NCBI GenBank assembly: GCA_001797845.1
Contig: MGQN01000047.1
Location: 1-50,748 of the forward strand
Reading direction: 5' to 3'
Length of the DNA: 50,748 nt
From: Deltaproteobacteria bacterium RBG_16_44_11
GTDB taxonomy: Bacteria > Desulfobacterota > Syntrophia > Syntrophales > Smithellaceae
Shown here in pieces: positions 1-50,748 of this stretch. A program made the translations under genes and the position numbers. The notes under the pieces are model-generated. The model saw only the letters and a list, made by a program, of their open reading frames with translations, did not search any database and was not told the DNA's origin. The stretch's first letter is position 1; each line of letters opens with the position of its first letter.

Positions 1-327
1 TATCTCTTATATTTTGTTCAAAACAATCCTATAAAAGACTTTTCAAATATTGTGTGCGAATCTTTATGGTCAGGAACACCTTTAATAACAGATAAGACGA
101 TGGTTATGGATGAATATACTGAATATACGGAAGTCTCAGCAGGGAATAAGCCCATTGTCTTAGATTTGGATGAGACCGAAACAGCCCAAATTGACATTAG
201 TAAAATTATAAGTAGTTGGCAGGGACCGTTTCGCTACAATAATAAGATAAAATATAATTTTTCAGACTATATTGATGCGAATTTAAAGATATATAGAGCT
301 GCATGTTTAGAAAAAAAGGCTTTGTAA
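1..327 (+). CDS. C-terminal ~108 aa of a hypothetical protein truncated by the left window edge
   Basis: Frame 1 is open from base 1 to TAA 325-327. The listed 52..327 ORF only starts at an internal GTG. No motif recognised. Confidence 0.4.
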   Translation, partial: YLLYFVQNNPIKDFSNIVCESLWSGTPLITDKTMVMDEYTEYTEVSAGNKPIVLDLDETETAQIDISKIISSWQGPFRYNNKIKYNFSDYIDANLKIYRAACLEKKAL

Positions 328-428
328 CCGGGGGCAAGTTTTTACTTAGGGAACAAAGGGTCTTTGCTTGACTCATTAGCAACCTCAGATACTAAAGTTT
401 AAATGGTAATCTTCAATTTATCTTTCAA

Positions 429-449
429 GTAGCATGTGCGGACTTGTAG
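429..449 (+). repeat. Direct repeat copy 1: GTAGCATGTGCGGACTTGTAG
   Basis: 20/21 identical and in the same orientation as 3150-3170. Confidence 0.85.
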
Positions 450-541
450 ATATTTTCAAGCACTCATTTCTTCCTGTACTCCACAAATCGTCAACCTCGA
501 CGAAAAGGCAGCACTTTAATCCGCAATAAACACAATTGAAG

Positions 542-633
542 TTCTTCGCAGCAAGCCGCAAAGAATCTTCGATTCATAAGGAATAACATCATTCAGTATT
601 CGCTCGCTTATTCCACAGCAAGCTATAGAGAAT
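542..633. repeat. Two degenerate REP-like imperfect palindromes sharing a CAGCAAGC centre (542-565 TTCTTCGCAGCAAGCCGCAAAGAA; 608-633 TTATTCCACAGCAAGCTATAGAGAAT)
   Basis: Each unit's arms are partly self-complementary around AAGC. The units align to each other at roughly 70 percent. They lie in a GC-richer stretch of a 496-nt non-coding gap that has stops in all frames. Confidence 0.4.
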
Positions 634-705
634 GCGCTCGCTATCGAATTCACGCTCGACGACTAACATCGGCACCACACCTTAGATTTTGTGATCAATA
701 TTTAA

Positions 706-734
706 TTGACATACAAGCCCGAAATTATTATAGT
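706..734 (+). promoter_or_regulatory. Sigma70-type promoter TTGACA-17 nt-TATAGT for the nuclease-NTPase gene
   Basis: TTGACA at 706-711, a 17-nt spacer, then TATAGT at 729-734, about 90 nt upstream of ATG 824. Confidence 0.5.
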
Positions 735-823
735 TCAAACATGATCAAGTAATGTCTTATCAAAAACCCTTTGTAAAACTCGCGACTTCTTCTTGCCGAA
801 ATTATTTGATGAAGAGAGAATAA

Positions 824-3133
824 ATGTCTAATTACGATTTCAAAACACTTTCGCCAATCGATTTTGAAATATTAGTTCGAGATCTTCTACAAGAAGAGCT
901 AAAGGTGCGATTGGAAAGCTTTAAATCAGGCCGCGATGGAGGAATAGATTTAAGGTATTGTCCAAACCAAGATAATACTTTGATTATTCAATGCAAGCAT
1001 TATGCAGAGTCTTCCTTTAAACTGTTACTCAGCAAAGTAAAGAAAGATGAGTTGGAAAAGGTAAAACAGCTCAAACCTAAGCGCTATATACTGGCAACTT
1101 CTATAGGACTAACTCCCAAACAAAAAGATGAACTTGTAAAAGTTCACATGCCTTATATCCATTCTCCTGGAGACATATTTGGTAAAGACGATTTAAATGG
1201 ACTGTTGACAAAATATCCTAAAATCGAAAGATATACTTTTAAGCTCTGGTTTTCTGGCGTTTCTGTTCTTGAGGAAATACTACATGGCAAGGTAAAGAAT
1301 GTTTCACGAGATGCCCTTGAAAAGATCCAACAGCATGCTAAGTATTATGTGCAAAATAAAAGTTATCCCGAAGCTCTTACGATTCTCGATAAATATAATT
1401 TCTGTATCATCGCAGGAATACCAGGTATCGGTAAAACGATACTAGCAGAAATGCTTTCTTTACATTATGTAAAGTTGGGATATGAAATTGTTAAAATTAA
1501 CGGCGATATATCAGAAGCAACAGCGCTTGATTATGTTAAACAAAAAAGGGTCATTTACTATGATGATTTTCTGGGACAGGCAGCTCTTTCTGAGAAGCTG
1601 AATAAAAACGAGGATCAAAAGCTCATAGATTTCATCCATGCCATATACAAATCTAAAGTGTCAAAACTTATTCTTACTACAAGAGAATATATCCTTCATC
1701 AAGCGCAAATGATTTATGAAAAACTTTCCCGAGAGAAATTTGATGCCGAGACGTGCATAATCGATTTAACAAAATATAATCGGCTTAATCGTGCACAAAT
1801 TCTTTATAATCACATTTATTTTTCTGACATACCCGTTGCTTTTAAAAACGCTATCCTTAATGGACGTCATTATCTCAAAATAATTGACCATCATAACTAC
1901 AATCCAAGGATAATCGATTTGATGACGCAATATCCACGTCTTCAATACATCCATCCCCATGATTATTTTAAATCCTTCATGTCAAATTTAGACAATCCAC
2001 TAGAAATATGGCGGCATGCTTTTGAGGAACAACTTTCAGATGGCTCACGAAGTGTTCTAATGGTAATGACAAGTATGCCTGAGCAAGTCTTTTTGGAAGA
2101 TTTACAGGAAGCTTTCTTAGCTTATCATTTAAAACAAGCTAAAGAGTATCAGTTCAAAACCTCACCCAATGACTTTTTACATGCTCTGAAAGAATTGGAA
2201 GGAAATTTCATCGTCACAGAAAAATCCAACGACAGAACAATTATACGACTTCATAATCCATCCATAAGAGACTTTCTTCGCGACTATCTAGCCTCCCATG
2301 AGCAGCTGTTGCGCGCCCTTTTTCGGACGGCTACATTTTTTGACCAACATATGGCTCTTTGGGAGTTTCGCGAAGAACAAAGTGCATCGCTAATATTCAG
2401 AAAAACATTGGTGAAGTATAATTCAGAATTTGTTCACGCTCTGTTTTCGAGTCTCAATTTTAGGATGTGTCGATTGAGAAATATTCAAGTTGGTAAAGGG
2501 AACATATATAAGGACATATGGGATATGACATTTGAAGCCAGAGCAACGCTGGTGGTTTCTGTTGCTTTCGAGCTTAAAAACGATTTGTCTATGAAGCTGC
2601 TTAAACAGGTGATAGATATTATTAATCAGAGAATGATTGATAAGCATGTGTATGACCGCGATGATCTTGTACGGTTTTTAAAAGAACTAAAAAAAGCAGA
2701 AAAGGTTTTATCTGTTTTAAGTTCTGCTTTTTTGGATCGAGTAAAGAACTATCTAACAGATGACATCGGTTCCCTCGATAGCATAGAGTGTTTTTGTGAC
2801 TTTAAAGGCCTTTTCCCAAAGGTTATTACTAAAGATGTTGTAGACAGCATGAAATATAAGTTCATTGACTATGCTGAGCAAGACGTATGGGATTCTCATT
2901 ATGAAGACCCGGATTACTACCGTGATGAGGCCTATAAAATAGAGAAATTGGCTAAGCAGTTCAAAGTAGACATGTCAGATACAATAAAAGCGCTGGAAAC
3001 TCATGCGAACGAACTAGAAGAAGAACAACAACCTGATGAGCCAGATGATCTTAAAGGCTATAGTTCGGGACGCGGTTCTGATTCGTGCAGCGATAGTGAT
3101 ATTGATTCTATTTTTAGTACGCTGAGGAAGTAA
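824..3133 (+). CDS. Mrr-type PD-(D/E)xK nuclease domain fused to a P-loop NTPase and a ~500-aa uncharacterised helical C-terminal region (candidate STAND-like defence protein)
   Basis: N-terminus FEILVRDLL...GRDGGID(42)...IIQ(56)CK(58)HY matches the Mrr catalytic pattern. Walker A is GIPGIGKT (aa 198-205) and Walker B-like is VIYYDD (aa 243-248). The tail is acidic and Ser/Asp-rich. Confidence 0.75.
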   Translation: MSNYDFKTLSPIDFEILVRDLLQEELKVRLESFKSGRDGGIDLRYCPNQDNTLIIQCKHYAESSFKLLLSKVKKDELEKVKQLKPKRYILATSIGLTPKQKDELVKVHMPYIHSPGDIFGKDDLNGLLTKYPKIERYTFKLWFSGVSVLEEILHGKVKNVSRDALEKIQQHAKYYVQNKSYPEALTILDKYNFCIIAGIPGIGKTILAEMLSLHYVKLGYEIVKINGDISEATALDYVKQKRVIYYDDFLGQAALSEKLNKNEDQKLIDFIHAIYKSKVSKLILTTREYILHQAQMIYEKLSREKFDAETCIIDLTKYNRLNRAQILYNHIYFSDIPVAFKNAILNGRHYLKIIDHHNYNPRIIDLMTQYPRLQYIHPHDYFKSFMSNLDNPLEIWRHAFEEQLSDGSRSVLMVMTSMPEQVFLEDLQEAFLAYHLKQAKEYQFKTSPNDFLHALKELEGNFIVTEKSNDRTIIRLHNPSIRDFLRDYLASHEQLLRALFRTATFFDQHMALWEFREEQSASLIFRKTLVKYNSEFVHALFSSLNFRMCRLRNIQVGKGNIYKDIWDMTFEARATLVVSVAFELKNDLSMKLLKQVIDIINQRMIDKHVYDRDDLVRFLKELKKAEKVLSVLSSAFLDRVKNYLTDDIGSLDSIECFCDFKGLFPKVITKDVVDSMKYKFIDYAEQDVWDSHYEDPDYYRDEAYKIEKLAKQFKVDMSDTIKALETHANELEEEQQPDEPDDLKGYSSGRGSDSCSDSDIDSIFSTLRK

Positions 3134-3149
3134 ATTCCAATTATTTTTG

Positions 3150-3170
3150 GTAGCATGTGCGGACTCGTAG
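3150..3170 (+). repeat. Direct repeat copy 2: GTAGCATGTGCGGACTCGTAG
   Basis: Begins 17 nt after the stop of the 824..3133 gene and is 20/21 identical to 429-449. Confidence 0.85.
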
Positions 3171-3236
3171 GTGACAACGAGAATCAAGGCAAGACATAAC
3201 TGGACACTGTGGGGTCGTTGAAAAACCCTATGTTTG

Positions 3237-3361
3237 GGGGCTGTTCAAAAATGTTCAGATGCAAGGCGCGTAAAAAACCGAACCGCGAGGCGTATATGGA
3301 TATACGTTGAGCGGTGCGGCTTGCAGTGCAACACAGCAAATGAGCGTTTTTCAACAGCCTC
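3237..3361. other. Long GC-richer imperfect hairpin / inverted repeat (~125 nt) between convergent gene ends
   Basis: Arm 3239-3262 pairs with 3336-3359 (19 Watson-Crick + 2 GU of 24). Inner pairing is CCGAACCGC (3278-3286) with GCGGTGCGG (3311-3319). The apex is CGTATAT-GG-ATATACG (3291-3306). Confidence 0.6.
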
Positions 3362-3368
3362 TTGGTAT

Positions 3369-4196
3369 TTACTTTTGATCTTTAATCACTACTTTAATTT
3401 CAAAAATCTGCGGCCAGAGTTTCCCGGTAACAAAAATCCTGTCCCGGTTATGATCATAGGCTATTCCATTCAACACATCTATATTTTTATGTTGGGGAAT
3501 TAAGGAATACAGAAGGCTTAAATCTACCCACCCTAAAACTTTGCCTGTCACCGGAGAAATACGCACAATCAGGTCTTTTTGGAAAATGTTTGCCCAAATT
3601 TCTCCTTTAATAAATTCCAACTCATTGAGATTGCCGATTTGTTGTTGTCCGTCGTGAACAATAATTTTTCGATGAACGGTAAAAGTCAGCGGGTCAATAC
3701 AGGAAATAACCGCTGATCCATCGCTCATAAACAGGTATTGGCCGTCTGTTGTTATCCCCCAGCCTTCCCCCTCATATGAAAATGTGCTCACTTTCTTGAA
3801 TTCTTTCAGACTGTAAACAAAGCCGGTTTTATTTTGCCATGTAAGCTGATAAATATTATTGCCGAGAATAGTTATTCCTTCACCAAAATATTCCTGCGCC
3901 AAATTAATTATCTTTATAATTTTTCCTGTTTTAATATCCACCTTTCTCAAAGACGATTTTCCGTTGCGACCGGTGGATTCATATAAATATCCTTGGTGAT
4001 AAACAAGGCCTTGTGTAAAGGCATCAGGATCATGAGGGAAGATGTTAATGACTTTTATATCTGATATGGGTGCTTTTGTTTTCCCTTGAAGAGCGTAGGA
4101 TTGCCATTGCCGAACTTCATCAGCGGTCAGGGCTGATCCAAGACAAAAGAAAAATACGGGTAATAACAAAATAATTCGTACAGAATTCATACGCAT
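3369..4196 (-). CDS. Glutaminyl-peptide cyclotransferase (bacterial/plant beta-propeller type), secreted
   Basis: N-terminal signal peptide, and family-typical segments FTQGLVYHQGYLYESTG, EYFGEGITI, GEGWGITTDG and NELEFIKGEIWANI. Confidence 0.85.
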   Translation of the reverse strand: MRMNSVRIILLLPVFFFCLGSALTADEVRQWQSYALQGKTKAPISDIKVINIFPHDPDAFTQGLVYHQGYLYESTGRNGKSSLRKVDIKTGKIIKIINLAQEYFGEGITILGNNIYQLTWQNKTGFVYSLKEFKKVSTFSYEGEGWGITTDGQYLFMSDGSAVISCIDPLTFTVHRKIIVHDGQQQIGNLNELEFIKGEIWANIFQKDLIVRISPVTGKVLGWVDLSLLYSLIPQHKNIDVLNGIAYDHNRDRIFVTGKLWPQIFEIKVVIKDQK

Positions 4197-5221
4197 CAGC
4201 CGTCAAAACCGATTTGCCGGGCATATTCAAATTGCCTTCCCCAGGGAATATTCCGGTGCGCTTGATTAATACAATCAGCGCCTACCAATTTAATTGATTC
4301 GGCATCGGCCGTAACCGGATGATAAGCTCCGATAAAACCTTTATCCTCAGCAATGGAGCGATGATTTCCCGGCAAACAATCGCACTCGGCTACAATATTA
4401 AGCAATGCATTGATAATAACGGTTTTATTTTTAATTATTTTCCAAACCGCAGCAGCCGTCTCCACAAGCTTTTCCTGAAATATTTTAATATCGGTTTCCC
4501 AAATTATTTTGAGCGCCGTTTCCGGACACATGGCAATGCACTGCGCGCATCCGATACACTTATCCAAATCATAAGAAGGATATTCATTTTCTTCCATGGT
4601 CGCGGCACCGGTAGGACAAACCGCTACACATTCGCCGCATTGAACACATTTAGCCTCGAGGAGGCTTGGTTTGGCGTCGGCATGCATACGTTGTTTCTGC
4701 GCCCGGGATGCAAAGCCCATGGAAATATTTTTTATCGCACCACCAAATCCGGTTTCCATATGACCCTTGAAATGGGAGAAAATAATAAAGCCATCGGCCT
4801 GATGAACGATTTTGCCCACCTGAACTTTCTCAAAATTTTTAAAACCAGCGGGTAAATCAACAACACTTTTACCATCAAGGCCATCGCCTATTTTTACGGG
4901 ACAGCCTAAATAATCCTGGCTATAGTTATGCGTTTCTGCGGTTTTTAATGATTGTTTCCCATCACGTCTTCCGCCGGAGTAAAGAACCGTATTGTCAAAA
5001 ACAAAGGGATTGAAATTATTTTCTTTCAACCATCGGACAATTTCTCTGGCGTATATCGGCGGTAAGAAATTTTTATTGCCGATTTCTCCCCAGTGTAATT
5101 TGATACCGATAGAATCATTTTTTTTAAAAGGCACTTGAATCCATTGCAGAATGGTATTTAAAGCCTTCAGCCTTGATTTTTCCGTCGATAAACAGTTTTC
5201 GTATAATATAGGTTTGTTCAT
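4196..5221 (-). CDS. DUF362-family protein with inserted 2x[4Fe-4S] ferredoxin-type motifs
   Basis: CVQCGECVAVCP and CIGCAQCIAMCP cluster motifs inside a DUF362-like scaffold. Its stop overlaps the downstream start by 1 nt (TGATG). Confidence 0.7.
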   Translation of the reverse strand: MNKPILYENCLSTEKSRLKALNTILQWIQVPFKKNDSIGIKLHWGEIGNKNFLPPIYAREIVRWLKENNFNPFVFDNTVLYSGGRRDGKQSLKTAETHNYSQDYLGCPVKIGDGLDGKSVVDLPAGFKNFEKVQVGKIVHQADGFIIFSHFKGHMETGFGGAIKNISMGFASRAQKQRMHADAKPSLLEAKCVQCGECVAVCPTGAATMEENEYPSYDLDKCIGCAQCIAMCPETALKIIWETDIKIFQEKLVETAAAVWKIIKNKTVIINALLNIVAECDCLPGNHRSIAEDKGFIGAYHPVTADAESIKLVGADCINQAHRNIPWGRQFEYARQIGFDG

Positions 5222-5268
5222 GAATTGTTATAAACCAATAATGTTTCTTCCTTAATTACCACTAATTA

Positions 5269-5958
5269 TCAATTTTCAAACAATGCTTTTTTCGGACGAG
5301 CATCTGCCGGACGCAGATAGACAGGAGTTAATGTTTCTGTATTTAGCAAATCTTTCCGATGAAATTTCCTAATACCTAAAATACCAACAGATGAAGCCTT
5401 GATATATTTTGGCAGTTTCGGATCAATTATTATTTTTTTATTTTTGCATATAATATCAGCATAGTTAATGGCTCCGTCACCAACTAAATCTATTTCTTCA
5501 TCGATATCTAATAATACATTTTTCGGTTGAACGGCCCTTTCCACACCAATCTGCTCTAAATATTCATTTTTATCATACCGGTAAAAAGCAGCGTATACCT
5601 GCCCTCTTCCGGCATCCATCATGGAACATATTAATTTTGAAGTTTTGCCGGCGTTTAATGCCAGTGCCGCCAATGAAGAAATTCCGGCGGCAGGTTTACC
5701 GGTTGCCAGGATCAGTCCCTTGAGAGTGCTGACGCCAATGCGCACTCCGGTAAAGGAACCAGGCCCTATTGTGCAAGCAAATAAATCAATATCGTTTATT
5801 TTCAAGCTCTCGCGCCTTAGCGCCTGGTCAATTGCCGGCAAAATGACTTCCGAGTGATTTAAACCTGTATTGACGATGGTATCATAAAGTATCTCTTTAT
5901 CTTTCAACAGCGCCACAGCCGCGGTTTTAGAAGTAGTGTCAAAAGCCAGGGTCAACAT
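5269..5958 (-). CDS. tsaB: tRNA threonylcarbamoyladenosine biosynthesis protein TsaB (YeaZ)
   Basis: MLTLAFDTTSKTAAVALL N-terminus and GPGSFTGVRIG motif. Confidence 0.88.
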   Translation of the reverse strand: MLTLAFDTTSKTAAVALLKDKEILYDTIVNTGLNHSEVILPAIDQALRRESLKINDIDLFACTIGPGSFTGVRIGVSTLKGLILATGKPAAGISSLAALALNAGKTSKLICSMMDAGRGQVYAAFYRYDKNEYLEQIGVERAVQPKNVLLDIDEEIDLVGDGAINYADIICKNKKIIIDPKLPKYIKASSVGILGIRKFHRKDLLNTETLTPVYLRPADARPKKALFEN

Positions 5959-5961
5959 AAT

Positions 5962-7059
5962 TTATTTAAAGTATTTCACAATTTCATTAACGAATTTGAA
6001 ATTCATCCTTTCAATATCAACCATAATAACAAATATCATCAACATTATTAAAAACACAAAGCCAATTTGCTGGAATATTCCCTGCCATTTTTGGCTTAGC
6101 GGTTTACGACGAATAAGCTCAATGATGCTGAACATTATATGGCCGCCATCAAGAATCGGTATGGGGAAAAGATTAATGATAGCTAAGTTCACAGAAAGCA
6201 GCGCCATCAAAAAAAGAAAGGGAACAATTCCTTCTTTGGCGACAGCTCCAGCGGCCTGAGCAATAAATATAGGCCCACCCAGGTTTCTCGGTGAAACATC
6301 TCCTTTCAGCATTTTTACAAAGACCACTATCGTAAGCTTACTAAATTGCCAGGTTTTTTGTAACCCCGTTATTGACGCTTCCCAAAGATTTCTTTTTTCA
6401 ATTATAACGTTGTCCGACGGACTTATTCCGATAAGATAAGCGGATACTTCTTCTCCAAGAATATTTTTAGTTTTTGATAATCTCGGTTTAATAATTATTT
6501 GCTTTATCTTTCCACCCCTATCCACAGCTATTTCAAGTTCCTTGCCTTGGCTATCGGTTATTAATGGTTTTATATCATCCCAATAAACAATTTTATGGCC
6601 ATCGATGGAAACGATTTTATCCCCGTGGACAATTCCTGCTTGATAAGAGGCCGAATCTTTTTGTACTTCGCCAACTATATTACTAAGCGTCGGAACGCCA
6701 TAAATATAGACAAATACGAAGATTAATACCGCTAACAAAAAATTAAAAAAAGGTCCGGCAAAAATAATCATTATTCTTTTCCAAACCGGTTGCTTGGAAA
6801 AAGACTTTTTCTCGTCTTCCTCCGACAGCTTTTCATTTTCCGCTTCACCCAGAAGCTTGACGTAACCGCCCAGGGGAATCAAAGAAAGAACGTATTCTGT
6901 TTTGCCTATTTTCTTTCCGATTATTTTTGGACCGAATCCCAGAGAGAATTTTTGCACACCGACTCCGGAAAAACGCGCCACGAGAAAATGACCTAGTTCA
7001 TGGAAAAAAATCAATACTCCCAACAAAATTATAACGGAAATAATGGATATTCCTATCAA
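5962..7059 (-). CDS. rseP: RIP metalloprotease RseP (site-2 protease, PDZ-containing)
   Basis: HELGHF zinc motif in the first TM helix, a PDZ region, and a C-terminal NLFPIPILDGG motif. Start placed at TTG 7059, preceded by AAGGAAAA and overlapping the dxr stop. The listed ORF extends to another TTG at 7104. Confidence 0.88.
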   Translation of the reverse strand: MIGISIISVIILLGVLIFFHELGHFLVARFSGVGVQKFSLGFGPKIIGKKIGKTEYVLSLIPLGGYVKLLGEAENEKLSEEDEKKSFSKQPVWKRIMIIFAGPFFNFLLAVLIFVFVYIYGVPTLSNIVGEVQKDSASYQAGIVHGDKIVSIDGHKIVYWDDIKPLITDSQGKELEIAVDRGGKIKQIIIKPRLSKTKNILGEEVSAYLIGISPSDNVIIEKRNLWEASITGLQKTWQFSKLTIVVFVKMLKGDVSPRNLGGPIFIAQAAGAVAKEGIVPFLFLMALLSVNLAIINLFPIPILDGGHIMFSIIELIRRKPLSQKWQGIFQQIGFVFLIMLMIFVIMVDIERMNFKFVNEIVKYFK

Positions 7060-8219
7060 GATATTTTCCTTTCTATGTTTTGACTTGCTTGAATTCTCGC
7101 CCAATGATCAGCTTGAAGAATTTCTTCTAAAGAAGGATTTTCTACCGAATCATGTAAAGCAAGAACCTTTTCAATTATGTTTGGTAAATCAGTAAATTTA
7201 ATTTTACCGTTTATATAAGCTTCCACGGCAACTTCATTTGCTGCATTTAAAACAGCAGGATTAGTTCCTCCGGATATACCTGCATTATAAGCAAGAGCAA
7301 GGCAGGGAAACTTCTTTATATCCGGCTTATAAAATTCTAAATTCCCCGTTTCCAAAAGATTTAGAGGCGGCAAATCATTGGTTATCCTTTCCGGATAAGT
7401 TAAAGCATAAGCAATAGGTATTCTCATATCAGGAATTCCCATTTGCGCCAAGATACTTCCATCAATAAACTCAACCATGGAATGTACGATGCTTTGCGGA
7501 TGAATTAATACGTCGATATTATTATATTCCAGGTTAAACAACCATCTTGCTTCGATTACTTCCAGTCCCTTATTCATAAGAGAAGCGGAATCAACTGTTA
7601 CTTTCTTTCCCATCTTCCATTTGGGATGCCGCAATGCTTGATTAGGCTTAACTTCTTTTAACTCCTTTTTTGTAAAATTAACAAATGGACCGCCGGAAGC
7701 CGTTAATATTATCCTGGATAAGTTATTTCTTTTTTGACCCTCTAAACATTGAAATATGGCGCTGTGCTCGCTATCAATAGGCAATATTTTTATCCCCATT
7801 TGTTTTGCCTGTTTTGTCACTATTTCCCCGGCGATAACCATTGTTTCTTTATTTGCCAGGGCAACGTCTTTGCCCGCTTCAATTGCCGCTAAAGTCGGTA
7901 TCAGGCCCGCGGCTCCAGAGATGGCGGAAATTACCATGTCTGCCGGGGCACACGAAGCGACTTCTTTCAATCCTTCTTCTCCATAGAGTATTTTAATATT
8001 ATTTTTAACCGTTAAAATTTCGCCTAATTTAAGAGCCTTCTCCTTATTTTTTAAAGCAACCACCCGCGGATGAAATTTTTCTATTTGTTTTTTTATTAAA
8101 CTTACATTTTGACCCGCAGCCAGCGCCACAACCTCAAAACGCTTTGGATTTTTTTCAATAATATCCAATGCACTGATTCCAATTGACCCTGTTGAACCTA
8201 AAATCGCTATTTTTTTCAT
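7056..8219 (-). CDS. dxr: 1-deoxy-D-xylulose 5-phosphate reductoisomerase
   Basis: ILGSTGSIG NADPH loop and full-length Dxr similarity. Confidence 0.95.
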   Translation of the reverse strand: MKKIAILGSTGSIGISALDIIEKNPKRFEVVALAAGQNVSLIKKQIEKFHPRVVALKNKEKALKLGEILTVKNNIKILYGEEGLKEVASCAPADMVISAISGAAGLIPTLAAIEAGKDVALANKETMVIAGEIVTKQAKQMGIKILPIDSEHSAIFQCLEGQKRNNLSRIILTASGGPFVNFTKKELKEVKPNQALRHPKWKMGKKVTVDSASLMNKGLEVIEARWLFNLEYNNIDVLIHPQSIVHSMVEFIDGSILAQMGIPDMRIPIAYALTYPERITNDLPPLNLLETGNLEFYKPDIKKFPCLALAYNAGISGGTNPAVLNAANEVAVEAYINGKIKFTDLPNIIEKVLALHDSVENPSLEEILQADHWARIQASQNIERKIS

Positions 8220-9032
8220 TTAACCAATCACAAATATCAGATAGTAATATACAAAAGGTACTATAAAAACCAAACAATCCATACGGTCAAGCAAACCGCC
8301 ATGACCAGGCAATAGCGAACTTGCGTCTTTGTGCCCATAATTCCTCTTGATAGCCGATTCGCAAAGATCGCCTAGTTGTCCGATAATACTTCCGATGAAA
8401 CCAAGAACAAAAATATGTATAAACGAAACTTCCGGTAAAAAGAAATAACTATATATTAAGCATGCGGCAATACTGCCGATAACGAGCGCTATGGTTCCTT
8501 CCACTGTTTTTCCCGGACTAACCAAAGCGAGTAATTTATTCTTACCAAAGTATTTTCCGATATACAATGCCGCCGTATCTCCGGCAAAAGCGAGGACCAA
8601 AACGAATAAGATCCAAAATTCTCCAGCCGGTATCTTTCGCAACAATATGAAGTGAGACATCAAAAAAGGTATGTACATGATACCAAAGATTACTTTAGCC
8701 ACAGTTAAAATATCAAAAGTTGATTCTTTAACCGACCAGAGAAATAAAATGAAAACAGACATTATACAAAAAGCCAGCACCGCAATAACTATCTGACTGC
8801 TCCCCCATAATACCGTTAAGGGAATAATAAAAGCAAAAATAAGACCCTCAATTTTTTCTTTGAAAAAACCTTTGCCAAAAACAATATTATTGTATTCCCA
8901 TACACCGCCGATTATGAATAAGGTGATAACAGCGGCTAGTACTTCGGCCGAACCAAAAAAAATAATGCCCAGTATCACTACCGCCAAAATTATGCCCGTT
9001 ATCCATCTTTTTGCGTATACATTTTCCATCAA
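8220..9032 (-). CDS. cdsA: Phosphatidate cytidylyltransferase
   Basis: Polytopic membrane protein with the C-terminal CdsA signature SAIKRNYGHKDASSLLPGHGGLLDRMD. Confidence 0.92.
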   Translation of the reverse strand: MMENVYAKRWITGIILAVVILGIIFFGSAEVLAAVITLFIIGGVWEYNNIVFGKGFFKEKIEGLIFAFIIPLTVLWGSSQIVIAVLAFCIMSVFILFLWSVKESTFDILTVAKVIFGIMYIPFLMSHFILLRKIPAGEFWILFVLVLAFAGDTAALYIGKYFGKNKLLALVSPGKTVEGTIALVIGSIAACLIYSYFFLPEVSFIHIFVLGFIGSIIGQLGDLCESAIKRNYGHKDASSLLPGHGGLLDRMDCLVFIVPFVYYYLIFVIG

Positions 9033-9045
9033 AGATAATCCTGAA

Positions 9046-9825
9046 TTAATGCCGTTTATTTTTAATATTTAAAAGAGATTTTGAATGATTTTGTCTCTTT
9101 AATTGTTCGCTGGTTAGTCCAAAGCGCCTTTCCCGTTTTTGATAACTGGCAATTGCCTTAAAAAGATGATCTTTTGTAAAGTCGGGCCATAGAACATTTG
9201 TAAAATAGAGCTCTGTGTAGGCTATTTGCCAGAGTAAAAAATTGCTGATACGATACTCACCGCTGGTACGAATTAATAAATCAGGATCAGGCATCCCGCA
9301 TGTATATAAATAGCGTTTAAACATATCATTGTTGATTTCATTTATATCAACTTTGTTTTTTTTGTTATCCCGGACTATTTTTTTTACCGCATGGATGATT
9401 TCGTCCCGACCGCCATAGCTCAATGCCAAATTTAATATCATTTCGACATTCTTTGATGTGTCTGCCTTGGCCTGTAAAAGCTGCTCTTTTACTGCAGGAT
9501 TTAAACGATCAAGTTCGCCGATAGTGGTAAGTTTTATGCCTTGTTTTTTTAATTGCTTTGTTTCTTTGGTTAAATATTCCTCCAACAAGGACATCAATGC
9601 CTGCACTTCTTCTTCCGGGCGTTTCCAGTTTTCTATGGAAAAGGCAAACAATGTAAGATATTTTACCCCTATTTCCCGACATGCACGCACCGTTGTTTTT
9701 ACTGCTTGTGCTCCCTTTTTGTGCCCTCGAATTCGACCGATTGTATGCTGTTTTGCCCAACGGCCGTTTCCATCCATAATAATAGCTATATGTTGAGGTA
9801 AATTATTTAAATCTATTTTTACCAA
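9046..9825 (-). CDS. uppS: Isoprenyl transferase (undecaprenyl diphosphate synthase)
   Basis: HIAIIMDGNGRWA and RTSGEYRISNFLLWQ motifs. Confidence 0.95.
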   Translation of the reverse strand: MVKIDLNNLPQHIAIIMDGNGRWAKQHTIGRIRGHKKGAQAVKTTVRACREIGVKYLTLFAFSIENWKRPEEEVQALMSLLEEYLTKETKQLKKQGIKLTTIGELDRLNPAVKEQLLQAKADTSKNVEMILNLALSYGGRDEIIHAVKKIVRDNKKNKVDINEINNDMFKRYLYTCGMPDPDLLIRTSGEYRISNFLLWQIAYTELYFTNVLWPDFTKDHLFKAIASYQKRERRFGLTSEQLKRQNHSKSLLNIKNKRH

Positions 9826-9982
9826 TATTTATCTCCTTATTGATGTTATAGTCTAACAGACAGGACAATTCTTTTCAATCAAAGAGCTGCTTATTATTAA
9901 ACGGAAAATATTTACTGTTGATTAAAAGTTTATGCATTAATAATTACCTTCTCAATATATTCTTTGTGTGTAAAACACCACA

Positions 9983-10022
9983 AAAACAAATGGGGAGTTT
10001 TTGAACTCCCCATTTGTTTTTT
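9983..10022 (-). terminator. Rho-independent terminator after frr
   Basis: Perfect stem CAAATGGGGAGTT/AACTCCCCATTTG flanked by A/T runs on both sides, so it could act bidirectionally. Confidence 0.8.
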
Positions 10023-10041
10023 AAATATAAATTCAAATATT

Positions 10042-10599
10042 CTATAGCTCCATTATTTCTTTTTCTTTCGCCGTAACGATTTTATCCGTTTTTTCTATAT
10101 ATTTATCTGTTAATTTTTGAACCTCCTCCTGCGCTTCAAAAAGCTCGTCTTCAGCCATTTTATTATTTTTCTTAAGTTCTTTTAATTCTTCATTAGCGTC
10201 CCTGCGAAAGTTGCGTAATTTTATTTTTCCTTCTTCCGCCATCTTTTTTACAATTTTAACCAGCTCTTTTCGCCGTTCTTCCGTTAATTGCGGAATAGAA
10301 AGCCGTATTATTTTTCCATCAGTGGCAGGCATTAACCCTAAATCTGATTTTTGAATCGCCTTTTCAACCGCTCCGATCACAGAAACATCCCAAGGAGCTA
10401 TAACAATCAAACGGCTTTCCGGAACAGAAAGAGTAGCCACCTGAGCAATTGGTGTCGGAGTACCGTAATAATCAACTTTGATTCCATCCAGCAGCGAAAC
10501 TGATGCTCTTCCCGTTCGCACCCTGCCCAAAGACTTATCCAAATTAACGATAGTCTTTTCCATTTCAGTTCTAAGCTTCTGAAAAACATTCTCTTTCAT
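10042..10599 (-). CDS. frr: Ribosome recycling factor
   Basis: Full-length Frr similarity. Start set at ATG 10599, preceded by GGGAGA. The listed ORF's first 8 codons overlap pyrH. Confidence 0.95.
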
Positions 10600-10600
10600 A

Positions 10601-11937
<1,337 letters not shown>

Positions 11938-11972
11938 TTTATTATCCTCCTAAAATTCAAGAACGTGCCTGA

Positions 11973-12800
11973 TTATTTATATTTTTCATCGCTGTATTTT
12001 TCGTCTTCATCTGCCTTACCTTCCATTTCCACGCTTTCAGGGATATCTGTTTCTCCTGCTTTTGATTCCATGACCGCTTCCGATTTTTTATTAGATTCTG
12101 CAGATAATTTTTCTTCAAACTGTTTTTTCCCCTCTAAAACCGCGTCGGCGAATTTTGAGGCGAATAATTTAATTGCTCTGATGGCATCATCATTACCGGG
12201 AATGATATAATCAATATCATCCGGATCGCAATTCGTGTCCACAACTGCAACGATTGGAATTTTCAATTTTTTAGCTTCTTTAATTGTGATATGTTCGCGG
12301 TTAGGATCGACGACAAACACTGCGGCTGGGTGAGATTTCATGTTTCTAATCCCCCCTAAGACATTTTCCAGTTTTTCTTTCTCTTTCTGAAGCATTGTTA
12401 TTTCTTTTTTGGGAAATGCCTTTATGGAATCGTCGGTAAACATGGCGGTCAAAGTATTCAAACGGTCAATGCTCTTTTTTATCGTAAAGAAGTTTGTCAA
12501 CATACCACCGAGCCAGCGCTGATTTACATACGGCATGCCGCAACGCAGAGCTTCTTCTTTGATCGCTTCTTGCGATTGTTTTTTGGTTCCGACAAAAAGA
12601 ACATCTTTCCCCTGGCTGACCGTGTCAATAACAAAATTGTAAGCTGTTTGAAACATGCCTACGGTTTGTTGCAGGTCAATAATGTAAATATTATTTCTGG
12701 CCCCAAAAATATAAGGCTTCATTTTGGGATTCCATTTGTTTGTTTGATGTCCGAAATGGACACCCGCTTCCAGTAAAAGTTTCATTGAAATTGCAGACAT
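11973..12800 (-). CDS. rpsB: 30S ribosomal protein S2 with acidic C-terminal extension
   Basis: [19 protein letters not shown] motif. Start set at ATG 12800, preceded by AGGAGA. The listed ORF has a 27-codon upstream extension. Confidence 0.95.
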
Positions 12801-13057
12801 AATTTTCTCCTCTTTTTGTTTTTTTTCCTCCATCCTTTTCAACTTGCGCGGCACACTTTTGAAAAAGCAACATACCGGCAATCCAAGGATGTGTGAAGTT
12901 TGGCGGCAATTAACATAAATAAGCTAAATGTTCAAGCTCTATTAAAAATTTTCCGGTAATAACCAGCATATTAAACATTAACTTAAGATCAGAACCATAA
13001 AAGAAGAACAGTTCTATACATGCATCTGAGTATTTACAATACCTTTTGCTTATTAGT

Positions 13058-14257
13058 TCAAGTTGAATAATCCGCGTTAATTTTCACGTAGTCATAGGAA
13101 AGATCAGCTGTATAAACACAATATGATTTATCGCCTCCTCCCAGACCAATACACACTTCGATTTTGTCTTTTTGCAGGGCTTCTTTCAATTTACTTAGAT
13201 TAATGTTAACCGGTGAATCTTGTGAAAATACTAATATATCTCCTATGGATAGATTGACTCTTTCCTTTTCCAGGGGTATTCCCGAAGAGCCAAGAGCGGC
13301 AAGTATTCTTCCCCAATTAGGGTCCTGGCCAAAAAAAGCGGTCTTAACCAAATTAGAGTTCGCCACCGCGTATGCTGCGCGCCGCGCGTCGGAGCGGGAC
13401 TTTGCACCTTCCACCATAATCGAAATAAATTTAGTTGCGCCTTCTCCGTCACGAACAACCGCCTGGCAAAGTTCCATTAAAACATCAGTCAACATATCAC
13501 GAAAACGCTGCAGGCGGGCCTGCGCTCTTTCCAGAGGATTATTTCCGGCTAAACCGTTGGCTAAAATAATGGCCATGTCATTAGTGCTCATGCAGCCATC
13601 AACACTTACTGAATTGAATGTGGCATCAATAGCCTGATGAAACACTGTATTTAAAGCTTTGGCGTCAATTAAAGCGTCTGTCATCACGTAAGTCAGCAAG
13701 GTGGCCATATTGGGTTCAATCATACCTGCCCCTTTCGCGATGCCGCATATGGTAATGTCTTTGGCTCCAACGATTCCCTTCCGTATGGCGATTTTAGGAT
13801 ATTTATCAGTTGTCATCATCGCCATTTCTGCATCTTCAATACCATTCTCTTTTAAGCCTTTTACAAGTTTGCCGATGCCGGCGTTTATCTTTTTAACCGG
13901 AAGTCTTTTCCCAATAAGTCCCGTTGAACCCAATAATACAAGATCTTCCTTGATATTTAATTGACTGGCTAATTCAGCGGAAACACTTAAGGCATCCCTA
14001 TAACCTTCTTTGCCGGTCGCGGCATTGGCGCATCCGCTATTGGTAATGATAGCCTGAGCCATTCCCTTCTTTACGCGCTCCGTATTAATTAATACAGGCG
14101 CGGCTTTGAAAGCATTTTTGGTAAATACGGCCGCAACTCTCGCCGGTATATTTGAATAGATCAATCCGACGTCTTTTTGTTCCGAACTTTTTATTCCTAC
14201 TGAAATTCCATTAGCCAAAAAACCGGGAACACTAAATTTATTTATTTTTTTTTGCAT
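13058..14257 (-). CDS. argJ: Bifunctional glutamate N-acetyltransferase / amino-acid acetyltransferase ArgJ
   Basis: PNMATLLTYVMTDA autoprocessing region. Start set at ATG 14257, preceded by AGGAG. The listed ORF extends into secA. Confidence 0.92.
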   Translation of the reverse strand: MQKKINKFSVPGFLANGISVGIKSSEQKDVGLIYSNIPARVAAVFTKNAFKAAPVLINTERVKKGMAQAIITNSGCANAATGKEGYRDALSVSAELASQLNIKEDLVLLGSTGLIGKRLPVKKINAGIGKLVKGLKENGIEDAEMAMMTTDKYPKIAIRKGIVGAKDITICGIAKGAGMIEPNMATLLTYVMTDALIDAKALNTVFHQAIDATFNSVSVDGCMSTNDMAIILANGLAGNNPLERAQARLQRFRDMLTDVLMELCQAVVRDGEGATKFISIMVEGAKSRSDARRAAYAVANSNLVKTAFFGQDPNWGRILAALGSSGIPLEKERVNLSIGDILVFSQDSPVNINLSKLKEALQKDKIEVCIGLGGGDKSYCVYTADLSYDYVKINADYST

Positions 14258-14282
14258 GAAGTCTACTCCTATTTTGAATAAC

Positions 14283-16802
14283 CTATGCACCGCAACATTT
14301 TTTATATTTTTTGCCGCTCCCGCAGGGGCAAGGTTCATTTCGTCCCACCTTACCGCTTTCACGTTTAATTGTCTGGGCGGGAGGAGTATCTTCTCCGCGG
14401 CTTAAAACATAATCTTGTTTTTGTTTTTGTTTGATACTTTCAACTTCTTCTTCTCGCTGTATCCTGACCAGGCACAACTTCTCTAATGTGTCTATTTTGA
14501 TGCGAAATATCATATCCATGAACATTTCATAGCCTTCGCGCTGATACTCTCTTATCGGGTCCTTTTGACCATAACCACGTAAGCCTATGCCTTCCCTTAA
14601 GTGATCCATGGCTAATAAATGTTCTTTCCAGTGAGTGTCTATGGCCTGCAGCATAATAACTTTTATCAGGTAATCCATAAGTTCTTTGCCAAAATCTTTT
14701 TCTTTATCGCGCAAAAGTTTATGGACATTTTCAACAATAAACTGACGAATAGATTCAGCAGAAGATAATTGATTCGCGTCGGCCAAATTAAGTTTTAAAT
14801 TAAATTGTTTGAAGATGGCGTCATCCAGACCTTTGAGGTTCCAGTCTTCGGCACGTCCTTTATCATCAATATATTCAAATAAAAGGTCATCAGCAATTTC
14901 TTCAACTATTTCATTAATATCTTCCCATAAGTTAGCACCACGCAAGACCTTTTTTCTTTGTTCATAAATAACTTTTCTTTGCCTATTCATTACATCGTCG
15001 TAATCTAAAAGATGCTTACGAATATCAAAGTTTTGCCCTTCAACACGTTTTTGGGCATTTTCAATGGCCCGGGAAATATATTTATGCTCAATAGGTTGAT
15101 CTTCTTCTATGCCGATTCTGTCCATAATTGACGCTATTCTTTCCGCACCGAATATACGCAGCAGGTCATCTTCCAGCGAAAGATAAAAGCGCGAAGAACC
15201 ATCATCACCCTGGCGGCCGGAACGGCCTCGTAATTGATTATCGATGCGGCGGCTTTCATGACGTTCAGTACCTAAAATATGCAGACCTCCCACATCAGCT
15301 ACTCCGTCCCCCAAACGGATATCTGTGCCTCGTCCGGCCATATTGGTAGAAATGGTTACCATAGCCGGCTGTCCCGCCTGGGCTACAATTTCCGCCTCTT
15401 TTTCATGATTTTTAGCGTTAAGAACATGATGCTTTACGCCGGCACGGGTAAGATATTTACTTAGCAATTCTGATTTTTCGATAGAAATAGTTCCAATCAG
15501 CACAGGTCTTTTCTCTTTATTCAGTGCTCTAACTTCCTCAATTACAGCCTTAATTTTTTCTTTTTCTGTTTTGTAAATAAGGTCATTGTTGTCTTTTCTA
15601 ATCATGGGCATGTTGGTCGGCACAACGACAACGTCCAGATTATAAATTTTCTTAAATTCTGCGGCTTCCGTATCCGCGGTTCCCGTCATGCCGGCTAATT
15701 TCTTGTACATTCTAAAATAATTCTGGAAGGTAATGGAAGCCAGAGTTTGATTTTCTCTCTCCACTTTAACCTTTTCTTTTGCTTCCAGGGCCTGGTGTAA
15801 TCCATCGCTGTATCGCCTTCCGGGCATCACTCTTCCGGTGAATTCATCAACTATTATGACTTGTCCATCTTTAACCAGATAATCCACATCCCTTCTGAAT
15901 AACGTGTGGGCGCGAAGCGCCTGATTGACGTGATGGACTATTTCTATGTTTTTTGGTTCATAGAGGTTCGTAACATTTAAATATCCTTCGACGTGAGCCA
16001 CACCTTCTTCCGTCATAACAACCGTACGGCTTTTTTCATCAATCGTGTAGTCACGATCTTTTTTTAACCTCGGAATTATTTGATTGATTTTATAATATTT
16101 ATCTGTTGATTCCTCGGAAGCTCCGGAAATAATTAAAGGGGTTCTGGCTTCGTCAATAAGGATACTGTCCACTTCATCAACGATGGCATAATTAAATTCA
16201 CGTTGAACGTAATCATCCAGGTTAAACTTCATATTATCGCGGAGATAATCAAAACCAAATTCGTTATTTGTGCCGTAGGTAATATCGGCGTGATACGCTT
16301 TTCTTCTTTCTTCATCATCCATTCCATGAACAATAACACCCACGCTTAAACCCAGAAACTTGTAAATCGGCCCCATCCATTCCGCGTCTCTTTTGGCCAG
16401 ATAATCATTTACAGTAACAACGTGGCATCCTTTTCCTTCTAACGCATTAAGATAAAGAGGCATCGTTGCCGCCAGCGTTTTCCCTTCTCCAGTTTTCATT
16501 TCGGCGATTTTGCCCTCGTGTAAAACGATGCCGCCAATTACCTGAACATCAAATGGCCGCATTAACAAAGTACGGCGTGAGACTTCTCGTGCAACTGCAA
16601 AAGTTTCAGGCAGAATATCATCCAGGTTTGAGCCCTTGTTCAGTTTATCCTTGAAATAAGGTGTTTTCGCTCGCAAATCTTCGTCACTCAAAGACATCAT
16701 CAGTGATTCAAAATTATTCACTTCTTCTAAAATCAAAGAATACCGCTTCAATTCGCGATCATTTTTTGTTCCGACAATTTTTTTGAGGATTAATTCTATC
16801 AT
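14283..16802 (-). CDS. secA: Preprotein translocase ATPase SecA
   Basis: MKTGEGKT Walker [20 protein letters not shown], and the C-terminal zinc motif [14 protein letters not shown]. Confidence 0.97.
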
Positions 16803-16815
16803 TAATTACCTTATT

Positions 16816-16840
16816 AAAAAAAAACCGGCGTGTTCACCGG
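16816..16840 (-). terminator. Intrinsic terminator-like hairpin plus U9, 13 nt upstream of the secA start
   Basis: Minus strand CCGGTG-AACA-CGCCGG followed by TTTTTTTTT. Confidence 0.6.
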
Positions 16841-16976
16841 TGGATTAAAGTTTAATTTACTGGAAATAAAATCTTCCGCCGAAAGGGACGGATTTTTTTG
16901 TAAATAATTATTTTAATTTTGCTCCTTAAACTCGTCATAGGACGAGAAATGCAATGTTCTCAATAAATTTGAACGA

Positions 16977-17945
16977 TTATTTTCTCAAGTACCTTCTGGG
17001 ATTGACGGGCACATTGTTGACCCAGACAGCGTAGTGCAGATGCGAACCTGTGCTGCGGCCGGAATCGCCGACATAGCCTATTACATCACCTCTTTTAACT
17101 CTCATCCCTTCCTTTGCAATAATCTTCGATAAATGACTATAAGTGGTGCCCAGACCATGGCCATGATTAATTCTAACCATATTGCCATCCATTGAACGAT
17201 AAGAAGCTTCAACTACTAGCCCATCCGCTGTCGCCAGTACGTCTCTTCCCATTCTGGTCGCTATATCCATGCCTTTGTGAAATTCAACGCCAGCCGAGAA
17301 AGGAGACTCCCTCATGCCAAAATCTGAAGTGACCCATCCTTTAACAGGCCAAATAGAGGGGGTAGCCGCAAGGATAGATTTTTGTTCATGCAGAAAAGCT
17401 AATAATTCATTAAAACTCTGTGCCCGATGATTAGCATCTTCATTTAATGTGGAGATGCCTTTACGCATGCCGAAAATCAGCTTTTGCTGGTCTTGATCTA
17501 ATAATTCCTTCATTCTTTTTTCTGTACTGCCGGCTCCACCAATACCTAACGGCAGTTTTTTATCTCTTGCTGTTTGATAACTGGCTAATATTCTTATTTT
17601 TTTATCAGATTGCCTGAGCTCCTCCATCTTATCGGCAAATTCATCCACTCTCAGAGCTAATTCCTTAACTTGATAGGATTGTTCCTTGGTTTGTACTCTC
17701 AATCTAAGTAATTCCGCCTTGTCTCTTTTCATACTTGCGTAATCATAAACAAAATATAAAAAAACAAAAAAAGCCAAAGCACCAACGATACAAAAACCAC
17801 GTGCTAAGGCTCCGGGGACGGATATTTTTTTAACCGCACTATTTGTGCGCGAAATAACCATTAATGTAAACAAGTTACCCGACATTTTTTGTTTCCACAA
17901 AGACTTGCCAGTTTTAAAGTTTACCATAAGAATTTTAATTACCAC
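16977..17945 (-). CDS. M23 family metallopeptidase (membrane-anchored, coiled-coil linker)
   Basis: C-terminal HKGMDIA ... GDSGRSTGSHLHY LytM-type motifs. The true start is uncertain: GTG 17945, ATG 17927 or ATG 17885. Confidence 0.85.
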   Translation of the reverse strand: MVIKILMVNFKTGKSLWKQKMSGNLFTLMVISRTNSAVKKISVPGALARGFCIVGALAFFVFLYFVYDYASMKRDKAELLRLRVQTKEQSYQVKELALRVDEFADKMEELRQSDKKIRILASYQTARDKKLPLGIGGAGSTEKRMKELLDQDQQKLIFGMRKGISTLNEDANHRAQSFNELLAFLHEQKSILAATPSIWPVKGWVTSDFGMRESPFSAGVEFHKGMDIATRMGRDVLATADGLVVEASYRSMDGNMVRINHGHGLGTTYSHLSKIIAKEGMRVKRGDVIGYVGDSGRSTGSHLHYAVWVNNVPVNPRRYLRK

Positions 17946-18223
17946 AAAAAAGAGGGAAAAGTCAAGAATAACTAATTATTAGTCGCTTTTAATTGATTCA
18001 GAAATAATCTCCATGGCAAAATATTAATTTTATCAAATATTTTAGTGGCTTAAGTCTACATTCAGCGGATATTTATGTTCAGAGAAATTTAAGTGACTTT
18101 TTGAGAAAAACTTCTTAATGACTTCCTTGACCATAAGTTTATGCATTCACTGGTAGAAACTTACATTATTTATTGAAAATAAGTTTTTTTTGGATTAAAA
18201 AAACAGTAAGGAATTGAATCTTC

Positions 18224-18943
18224 ATGAGTACAAAAAATTTTTCCAACATGATTATAACTATTTTTTTTATCTTGACGATTATTGCATTATCGTCATGTTC
18301 TTTTTTTCGTCCTTCGGTAAGTAAAAATAACATAAATTTTCTAATTGCTCCTTATGAAAGCAACCTCGGTAAGTCCGGGCAGCTTCTTCTTGTAATTGAG
18401 AATAGTAATATTTTCTTTACTAAAAGAATTGTTTACGCGTTGGAAAAACGATCTGGAATTTGGCAAATGGCTTTCGAGCCTTTCTATGCCGTTATCGGCA
18501 AAAATGGTTTTGCCCCGCCCGGCGAAAAAAGAGAAGGAGATGGTAAAACGCCGTCGGGAATATTCGCTCTAAGGAAGACTTTTGGCTATGCTCCATCCGC
18601 AATTACAAAAATGCCCTATCGTCAGGCATTAGAAGACGATTTGTGGATTGATGATCCAAACTCTACTGATTATAACCGCTGGGTAAAGGCAAGCAAAACA
18701 TCCGCCAAATCTTATGAAAAAATGAAACGCGACGATGATCTTTATAAATATGGAATTGTTATTGAATATAATAACAATCCGGTTATAAAAGGTTATGGCA
18801 GTGCTATTTTCTTCCATGTCTGGGGAGGAGAGGATGTAACTACAGAGGGCTGTGTGGCGGTTTCCGAAGAAAACATCATTAAAATTCTTACATGGCTTGA
18901 TCCCAAGTCTTTGCCGCTCATTATTATGGGCATTAAAAATTAA
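18224..18943 (+). CDS. YkuD-like L,D-transpeptidase catalytic-domain lipoprotein
   Basis: Lipobox ALSSC, and active-site-like FFHVWGGEDVTTEGCVAV (H...GC motif). Confidence 0.75.
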   Translation: MSTKNFSNMIITIFFILTIIALSSCSFFRPSVSKNNINFLIAPYESNLGKSGQLLLVIENSNIFFTKRIVYALEKRSGIWQMAFEPFYAVIGKNGFAPPGEKREGDGKTPSGIFALRKTFGYAPSAITKMPYRQALEDDLWIDDPNSTDYNRWVKASKTSAKSYEKMKRDDDLYKYGIVIEYNNNPVIKGYGSAIFFHVWGGEDVTTEGCVAVSEENIIKILTWLDPKSLPLIIMGIKN

Positions 18944-18960
18944 ACGGAGAATTGTAACTA

Positions 18961-19728
18961 ATGAAGTCAAAAATTTTATTTACATTGTTATTTTTTATCG
19001 TTTTGTGTTTTCCGCAATTTGCCGGTATTACTTTTGGCGCGGCTAAAATGCAGAGTAACTTTGTGGATATCAAAGAAGTGATTCCACAAATTCAGCTCGA
19101 TATCCGTTATTACGGACCGCATAATTTTCTCGGAGAAGGAGTAGACGGTTATCTGGCGCCGAAATGTATTCTCACCAATGAAGCGGCCGAAGCGCTTTCT
19201 AACGTTCAAAAAGAACTGGAACCATTTTCGCTGACTCTGAAAATTTACGATTGTTATCGACCTCAACGGGCGGTTGACCACTTTGTAAAATGGGCGAAAG
19301 AAATTGACAACGTCAAAACAAGGAAAGAGTTTTACCCGACCGTGGATAAAAGAAATTTATTTAAAGACGGCTACATCGACAGCAAATCCAGCCATAGCCG
19401 CGGCAGTACTGTTGATTTGACCATTGTGCCTTTACCCGCCCCCAAACAACCAAAATACATTCCCGGACAGAAATTATCTGAATGTTATCTGCCCACCCAA
19501 AAACGTTTTCCGGATAATAGCATTGATATGGGAACTGGTTTTGATTGTTTTCACGAACTTTCAAATACGGCGAATAAAAACATTAACCGTCAGCAAAAAG
19601 CAAACAGACTTTTGCTCAAAACATTGATGGAAAAGCATGGATTTAAGAATTATGATCTGGAGTGGTGGCATTATACACTGAAAAATGAACCTTATCCGAA
19701 CACATATTTTGATTTTATCATTGAGTAA
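18961..19728 (+). CDS. D-alanyl-D-alanine dipeptidase (M15D, VanX/DdpX family) with signal peptide
   Basis: SSHSRGSTVDL (SxHxxGxxxD zinc motif), EWWHY, and an N-terminal hydrophobic signal sequence. Confidence 0.85.
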   Translation: MKSKILFTLLFFIVLCFPQFAGITFGAAKMQSNFVDIKEVIPQIQLDIRYYGPHNFLGEGVDGYLAPKCILTNEAAEALSNVQKELEPFSLTLKIYDCYRPQRAVDHFVKWAKEIDNVKTRKEFYPTVDKRNLFKDGYIDSKSSHSRGSTVDLTIVPLPAPKQPKYIPGQKLSECYLPTQKRFPDNSIDMGTGFDCFHELSNTANKNINRQQKANRLLLKTLMEKHGFKNYDLEWWHYTLKNEPYPNTYFDFIIE

Positions 19729-19733
19729 AAAAT

Positions 19734-20966
19734 ATGAAAAATAAATTGCCCCTTTTTCTAAAATCTTACGGCTTCTCAATTATTCTAATAATTTCCATTA
19801 TTTTTGGTGCCATTCTGGGAATAATTTTTAAAAAAGATGCGGCCGTTTTAAAGCCGCTAGGTGACATTTTTCTTAATCTCCTCTTTACCGCCATCATTCC
19901 GCTTGTTTTCTTTTCCATTTCTTCCGCTGTTGCCGGCATGACTAATATCCGGCGTCTGGGAAAAATCATGTCGGCGATGATTTTTGTTTTTGTCGTAACA
20001 GGACTTATCGCTTCGATTGTCATGACTATTGGCGTTGTACTTCATCCGCCGGCAACCGGCATCAGAATTGATCTGGGAGCTGGAATAAACATGGAGCACT
20101 TCAAGGCCTCCGAACAGATTGTTAAAGCTTTTACCACTGCCGATTTCGCCGATATTCTTTCCAAAAAAAATATGCTGGCGCTCATCATCTTTTCGATTTT
20201 AATCGGGCTGGCAACTTCTGCCGCAGGCATTCGGGGAAAAGTATTTTCCAACTTTCTTTCCTCGGGAAGTGAGGTAATGATGAAGCTTATTTCCTTCATC
20301 ATGTATTACGCGCCGATCGGCCTTTGCGCTTATTTTGCCTATCTGGTTGGCGTTTTCGGTACTGAACTGCTCGGCTCCTACGCTCGAGCGATGCTGGTTT
20401 ATTATCCGATAGCAATTCTATATTTCTTTATCGCCTTTACCATTTATGCCTTTATTGCCGCCAAAAGAGCAGGTGTACGCCGTTTTTGGCGCAATATTAT
20501 TCCTCCCTCTCTTATTGCCTTGGCTACCGGAAGCTCTATGGCAACGATTCCCGCCAATCTGGATGCCGCCGACAAAACAGGTGTGCCGAAAGATATCAGC
20601 GAAGTCGTCATTCCCATCGGCGCAACGATGCACATGGAAGGCTCATGTTTGGCCGCTATATTGAAAATTGCTTTCTTGTTCGGCATATTTAATATGGATT
20701 TTTCCGGGGTAGAAACTATTGCCACGGCAATAGGGATTGCGCTTTTAACCGGTGTCGTCGTAAGCGGCATACCCGGCGGCGGAACAATTGGTGAGTTGTT
20801 GATAATTTCTCTTTATGGATTTCCGCTGGAGGCCTTCCCGATTATTACGATGATCGGGACACTGGTTGACGCTCCGGCAACAATGGTCAACGCTATCGGT
20901 GATAATGTCTCCAGCATGATGGTTGCACGTGTTTTAGGTGGAAAAGACTGGATGAAAAATATTTAA
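19734..20966 (+). CDS. Dicarboxylate/amino acid:cation symporter (DAACS family)
   Basis: Polytopic protein with GSSMATIPAN (SSxATLP-type) and DAPATMVNAIGD motifs. Confidence 0.85.
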   Translation: MKNKLPLFLKSYGFSIILIISIIFGAILGIIFKKDAAVLKPLGDIFLNLLFTAIIPLVFFSISSAVAGMTNIRRLGKIMSAMIFVFVVTGLIASIVMTIGVVLHPPATGIRIDLGAGINMEHFKASEQIVKAFTTADFADILSKKNMLALIIFSILIGLATSAAGIRGKVFSNFLSSGSEVMMKLISFIMYYAPIGLCAYFAYLVGVFGTELLGSYARAMLVYYPIAILYFFIAFTIYAFIAAKRAGVRRFWRNIIPPSLIALATGSSMATIPANLDAADKTGVPKDISEVVIPIGATMHMEGSCLAAILKIAFLFGIFNMDFSGVETIATAIGIALLTGVVVSGIPGGGTIGELLIISLYGFPLEAFPIITMIGTLVDAPATMVNAIGDNVSSMMVARVLGGKDWMKNI

Positions 20967-20985
20967 TTTAGGAGAGATTCCTTCT

Positions 20986-21246
20986 GTGTTGGTTTTAGGG
21001 TTAATTGTAATCATATTTTTAACTGTATCGGGTTTAATTTTTATTTTCCAACGCTATCTGGAATCGAGGCTAATAAGTACCTTGTTCATGCTACTTGGCA
21101 CTGCGATTGCAGTTATTGGATTGATTACAGCAGCTGTCTTTGAACATTTTGGATATCATTTATTGAGTGATTGGTTTGAATATATAGTCCTAATTCCTGG
21201 AATTATACTTATGCTCGTTGGCTTTTTTTATTACCCCATACCATAA
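20986..21246 (+). CDS. Small hydrophobic membrane protein (hypothetical)
   Basis: 86-aa ORF with a GTG start and three predicted TM segments. Confidence 0.45.
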   Translation: MLVLGLIVIIFLTVSGLIFIFQRYLESRLISTLFMLLGTAIAVIGLITAAVFEHFGYHLLSDWFEYIVLIPGIILMLVGFFYYPIP

Positions 21247-21326
21247 ATTATGCTATTGACGATGCCATCAAAGGAAAAATTCCTTCACCTAAATCTTACA
21301 AACTATCACTGAAAAATAAAATAGGC

Positions 21327-21479
21327 ATGCTAATTGGCTTTATGGGGACAACTGGTGGAATCGTTAAATGCTATTATACATATCCGCCTATTTCTCATAT
21401 AGGAATCGCTTTAATCGTATTTGGATTGCTAATATTTATGATTTCGATAATGTATTTGAAGGAAAAAAAGAAAGAATAA
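21327..21479 (+). CDS. Small membrane protein (50 aa, hypothetical), below the ORF-track cutoff
   Basis: ATG 21327 to TAA 21477-21479, encoding MLIGFMGTTGGIVKCYYTYPPISHIGIALIVFGLLIFMISIMYLKEKKKE. The frame is open upstream to 21180. Confidence 0.3.
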   Translation: MLIGFMGTTGGIVKCYYTYPPISHIGIALIVFGLLIFMISIMYLKEKKKE

Positions 21480-21657
21480 AAACATATCAATAGACGGTAA
21501 TTCTCAATTTTGACAACTGTCAAACATTGAGCTTTAGCAAGTGAAGCTGTTAATCTGAACAAAAATTAAGAGAGGTACGAGTAAAATATACCAACAGAAC
21601 ACTGTATATAACAAAGCTTCTTGACAATTATTCGGCATTGTCTGTATTTTTACGTGC

Positions 21658-21945
21658 ATGAACATTTGCCACAAATGTAATAAAGAAATTGCGCAGGATT
21701 TTTTTGTAGGCAGGCAAGCGCAATGCCCCTCCTGCGGAGCTGATTTGCATTGTTGCCTTAACTGCTTTTTTTATGATGCAGGCTCTTATAATGACTGCCG
21801 CGAACCTCAGGCCGAAAGAGTGCTGGACAAAAGCCGGTCTAATTTTTGTGATTTTTTCAGTTTTAAACAAACAACGAAAACTCCCGGCGCAGTTAATTCT
21901 GGCACTAAAGACAAACTGGAATCGTTATTTAAGAAGAGTTTATAA
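21658..21945 (+). CDS. Cys-rich zinc-ribbon protein (hypothetical)
   Basis: CHKC ... CPSCGADLHCCLNC ... C..C pattern, and a candidate promoter TTGACA (21621-21626) directly upstream. Confidence 0.6.
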   Translation: MNICHKCNKEIAQDFFVGRQAQCPSCGADLHCCLNCFFYDAGSYNDCREPQAERVLDKSRSNFCDFFSFKQTTKTPGAVNSGTKDKLESLFKKSL

Positions 21946-22109
21946 CAAATGAGCTGTTTTTCTTTCAAATTTGTTCTATGATATTGCTCACCGAAATTCA
22001 CCGCCCATGAGTCCCATAAAACAATTGTCCTCTTAAATTAGCCTTCATGTTTTACTTGTGAAAATAAACCAATACATGTTAGTTTTAAGCGAAATGAGTT
22101 CATAATTTT

Positions 22110-23267
22110 ATGCGTAAAATAATTTTCCGGTATATATTTAAAGAAATCGCTATATCCTTTTTCATGATTTTATTTGTTTTGACCTTTGTCCTGCTCATGG
22201 GCAAAATCCTGCAAATCATGGATTTAATGGTCAATAAGGGTGTTAGTTTTTTCTCCATAGCTAAAATTATTACGTTTCTCTTGCCTTCCTTCATGACCTT
22301 GACCATACCCGTCGCTCTCTTAATCGCAATTCTCATTACCATGGGTAAATTTTCCGCAGATAACGAAATAACCGCTCTTAAAGCGTCGGGCATCAGCTTA
22401 ATGCAGATTTTTTACCCTGTGGCCATCGTCTCTCTGGCCGCATTTATGTTTACTATATTCATCAGTCACTATCTCCTGCCGAAAAGTAATTTTGCGACTA
22501 AAAGTCTGCTTTTCGAAATCGCCTCTCAAAACGCGAGCGCCGGCATTAAAGAAAAAGTTTTCAATGCCGACTTTAAAGGCCTTCTCCTTTACGCAGATAG
22601 AATATCGTCCGACGGCCATTATATGGAGGGCGTTATCGTTTCCGATAACCGCATCATCGGCGAGCCAAACACTATTCTATCGAAAAGAGCTTTCCTTGTT
22701 TCTAATCCGGATTTGATGCTCATTAAAATGAGGCTGGAAAACGGTTCGGTACATTCGGTGAGTTCAGACTTTAAAAATTATCGCAAAATTGATTTTGACC
22801 GCTATGATATTAATCTTGATTTATCAAGTAATATTGCTGCATTGAGTGAAGAATCAAAAACGAGTAAAGATATGACCATGGGGGAACTGCTGCAAAGGAT
22901 GAAAATTTCAAATATTGATGAAAAATCTTTCCGCGAATTGGCCATAGAAGTACATAAGAAATTTTCCATTCCCCTTTCTTGTATTTTCTTCGGACTGCTA
23001 GCCCTGCCTTTAGGCATCAGAAGTCATCGTGCGGTCAAATCCCGCGGTTTTGCTGTAGGCATCATTCTCGCCACTTTATATTATCTGTTACGCATCGGCG
23101 GCGAAGCGCTGGTCGAAACCGGATATCTTTCACCTGAGGTCGGCGTATGGACGCCAAATTTGATTTACGCTTTTCTGGGTGCTTATCTCTTCTATATGGC
23201 CTATAAAGAAATATCCCTTTTGCATATGGCAAAAGTGTTTCTCTGGCGTAAAATTTACGGTCACTGA
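22110..23267 (+). CDS. lptF: LPS export ABC transporter permease LptF (YjgP/YjgQ family)
   Basis: Family-typical N-terminus IIFRYIFKEI, six TM segments with a periplasmic insert, paired with a second permease. Confidence 0.85.
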   Translation: MRKIIFRYIFKEIAISFFMILFVLTFVLLMGKILQIMDLMVNKGVSFFSIAKIITFLLPSFMTLTIPVALLIAILITMGKFSADNEITALKASGISLMQIFYPVAIVSLAAFMFTIFISHYLLPKSNFATKSLLFEIASQNASAGIKEKVFNADFKGLLLYADRISSDGHYMEGVIVSDNRIIGEPNTILSKRAFLVSNPDLMLIKMRLENGSVHSVSSDFKNYRKIDFDRYDINLDLSSNIAALSEESKTSKDMTMGELLQRMKISNIDEKSFRELAIEVHKKFSIPLSCIFFGLLALPLGIRSHRAVKSRGFAVGIILATLYYLLRIGGEALVETGYLSPEVGVWTPNLIYAFLGAYLFYMAYKEISLLHMAKVFLWRKIYGH

Positions 23268-23277
23268 GGATTTTATA

Positions 23278-24363
23278 TTGTTGAAAATACTCGACAGATA
23301 CATTATTCGCGAATTCAGTAAATTATTTATTACGATTACTATTACTTTTATTGCACTTTATGTGGTCGTTGATTTTTTCTCCAAATCCCGAATGCTTCTG
23401 AGTAACAACGCCACGATAACGCAAATTGCTTCATACTTCGTTTATTCAATTCCCATGATTATTTCTCTTACTTTGCCTTCGGCTGTCCTTTTGGCTACGT
23501 TAATGACTTACGGCTCATTTTCGAAATTTAACGAAATTACAGCTATGAAAGCCAACGGTATCAGCCTTTACCGGATTTCGCTTCCCGCTTTGATTTTCGC
23601 CGGCGTAATAGCTGTTTTTTTATTTTTTTTCAGCGAGCTCATCACACCCGCGTCAATACAAAAAACAGAACATATCATAAAGATTGATGTGCAAAAGCGG
23701 CAAACTCTCGGCTTCTTCAAGCAAAATGAAATCTGGTACCGCTCGGATAACGCGATTTACAATTTTAAATTATTTGATACGGCTAATAATACCCTGCACG
23801 GTGTAACGATTAATTATTTAAATCTGGATGACTTTACGCTAAAAATGCGCATCGATGCTCAAAGCGCCCAATGGAAAGACGGCCAGTGGATTTTCCATAA
23901 CCTGCTCACCACAACTTTTGACGGCGAAAATTATCCTGTCCTGGAACGATCGCCGGAAAAAATAATTTATATGCCTGAAAAACCGGACGATTTTAAAATA
24001 ATACAAAAAGACGCGGAAAAAATGGGCTATTTTGAACTTCGCAAGTATGCCCAAAAAATACAAAATGAAGGCTATGACGTCACCAGATATAAAGCCGACC
24101 TGCATGGGAAAATAGCTTTCCCCTTTGTTACCGTGATTCTGGTTTTTATCGGTGTATTCTTTTCTCTGCGGTCGGAAAGAAGCGGCGGCATAATGCAAAG
24201 CGTGGGCATGGGTATTTTTATCGGATTTTCTTATTTTATAATCCATGCGTATGGCATATCTTTGGGACGCTCAGGAGTGATATTTCCATTTTTAGGCGCT
24301 TGGGCGGCTAATATTGTATTTATCGGCGCCTCATCTTATTTATTCTATAAGGCGCGCACGTAG
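23278..24363 (+). CDS. lptG: LPS export ABC transporter permease LptG
   Basis: LKILDRYIIREF N-terminus. Start placed at TTG 23278, 7 nt after GAGGA. The listed ORF (23179) runs 99 nt back into lptF. Confidence 0.82.
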   Translation: MLKILDRYIIREFSKLFITITITFIALYVVVDFFSKSRMLLSNNATITQIASYFVYSIPMIISLTLPSAVLLATLMTYGSFSKFNEITAMKANGISLYRISLPALIFAGVIAVFLFFFSELITPASIQKTEHIIKIDVQKRQTLGFFKQNEIWYRSDNAIYNFKLFDTANNTLHGVTINYLNLDDFTLKMRIDAQSAQWKDGQWIFHNLLTTTFDGENYPVLERSPEKIIYMPEKPDDFKIIQKDAEKMGYFELRKYAQKIQNEGYDVTRYKADLHGKIAFPFVTVILVFIGVFFSLRSERSGGIMQSVGMGIFIGFSYFIIHAYGISLGRSGVIFPFLGAWAANIVFIGASSYLFYKART

Positions 24364-24439
24364 TCTTTTTAGAAAACTAAACTGCTAAAACGGCTCTAAA
24401 AGATAACTTATTATTTAGATTTTCGATAAGCTGATAATA

Positions 24440-25864
24440 TTAATATCTGTAATAATCGGGCTTGAAGGGACCATCCACGGATATATTTAGATATTTTGCT
24501 TGTTTTTTGTTCAACTTGGTTATCCTTGCGCCCAATCTATCCAGATGCAACCGGGCTACTTCCTCATCGAGAACTTTCGGCAGAGTGAATACTCCAATTC
24601 CATGTTTTTTAGAGCCTAATTCAATTTGTGCCAGGCATTGATTGGTAAAGCTATTGCTCATGACAAAGCTGGGATGACCTGTGGCACAGCCTAAATTAAC
24701 CAATCTTCCTTCCGCTAATACTATAATGGAGCGTCCCGACTTGAGCTTCCACTTATCCACCTGCGGCTTAATATTTTCTCTTTTACAAGATCTATTTGTC
24801 TCCAAATAGTGCATGTCGATTTCGCTATCAAAATGTCCTATATTACAAACAATAGCTTCATCTTTCATCTTTTCCATGTGTTTGCCGGTGATAACGTCGC
24901 AACAGCCGGTAGCGGTAACAAAAATATCCCCGATACTCAAAACTTCTTCCAGAGTGTTAACTTCATATCCTTCCATCGCCGCTTGCAGGGCGCAAATAGG
25001 ATCGATTTCCGTAATAATCACACGCGCACCAAAACCTTTCATGGACTGGGCGCAACCTTTGCCGACATCACCATAACCGCAAACAACAACTGCTTTTCCG
25101 GCAATCATGATATCCGTCGCTCTTTTAATTCCATCGGCGAGCGATTCACGACATCCATAAAGATTGTCGAATTTTGCCTTTGTCACCGAATCATTGACAT
25201 TTATTGCCGGGAATAAAAGCTCGCCTGCCGCCTGCATTTGATAAAGGCGATGTACGCCTGTGGTGGTTTCCTCGGAAACCCCGCGAATATTAGCGGCTAC
25301 TCTTTGCCATCTTTTCGGGTCACGCTTTATTGCTTCTTCTAACCGGGAAATGATGATTTTAAATTCCTTATTATCAATTTTTTGTTTGAACAGGGAGGGA
25401 TCTTTCTCCATCTTCACCCCCTGATGAATGAACAGTGTCGCGTCTCCGCCGTCATCCACGATTAAATCCGGACCGGAACCGTCCGGCCAGGTCAATGCCT
25501 GCTCGGTGCACCACCAATATTCTTCCAGGGATTCACCTTTCCACGCGAAAACCGCCGCCAAACCATCTTTTGCTATCGCCGCCGCCGCATGATCCTGAGT
25601 GGAAAATATATTGCAGGATGCCCAGCGAAGGTCTGCTCCCAACTCTTTTAATGTTTCGATAAGCATCGCCGTTTGTATCGTCATATGCAGACTGCCCGTT
25701 ATTTTCAATCCGCGCAGAGGTTTCTTGCGGCCGTATTTTTTTCGCACCGCCATAAGGCCGGGCATTTCATTTCTCGCCAATTGCATTTCTTTTCGACCCC
25801 ACGACGCAAGGGTTATATCGGCGATTTTATATTTTAGAGACTTGTCAATTTCCAGATAAGCCAT
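24440..25864 (-). CDS. ahcY: Adenosylhomocysteinase
   Basis: Full-length AhcY similarity ([26 protein letters not shown] loop, C-terminal PDYYRY). Confidence 0.96.
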
Positions 25865-25896
25865 TCTTTCTCTCCATATTTGAGCTTACTTTTGAA

Positions 25897-27075
25897 TTAT
25901 TTTAGAGCTTTCTTAAGTTCATCAACCTTATCCGTCTTTTCCCAAAGATACTTCATATCCAGAAACAATGTTTTAGGAAGCTTTTTATAAATATCGCCTT
26001 TGAGCAGATCGAATTTTTCAATCATTCCTTTGGGAGTTAAATCAAAGACCTTATTAACAACTGCCGCTATTTTTTCATCGGGTATTTTCCCCGTGCCGAA
26101 AGTATTGACATAAATGGATATCGGTTGAGCGATGCCGATGGCGTAAGCGAGCTGAACGGAGCATTTTGTTGCCAGTGCGGCGGCAACAATATTTTTGGCG
26201 ACATATCTCGCGCCAAAGGCCGCTGAGCAGTCCACCTTTTCCGGAGTTTTATTGACAATGGAACCGCCGCCCAATTGGGCGCCCGGATAACCTCCATATA
26301 GCTGAACAACTAATTTTCGGCCGGTAACGCCTGAATCCGCCGCGGAACAGGAATTGATGGCGTTCCATTCACCGGTAGGATTGAAAATAAATTTCGTCTT
26401 GTTATCCACCCAGTCCTTTAAACAATCAAAAGCTATTTGGCGAGCCTGATCCTCGATAGATGAACGAAATTTATCCGGTACCTGCCGATAATCGATGGCA
26501 TTAGACATAAGAACTGTAGTTACTCTTTTCGGACGCCAATCGGCGTCATAATCTACGGTTACCTGCCCTTTTCCGTCCGGGGCAAAAATAGGATTACCGC
26601 AATTTTCAAAAGCCCGCATCATCCTGTTTACCAAGACGTATGTTAATGGTAATAATTCGGGCGTTTCATCACAGGCGAAACCATAAATAATTCCCTGATC
26701 TCCCGCCCCAATTTCTTTATGTTTTCCTAAATCAGCTCTTGTCCCGATATTTATATCCGGTGACTGCGGAATAATCGCGTTCAATATACCCATAGAATCG
26801 CCGTTAAGGCCTAAAGCGCAATCTTTATATCCGATGCCGAGCACTGTTTGACGCACTGTTTTTTCGATGTCGATGTAAGTTCTCGTGGAAACTTCGCCGC
26901 CAACAACACAAAGGCCTTTGCCTAAAAATACTTCAATACCACAGTGCGGCATGCAATTTATATCCATGCCTATTTTATTCTCTTCTTCCAATATCCTGGC
27001 AATAATATTAGAGGCAATCGAATCTGATACTATATCCGGATGTCCTATCTTTACGCTTTCAGATGTAATCTGCAT
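25897..27075 (-). CDS. metK: S-adenosylmethionine synthetase, divergent form
   Basis: SESVKIGHPD, GAGDQGIIYGFA, PDGKGQVT, TGRKLVV and KVDCSAAFGARYVAKN align with MetK signatures, but several canonical blocks are altered. Confidence 0.8.
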   Translation of the reverse strand: MQITSESVKIGHPDIVSDSIASNIIARILEEENKIGMDINCMPHCGIEVFLGKGLCVVGGEVSTRTYIDIEKTVRQTVLGIGYKDCALGLNGDSMGILNAIIPQSPDINIGTRADLGKHKEIGAGDQGIIYGFACDETPELLPLTYVLVNRMMRAFENCGNPIFAPDGKGQVTVDYDADWRPKRVTTVLMSNAIDYRQVPDKFRSSIEDQARQIAFDCLKDWVDNKTKFIFNPTGEWNAINSCSAADSGVTGRKLVVQLYGGYPGAQLGGGSIVNKTPEKVDCSAAFGARYVAKNIVAAALATKCSVQLAYAIGIAQPISIYVNTFGTGKIPDEKIAAVVNKVFDLTPKGMIEKFDLLKGDIYKKLPKTLFLDMKYLWEKTDKVDELKKALK

Positions 27076-27295
27076 TCTTAAATCTCCCTGTAAATATTTT
27101 TTATGTAAGTATTAAAATACGGATGATGCAATTAGCATATATACGCATTTTAGTTAAATCATTTTTTCGATTTTTTTTAGATTATATTTTAAAGGTAATA
27201 CCTTAATATGATAAAATAAAAAATATTACTACAATAATGAACTGATATTATTGGTATATTAATCATAAGACAGAAGTCATCTTGTTAAATTTAAC

Positions 27296-27646
27296 CTATT
27301 TTTTTATTCTATTTTTAGAGTCTACCAAAACACACTGGGGATGCCATTTGGCAATATCTTTTTCTTCCACCATAACATAAGTGGCAATGATAATTAAATC
27401 TCCCTTAGATACTTTACGCGCCGCGGCACCATTTAGACAAATTGTCCCGGAATTTCTCTTGGCTTTTATGGCATACGTGGAAAATCTTTCCCCATTCGAA
27501 ACATTGTAGATAGCTACTTTTTCATATGGCACAATCGCCGCTTTCTCCATAAGATTTTCATCAATGGAAATGCTTCCTTCGTAGTGCAAGTCCGCATCGG
27601 TTACAGTGGCGCGATGGATTTTAGATTTTAACATGAATCTTTGCAT
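27296..27646 (-). CDS. panD: Aspartate 1-decarboxylase
   Basis: [12 protein letters not shown] and the self-processing site YEGSISID. Confidence 0.95.
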
Positions 27647-27675
27647 AGTCGTTAATACTCCTTAAAGGCTATGTT

Positions 27676-28533
27676 TTATATATTCAGATTTTCGCCAAAA
27701 ACGTGATTATCTATAAGTCTCGTCTTTGACACCTTTACGGCTAATGCAATAACTGCATCACCGGTTATTTCCTCAACATTGGTAAGCGTTTTTGTATCGC
27801 AAATTTTAATATAATCGATATCAACATAAGGAACGCTTTTAATTAATTTCCCCACTTCTTTTATTATTGCCGAAGCTTTTCTTTCTCCGTTATCATAAAG
27901 TTTCTGCGCCAATTTTAGGGAAGAAACCAAAATTAGGGCGGATGGTTTTTCATTTTCTTCCAGGTAAACATTACGCGAGCTCATGGCCAGCCCGTCCGCT
28001 TCGCGAACAGTGGGTAATCCGACTATTTCCAAGTCAAGATTTAGATCATCTACCATTCTTTTAATAGTTATATACTGCTGAAAATCCTTCTTCCCAAAAA
28101 CGACGATATGCGGTTTAACAATGTTGAAAAGTTTGGCGCAAACCGTTGTTACACCGCGAAAATGTCCCGGACGTGATAATCCGCATAAATCTTTGGTTAC
28201 CTCTTCCACACTCACATAAGTTTGGTAATTTCCCGGATACATTTCTTTATCCGATGGATAAAAAATTACGTCAACACCGGCACCTTCAGCCATTTTTGAG
28301 TCACGTTCAAAATCACGAGGATATTTTGACAAGTCTTCTTTTGGTCCAAATTGCGTGGGATTAACATATATACTGACAATCAGTATATCGGCCATTTTTT
28401 TAGCTTCTCTCATAAGATTAAGGTGACCTTCATGAAAATATCCCATCGTGGGAACGAAGGATAATCGCTTCCCTTTTAACCGGAGACCTTCTGAATAAGC
28501 TTGCATTTCAGTTATAGAATTTATAATTTTCAT
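27676..28533 (-). CDS. panC: Pantoate--beta-alanine ligase
   Basis: FVPTMGYFHEGHLNLM HIGH-type motif and full-length PanC similarity. Confidence 0.95.
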   Translation of the reverse strand: MKIINSITEMQAYSEGLRLKGKRLSFVPTMGYFHEGHLNLMREAKKMADILIVSIYVNPTQFGPKEDLSKYPRDFERDSKMAEGAGVDVIFYPSDKEMYPGNYQTYVSVEEVTKDLCGLSRPGHFRGVTTVCAKLFNIVKPHIVVFGKKDFQQYITIKRMVDDLNLDLEIVGLPTVREADGLAMSSRNVYLEENEKPSALILVSSLKLAQKLYDNGERKASAIIKEVGKLIKSVPYVDIDYIKICDTKTLTNVEEITGDAVIALAVKVSKTRLIDNHVFGENLNI

Positions 28534-28543
28534 TTTTTACACT

Positions 28544-28579
28544 AAAAAAGCCCCTCGTCGCAAGACGAGAGGCTTTTTG
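28544..28579 (-). terminator. Intrinsic terminator / candidate attenuator 10 nt upstream of the panC start
   Basis: Minus strand GCCUCUCGUC-UUGC-GACGAGGGGC (10-bp stem with one mismatch) followed by U6. Confidence 0.75.
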
Positions 28580-28637
28580 GTTTTTCTATGTTCTTTCTTC
28601 CTTCCGTCCCGGTCCTTACGGATCCAAGCGTGAAATA

Positions 28638-28667
28638 ATTATATCAATATTTAATAATCTTTGTCAA
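28638..28667 (-). promoter_or_regulatory. Near-consensus promoter TTGACA-18 nt-TATAAT with extended -10 TG
   Basis: Minus strand TTGACA at 28667-28662 and TGaTATAAT ending at 28638. It lies between the transglycosylase stop and the terminator. Confidence 0.55.
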
Positions 28668-28735
28668 GAAAATAAATTAATGACCATGCGTATCAATTTA
28701 AACAGATGAAAAAAGTCCTGCGCATAAATAATAAT

Positions 28736-30646
28736 TTATTTAACAATTAAAATCTGTCCGGGTGATATTTTATCATTTTCGGAAAGATTGTTTAGCTCCC
28801 TAAGTCGGGCCAAATCAATATTATTATTGCGGGCGATTCGATATAGATTATCGCCTTTTGTAACAATGTATTTGTTTGTTCCCAAATTATCTACATCCTC
28901 CGCCGATAATACTTTATTCGTTATTTTTGATTTTGAAATTGTCTTTGTGACATTTTTATCTTCAGAATCAGCTATATTTTCATTTGAAGATAACTTTAAT
29001 ATTTGCCCCGCATATATTTCATCCGTTTGTAAATTGTTTAATTCTTTTATTTGCGCCACGGAAACTCCAAAGCTTTGGGCAATTATCTGAAGAGCGTCTC
29101 CCTTTCTAACTTTATATCGCCCTGAAGACGTCATTTGTATGGGTTCATGATTTTTCCCAGTTTTACTTCTCGTGTATCGTTGCTCTTTAGTTGTGGGAAT
29201 GGTCAATCTCCTCCCCGTAACTATTACTCGATTAGGGTTCAGTCTGTTGTATGAAGCTATTGCCGAAACGCTGACACCATACTTTCTCGCAATGGAACCA
29301 AGTGTCTCGCCGCTTCTTACTCTGTGCCTGATAAACGCCGCTTTAAATTTAGGTTTTTCTGTTTCCGGAATTTGATCAAGCACTAATTTGAATTTTTCCA
29401 AAGAATCTTTAGGAATTTTTAAATCATATTCTCCATCCGGGGTTATTTTATGCCTTAATTCTGCATTAAGCATATCCATAACTTCCGGGGATATTTCCAT
29501 TTTAGCGGATATATCCTGAATTTTCATCATCTTGCTCACTTTAACCGTCTGAAATTCCGGCGAAGCCTCTAAAGCTTTGGGTAAGTCAAAACCATATTTC
29601 TGCGGGTTATTTATTATATGTAAAGTAGCAAGAAATCGCGGAACATACCGGGCTGTCTCGCGCGGCAACAAGTTATACAAATCCCAGAACCGGTCAAAAT
29701 AATTAACTCTTTGTGAAGATATAACCCTGAGCACTCTTCCTTCTCCACAATTATATGCGGCCAGAGCTGTAAGCCAATCACCAAACATGTAATGTAATTC
29801 TTTCAGATAATCTATGGCGGCATGAGTGGACTTTAAGGGATCCATACGTTCATCAATCCATTCGTCACGGCTGAGACCGAATTTATAACCGGTTGAGGGA
29901 ATAAATTGCCACAGACCAAGAGCGCGGGAGCGAGACAAAGCAGTATTCTTAAAACCGCTTTCCACCAATGGGAGCCAGAATAGTTCTTCCGGAATGCCGG
30001 CCTTTTTTAATTCTTTCGTAATAATATCTTTATACATGCCTGATCTCTGATAGGAAGCGATAAAAAATTCCTTTTCCGGCCCCTGAAAGCACCGAATTTC
30101 CCGTTCCACATCGGCATTCATCGTTAAAGGAATCGCACTGGCTTTACCGTTTGTAACATTTTGCTGTGCAGAATAAACCGCTAAAATACGTTTGGCAATG
30201 AGCAGGCGTAAATCATCTTTTTGTCTTGGCTCGTCAGCATTTCCATCTGTGGCAAGCAGCAACGTATACGCCTTATCCAATGTATCAATTGTATTTTCCA
30301 CTTCTCCTGCTTCCCAGAAGCTATCAGCGTCTTCCAGTAAGCTCAGAACTTTTTCCATCATATCCTGTTCCTCTTCTGTAAGCTTATCCATTTGCGTTTG
30401 TCCGGCACCAGAGAGTACATTAGATGATGGTTTCGTATCTGATTTATCTTTTTGTTCCTGACCATTAATATCTTCATATGAGGGCTTGTTTGCTTTATTC
30501 GATGCTTGATTTAAATTTGGCGGAATTGTTTTAGCTGGGGTATTTTTTTCAACTGCGACCTGCGACATACATGCAGAAAAAAATAAAATTATACTGCAGA
30601 GAAAAGCGGTAACAATAAAACGACCTATAATTTTTACCATGAACAA
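28736..30646 (-). CDS. mltD: Membrane-bound lytic murein transglycosylase D-like (SLT domain + 3 LysM)
   Basis: LPLVESGF ... ALGLWQFIPSTG SLT motifs, and three C-terminal LysM repeats (HRVRSGETLGSIARKYGVS, YKVRKGDALQIIAQSFGVS, YIVTKGDNLYRIARNNNID). Confidence 0.85.
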   Translation of the reverse strand: MFMVKIIGRFIVTAFLCSIILFFSACMSQVAVEKNTPAKTIPPNLNQASNKANKPSYEDINGQEQKDKSDTKPSSNVLSGAGQTQMDKLTEEEQDMMEKVLSLLEDADSFWEAGEVENTIDTLDKAYTLLLATDGNADEPRQKDDLRLLIAKRILAVYSAQQNVTNGKASAIPLTMNADVEREIRCFQGPEKEFFIASYQRSGMYKDIITKELKKAGIPEELFWLPLVESGFKNTALSRSRALGLWQFIPSTGYKFGLSRDEWIDERMDPLKSTHAAIDYLKELHYMFGDWLTALAAYNCGEGRVLRVISSQRVNYFDRFWDLYNLLPRETARYVPRFLATLHIINNPQKYGFDLPKALEASPEFQTVKVSKMMKIQDISAKMEISPEVMDMLNAELRHKITPDGEYDLKIPKDSLEKFKLVLDQIPETEKPKFKAAFIRHRVRSGETLGSIARKYGVSVSAIASYNRLNPNRVIVTGRRLTIPTTKEQRYTRSKTGKNHEPIQMTSSGRYKVRKGDALQIIAQSFGVSVAQIKELNNLQTDEIYAGQILKLSSNENIADSEDKNVTKTISKSKITNKVLSAEDVDNLGTNKYIVTKGDNLYRIARNNNIDLARLRELNNLSENDKISPGQILIVK

Positions 30647-30795
30647 AAACTCCTTAATAGTTTTTCATAAACCCAGCGGAATATTTAAACTCACATACAT
30701 ACGGCCATATTTACTTTAATTTGTTATATAACATATTTTTATGTTTTTCCCTAAAACTAATTGCCTTTTACGCAAATTTCCTTGTTTAGTTTGAT

Positions 30796-31921
30796 CTATT
30801 CTGAGATAGGATTTAATGGATTGCCTGTCGTGGCCATGAGATAAGCTTGGATAAATTCATCTATATCTCCATCGAGAACCCTATGGGCATCGCCAATTTC
30901 TAAATTCGTCCGGTGATCTTTTACCATTTTATACGGATGCAGGATATAAGATCGAATTTGGCTTCCCCAGGCAATATCTTTCTTAAATTTATTTTCTTCA
31001 TTAATTTTTTCATTTTTTATCTGCAATTCCCTCTCGTAAAGCCTTGATTTAAGATACTTCATGGCCATTGCTTTATTTTTATGCTGGGAACGTTCATTTT
31101 GACATTGCACTACAATGCCCGTGGGCAAGTGCGTAATTCTTACAGCCGAATCTGTTTTGTTTACGTGCTGCCCCCCCTTTCCGCCGGAGCGAAACGTATC
31201 GATGCGCAAATCATCATCGTTAATTTCAATTTTTATTTCATCATCAACTTCCGGATAAACAAAAACAGAAGCGAAAGAAGTATGCCGGCGTGCTCCCGCA
31301 TCAAACGGTGAAATTCTAACGAGACGGTGAATACCTATTTCCGCTTTCGCGTAACCATAGGCGTATTGACCTTCCAAAGTAAACGAAACACTCTTAATGC
31401 CTGCTTCATCTCCCTGCAGACAATCGATAATTTTAGCGGTAAATCCTTTCTTTTCCGCCCAACGTAAATACATCCGCAACAGCATTTCCACCCAATCCTG
31501 CGCTTCCGTTCCTCCCGCCCCGGCATGAATAGAAACAATAGCGTCCATATGGTCCTGCTCGCTGGACAGCATCATTTTTAGTTCTTCCTGAAAAACAGCG
31601 GTTTTTAACACATCAAGTTCGTCGTTTAAATCTTGCAGGACTTGATCGTCTTTCTCTTGCAGAGCAATTTTCCAGAGATGTTCAATATCTTTTATTTCAT
31701 TATTAAATCTTTTCCACTTATCCAAAGACTCCGTAAGTTTAGTCTTTTTTTGCAGGATTTCGCGCGCGCTGTTTTGGTTTTCCCAGAATTCTTTTTTTAA
31801 AGATAATATTTCCAGGTCTTTTATCTTCAGCTCCATCTCCGGAACGTCAAAGACACTCACCGATATATTTAATTCTGGTTTTTAAGTCATTTACTGTTTC
31901 TTGCATGTTTTCTATTGTCAT
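30796..31921 (-). CDS. prfB: Peptide chain release factor 2, requiring a programmed +1 frameshift at CTT TGA C (31852-31846)
   Basis: ATG at 31921 opens a 24-codon frame (MTIENMQETVNDLKTRIKYIGECL) ending at in-frame TGA 31849-31847. The +1 frame continues DVPEMELK... and carries the SPF and GGQ motifs. Confidence 0.93.
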
Positions 31922-33491
31922 TTTTTGACCTCCCCTTCCAGCTGAATAAAAAGCAAATAATAATTAAAACAAAACAAATAGCTACCAATATATCCCCATT
32001 CTTAGCATAAAAACTATATATGTTTAAATATTTTATATTCCCTTTTAGGGCTTGCGCCTCAAAAATATTTGTTTGCGCAATTATTTTCCCGCGTGGATCA
32101 ATTATTCCGGAAATACCAGTGTTAGCTGCTCTCACGAGATATAACCTTGTTTCCACCGCTCGAAACAACGCCATTGTAAAATGCTGAAAAGGTGCAGAAG
32201 TAACGCCAAACCATGCATCATTGGTAATGTTAACTAATAACTGGGCTGATTGGTTTTTATACATTCTGGCGGCATCCGATAAAATTCCTTCATAACAAAT
32301 CAAAATCCCTATTTTTTTATCATTCATCAGCAAAGGATGGAATCCATCTCCCGCGGTAAAATCACCGATTCCCGCCGTCAGTTTCTTTATGAACGGAAAA
32401 ACATTTCTCAGAGGAACATATTCCCCGTAAGGGACAAGATGAACTTTATTATATTTTCCCTGAACCTTGCCGTCCGGAGACAATAAATAGGCACTATTAA
32501 AAAAATCTGTGTTTCCTCTATATGGTGAATAACTCACTGCGCCGAAAATAAACCAGCTTTTTTTACGAATTGGTAAATTTTTTACTTTTACCTGAAAATC
32601 GCTTTCATCATCAAAATTAAACGGAAGAGCCGTTTCCGGCCAAATTAGTAATCCACCACTTTCAGGAGCGTTTTGCATAGAAAGCTGTTCGTAGATGCTT
32701 AATGTTTTTCTTTGAAACTTTTCATTCCATTTCACCGCCTGATCGATGTTGCCTTGAATTAGCGTAACTTCCATGCCTTGCGCTTTATTAATTTCTTTAT
32801 CAATTTGGCTTACTCTTATAATTCCGTAAAGAAAAACAGCGCCTAAAACAAAAAACACTGCGGCAGCCGTGATAAAAGCTTTCTTTGATTTATTAATGAT
32901 GACTTCAAATATAGCCATATTAACCATAATAATCAAAAAGGACAATCCAAAGACACCGAAAATATCCGCAAATTGAATGAGATGAAAATTATGATACTGG
33001 GAATAACCGAGATTTTCCCATGGAAATCCTGTTAAAAAAGTTGATTTGCAATATTCCAGGCATATCCATAGAGACGGCGCTATCAAACAAAGAGCCCTCC
33101 TCTGTCGGAAAAAAAATATACCCGCTGCGAATATCGCGGTGTAAATGCTTAAATAACAAGTCAACATCAGCATTATTACAACACCAAGATATAAGGGCAG
33201 ATAGCCGTAATTAACCACGACGTATGTAATCCAATAAATAATCCCCATATAGCCTACAACCCCAGTGATAAAACCAAGAAGTAATGCGCGCTTGATTGAA
33301 GCTACCTTTATCAGGGCGAAAAAAAGAGGGATCAGCGCAACCCATGCCATAAAGCCAAAGCCATATTTAGGAAAAGATAAAAATAACAATAGACCGCTGA
33401 CAATTGCCAAAATAATTTCGTTTTTTCTTAAATCTTTATAAGAATTCAAAAGAAATAATTTCATGGAAATATTTTTATTTTTCATTTTCAT
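31887..33491 (-). CDS. lnt: Apolipoprotein N-acyltransferase
   Basis: N-terminal polytopic domain plus a C-terminal nitrilase-like domain (VTLIQGN ..., ICYE catalytic Cys context). Confidence 0.9.
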   Translation of the reverse strand: MKMKNKNISMKLFLLNSYKDLRKNEIILAIVSGLLLFLSFPKYGFGFMAWVALIPLFFALIKVASIKRALLLGFITGVVGYMGIIYWITYVVVNYGYLPLYLGVVIMLMLTCYLSIYTAIFAAGIFFFRQRRALCLIAPSLWICLEYCKSTFLTGFPWENLGYSQYHNFHLIQFADIFGVFGLSFLIIMVNMAIFEVIINKSKKAFITAAAVFFVLGAVFLYGIIRVSQIDKEINKAQGMEVTLIQGNIDQAVKWNEKFQRKTLSIYEQLSMQNAPESGGLLIWPETALPFNFDDESDFQVKVKNLPIRKKSWFIFGAVSYSPYRGNTDFFNSAYLLSPDGKVQGKYNKVHLVPYGEYVPLRNVFPFIKKLTAGIGDFTAGDGFHPLLMNDKKIGILICYEGILSDAARMYKNQSAQLLVNITNDAWFGVTSAPFQHFTMALFRAVETRLYLVRAANTGISGIIDPRGKIIAQTNIFEAQALKGNIKYLNIYSFYAKNGDILVAICFVLIIICFLFSWKGRSKNDNRKHARNSK

Positions 33492-34299
33492 TATTGGTCT
33501 GAAGCTTTTTGATTTTCACTTTTTTGATACTGCGCTCATCGGCATTTTCAATCGATATTTCCAATCCCTGTATTTGATATTTTTCTCCAATTAAGGGAAT
33601 TCTTTTGGTCGTATTCAGAATCATGCCGCTGAGAGTTTCATATCTTCCTTTTTCCAGATTAATATTTAAATATTCTTCAAGTTTTTCGATTTCTATTCGT
33701 CCATCGACGATCAGCGATCCATCCATTGAAGGAAATATTCCTTCTGTGGCGGCATCGGTTTCATGTTCGTCACGAATTTCACCTACTATTTCTTCAAGGA
33801 GATCTTCCAGCGTTACCAAACCGGAGGTTCCACCGTATTCATCAATCACAATCGCGATATGTTTTTTATTTTCTTTGAATTCGTAGAACAATAAATGGGT
33901 GTTTTTTGTTTCAGGAATATAATAGGGCTTAGTCAGTTGAGCTAATATGTCTTCTTTCGCGATTTGTTTTGACCAGAATTTAAGCAAATCTTTAACATTT
34001 AATATGCCGATAATGTTATCAATTGTTCCTTGGTAGACGGGTATGCGCGTATGGCGGGATTCGATCACTTCGTTAATGATTTCATCTGTCGTCGCCTCTG
34101 TGCTTACAGCGACTATTTCCGTCCGCGGAATCATTATCTCGCGGACTAAAATATGGGCAAAGTCTAAAATATTCTCGATCATTTCCCTTGAGGAATAATC
34201 CACAAAACCATTTTTTTGAGCTTTGGATAATGTCGCCTCTATTTTCTTTTTTAGATATTTATGATCGCGCCAAAAAAAAAGTCGGGAAATAATTTTCAT
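33475..34299 (-). CDS. corC: CBS-pair + CorC_HlyC domain protein (CorC/YbeX family)
   Basis: Tandem CBS region followed by a transporter-associated C-terminal domain, in the classical position upstream of lnt. Confidence 0.82.
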   Translation of the reverse strand: MKIISRLFFWRDHKYLKKKIEATLSKAQKNGFVDYSSREMIENILDFAHILVREIMIPRTEIVAVSTEATTDEIINEVIESRHTRIPVYQGTIDNIIGILNVKDLLKFWSKQIAKEDILAQLTKPYYIPETKNTHLLFYEFKENKKHIAIVIDEYGGTSGLVTLEDLLEEIVGEIRDEHETDAATEGIFPSMDGSLIVDGRIEIEKLEEYLNINLEKGRYETLSGMILNTTKRIPLIGEKYQIQGLEISIENADERSIKKVKIKKLQTNNENEK

Positions 34300-34325
34300 G
34301 ATATATAAAAGAATTCCTCCCTGAA

Positions 34326-35198
34326 TTATAAGCCCCTCAAATACTCCGGCCTTATTCTGCTTGTATCTTTTGCCTCGAGTACTGAATTAATCAGCTGTAA
34401 TATTTTATCTTTTTGCCTGGGCAAATAAGCTTTTATCGGTAAATAATTGGAAGCATGATTAGAGGTAAAATAGCAATTTGTGAAATTTGAATTGGCTAGA
34501 ATCAAATATAGTTCTTTAATATAACCAAATTTATCCGGCAAGACAAAGCGTCCCGCCATGTAATCTTCGTATAACGGAGTATGCGGCACAAGCATCAAAG
34601 TGAGTGCGCCGACATAATCAGGATCAATATCTGTCAGAATTCTTGCCGTATCTAGGGAGTGTTCAACACTCTTTTCTATACCGCCAAGTCCCAGTAATAT
34701 GGTTACAGAGAGAGTTATTCCTGCTTCTTTTACACGGCGCGCCGCCGCCACCATTTGCTCATAAGTTACGCCCTTATTTATTTTCTGCAGCAATTTAATA
34801 TTCCCCGTTTCTACACCCAGATAAATTATTTTCAAACCCATTTCTTTCAGTTTTTTCAAATCATCGACAGATTTTCTTAAAATGCTTTTGGCGTTAGCGT
34901 ATGTTCCTATGCGTTCAATATCCGACAGATTTACATTAATCAGTCCAAGTATCTCTTCCAGTCTCTCCTGCGGTATAATTAGGGCATCTCCATCGCACAA
35001 AAATATTTTTTGCACGTTTTCGAAAGCGCGAGCTTCTTGCAAATCCTTCTTAATTTGTTCCAGTGATTTTATCTTGAATTTTTTCTGGCGGTAAGTCCCG
35101 CAAAATGTACATTTATTATGTGAACAGCCTATAGTGATTTGTAATAACATGCTATAAGCTTCACTGGGCGGTCTGATTATAAAGCCTTCATAATCCAT
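34326..35198 (-). CDS. Radical SAM protein of unknown function
   Basis: IRPPSEAYSMLLQITIGCSHNKCTFCG cluster region near the N-terminus and a TIM-barrel-sized body. Confidence 0.75.
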   Translation of the reverse strand: MDYEGFIIRPPSEAYSMLLQITIGCSHNKCTFCGTYRQKKFKIKSLEQIKKDLQEARAFENVQKIFLCDGDALIIPQERLEEILGLINVNLSDIERIGTYANAKSILRKSVDDLKKLKEMGLKIIYLGVETGNIKLLQKINKGVTYEQMVAAARRVKEAGITLSVTILLGLGGIEKSVEHSLDTARILTDIDPDYVGALTLMLVPHTPLYEDYMAGRFVLPDKFGYIKELYLILANSNFTNCYFTSNHASNYLPIKAYLPRQKDKILQLINSVLEAKDTSRIRPEYLRGL

Positions 35199-35341
35199 AA
35201 TTTTCTCTTTGTCTTTATATAATCCACGATTTTGAGAAGATTAATCATATTTTTAAAAACTTTATATGAACAACATTTAAAAAGCAAGTCAGGGAACGAA
35301 AAAAAGGGAGTCACCATAAAAGCTGACTCCCTGAGATTTTC

Positions 35342-35418
35342 TGGCGGGGCCGATGGGACTTGAACCCACGCCCTCCGGCGTGACAGGCCGGCGTTATAAC
35401 CAACTTAACTACGACCCC
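35342..35418 (-). tRNA. tRNA-Asp (anticodon GTC), CCA encoded
   Basis: Minus strand GGGGTCGTAGTTAAGTTGGTTATAACGCCGGCCTGTCACGCCGGAGGGCGTGGGTTCAAGTCCCATCGGCCCCGCCA folds as a cloverleaf. Confidence 0.93.
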
Positions 35419-35463
35419 AAAAAATCTTTTTATCCCAAATGCCGTTTCCCAAATCAACATCAA

Positions 35464-35539
35464 TGGTAGGCGGAACAGGACTCGAACCTGTGACATCCAC
35501 GGTGTAAGCGTGGCGCTCTCCCAGCTGAGCTACCCGCCC
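35464..35539 (-). tRNA. tRNA-Val (anticodon TAC), CCA encoded
   Basis: Minus strand GGGCGGGTAGCTCAGCTGGGAGAGCGCCACGCTTACACCGTGGATGTCACAGGTTCGAGTCCTGTTCCGCCTACCA. The acceptor stem has G-U pairs at positions 1-72 and 7-66. Confidence 0.9.
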
Positions 35540-35615
35540 GTAATTGTCCAAAAACGATGTGAGGCTTCTAACAACATTGACTTTTATTGTCAAGTTATAA
35601 AAAAATGAAATCCTT

Positions 35616-38021
35616 CTAATTTACCGACTGAGGTGCTACCGGTACGTTCGGCGTGACTGTTGCGCTGAAATCTTCATCATCTTTCAAAAAAGCGATATCC
35701 AACACTTCATCAATATGCTCGACAAAAACAATCTTCAGGGCGCTTTGCACATTTTGTGGAACTTCCGCCAAATCTTTTTCATTATCTTTCGGAATAATAA
35801 CCATTTTAATATTACCGCGATGCGCAGCAAGAATCTTTTCCTTTAATCCGCCTATCGGCAAAACTCTACCTCTTAATGTAATCTCACCGGTCATGGCCAA
35901 ATCTGCACGAACTTTTTTCTTCATCAAAGCTGAAGCAATTGAAGTCGCCATAGCAATTCCGGCCGATGGGCCATCTTTAGGAATAGCTCCTTCCGGCACA
36001 TGGACATGAACATCAATTTTCTTATAAAAATTCTTCAACAGACCGAATCGTTCCGCACGAGCGCGAATATAAGTCAAAGCGGCCTGAACAGATTCCTGCA
36101 TGACATCACCCAATTTTCCCGTCATAACCATTTTTCCTGTACCTTCCATAATGGATGCTTCAATCGCCAGGAGTTCTCCGCCAACTTCTGTCCAAGCAAG
36201 ACCAATGGTTAATCCTATTTGATCTTTCCCTTCTGTTTCTCCGTGACGATATTTGGGCACACCCAAATATTTGGAGATAGATTTTGAACTAATAACCAAC
36301 TTATTCTTACTGCCATTACTAACAATATCCTTGGCTATCTTGCGGCAAATTGAAGCAATTTCACGCTCCAGATTACGAACACCGGCTTCCCGCGTGAATT
36401 GGCGTATTATTCTCAATAACGCGCCTTTGGTAAATTCAATGTTTTGAGTCTTCAGACCATTTGCTTCCATTTCTTTGGCCAGTAGGAATTTTTTCGCTAT
36501 TTGCAGCTTTTCCTGTTCAGTGTATCCTGCAATTCTAATGACCTCCATCCGATCTTGCAGCGGCGCGGGTATTGTCTGTAAAACATTGGCTGTTGTAATA
36601 AACATAATATCCGACAGATCATAATCGACATCCAAATAATTATCGTTGAAGGCGAAATTCTGCTCGGGATCAAGAACTTCCAGCAACGCGGAGGATGGAT
36701 CACCTCTGAAATCGGAACTAAGTTTATCTACTTCGTCCAAACAAAAAACAGGATTGTTGGAGGCGGCCTTTTTTAACGACTGTATAATTTTCCCCGGCAT
36801 TGCTCCGATATAAGTTCGGCGATGACCTCGGCTCTCTGCTTCATCGCGAACACCTCCCAAGGAAATACGGACAAACTTTCTATTTGTGGCCCGGGCAACT
36901 GATTTGGCAATGGATGTTTTCCCCACACCCGGAGGACCAACCAAGCATAAAATCGGTCCTTTATTTTTCGAAACCAGGGCTTGCACGGCAAGATATTCGA
37001 TAATGCGTTCCTTAACCTTTTTCAACCCATAATGATCTTCTTCCAGAATCGTTTCTGATTCTTTCAGCGTGTATTTATTTTCTGTTTTTTCCGACCAGGG
37101 CATATCCAACAACCAGTCAACATAATTTCTGACAACGGTAGCTTCGGCCGACATGGGAGCCATCATTTGTAATTTCTTGATTTCCTGCCGGATTTTTTTT
37201 GTTGCTTCTTCGGACATCTTCTTCTGCTTTAAGCGTTTTTCCAAATCGGCTATTTCGTTGCGGAAATCATCTTTTTCCCCCATTTCTTTCTGGATTGCCC
37301 GCATTTGTTCATTGAGATAATAATCCTTTTGCGTTTTTTCCATCTGCTTTTTAACGCGCCGTTTGATTTTTTCTTCAACCTGAAGGATTTCGATTTCGGA
37401 GAGCATCAGCGAATAAATCGCCTCCAGACGTTCTCCGATATTGAAAATCTCAATAATTTTTTGTTTATCTTCCAGCTTCACGTTAATATGGGTAATAACT
37501 ACATCGGCGAGTTTTGAAGCATCTTCAATAGCCGCAATTGTTCCCATCATTTCCACGTGAATTTTTTTGCTAAGCTTCAGGTAAAGCTCAAAAGATTCTT
37601 TAATACTTCTTATAAGCGCTTGCTTTTTAACATCATTTTGATCATCAATATCTTCTATCTCATTTACTTTAACCAAGAAAAAATCACTATTTGGTAAATA
37701 TTCTTTGATGGCGCCTCGCTTTTTCCCTTCCACCAGCACCTTTACGGTTCCATCAGGCAACCGCAAAAGCTGAATGATGATGCCAAGTGTACCGATATTA
37801 TAAATATCTTCCTGACTGGGATCATCTTTCTTGGCATTTTTCTGGGCGACCATAAAAACGTCCTTTTCGTATTTCATCGCTGATTCCAGTGCCGCGATTG
37901 ATTTTTCGCGCCCGACGAACAGAGGAACAATCATGTGCGGAAAAACCACAACGTCTCTCAGCGGTAAAAGAGGAACCACTATAGTTTTTTCTTGATCATT
38001 AATATTATTTTCATCAAACAT
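35616..38021 (-). CDS. lon: ATP-dependent Lon protease
   Basis: GPPGVGKTS Walker A, the PKDGPSAG catalytic Ser motif, and an N-terminal LON domain. Confidence 0.97.
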
Positions 38022-38036
38022 ATTTTTCCCCGTTTT

Positions 38037-39299
38037 CTAGGCAGATTCTGATTTCGTTTCGTAAATTAAAATCGGCCTTTCCTTTTTAAGAACAACATCC
38101 TCACTAATTACGCACTCCTTAATATCGCTTTGCGAAGGAATATCATACATCACTTCCAGCATTGTGTTTTCCAGTATGGAGCGCAGGCCGCGCGCTCCCG
38201 ATTTTCGCTCCATAGATGACTTGGCTACGGCACGCAGAGCGCCGTCTGTAAATTTTAAAGTTACATTTTCCAATGCGAATAACTTTTTATATTGTTTAAT
38301 GATGGCGTCTTTTGGTTCCACTAGGATTCGAATTAAAGTCGCCTCATCTAAATCATCTAAAGTGGCAATAACCGGCATACGCCCGATGAATTCGGGTATG
38401 AGTCCGAATTTCAATAAATCTTCCGACCTTGTTTCCGCAAGTAATTCGCCGGATCTTTTTTCTTTTTTGCTTTTTATTTCTGCACCGAAGCCCATGGCGT
38501 TAACTCCCAGCCTTTTGGATATGATGCTTTCTAAATCGTTAAACGCGCCGCCGCAGATAAATAAAATATTTGTTGTATCCACCTGAATAAATTCCTGCTG
38601 GGGATGTTTTCGGCCGCCTTTTGGCGGAATATTAGCCATTGTTCCTTCCATTATTTTTAACAGTGCCTGTTGAACACCTTCACCGGATACGTCTCTGGTT
38701 ATGGAGGGGTTCCCCGATTTTTTGGCAATTTTATCTATTTCGTCAATATAAACAATGCCTTTCGAGGCTCTGGCGACATCATAATCGGCATTTTGAAGTA
38801 AACTTAAAATAATATTTTCCACATCTTCGCCTACATAACCGGCCTCTGTTAAAGTTGTGGCATCGGCAATAGTAAAAGGAACATTGAGAAATTTCGCCAA
38901 AGTTTTCGCCAGTAATGTCTTTCCTGAACCTGTAGGACCTATTAGAAGCACATTACTTTTTTGAATCTCGATTCCATCGGAATCAATACCGGAAAATAAT
39001 CTTTTGTAATGATTATAAACGGCAACCGATAATATTTTCTTTGTTTTTTCCTGGCCGATAACGTATTGGTCTAGATATTTCTTAATTTCCTTAGGTTGCA
39101 GCAAACTATTTTTGGAATCTTTTTCTACAGACTTGTCTTCTTCTTCATCTATAATATAACGGCAAAGCTCAATGCATTCATCACAGATGTAAGCTGTAGG
39201 CCCGGCAACCAGTTTTCTTACTTCGCTTTGCATTTTTCCGCAAAAAGAACAATAAAGCATCCCCTGCCCCATCCGATTATCTTTACTTTTCTTTATCAC
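38037..39299 (-). CDS. clpX: ATP-dependent Clp protease ATP-binding subunit ClpX
   Basis: CSFCGK...CDEC zinc-binding domain and GPTGSGKT Walker A. The GTG start at 39299 is preceded by AAGGAG and overlaps clpP by 17 nt. Confidence 0.96.
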
Positions 39300-39915
39300 T
39301 TAATTCTCCTTTTTTTATATTCGCCGCGGATGCCGGCTTGCGAAATATAATTTCATCAATTAAACCATATTCTTTGGCTTGTTCACTATTCATGAAATAA
39401 TCACGTTCGGTATCGTTGATTACTTTGGAAAGCGGTTTTCCCGTCAACTGAGCCAATATTCGATTCAATTCGTCTTTTAATCTTAATATTTCTTTTGCCT
39501 GAATATCAATATCCGTTGCTTGCCCTTGAAAACCTCCCAGAGGTTGATGTATTAAAATTCTTGCGTGCGGCAAGGCGAATCTCTTCCCTTTTTGACCTGC
39601 CCCTAAGAGCAGCGCGGCCATACTGGCTGCCTGCCCCATACAAACTGTCGAAACAGGAGATTTAATATACTGCATCGTATCGTATATAGCCATACCTGAA
39701 CTCACATGACCACCGGGAGAATTTAAGTAAAAAAATATTTCTTTATCAGGATCTTCCGATTCTAAATACAGCATTTGAGCGACAACCAAGTTGGCAACAT
39801 TATCATCGATAGCTGTACCGAGGAAAATTATACGATCCTTTAATAGACGTGAGTAGATATCAAATGCACGTTCACCGCGTCCATCTTGTTCAACCACCAT
39901 AGGAATCAAATTCAC
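39283..39915 (-). CDS. clpP: ATP-dependent Clp protease proteolytic subunit ClpP
   Basis: [15 protein letters not shown]-terminus and the GQAASMAA active-site Ser region. The GTG start overlaps the tig stop by 1 nt. Confidence 0.96.
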
Positions 39916-41237
39916 TATTTAGCCTCCGCGTCCATACCCTTTTTTTCTGTTATCTTAATATTGGCATTTTGTTCAATAAAGTCAAATACCTTTTTTTGAA
40001 CTAATTCCACCTTAAGATTCTCCTTCTTTTCTTCATTTTCGTACGCTTTTTTCAATAATTCGCAATCTTTTCCATATTTTGCGGCTAATTCCTCGATATG
40101 CTTTTCTGCATCGCTGTCTTCAACTACTATTGATTCTTTTTGGGCAATTTTCTTTAAAAGTAAAAAAGATTTGACGGCTTTGGCCGCATCGTCTTTAAAT
40201 TTATCGTGCATCTTAAAGCTTAGTTCCAGCGCATTTTTTTCATCCATGCCGGCAGAAGTCATCCTTCTTTGAGTATCGGCCACCATATAAAAAATCTGCC
40301 GTTCGATAAGCGATGGCGGAGCCTCGAAATTATTTTCATTAAGTAAAAGCTCCGTAATTCTATTTTGCAGGTTTATTTCCGACATGCGTTGAGCTTCTTC
40401 TTCCAAAGATTTCTGGATATCATTTTTTAAATCTTCCAAAGAATTATATTTATCAAAGTTCTTGATAAAATCATTATTAAAGTCAGGTAATATTTTCTCT
40501 TTTAAGCTTTTTATTGTTACTTCAAAGGCAACTTCTTTACCGGCAAATTTCTTTTCATTGTAGTCTTTGGGAAAAATAACTTTAATCGTCTTTGCTTCCT
40601 CTTTTTTCATACCGATTAATTGCTCTTCAAACCCAGGAATGAATCTCTGTGAGCCTATTTCCAGAAAATAATTATTAGATTTCAACTCTTGTGGCGATTC
40701 TCCGTTGAAAGTTCCAATAAAATCAATAACGACAAAATTTCCCTTTTGCACGGATCGTTCCTCTACAACCTCTTCCATCGTCGCGAACATCTGCCTGATC
40801 TCGTTGATTTTTTTTTCCATATCAGCAGCCGTTACTGATATTATTTCTTTTTCTAATTCCATTCCTTTATAGCCTTTAGGATCAAAGTCCGGTTCCATTT
40901 CAAAAGAAGCGGAAAAAGAAAACTTAGTGTTTTCCTTTAATCCTTCCTGATTTATATCCGGCCGGGAAAGAGCGATTATTTTCTTTTCTTCCAACGTCTG
41001 CCAATAAAATTTATTGATTATATTATTAATTGTCTCCGTTTCCGCGTGTTCTTTGAAGTGCGTTTCCAGTACTTTACGGGGGATTTTACCCTGACGAAAA
41101 CCTTTAATTTTGGCCTTTTTACCGACTTCTCTGTACACGTTATCCAGTTCGCTTTTAACTTCAGCCCATGGTATTTCAAAAGATAACTTTTTCTTTACAG
41201 AACTTAGTTCTTCCATATTTATTACAACCTGACTCAC
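39915..41237 (-). CDS. tig: Trigger factor
   Basis: GFRQGKIP ribosome-binding signature, a central FKBP-like region, and position upstream of clpP-clpX-lon. Confidence 0.93.
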
Positions 41238-41285
41238 TATAACATCTCCTTCATCTTGAAATATTCATGATTCTTCTTTAAAGAT

Positions 41286-41372
41286 TGGTGCGAGAGAGGG
41301 GATTTGAACCCCTATCCGCTTAGGCGGGCTGGATCCTAAGTCCAGTGCGTCTTCCAATTCCGCCACTCTCGC
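41286..41372 (-). tRNA. tRNA-Leu (anticodon TAG), long variable arm, CCA encoded
   Basis: Minus strand GCGAGAGTGGCGGAATTGGAAGACGCACTGGACTTAGGATCCAGCCCGCCTAAGCGGATAGGGGTTCAAATCCCCTCTCTCGCACCA. Confidence 0.92.
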
Positions 41373-41572
41373 CTTGGATTTTATTGACTTATATGCACTA
41401 CACCTAAAAATGTCAACGCGGATTATTACGTGTGCGAACAAATAAAACGAGATATTTTAGATCATTTGTGACCTCATCTATTTGATTATACGCTTTTATG
41501 CACGAAAAAAGTCTTGATGGAAAATTATTCTTCTTAATGATCAATGATTTGTTTGATTACAATTATATTTTT

Positions 41573-41601
41573 TTGACTTTGCTTCGCATTCAATGTATTA
41601 A
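41573..41601 (+). promoter_or_regulatory. Candidate promoter TTGACT-17 nt-TATTAA for the two-component operon
   Basis: TTGACT at 41573-41578 and TATTAA at 41596-41601, about 45 nt upstream of ATG 41645. Confidence 0.35.
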
Positions 41602-41644
41602 ACATAACTAGTTAATTAAAAAAATAGGATATGCCTTTTCGCCT

Positions 41645-42637
41645 ATGAAAGATAAAGCTATCAGCATCCTCCTGATCGAAGATAACCCGGGTGATGCTAT
41701 ACTAATTCGTGAGCAACTCATGTATACCGATAATCAATTACAGCTTCATTGCTTTGATTTATTATCCAAAGGCCTCGAATTTCTTTCTTCTGAAAATATT
41801 GATGCTGTTTTGCTGGACCTGGGATTACCTGATAGCCAAGGTCTCAATACCATCGAACAAGTACGTGTTAAAAAACCTTCTATTCCGATAATAGTTTTAA
41901 CCGGCCTTGATGATGAAAATATCGCCATGGAAGCGGTGCACCGCGGAGCTCAAGATTATCTTATTAAAGGATCCACCACCGGCAGCATGTTATTCCGAGT
42001 TATTCGTTACGCTGTGGAAAGAAAAAGCGCTGAGGAAGAACTAAAAAATAGTTTAGAAAAATTAACCCGAGCTTTGCATGGCACGATAAAGGCCATGGCT
42101 ATGGCTGTGGCAATTAGAGATCCATATACTGCGGGGCACCAGAAACGCGGCGCGAATTTAGCTCGTGCTATAGCAGAAGAGATGAATCTTGATCCGAAAA
42201 TAATCGAAGGCATTCAGTTAGCCGGCATGATTCATGATATTGGCAAAATTTCCATTCCCGCTGAAATTCTTAGTAAACCTTCCTTACTTTCCAACTTGGA
42301 ACTTAGCTTGATAAGAATTCATCCACAGGTCGGATACGATATATTGAAAGAAATTGATTTTCCTTGGCCCATTGCCCAAACTGTTTTACAACATCATGAA
42401 AGAATCAATGGCAGCGGTTACCCTGCAGGATTAAAAAATGGTGAAATTTTATTGGAAGCTAAAGTTCTTGCCGTTGCTGATGTTGTAGAGGCAATAGCCT
42501 CGCATCGTCCCTACCGACCCGCTTATGAAACTGAAGAAGCTATGTCTGAAATTACCGAAAAGCAAGGCATTCTTTATGAACCGATCGTCGTGGAAAGTTG
42601 CTTAAAATTGTTTAAAGATAAAAAATATTCTTTTTAG
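41645..42637 (+). CDS. Response regulator with HD-GYP c-di-GMP phosphodiesterase output
   Basis: REC domain (LLIEDNPGD, AVLLDLGLPD), then HD (MIHDIGK) and GYP (HHERINGSGYP) motifs. Confidence 0.9.
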   Translation: MKDKAISILLIEDNPGDAILIREQLMYTDNQLQLHCFDLLSKGLEFLSSENIDAVLLDLGLPDSQGLNTIEQVRVKKPSIPIIVLTGLDDENIAMEAVHRGAQDYLIKGSTTGSMLFRVIRYAVERKSAEEELKNSLEKLTRALHGTIKAMAMAVAIRDPYTAGHQKRGANLARAIAEEMNLDPKIIEGIQLAGMIHDIGKISIPAEILSKPSLLSNLELSLIRIHPQVGYDILKEIDFPWPIAQTVLQHHERINGSGYPAGLKNGEILLEAKVLAVADVVEAIASHRPYRPAYETEEAMSEITEKQGILYEPIVVESCLKLFKDKKYSF

Positions 42638-42651
42638 TTAATTTTCGTCTT

Positions 42652-44586
42652 ATGGTTAAAAAACCAACATATGCTGAACTTTTAAAAATAATTGAACATC
42701 TGGAAAAAAAATGCGCCAAATATGCAGCAGTTGACGAACAATATCGCAACGCAGAAAGTATTTATCGGACTTTTTTCGAAAACAGCGGCGCGGCAACTAT
42801 AATTATTGAAGATGACTTGACCATTTCTTTTGCCAATAAGCAATTTGAAAATTTTTATGGAGCGGGAAAACAGGCCATTGAAGGAAAAATTAAATGGACC
42901 GATTTTGTTCATGAAGATGACTTGGAATTCATGAAGCATTATCATATCTTACGGCGAATTGATCCCCAAGCTGCGCCTGATCATTATGAATTTAGAATGA
43001 TTAATAAATTCAATCAAATGAAGTATATTGTCAGCACTGAAGCCGTTATTCCCGGTACGAAAAAAAGTATCGCATCTCTTATTGATATAACGGATCGAAA
43101 AATAGCCGAACAATCTCTTAATGAAAGTGAAGCCAAGTATCGCGCATTATTCGAATCCGCCAGCGATACGATTATTTTATTAGATCGCGAACGTATAATT
43201 GACTGCAATCAAAAAACACTGGAGATGTTTGGCTGTAGTCGTGAACAATTACTTTCCACGCCGCCGGAAAAATTTTGGCCGGAATTCCAGCCTGATGGCA
43301 CCTCTACTTTAGAGCTTATCAATGAACAATTTCAATCTGCCCTGCGTGGCAATACAACCACTTTTGAACTCAAATCTCTCCGTTACGATGGCTCTGTTTT
43401 TGACGCAGAAATGACATCTACGATCATTACATTAAGCGGAAAGAAGTATCTGCAGACAATCATCAGGGACATAACCGAGAGAAAAATCGTGGAAATCGCC
43501 TTAAAAGAAGGTGAGGCAAAATATCGGGCGTTAGTCGAATCGGCCGTTGATACTATCATCCTTATAGACAATGAAGTAATCGTCGATTTAAACTTGGCCA
43601 CATTAAAGATGTTTAGGGGCACGCGTGAACAACTTATCGGCCATAAGACATGGGACTTTATGCCGGAATTTCAGTCTGACGGTCTTCTTTCCAAGGATAT
43701 GGCCAAAGAAAAAATAAAGCAAGCCTTGAAAGGCGAAACGCTTTTTTTAGAATGGAGTTTTATCCGTTGCGATGGAAGCGCATTTGATGCGGAATTAACA
43801 TTTAATACTATCACTTTGAAAGGACAGAAATATTTTCAAGCTATAATTAGGGATATTACAGAACGTAAACATGCAGCGGAACAAATGAAAAAACTGACTC
43901 AAGAATTGGAACGTTCCAACACCGATCTCGCCCAATTCGCCTATGTCGCATCACACGACCTGCAGGAACCTCTGCGCATGGTCACGAGCTTTGTCCAGTT
44001 ACTGCAACACCGTTACCAAGGAAAACTGGATAAGGACGCTGATGAATTTATATCTTATGCCGTTGACGGCGCTTCCCAGATGCAGCGGTTAATTAACGAC
44101 CTTTTGAAATATTCACGTGTGGGTACGCATGGCAAAACGTTAGAACCAACCAACTGCAATATAGTGATTACCCATGCCATATCAAATTTAAGTAAGACTA
44201 TCAAAGAAGCTGACGCTATCATTAACATAGATCATTTGCCGACCATTTCCGCAGATTACACGCAACTGGTTCAACTCTTTCAAAATCTAATAGGTAACGC
44301 GATAAAATACCATGGCAAGAAGCAACCAGAAATTCTTATCCGTGCCACAAATAAAGGAGACAATTGGCTGTTTTCCGTGCGGGATAATGGTATCGGGATT
44401 GATAAAGATTATATTGACAAAATTTTTGTAATCTTTCAAAGATTGCACAATAAGTCTCAATACCCGGGCACGGGCATTGGTTTGTCCATATGTAAGAAAA
44501 TCGTGGAAAGGCATGGAGGACGTATCTGGGTGGAATCAAAACCGGGGCAAGGATCAACGTTTTATTTCACCATACCAAATAAATGA
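42652..44586 (+). CDS. Cytoplasmic 3xPAS sensor histidine kinase
   Basis: Three PAS modules (the last two are clear paralogues), H-box FAYVASHDLQEPLR, HATPase N/G boxes (NLIGNAIKYH, DNGIGI, GTGIGLSICK), and no TM segment. Confidence 0.92.
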   Translation: MVKKPTYAELLKIIEHLEKKCAKYAAVDEQYRNAESIYRTFFENSGAATIIIEDDLTISFANKQFENFYGAGKQAIEGKIKWTDFVHEDDLEFMKHYHILRRIDPQAAPDHYEFRMINKFNQMKYIVSTEAVIPGTKKSIASLIDITDRKIAEQSLNESEAKYRALFESASDTIILLDRERIIDCNQKTLEMFGCSREQLLSTPPEKFWPEFQPDGTSTLELINEQFQSALRGNTTTFELKSLRYDGSVFDAEMTSTIITLSGKKYLQTIIRDITERKIVEIALKEGEAKYRALVESAVDTIILIDNEVIVDLNLATLKMFRGTREQLIGHKTWDFMPEFQSDGLLSKDMAKEKIKQALKGETLFLEWSFIRCDGSAFDAELTFNTITLKGQKYFQAIIRDITERKHAAEQMKKLTQELERSNTDLAQFAYVASHDLQEPLRMVTSFVQLLQHRYQGKLDKDADEFISYAVDGASQMQRLINDLLKYSRVGTHGKTLEPTNCNIVITHAISNLSKTIKEADAIINIDHLPTISADYTQLVQLFQNLIGNAIKYHGKKQPEILIRATNKGDNWLFSVRDNGIGIDKDYIDKIFVIFQRLHNKSQYPGTGIGLSICKKIVERHGGRIWVESKPGQGSTFYFTIPNK

Positions 44587-44600
44587 TAGTATAAGGATTT

Positions 44601-45041
44601 ATGGTTAACGATAAACAACAAAAAATGTTTGATATTCTCCTTATTGAAGACAATCCAGGTGATGTTATCCTTATTAAGGAAGCTCTTAAAGAAGGTCAGG
44701 CTTTCAATAAACTGACGGTACTTGGAGATGGCGAAGCGGCTCTTTCTTTTTTGCGCAAAGAAGGAGAATACAAAAAGTCTGCCCGCCCTGACCTCGTCTT
44801 ACTTGATCTTAACATGCCGCGAAAAGACGGGCGGGATGTTCTTGCTGAGATTAAAACAAATCCGGAATTAAAGCACATTCCCGTTGTTATTCTTACCAGT
44901 TCTGAAGCGAAGCAAGATATCATCAACGCCTATAACTTGCAGGCGAATTGTTACATAACTAAACCTGTTGATTTAAAAAAGTTTTTTAGTGTAGTTAAAC
45001 TCATCGAAGATTTTTGGTTGAAAACAGTTAAACTTCCATAA
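44601..45041 (+). CDS. Single-domain response regulator (CheY/Rcp1-like)
   Basis: LLIEDNPGD, LVLLDLNMPRKDG and CYITKP motifs, with no output domain. Confidence 0.9.
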   Translation: MVNDKQQKMFDILLIEDNPGDVILIKEALKEGQAFNKLTVLGDGEAALSFLRKEGEYKKSARPDLVLLDLNMPRKDGRDVLAEIKTNPELKHIPVVILTSSEAKQDIINAYNLQANCYITKPVDLKKFFSVVKLIEDFWLKTVKLP

Positions 45042-45050
45042 AATATTTAA

Positions 45051-45947
45051 ATGTTTAATAAACCTATTAAAATACTTTTGTTTGAAGACAATCCCGGTGA
45101 TGCCCGGCTATTTTCTGAAACGATAAAAGAGATTCCTTCTCAGCGTTATGAAATCATCCATGTCAATTCGCTTTCCGCGGGGCTCACGGTTCTCAGCAAT
45201 AAAACCGTTGATATTATTCTGCTGGATTTAGGATTACCCGACAGTCAACATTTGGATACATTGGTTAAGTTAAAAACTCAAGTCTTGGGAGTTCCAATTG
45301 TTATTTTGACCGGTAATGACGATGAAGAAATCGCCCTGCGGGCTGTTCAACAAGGCGCTCAGGACTATCTTGTTAAGCAAAAAATAAAAGCGGATGTACT
45401 TTCGCGCGTTATTTGTTATTCAATTGAAAGACAAAAACTACAGGATGAACTACGCAGTCTGGCTTTAATTGACGACCTTACCGGCCTTTACAATCGCCGT
45501 GGTTTTTTCACTCTGGCTGAGCATCACTTGAAACTCGCCGAACGTATGCATAAAAACTTTTATTTAATCTTTTCCGACATTGATAACTTAAAGAAAATTA
45601 ATGATGACTTAGGCCATTCCCAGGGTGACCTTTTTCTAAAAAAGGCGGCGGAAATCTTGCGTTATTCATTCCGTGATTCAGATATCATTGCCCGTATAGG
45701 CGGAGATGAGTTTGTTGTTTTAATTCCTGAAACCACAGATTACAATGTAAAAAGCACTATTACCCGTTTTCAGGAAAATATAAATAAATATAATAAAAAA
45801 GAAAAAAAGAATCTTTCACTGAGTATAGGTATCTCTAATTTTTATCCTAATGGGAATTTATCTTTACAGGAATTGTTGGATAAAGCAGATAAAAATTTAT
45901 ATAAAGACAAAAAAAATAAGCGCTTAAAAAGCATCTTACCAAAATAA
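45051..45947 (+). CDS. Response regulator with GGDEF diguanylate cyclase output
   Basis: REC (LLFEDNPGD, IILLDLGLPD) plus GGDEF (RIGGDEF), with an RxxD I-site (RDSD) five residues upstream. Confidence 0.9.
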   Translation: MFNKPIKILLFEDNPGDARLFSETIKEIPSQRYEIIHVNSLSAGLTVLSNKTVDIILLDLGLPDSQHLDTLVKLKTQVLGVPIVILTGNDDEEIALRAVQQGAQDYLVKQKIKADVLSRVICYSIERQKLQDELRSLALIDDLTGLYNRRGFFTLAEHHLKLAERMHKNFYLIFSDIDNLKKINDDLGHSQGDLFLKKAAEILRYSFRDSDIIARIGGDEFVVLIPETTDYNVKSTITRFQENINKYNKKEKKNLSLSIGISNFYPNGNLSLQELLDKADKNLYKDKKNKRLKSILPK

Positions 45948-45962
45948 TTTGAAATATAAAAA

Positions 45963-46039
<77 letters not shown>

Positions 46040-46183
46040 ACATACCGTAAAGTGTTGAGGTCATTACCATCATCACAAAACCGTGTCAAGGGCAAATACT
46101 TTTTTGTATCTATCCCGCAATATAATTATCTGCTTTAAAGTTGGAGTTCGTGCAGATATTTTTGTACACCGCTGTAGTTTTTG

Positions 46184-47218
46184 TTAATTTTCTATATTTT
46201 TTAGTTTCTTTCCCCAGATGGGATGACGCCTCGCGGCAAGTCTCACGATACGGCTCCCCATCTGCCCATAACTGAAGCCGGCAATTTCTGCGGCGCCGGC
46301 CATACTGGCGTCAAAACTGATATCCGCATTGGGATTCACATCCAGAACATAAAAGATATCATCCCGATATCGGACATCAAAACGGGCGTAATCCCGGCAT
46401 CCCGCCGCACGATAGGCATCCTTGCATACCTTCTCTAGCGCTTTCATTTCTTTATCATCTAGCGGCGCCGGCAGCAACGTTGCGATCTTTTCGTAGTGTT
46501 CTGTCCCCGCGATAAATTTTGAATCATATGTACAAAGACGATCTTTGACATTTGTAAAAAAAGAAAAGTCCATTTCCGCGGGAGGAAGCATTTCCAGATG
46601 ATCATTGCCCCATACTGTAACATGAAATTCACGTCCATCGACAAAATCTTCCACCAGAACATGTTGCTTATAGCGATCCAGGATAACACTGATTATTTTT
46701 TCAAGCTCTTTCGGTGTCATTACAACGGAATCAGGTGTAATTCCTTCAGAGCAGTGTTCATTTACTGGTTTGACAATGGCAGGAAATTTGTCCCAGCCGC
46801 TTGATTTCGGATGATGAAATACCTGCCAGGCGGGAGTTGGCACTCCGGCTTTCTCAAGAATTATCTTCACACGATATTTGTCCTGGGCCAATGCCAGTGT
46901 TTTCGAGCCTGCGCCGGTAAATGTAAAACCGAGCATCTCCAACTTTTTGGCTACAAGCCACTCGCTATGATTAACTCCCGGAAGGCCTTCACACCAGTTA
47001 AAAACAATATGCTCAAGGGGGTGAAAAACTGCCAGCGGTGTCGTAATATCATCATCTTCTATGGAAACAAGAACAGTAGGATGACCTACATCAATCAAGG
47101 CATTGCCTAATTGCGTGGAAAGACTTATCACCTCTTTTTTCTCCTCTTTTTTCCAATTCGAATCAATATTGTATAATAATATTACCGGAATATTTCCGGG
47201 TTTGATATCCGCCGGCAC
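46184..47218 (-). CDS. ATP-grasp enzyme of the D-alanine--D-alanine ligase family (divergent N-terminus)
   Basis: Central and C-terminal Ddl-like blocks (FPAIVKPVNEHCSEGI, VLVEDFVDGREF, ARFDVRY...VLDVNPN). The GTG start is preceded by GGAGG. Confidence 0.7.
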   Translation of the reverse strand: MPADIKPGNIPVILLYNIDSNWKKEEKKEVISLSTQLGNALIDVGHPTVLVSIEDDDITTPLAVFHPLEHIVFNWCEGLPGVNHSEWLVAKKLEMLGFTFTGAGSKTLALAQDKYRVKIILEKAGVPTPAWQVFHHPKSSGWDKFPAIVKPVNEHCSEGITPDSVVMTPKELEKIISVILDRYKQHVLVEDFVDGREFHVTVWGNDHLEMLPPAEMDFSFFTNVKDRLCTYDSKFIAGTEHYEKIATLLPAPLDDKEMKALEKVCKDAYRAAGCRDYARFDVRYRDDIFYVLDVNPNADISFDASMAGAAEIAGFSYGQMGSRIVRLAARRHPIWGKKLKNIEN

Positions 47219-47283
47219 CCTTCACCTCCTCGAATTAAATTTTTCTTTAATCCCCTTATATCTGCGGCTTTTTTGATTCAAGT

Positions 47284-48633
47284 TCAAGTTGTGTTAAGAA
47301 TCAATGCCGCTATGAAGAAATAGGTGAGCAATCCGATAATATCCATAACCGAAGCAATGAGGGGATTGCTGGCCACGGCGGGATCGATATGAAAACGCTG
47401 TAGAACCAAAGGAAGAATGATACCCAATAAGCTGGAAATAATCACGATGGTGATCATGGAAAGAGACACGATTAAGGCAATTTGAGCTCCGCCTTTGAAA
47501 AAGCCGAGAAGCCAGCTGGCCAGACCCATCGTCAATCCCAGAAGAATACCGATGCCGATTTCTCTGAGAAACGCCCATATCCAATGTCCCTCGCGAATAT
47601 CCCCCGTGGCCAGAGCTCTAATCATCAGGGTAGCGGACTGGTTACCCGTATTGCCGCCGGTTCCAATCAGCAGAGGAATAAAAAAGGCCAGGGCGATTGC
47701 TGACGTTAAAACATCAGTCTGGGACGAGATTATGCCGGTAGTAATCACGCTGATGACCAAAAGAGCCGCCAACCAGATGACCCTTTTGCCATAAAGCGAT
47801 AATGCTGATGATTCGCGATAGCTTGTCTTGAGCGGGTTCACCGCGGCGGATTTCTGAAAATCTTCCGTCACTTCTTCTTCGGCCACGTCGAATAAGTCGT
47901 CAATAGTTATTATACCCAGGAGAATACCGTTGGCATCAACAACGGGCAGGGCCACAACATCGTAACGCTTGATTAACGGTACCGCCTTTTCCCGGTCTGC
48001 AAAAGCGGATACACTGATCACGGAGGCATCCATAATCTGTTCGATACGCTCGCCTGTTTTGGCAAGAATTAGCCTTCTGAGGCTGAGAACCCCAATAAGG
48101 TGCCATTGCTGATCGGTAACGTAAATAAGATTGGTTGTTTCGCTGTCCAAACCCTTAAAACGAATATGGGCGAGGGCTTCCTCAACCGTCCATTCGGGGC
48201 GGATAGCAACATAATCGGGCGTCATGAGACGCCCGACACTTTCTTCAGGATAGCCGAGCAGCTGCAGGGCTTCTTTTCTATCCTCGGCAGACAAAAGGTT
48301 GAGCATTTTCTGGATTGCCTGGCCGGGGAGTTCCTCAAGAAATTCCGTCCGATCGTCAGGGGGCATACCCGCCAGGATTACACGCGTTTCGTCAATAGTG
48401 ATAGACTTAAGAACGTCTTGCTTTCGTTTGGCATCAAGATATGAAAATACCTCGGACAACATGCTTTTGGGCAACAGCCGCAAAACAACGATGCGTTTCG
48501 AATCATCTATCTCTTCAAGTAAGTCGGAAATATCCGGAGCGGGAATCTCCAGGAGCAGTTCCCGTAATTCCAGCCAATTCTGCTCATCGAGCAGTTCTCT
48601 TATTTCCGGTAAAAACAGTTTAAGCAATTGCAT
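47284..48633 (-). CDS. mgtE: Magnesium transporter MgtE
   Basis: MgtE N-domain, CBS pair and a five-TM C-terminal domain (GNTGNQSATL). Confidence 0.93.
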   Translation of the reverse strand: MQLLKLFLPEIRELLDEQNWLELRELLLEIPAPDISDLLEEIDDSKRIVVLRLLPKSMLSEVFSYLDAKRKQDVLKSITIDETRVILAGMPPDDRTEFLEELPGQAIQKMLNLLSAEDRKEALQLLGYPEESVGRLMTPDYVAIRPEWTVEEALAHIRFKGLDSETTNLIYVTDQQWHLIGVLSLRRLILAKTGERIEQIMDASVISVSAFADREKAVPLIKRYDVVALPVVDANGILLGIITIDDLFDVAEEEVTEDFQKSAAVNPLKTSYRESSALSLYGKRVIWLAALLVISVITTGIISSQTDVLTSAIALAFFIPLLIGTGGNTGNQSATLMIRALATGDIREGHWIWAFLREIGIGILLGLTMGLASWLLGFFKGGAQIALIVSLSMITIVIISSLLGIILPLVLQRFHIDPAVASNPLIASVMDIIGLLTYFFIAALILNTT

Positions 48634-48801
48634 GGTTGTTACCCATAGCTTTGCACATTATCCTTGCGTGTAAAGACATCACCGCTTACCAGAAACAGAA
48701 CATTTTATTATTCTAGATTCTTCTTCCAAAGGCATCGTACGTTTATTTCACTTTTATTGTATTGCCTTTATCTCTGGCTTCAATTAACTTGCTTTATCGG
48801 C

Positions 48802-48829
48802 ATTATAAAGATAATTTTTGATTTGTCCA
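48802..48829 (-). promoter_or_regulatory. Candidate promoter TGGACA-16 nt-TATAAT for mgtE, giving a ~160-nt leader
   Basis: Minus strand TGGACA at 48829-48824 and TATAAT at 48807-48802. Confidence 0.4.
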
Positions 48830-49100
48830 TTCTTGTTTTTTCAAGAAAGATCATTTTACTTATATTTCACAGCACCTTTGTTTTCGTTTTCGAAATAACA
48901 CAATTGCACCTGCTTCAACCACGGGAATAATTGTTTTATGCCTTTCCTTGAGCTGAATGGTCAGAGGTTAAAGTATATGAGTGGGTGAGCAGGTAACAAT
49001 CACGGCGTCAAAAGTTACCTTCTTCCGCCGGATCATTAGGTAGTGCATATCAGGCAAAAAAAATAATATTAAAATTTATTTTCGATTTTTTCCAACGCTA

Positions 49101-49742
49101 TTATTTGATGCCCAGAATTTTATGCAACTGTAGACCCAGCCGCCACTGCGGATGAGCAAGAACATATTCCAAAGTCTTTCTGGCAGTCTCCTTATAATCA
49201 GGACTATCCAACGGTTGTAAAAAGAAATACTTAAAATCAAGATCTATGTATTCCTCCGGTTCTGCCCCCGGCTGCGGATAAACAAGCTTCAATTCATGTC
49301 CGCAATCTTGCACCAGTTCAGCGCCTGCTTTAGGACTAACACAAATCCAGTCAATTCCCGGCGGTGCTACGATGGTGCCATTGGTCTCCACAGCAATTTC
49401 AAAACTTTCTTTGTGCAGAGCCGCAATTAACTTCTCATCTAGTTGAAGTAAAGGCTCCCCTCCGGTACACACAACAAAAGGATGAGCGAATTTATCATTT
49501 TTTCCCGTCCATAACTGCACTATTTTCTCAGCAAGGTCAGCGGCATTTTCATAAACTCCTCCTTCGCTACCGTCGATTCCTGCAAAATTAGTATCACAGA
49601 ATTTGCAAATTGTTTTTTGACGATCAGCTTCTTTGCCCGACCACAAATTGCAGGCGGCAAAACGGCAAAATACCGCCGGACGACCGCTGTGATAGCCTTC
49701 CCCCTGAAGCGAGTAAAATATTTCCTTGACTCGATAGCTCAA
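49101..49742 (-). CDS. queE: 7-carboxy-7-deazaguanine synthase QueE (radical SAM, CX14CX2C type)
   Basis: EIFYSLQGEGYHSGRPAVFCRFAACNLWSG...ICKFCDT. Confidence 0.92.
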   Translation of the reverse strand: MSYRVKEIFYSLQGEGYHSGRPAVFCRFAACNLWSGKEADRQKTICKFCDTNFAGIDGSEGGVYENAADLAEKIVQLWTGKNDKFAHPFVVCTGGEPLLQLDEKLIAALHKESFEIAVETNGTIVAPPGIDWICVSPKAGAELVQDCGHELKLVYPQPGAEPEEYIDLDFKYFFLQPLDSPDYKETARKTLEYVLAHPQWRLGLQLHKILGIK

Positions 49743-49745
49743 TCT

Positions 49746-50456
49746 TCATCTCCTGTATGGAATCGGATCGTTCATCCCGGCATCCCGAAATCCTTTCAAT
49801 CGTAAAAGGCAGGAGTCGCAATGTCCGCATGCTTCACCTTGCTCCGTTGGATCATAGCAACTGTGCGTAAGAGAATAATCAACGCCTAATCCTACACCTT
49901 TATGGATAATCTGCGCTTTACTCATTGCAATGAGGGGCGTGTGAATAATAATTTTTTGTTTACCTGAAACTGCCGCTTTGGTGGCAAGGTTAGCCATTTT
50001 TTCGTACGCGGTAATATATTCGGGACGACAATCGGGATAACCGCTGTAGTCCATCGCATTCACGCCGATGAAAATATCGTTTGCGCCGATAACTTCCGCC
50101 CAAGCCAGGGCGTACGATAGAAAGATGGTATTGCGCGCCGGAACATAAGTTATCGGAATATTTTTTTCTGTTTTTTCCATCTTGCGGTTTTTCGGTACGG
50201 CAATATCACTGGTTAACGCCGAACCACCGATCACGCGTAGATCAATATCCACAGTCAAATGATTTGCTACCTTAAAATGCCGAACAATGCTCATAGCCGC
50301 AGCTAGTTCCACCTGATGACGCTGCCCATAGCGAAAGCTTAAAGCGTAAATCTCATATCCATGATTTTTCGCAATCGCCAGCGTTGTAGCGGAATCGATG
50401 CCACCACTGAGTAAAATAACGGCTTTTCTGTCAGGCAGGTCTTTATTCTTTATCAT
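49746..50456 (-). CDS. queC: 7-cyano-7-deazaguanine synthase QueC
   Basis: [12 protein letters not shown]-loop and the C-terminal zinc motif [10 protein letters not shown]. Confidence 0.95.
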
Positions 50457-50499
50457 ACTTAAGTTATTTATCAGCTTTTTAAAAAAAGCGCACAGCTAT

Positions 50500-50748
50500 T
50501 TAGATTCTGGATATTCCAAGACGAAAAAGCTTTTGTGTGTTACGGGCAGCGCTTTGTGCTACATCTTCCCAGGGCATGCCCTTGATTTCCGCTATTTTTT
50601 TTGCCGTGTGGATTATAAAGGAAGGCTCGTTTCTTTCGCCCCGATGCGGAATAGGCGCCAGATAAGGACAGTCTGTTTCTAAGAGCAAGAAATCCAGCGG
50701 CGTATGTTGGACGACATCACGCATTTTTTTTGCTTTATCAAAGGTAAC
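50500..50748 (-). CDS. TatD-family metal-dependent hydrolase, C-terminal part (truncated by the right window edge)
   Basis: LLLETDCPYLAPIPHRGERNEPSF motif. The frame stays open to base 50748. Confidence 0.85.
   Translation of the reverse strand, partial: VTFDKAKKMRDVVQHTPLDFLLLETDCPYLAPIPHRGERNEPSFIIHTAKKIAEIKGMPWEDVAQSAARNTQKLFRLGISRI

Follow-up and report, generated by a model that had tools for sequence, protein, structure and literature searches.

The gene at positions 824 to 3133 of the window, i.e. the whole 50,748-nt stretch of DNA analysed here (contig MGQN01000047.1 of Deltaproteobacteria bacterium RBG_16_44_11), belongs to the PDC-S73 candidate family and probably codes for a stand-alone, Avs-like antiviral STAND protein. 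A first-pass annotation of the DNA had described the 769-aa open reading frame, which is indeed present and is deposited as OGP66280.1 ('hypothetical protein A2W27_11905'), as an Avs-style candidate with a Mrr effector, a STAND switch and a C-terminal sensor, and this candidate assignment is supported by Pfam, PADLOC, Foldseek and the gene neighbourhoods of homologues. The features of the gene and its surroundings are collected in Table 1.

Table 1. Features of the candidate defence gene and its flanks (window coordinates).
Feature	Position	Strand	Basis or remark
CDS, 769 aa	824..3133	+	ATG start; Mrr nuclease, nSTAND3 NTPase, helical putative sensor
Mrr-type PD-(D/E)xK nuclease core, aa 1-95	824..1108	+	E15, D42, Q56-x-K58
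Helical extension/linker, aa 96-174	1109..1345	+	helical in AF2 model
Nucleotide-binding domain (NBD), aa 175-315	1346..1768	+	Walker A, Walker B, sensor-1; Pfam nSTAND3
Helical domain of NOD, aa 316-404	1769..2035	+	invariant motif; AF2 model
Winged-helix domain, aa 405-478	2036..2257	+	AF2 secondary structure; Foldseek alignments over the full length to Avs4, Avs5, Apaf-1 and NLRs
Compact alpha-helical-repeat C-terminal domain (CTD), aa 479-735	2258..3028	+	one beta-hairpin; putative sensor
Acidic Ser/Asp-rich linker and C-terminal helix motif, aa 736-769	3029..3130	+	AF2, conservation
Putative sigma-70-like promoter, TTGACA-17 nt-TATAGT	706..734	+	11/12 matches, ~90 nt 5' of ATG
Possible ribosome-binding site, purine-rich GAAGAGAGAA	811..820	+	4-13 nt 5' of ATG; suggested by sequence
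Left copy of ~48-nt dispersed element	406..453	+	core 429-449; right end of upstream RiPP-like insertion
Right copy of ~48-nt dispersed element	3130..3174	+	core 3150-3170; overlaps CDS TAA stop
Left conserved boundary of cassette slot	470..544	.	homologous to L008 14245-14171
Right conserved boundary of cassette slot	3171..3208	.	homologous to L008 11932-11895
157-nt long imperfect hairpin	3209..3365	.	between convergent STAND and glutamine-cyclotransferase genes

Domain architecture

A script located the motifs FEILVRDLL (14-22), GRDGGID (36-42), IIQCKHY (54-60), GIPGIGKT (198-205) and VIYYDD (243-248) at exactly the residues that had been assigned to them. Profile searches, one of the checks proposed earlier, found both Mrr_cat (aa 7-85, E=3.2e-8, 34.1 bits, cut-off 21) and nSTAND3 (PF20720, aa 175-333, E=8.1e-49, 165.7 bits, cut-off 27.2, aligned over the whole profile, 1-155) in Pfam, and scanning with NCBIfam produced only noise (E≥0.006, far under the cut-offs). 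No TIR, APAZ or SIR2 domain was matched in the protein by Pfam. In the AF2 model the nuclease core adopts an alpha-beta-beta-beta-alpha-beta order. The core and the helical extension travel together as one ~160-aa module, as seen in the Argonaute-associated PADLOC model Aga_TIR-PNTD1-PNTD2, which matches aa 3-162 with E=2.6e-46 over only profile positions 2-159 of 639; Aga_REase-TIR-PNTD1-PNTD2 also matches the N-terminal module (E=6e-34). These Aga_ models presumably correspond to the Mrr-TIR-APAZ proteins (PMC9097488). Searching PDB sequences gave no meaningful match, either with the N-terminal 170 aa or with a profile of 72 homologues.

The NTPase carries K204 in its Walker A motif, the Walker B motif VIYYDD and a sensor-1 TTR at 285-287, and is followed in the model by a winged-helix domain of helices and a beta-hairpin wing (463-476). 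The acidic, Ser/Asp-rich tail noted in the first-pass annotation was confirmed at 736-768, with 7 D and 8 S in 33 residues and a pI of 4.1 vs 8.9-9.2 for the N-terminal module. It is predicted to be disordered at 737-752 (pLDDT <50) and then to form a helix (757-768), which coincides with the conserved motif CSDxxIxSxFSTL at 755-767.

Family assignment and conservation

PADLOC, also suggested as a check, recognised the whole protein as PDC-S73 (model PDLC05079, E=8.4e-167, 555 bits, protein residues 1-765 on profile positions 1-750 of 752). Judged by its sequence, the gene is a PDC-S73 member of the Mrr-nSTAND3 type, a kind already catalogued as a defence candidate. The initial statement that it could not be assigned to a named system no longer stands, given the PADLOC and Pfam assignments and the fact that an Avs with a Mrr domain and an NTPase (Avs8) has already been characterised experimentally. 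PDC-S73 is itself a computational candidate family derived from a guilt-by-embedding approach, PDCs are described as mostly unvalidated (PMC12988326), and the literature searched contained neither a mention of 'PDC-S73' nor an experimental report on the family.

Conservation was assessed in 72 homologues with 41-90% identity. Invariant residues were D13, E15, D38, D42, Q56 and K58 in the nuclease, G198, P200, G201, G203, K204, Y246, D247, D248 and T285-T286-R287-E288 in the NTPase, and the motif D355-H356-x-N358-Y-N-P361-R362 in the helical domain of the NOD, and in the tail D757, I760, S762 and F764 were each conserved in at least 90%. Mean identity to distant homologues was 64% for the nuclease and 67% for the NBD, and only 27% for the CTD, where variability is highest; on sequence, such a gradient is typical of immune receptors.

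The family is large: grouped at 50% identity, it yields 5,283 clusters with E≤1e-3, and 2,817 when the limit is set to E≤1e-30. All of the best 150 clusters are full-length, single-stretch matches, the majority of 750-800 aa, and the length of the PDC-S73 family is fixed near 765 aa. Its distribution is patchy across more than 15 phyla (284 matches among 185,579 species genomes), and the gene is missing from close relatives. One locus labelled 'Methanothrix' (L005) carries the same genes with the same spacing as a Syntrophales-labelled locus (L023), and archaeal occurrence is therefore not relied on.

Structure models

The full-length AF2 model (pLDDT 81.7, pTM 0.64) bears out the expectation that the region beyond the recognisable motifs is helical. 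With Foldseek, the top PDB matches were SAMD9, Avs4-portal, the AVAST5 filament, EfAvs5, Apaf-1, MalT, NLRC4 and NOD2 (E=1e-7 to 3e-4), so that the predicted structure groups with Avs4, Avs5, SAMD9, Apaf-1 and NLRs, in agreement with the first-pass annotation, which had suggested this search. The model is predicted to contain the NBD-helical domain-winged helix (NOD) fold, with a Foldseek probability of 1.0 for the matches to Avs4, Avs5, Apaf-1, NLRC4, NOD2 and MalT; a different arrangement of the domains keeps the TM-scores low (0.16-0.32). Together, Pfam and the AF2 model point to the tripartite order of effector, NOD and C-terminal sensor.

Modelled on its own, the CTD was predicted with higher confidence values (pLDDT 88.9, pTM 0.82), and its best Foldseek match to the PDB had E=0.048, to generic HEAT/TPR-like folds, with Avs5 and SAMD9 unmatched. 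An Avs5/SAMD9-like sensor was thus rejected, the CTD alone having no significant structural relative. Foldseek against viral structures yielded one phage NLR-like protein and generic AAA+ matches, and was uninformative.

Genomic context of homologues

The neighbours of homologues include type I and NotI restriction-modification (RM) systems, OLD/AAA_15, AAA_13, TIR, MNT-HEPN, ParE, BrnT, integrase and resolvase genes. Among 149 immediate neighbours, the most frequent Pfam domains were SMC_N (10), AAA_21 (9), AAA_15 (8) and AAA_13 (5), followed by OLD-TOPRIM (4), ResIII (4) and RhuM (3), and PADLOC identified mad3 (9), AriA (6), LmuB, Old, GajA and PtuA (5 each). Judged qualitatively, the neighbourhoods are rich in defence and mobile genetic element (MGE) genes, and the proposed survey of gene neighbourhoods thus agrees with a role in defence.

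PDC-S73 is a single-gene system without an obligatory partner. The largest recurrent cluster of neighbours comprised six proteins from 5 of 79 loci, and no family was present in more than ~6 of the 79. A same-strand gene of ~800 aa is often located just upstream and was considered as a partner; this was rejected, as the upstream genes are heterogeneous (AAA_13, OLD/AAA_15, S8 peptidase, Pnkp-ligase, SLFN helicase and DEAD helicase). A tandem paralogue was likewise rejected, no neighbour being similar to the query, and no Argonaute gene was found among the neighbours of homologues or at the locus in the window. A D12 methyltransferase domain was encoded by only 2 of 149 immediate neighbours; homologues are not consistently found beside a cognate methyltransferase, and the hypothesis of an RM system was rejected.

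The protein could instead be an NTP-regulated type IV (modification-dependent) restriction enzyme, where the Mrr domain reads and cuts modified DNA and the NTPase serves as regulator or motor. This explanation is in keeping with Mrr_cat being the catalytic domain of Mrr-type restriction enzymes, with the name 'restriction endonuclease' given to many homologues by NCBI and with the RM systems adjoining several of them. These RM systems are, however, complete by themselves (HsdRMS; NotI with a D12 methyltransferase), and Pfam detected no Mrr_N or other modified-DNA-reading domain in the protein, where the nuclease occupies the extreme N-terminus and starts at residue 7. The NTPase, moreover, is of the STAND type and not a translocase, with E=8e-49 for nSTAND3 vs E≥0.05 for helicase and transposition ATPase families (DnaB_C 0.05, AAA_22 0.16), in line with its original interpretation as a switch. 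Given also the likeness of the fold to Avs, Apaf-1 and NLR proteins, and a strongly variable CTD that suits a protein-ligand sensor more than a DNA motor, we consider a type IV enzyme distinctly unlikely.

Homologues are found on 49 plasmid records, 29 of them conjugative, in the temperate Clostridium phage HM T, between replication and integrase genes, and in one island with integrase and resolvase genes. Such carriers would fit a competition or addiction module that excludes rival elements or stabilises its carrier, as opposed to host defence against lytic phage. Most loci are, however, chromosomal and lie amid defence genes, and bona fide defence systems usually ride mobile elements too. 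A module of this type is unlikely, and as it would share the same sensor-switch-nuclease logic, the difference would be one of beneficiary and not of kind.

The locus and its cassette slot

Within the window, the antiviral STAND candidate is the only gene outside housekeeping synteny, as had been claimed; just beyond the left edge, a 6.7-kb accessory RiPP-like cluster is located, with its final gene ending at 327. The other open reading frames encode TsaB, RseP, Dxr, CdsA, UppS, Frr, PyrH, Tsf, RpsB, ArgJ, SecA, LptFG, AhcY, MetK, PanCD, a PrfB-like protein, Lnt, Lon, ClpXP and Tig, alongside tRNAs and two-component genes. The neighbours at this locus are thus the RiPP-like cluster and housekeeping genes, and no recognisable defence island is present. 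The GC content of the gene (0.363 vs 0.394 for the window) is a weak signal of foreign DNA.

The near-consensus, putative promoter reported in the first-pass annotation was recovered. Promoter-like sites are no more numerous overall in this region than in shuffled sequence, but both putative hexamers are kept in a homologous stretch of ~90 nt (76% identity) at L008 9835-9750, in a related Smithellaceae genome, where another accessory cassette follows downstream.

The gene had also been described as bracketed by a 21-nt direct repeat. The repeat is real (429-449 and 3150-3170, matching at 20 of 21 positions, with a chance expectation of ~1.5e-4 to 5e-4 for such pairs in 4.5 kb), but its interpretation as a mark of insertion did not survive, as it forms the core of a ~48-nt dispersed element. 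This element is also present in unrelated contigs, which further rules out a target-site duplication of the STAND cassette, already rejected on account of the L008-conserved segment (470-544) inside the bracketed interval. Two strain-specific segments lie side by side here, each with one copy of the element at its 3' end, and the right copy ends where homology with the related genome resumes. The 157-nt hairpin downstream (dG -67.5 kcal/mol, z = -5.3) is absent from L008, and may be a terminator acting in both directions or an insert of the MITE type. Rfam returned only four tRNAs for the whole window at the gathering threshold and nothing for 1-3500 at E≤1, and neither the 48-nt element nor the long hairpin therefore belongs to a known RNA family.

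In close Smithellaceae relatives whose flanking genes are 89% identical, the same slot carries three different genes. Sequence comparison with a close relative thus shows that the gene occupies a swappable cassette slot with presence/absence polymorphism, and this slot, which lies between adk and the gene for glutamine cyclotransferase, is a site of cassette exchange in the Smithellaceae-like lineage. As to the alternative cargo, the three-gene cassette in the related genome matched no PADLOC model, and the five-gene insert gave weak PADLOC matches (best E ~6e-8; generic TPR, PrimPol and PDC models).

The housekeeping genes adjoining the gene, here and at locus L001 (e.g. RecO), could speak for a non-immune STAND protein, i.e. 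a regulator or a DNA-repair/recombination factor with the Mrr-like domain as a DNA-binding or structure-specific nuclease module, and STAND clades are known to switch between defence and non-defence roles (PMC13581612). Such a role is nevertheless very improbable: Pfam found no HTH or other output domain in the protein, the taxonomy is patchy with close relatives lacking the gene, the context of homologues is rich in defence and MGE genes, and the entire ~160-aa nuclease module is common to Argonaute-associated immune effectors.

Proposed mechanism and significance

For the antiviral STAND protein favoured here, we infer every step of the mechanism by analogy with Avs3, Avs4, Avs5 and Avs8. 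In the uninfected cell, the protein would be a monomer in which the helical CTD, possibly helped by the acidic tail, holds the NOD and the basic nuclease module inactive. Upon infection a cue, most likely a phage protein, would bind the fast-evolving CTD (aa 479-735) and allow ATP to bind or be exchanged at the nSTAND3 site (K204, D247/D248, R287), after which oligomerisation mediated by the NBD and the winged-helix domain would give a tetramer or filament. The Mrr PD-(D/E)xK domains (E15, D42, Q56, K58) may thereby be paired into active dimers, which would cut DNA on activation, degrading dsDNA without sequence or methylation specificity and aborting the infection. Avs8A, which pairs a Mrr domain with a P-loop NTPase, degrades dsDNA if supplied with its trigger and ATP (PMC12236752), and phage proteins activate Avs5, which has an nSTAND3 domain, via filament formation (PMC12931631, PMC11897194).

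That PDC-S73 is a functional Avs family with features unseen in the characterised Avs, in the trigger class of its sensor and/or in a tail latch, seems doubtful. The modelled sensor is a compact (~260-290 aa) alpha-solenoid without a solved structural relative and shorter than the 400 aa set as a threshold in the 2026 STAND sensor survey, and therefore a trigger class outside Avs1-24 might be possible. The C-terminal latch, i.e. the acidic linker with the CSDxxIxSxFSTL helix, might be an autoinhibitory element, and could mimic DNA or contact the basic Mrr module head to tail.

If functional, the family would define a minimal Avs of ~770 aa with one gene and a small sensor, and a nuclease-armed branch beside the SIR2-armed Avs5 with the same Pfam NTPase domain. 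It would also be a tractable system for studying trigger recognition by a short helical sensor and the oligomerisation switching of Mrr modules common to Argonaute systems. The diverse members of the family number in the thousands and occur in anaerobes and soil bacteria, on plasmids and in at least one temperate phage, and labels such as 'hypothetical protein' or 'restriction endonuclease' should be updated to 'Mrr-nSTAND3 defence candidate (PDC-S73)'.

Comparison with known systems

The protein is a full-length, collinear match to PDC-S73, likewise a single gene without a conserved partner, and no structural difference from this family was seen. With Mrr type IV restriction endonucleases it has the catalytic D...(Q/E)xK core in common (D42, Q56 and K58), whereas the N-terminal DNA-reading domain is lacking and the nuclease shares its chain with a STAND NTPase and a putative sensor. 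Its ~160-aa N-terminal module is clearly homologous to that of the Mrr-TIR-APAZ partners of short pAgo (SPARTA subclade), but the effector module alone is shared, as TIR, APAZ and an adjoining Argonaute are all lacking.

Among validated Avs families, no PADLOC model (AVAST and PD-Lambda-4 included) matched at E≤1, and the profile of 72 homologues found no solved Avs sequence in the PDB at E≤1. Avs3 and Avs4, nuclease-STAND-TPR proteins that sense terminase and portal, follow the same logic of effector nuclease, NOD and sensor, and Avs4 (8DGF) was the second-best structural match to the model. Avs4 is, however, twice as long (1,534 aa), with large TPR sensors and an NTPase of another clade, and has no match at the sequence level. 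Avs5 (SIR2-nSTAND3-repeat sensor; EfAvs5 PDB 9JAP, AVAST5 filament 9NC9) has an NTPase that the PaAvs5 paper places in this Pfam family, in the same tripartite order, and shares the Walker A, Walker B and 'TTR' motifs, the last described for EfAvs5. It ranked among the top Foldseek matches of the predicted structure (E=3e-7 to 2e-6). The size class is also alike, with solved Avs5 chains of 764-833 aa, and the earlier description of the protein as unusually small, about half the size of characterised Avs, is thus not upheld. In contrast, the Avs5 effector is a SIR2 NADase instead of a Mrr nuclease, solved Avs5 chains and PADLOC AVAST models all gave E>1, and the modelled CTD has no similarity to the Avs5/SAMD9 sensor. 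The tail of EfAvs5 is basic and that of the present protein acidic, and the acidic latch would be a charge-reversed counterpart of the basic tail used by EfAvs5 for filament bundling.

Avs8A (PD-lambda-4) likewise combines an N-terminal Mrr-family nuclease with a P-loop STAND NTPase and a C-terminal sensor. It is much larger (155.8 kDa for the tagged protein) and works in a two-gene operon with Avs8B, whereas no conserved adjacent gene is found here, and the PADLOC PD-Lambda-4 model is unmatched. Taken by analogy, Avs8A nonetheless gives the proposed mechanism its best functional precedent.

Domain composition and family assignment

The product of the STAND gene is already catalogued: it matches PDC-S73, a single-gene phage defence candidate in PADLOC, from end to end (E = 8.4e-167), and the gene is best described as an Mrr-nSTAND3 defence candidate. 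The first-pass annotation, which had proposed a sensor-effector STAND protein from the sequence alone, was right in kind, at the level of a candidate, and wrong in supposing that no named system could be assigned. In Pfam, nSTAND3 (PF20720) is matched over its entire profile by residues 175-333 (E = 8.1e-49, 165.7 bits against a cut-off of 27.2), and Mrr_cat by residues 7-85, exceeding its cut-off (E = 3.2e-8). Helicase and transposition-type ATPase families gave E ≥ 0.05 against the protein. The NTPase is thus of the switch-type STAND class, and the objection that the annotation had itself anticipated, a helicase or transposition ATPase at the centre of the protein, does not apply. An NCBIfam scan returned no model for the protein. 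In PADLOC, residues 3-162 align with the N-terminal part of REase/TIR proteins associated with Argonautes (E = 2.6e-46), identifying the ~160-residue nuclease module as a shuffled immune effector cassette; short pAgos have Mrr-TIR-APAZ partners (PMC9097488). All motifs listed in the first-pass annotation were found in place by script, as was the acidic Ser/Asp-rich tail.

GenBank has the identical protein as OGP66280.1 ('hypothetical protein A2W27_11905'), from the Rifle-aquifer MAG RBG_16_44_11. The same contig and proteins have been deposited twice, as Deltaproteobacteria bacterium RBG_16_44_11 and as Candidatus Nealsonbacteria RBG_13_37_56, an inconsistency of MAG binning.

Features of the STAND gene, its locus and related loci (window coordinates unless a locus is named)
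Feature	Position	Strand	Remarks
STAND coding sequence	824-3133	+	ATG start, 769 aa
Motif FEILVRDLL	aa 14-22		script-checked
Motif GRDGGID	aa 36-42		script-checked
Motif IIQCKHY	aa 54-60		script-checked
Motif GIPGIGKT	aa 198-205		script-checked
Motif VIYYDD	aa 243-248		script-checked
Promoter-like site TTGACA-17-TATAGT	706-734		pattern match
~48-nt element, left copy	406-453		ends RiPP insertion
~48-nt element, right copy	3130-3174		overlaps STAND stop codon, ends at right slot boundary
~48-nt element, five more copies	L096 1617-1656; L097 127-177; L098 772-815; L099 101-146; L100 2039-2082		unrelated metagenome contigs without STAND gene
Imperfect hairpin, 157 nt	3209-3365		between convergent STAND and glutamine-cyclotransferase genes
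RiPP-like cluster, 6.7 kb	L092 3275-9504		immediately left of window; last gene (glycosyltransferase) ends at window 327
Conserved slot boundaries	470-544 and 3171-3208		homology to relatives
ABC-type ATPase neighbours of homologues	L002 7392-9959; L005 7386-9869; L012 5569-7851; L014 1149-3455; L077 1511-3841; L004, L026, L028, L065, L066, L075		AAA_13 or OLD/AAA_15-TOPRIM

Family size and sequence conservation

The family is large, with more than 4,295 matching proteins at E ≤ 1e-5; nearly all of the best 120 matches share both Pfam domains, with lengths mostly of 750-790 residues. When 1.84 billion cluster representatives were searched exhaustively with a profile, 5,283 matched at E ≤ 1e-3 and 2,817 still did so at E ≤ 1e-30; each of the best 150 aligned over its full length as a single collinear match. 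In an alignment of 72 sequences (41-90% identity), invariant residues are found in the nuclease (D13, E15, D38, D42, Q56 and K58), in Walker A (G198, P200, G201, G203 and K204) and further along the chain (Y246, D247 and D248; T285, T286, R287 and E288; D355, H356, N358, P361 and R362).

Mean identity to 61 more distant homologues is 64% in the nuclease core, 67% in the nucleotide-binding domain (NBD), 57% in the helical domain (HD) and 45% in the winged-helix domain (WHD), and a sharp drop begins past the winged helix, to 27% across residues 479-735. This gradient is the pattern expected for a diversifying sensor joined to a conserved effector and switch. Conservation returns at the extreme C-terminus, after a disordered acidic linker, in the motif CSDxxIxSxFSTL (residues 755-767, window 3086-3124), where D757, I760, S762 and F764 are at least 90% conserved although the preceding 250 residues are highly variable. 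The tail, with a pI of 4.1 against 8.9-9.2 for the nuclease module, may serve as a latch or an assembly contact.

Predicted structure

The full-length AF2 model (pLDDT 81.7, pTM 0.64) has an alpha/beta nuclease core, a helical linker, the P-loop NBD, a helical domain, a winged helix and a helical C-terminal domain (CTD) with one beta-hairpin. Its top PDB matches in Foldseek were SAMD9, Avs4-portal, the AVAST5 filament, EfAvs5, Apaf-1, MalT, NLRC4 and NOD2; sequence profiles reached none of the solved structures. The CTD (residues 479-735) modelled alone (pLDDT 88.9, pTM 0.82) had no significant relative in the PDB, the best match reaching E = 0.048 among generic HEAT/TPR-like solenoids, and the full-length likeness to Avs5 and SAMD9 therefore rests on the NBD-HD-WHD unit (NOD). 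The protein had been thought unusually small, at half the size of characterised Avs proteins; as solved Avs5 chains have 764-833 residues, this is true of Avs1-4 only.

Genomic context of homologues

Scanned by pattern, 185,579 species genomes yielded 284 confirmed homologues, spread over more than 15 phyla. Six long homologue-bearing contigs were inspected: one carried the toxin-antitoxin pairs MNT-HEPN and ParE, another a type I RM system with an AAA_13 ATPase immediately upstream, a third an island of integrase and resolvase genes that also has OLD-TOPRIM/AAA_15 and type I RM genes, a fourth a TIR gene with an AAA_23 ATPase and a fifth a NotI RM system with BrnT and ParE, while one of the six had a metabolic context at a contig end. 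Among 149 immediate neighbours at 79 loci, Pfam families included SMC_N (10), AAA_21 (9), AAA_15 (8), AAA_13 (5), AAA_23 (5), OLD-like TOPRIM (4), ResIII (4) and RhuM (3), together with transposase, resolvase and integrase families, and PADLOC models included mad3 (9), AriA (6), LmuB, Old, GajA and PtuA (5 each) and PDC-S06 (4). These counts point to a defence enrichment around homologues in qualitative terms only. A D12 methyltransferase domain occurred in only 2 of the 149 neighbours, each neighbour family was common to at most about six of the 79 loci, and the neighbours included no protein similar to the query.

AAA_13 genes (~760-855 aa) lie directly upstream of family members on the same strand at about 5-6 of the 79 loci, and OLD/AAA_15-TOPRIM genes directly adjoin them at about 5-6. 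These recurrent ATPase neighbours may reflect no more than co-residence in defence islands.

Homologues are also carried by 49 plasmids, 29 of them conjugative, and by the temperate Clostridium phage HM T, between replication and integrase genes. Cultivable bacteria with a homologue include Pseudomonas fluorescens (plasmid NZ_OP918264), Agrobacterium or Rhizobium (on plasmids), Acidovorax soli, Collimonas humicola and Bacillus thuringiensis (plasmid NZ_CP094625). Two loci, L005 (labelled Methanothrix sp.) and L023 (labelled uncultured Syntrophales), have the same genes at the same spacing; given such conflicting bin labels, and the Nealsonbacteria deposit, archaeal or CPR occurrence should not be inferred from labels.

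A swappable cassette slot

Other assemblies of the source genome extend the locus leftward (L092; window coordinate = L092 - 9177). In them UvrD and Adk precede a seven-gene RiPP-like cluster, after which come the STAND gene, the gene for glutamine cyclotransferase and a housekeeping block; apart from the STAND gene, the window holds housekeeping and core metabolism genes. Its sole stretch above 1 kb without a long ORF, 20986-21945, contains small ORFs, among them one for a putative membrane protein of 86 aa and one for a Cys-rich, zinc-ribbon-like protein of 95 aa.

The RiPP-like cluster encodes a radical-SAM/SPASM protein, PqqD, a 48-aa ORF, a 291-aa protein, an Asn-synthase-like protein, a 615-aa protein and a glycosyltransferase. 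The Smithellaceae relatives L008-L011, whose flanking genes are 89% identical, lack this cluster, which forms a clean 6.7-kb insertion with the 7-bp CTTCCTG at both junctions. In place of the STAND cassette the relatives have three unrelated small genes (312, 157 and 91 aa) between the same boundaries, and the STAND gene thus sits in a swappable slot. Elsewhere, L008 (4484-9727; also L009-L011) has a five-gene insertion between tsaB and a DUF362 gene that is absent from the window. Its products are a TPR-like protein of 428 aa, an AAA_16/AAA_22 ATPase, an HTH_17 protein and two others. PADLOC matches are weak (best E about 6e-8) and involve generic TPR, PrimPol and PDC models; the insertion may represent an accessory or defence cassette.

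Upstream of the STAND gene, the ~90 nt that hold the promoter-like site (678-764) share 76% identity with L008 9835-9750, where the segment precedes the first gene of another accessory cassette. The -35 and -10 hexamers are kept, which suggests that the cassettes share a promoter module.

The 21-nt direct repeat reported to bracket the gene exists (429-449 and 3150-3170, 20 of 21 positions matching; chance expectation about 1.5e-4 to 5e-4), and it had been taken as an insertion mark. It is instead the core of a dispersed ~48-nt element (consensus GTAATCTTCAATTTATTTTTCAAGTAGCATGTGCGGACTTGTAGGTGA), seen in seven copies altogether with unrelated flanks. As the element also occurs in unrelated contigs, and as the boundary segment 470-544, conserved in the related genome, lies between the two repeat copies, a target-site duplication of the STAND cassette was rejected. 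Two strain-specific segments adjoin each other here, and each has a window copy at its 3' end. An Rfam search of the window copies gave no match, and the element may act in recombination, in termination or as a regulatory site. The related genome lacks the hairpin downstream of the STAND gene (dG -67.5 kcal/mol, z = -5.3), which occurs once in the window and is matched by no Rfam family; it may act as a bidirectional terminator or represent a MITE-like insert.

Proposed mechanism and comparison with known systems

By analogy with known STAND proteins, we infer a four-step mechanism in which the variable CTD would bind a phage-derived ligand, ATP would be bound or exchanged at the nSTAND3 site, the NOD would oligomerize, and the juxtaposed Mrr domains would cut dsDNA indiscriminately and thereby abort infection. 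Avs families recognised to date number at least 90 (PMC13581612). Clustering in that survey was restricted to sensors of 400 residues upwards, and the ~290-residue sensor of the STAND protein probably fell outside it. Avs8A, which combines an Mrr nuclease with a P-loop NTPase, degrades dsDNA once the major capsid protein is bound and ATP and Mg2+ are present, and its defence is abolished by mutation of nuclease residues (PMC12236752). Phage proteins activate EfAvs5, which forms filaments, and PaAvs5; similar to the STAND protein, PaAvs5 is reported to have an nSTAND3 domain, and the 'TTR' motif of EfAvs5 is the same as that of the STAND protein (PMC11897194, PMC12931631).
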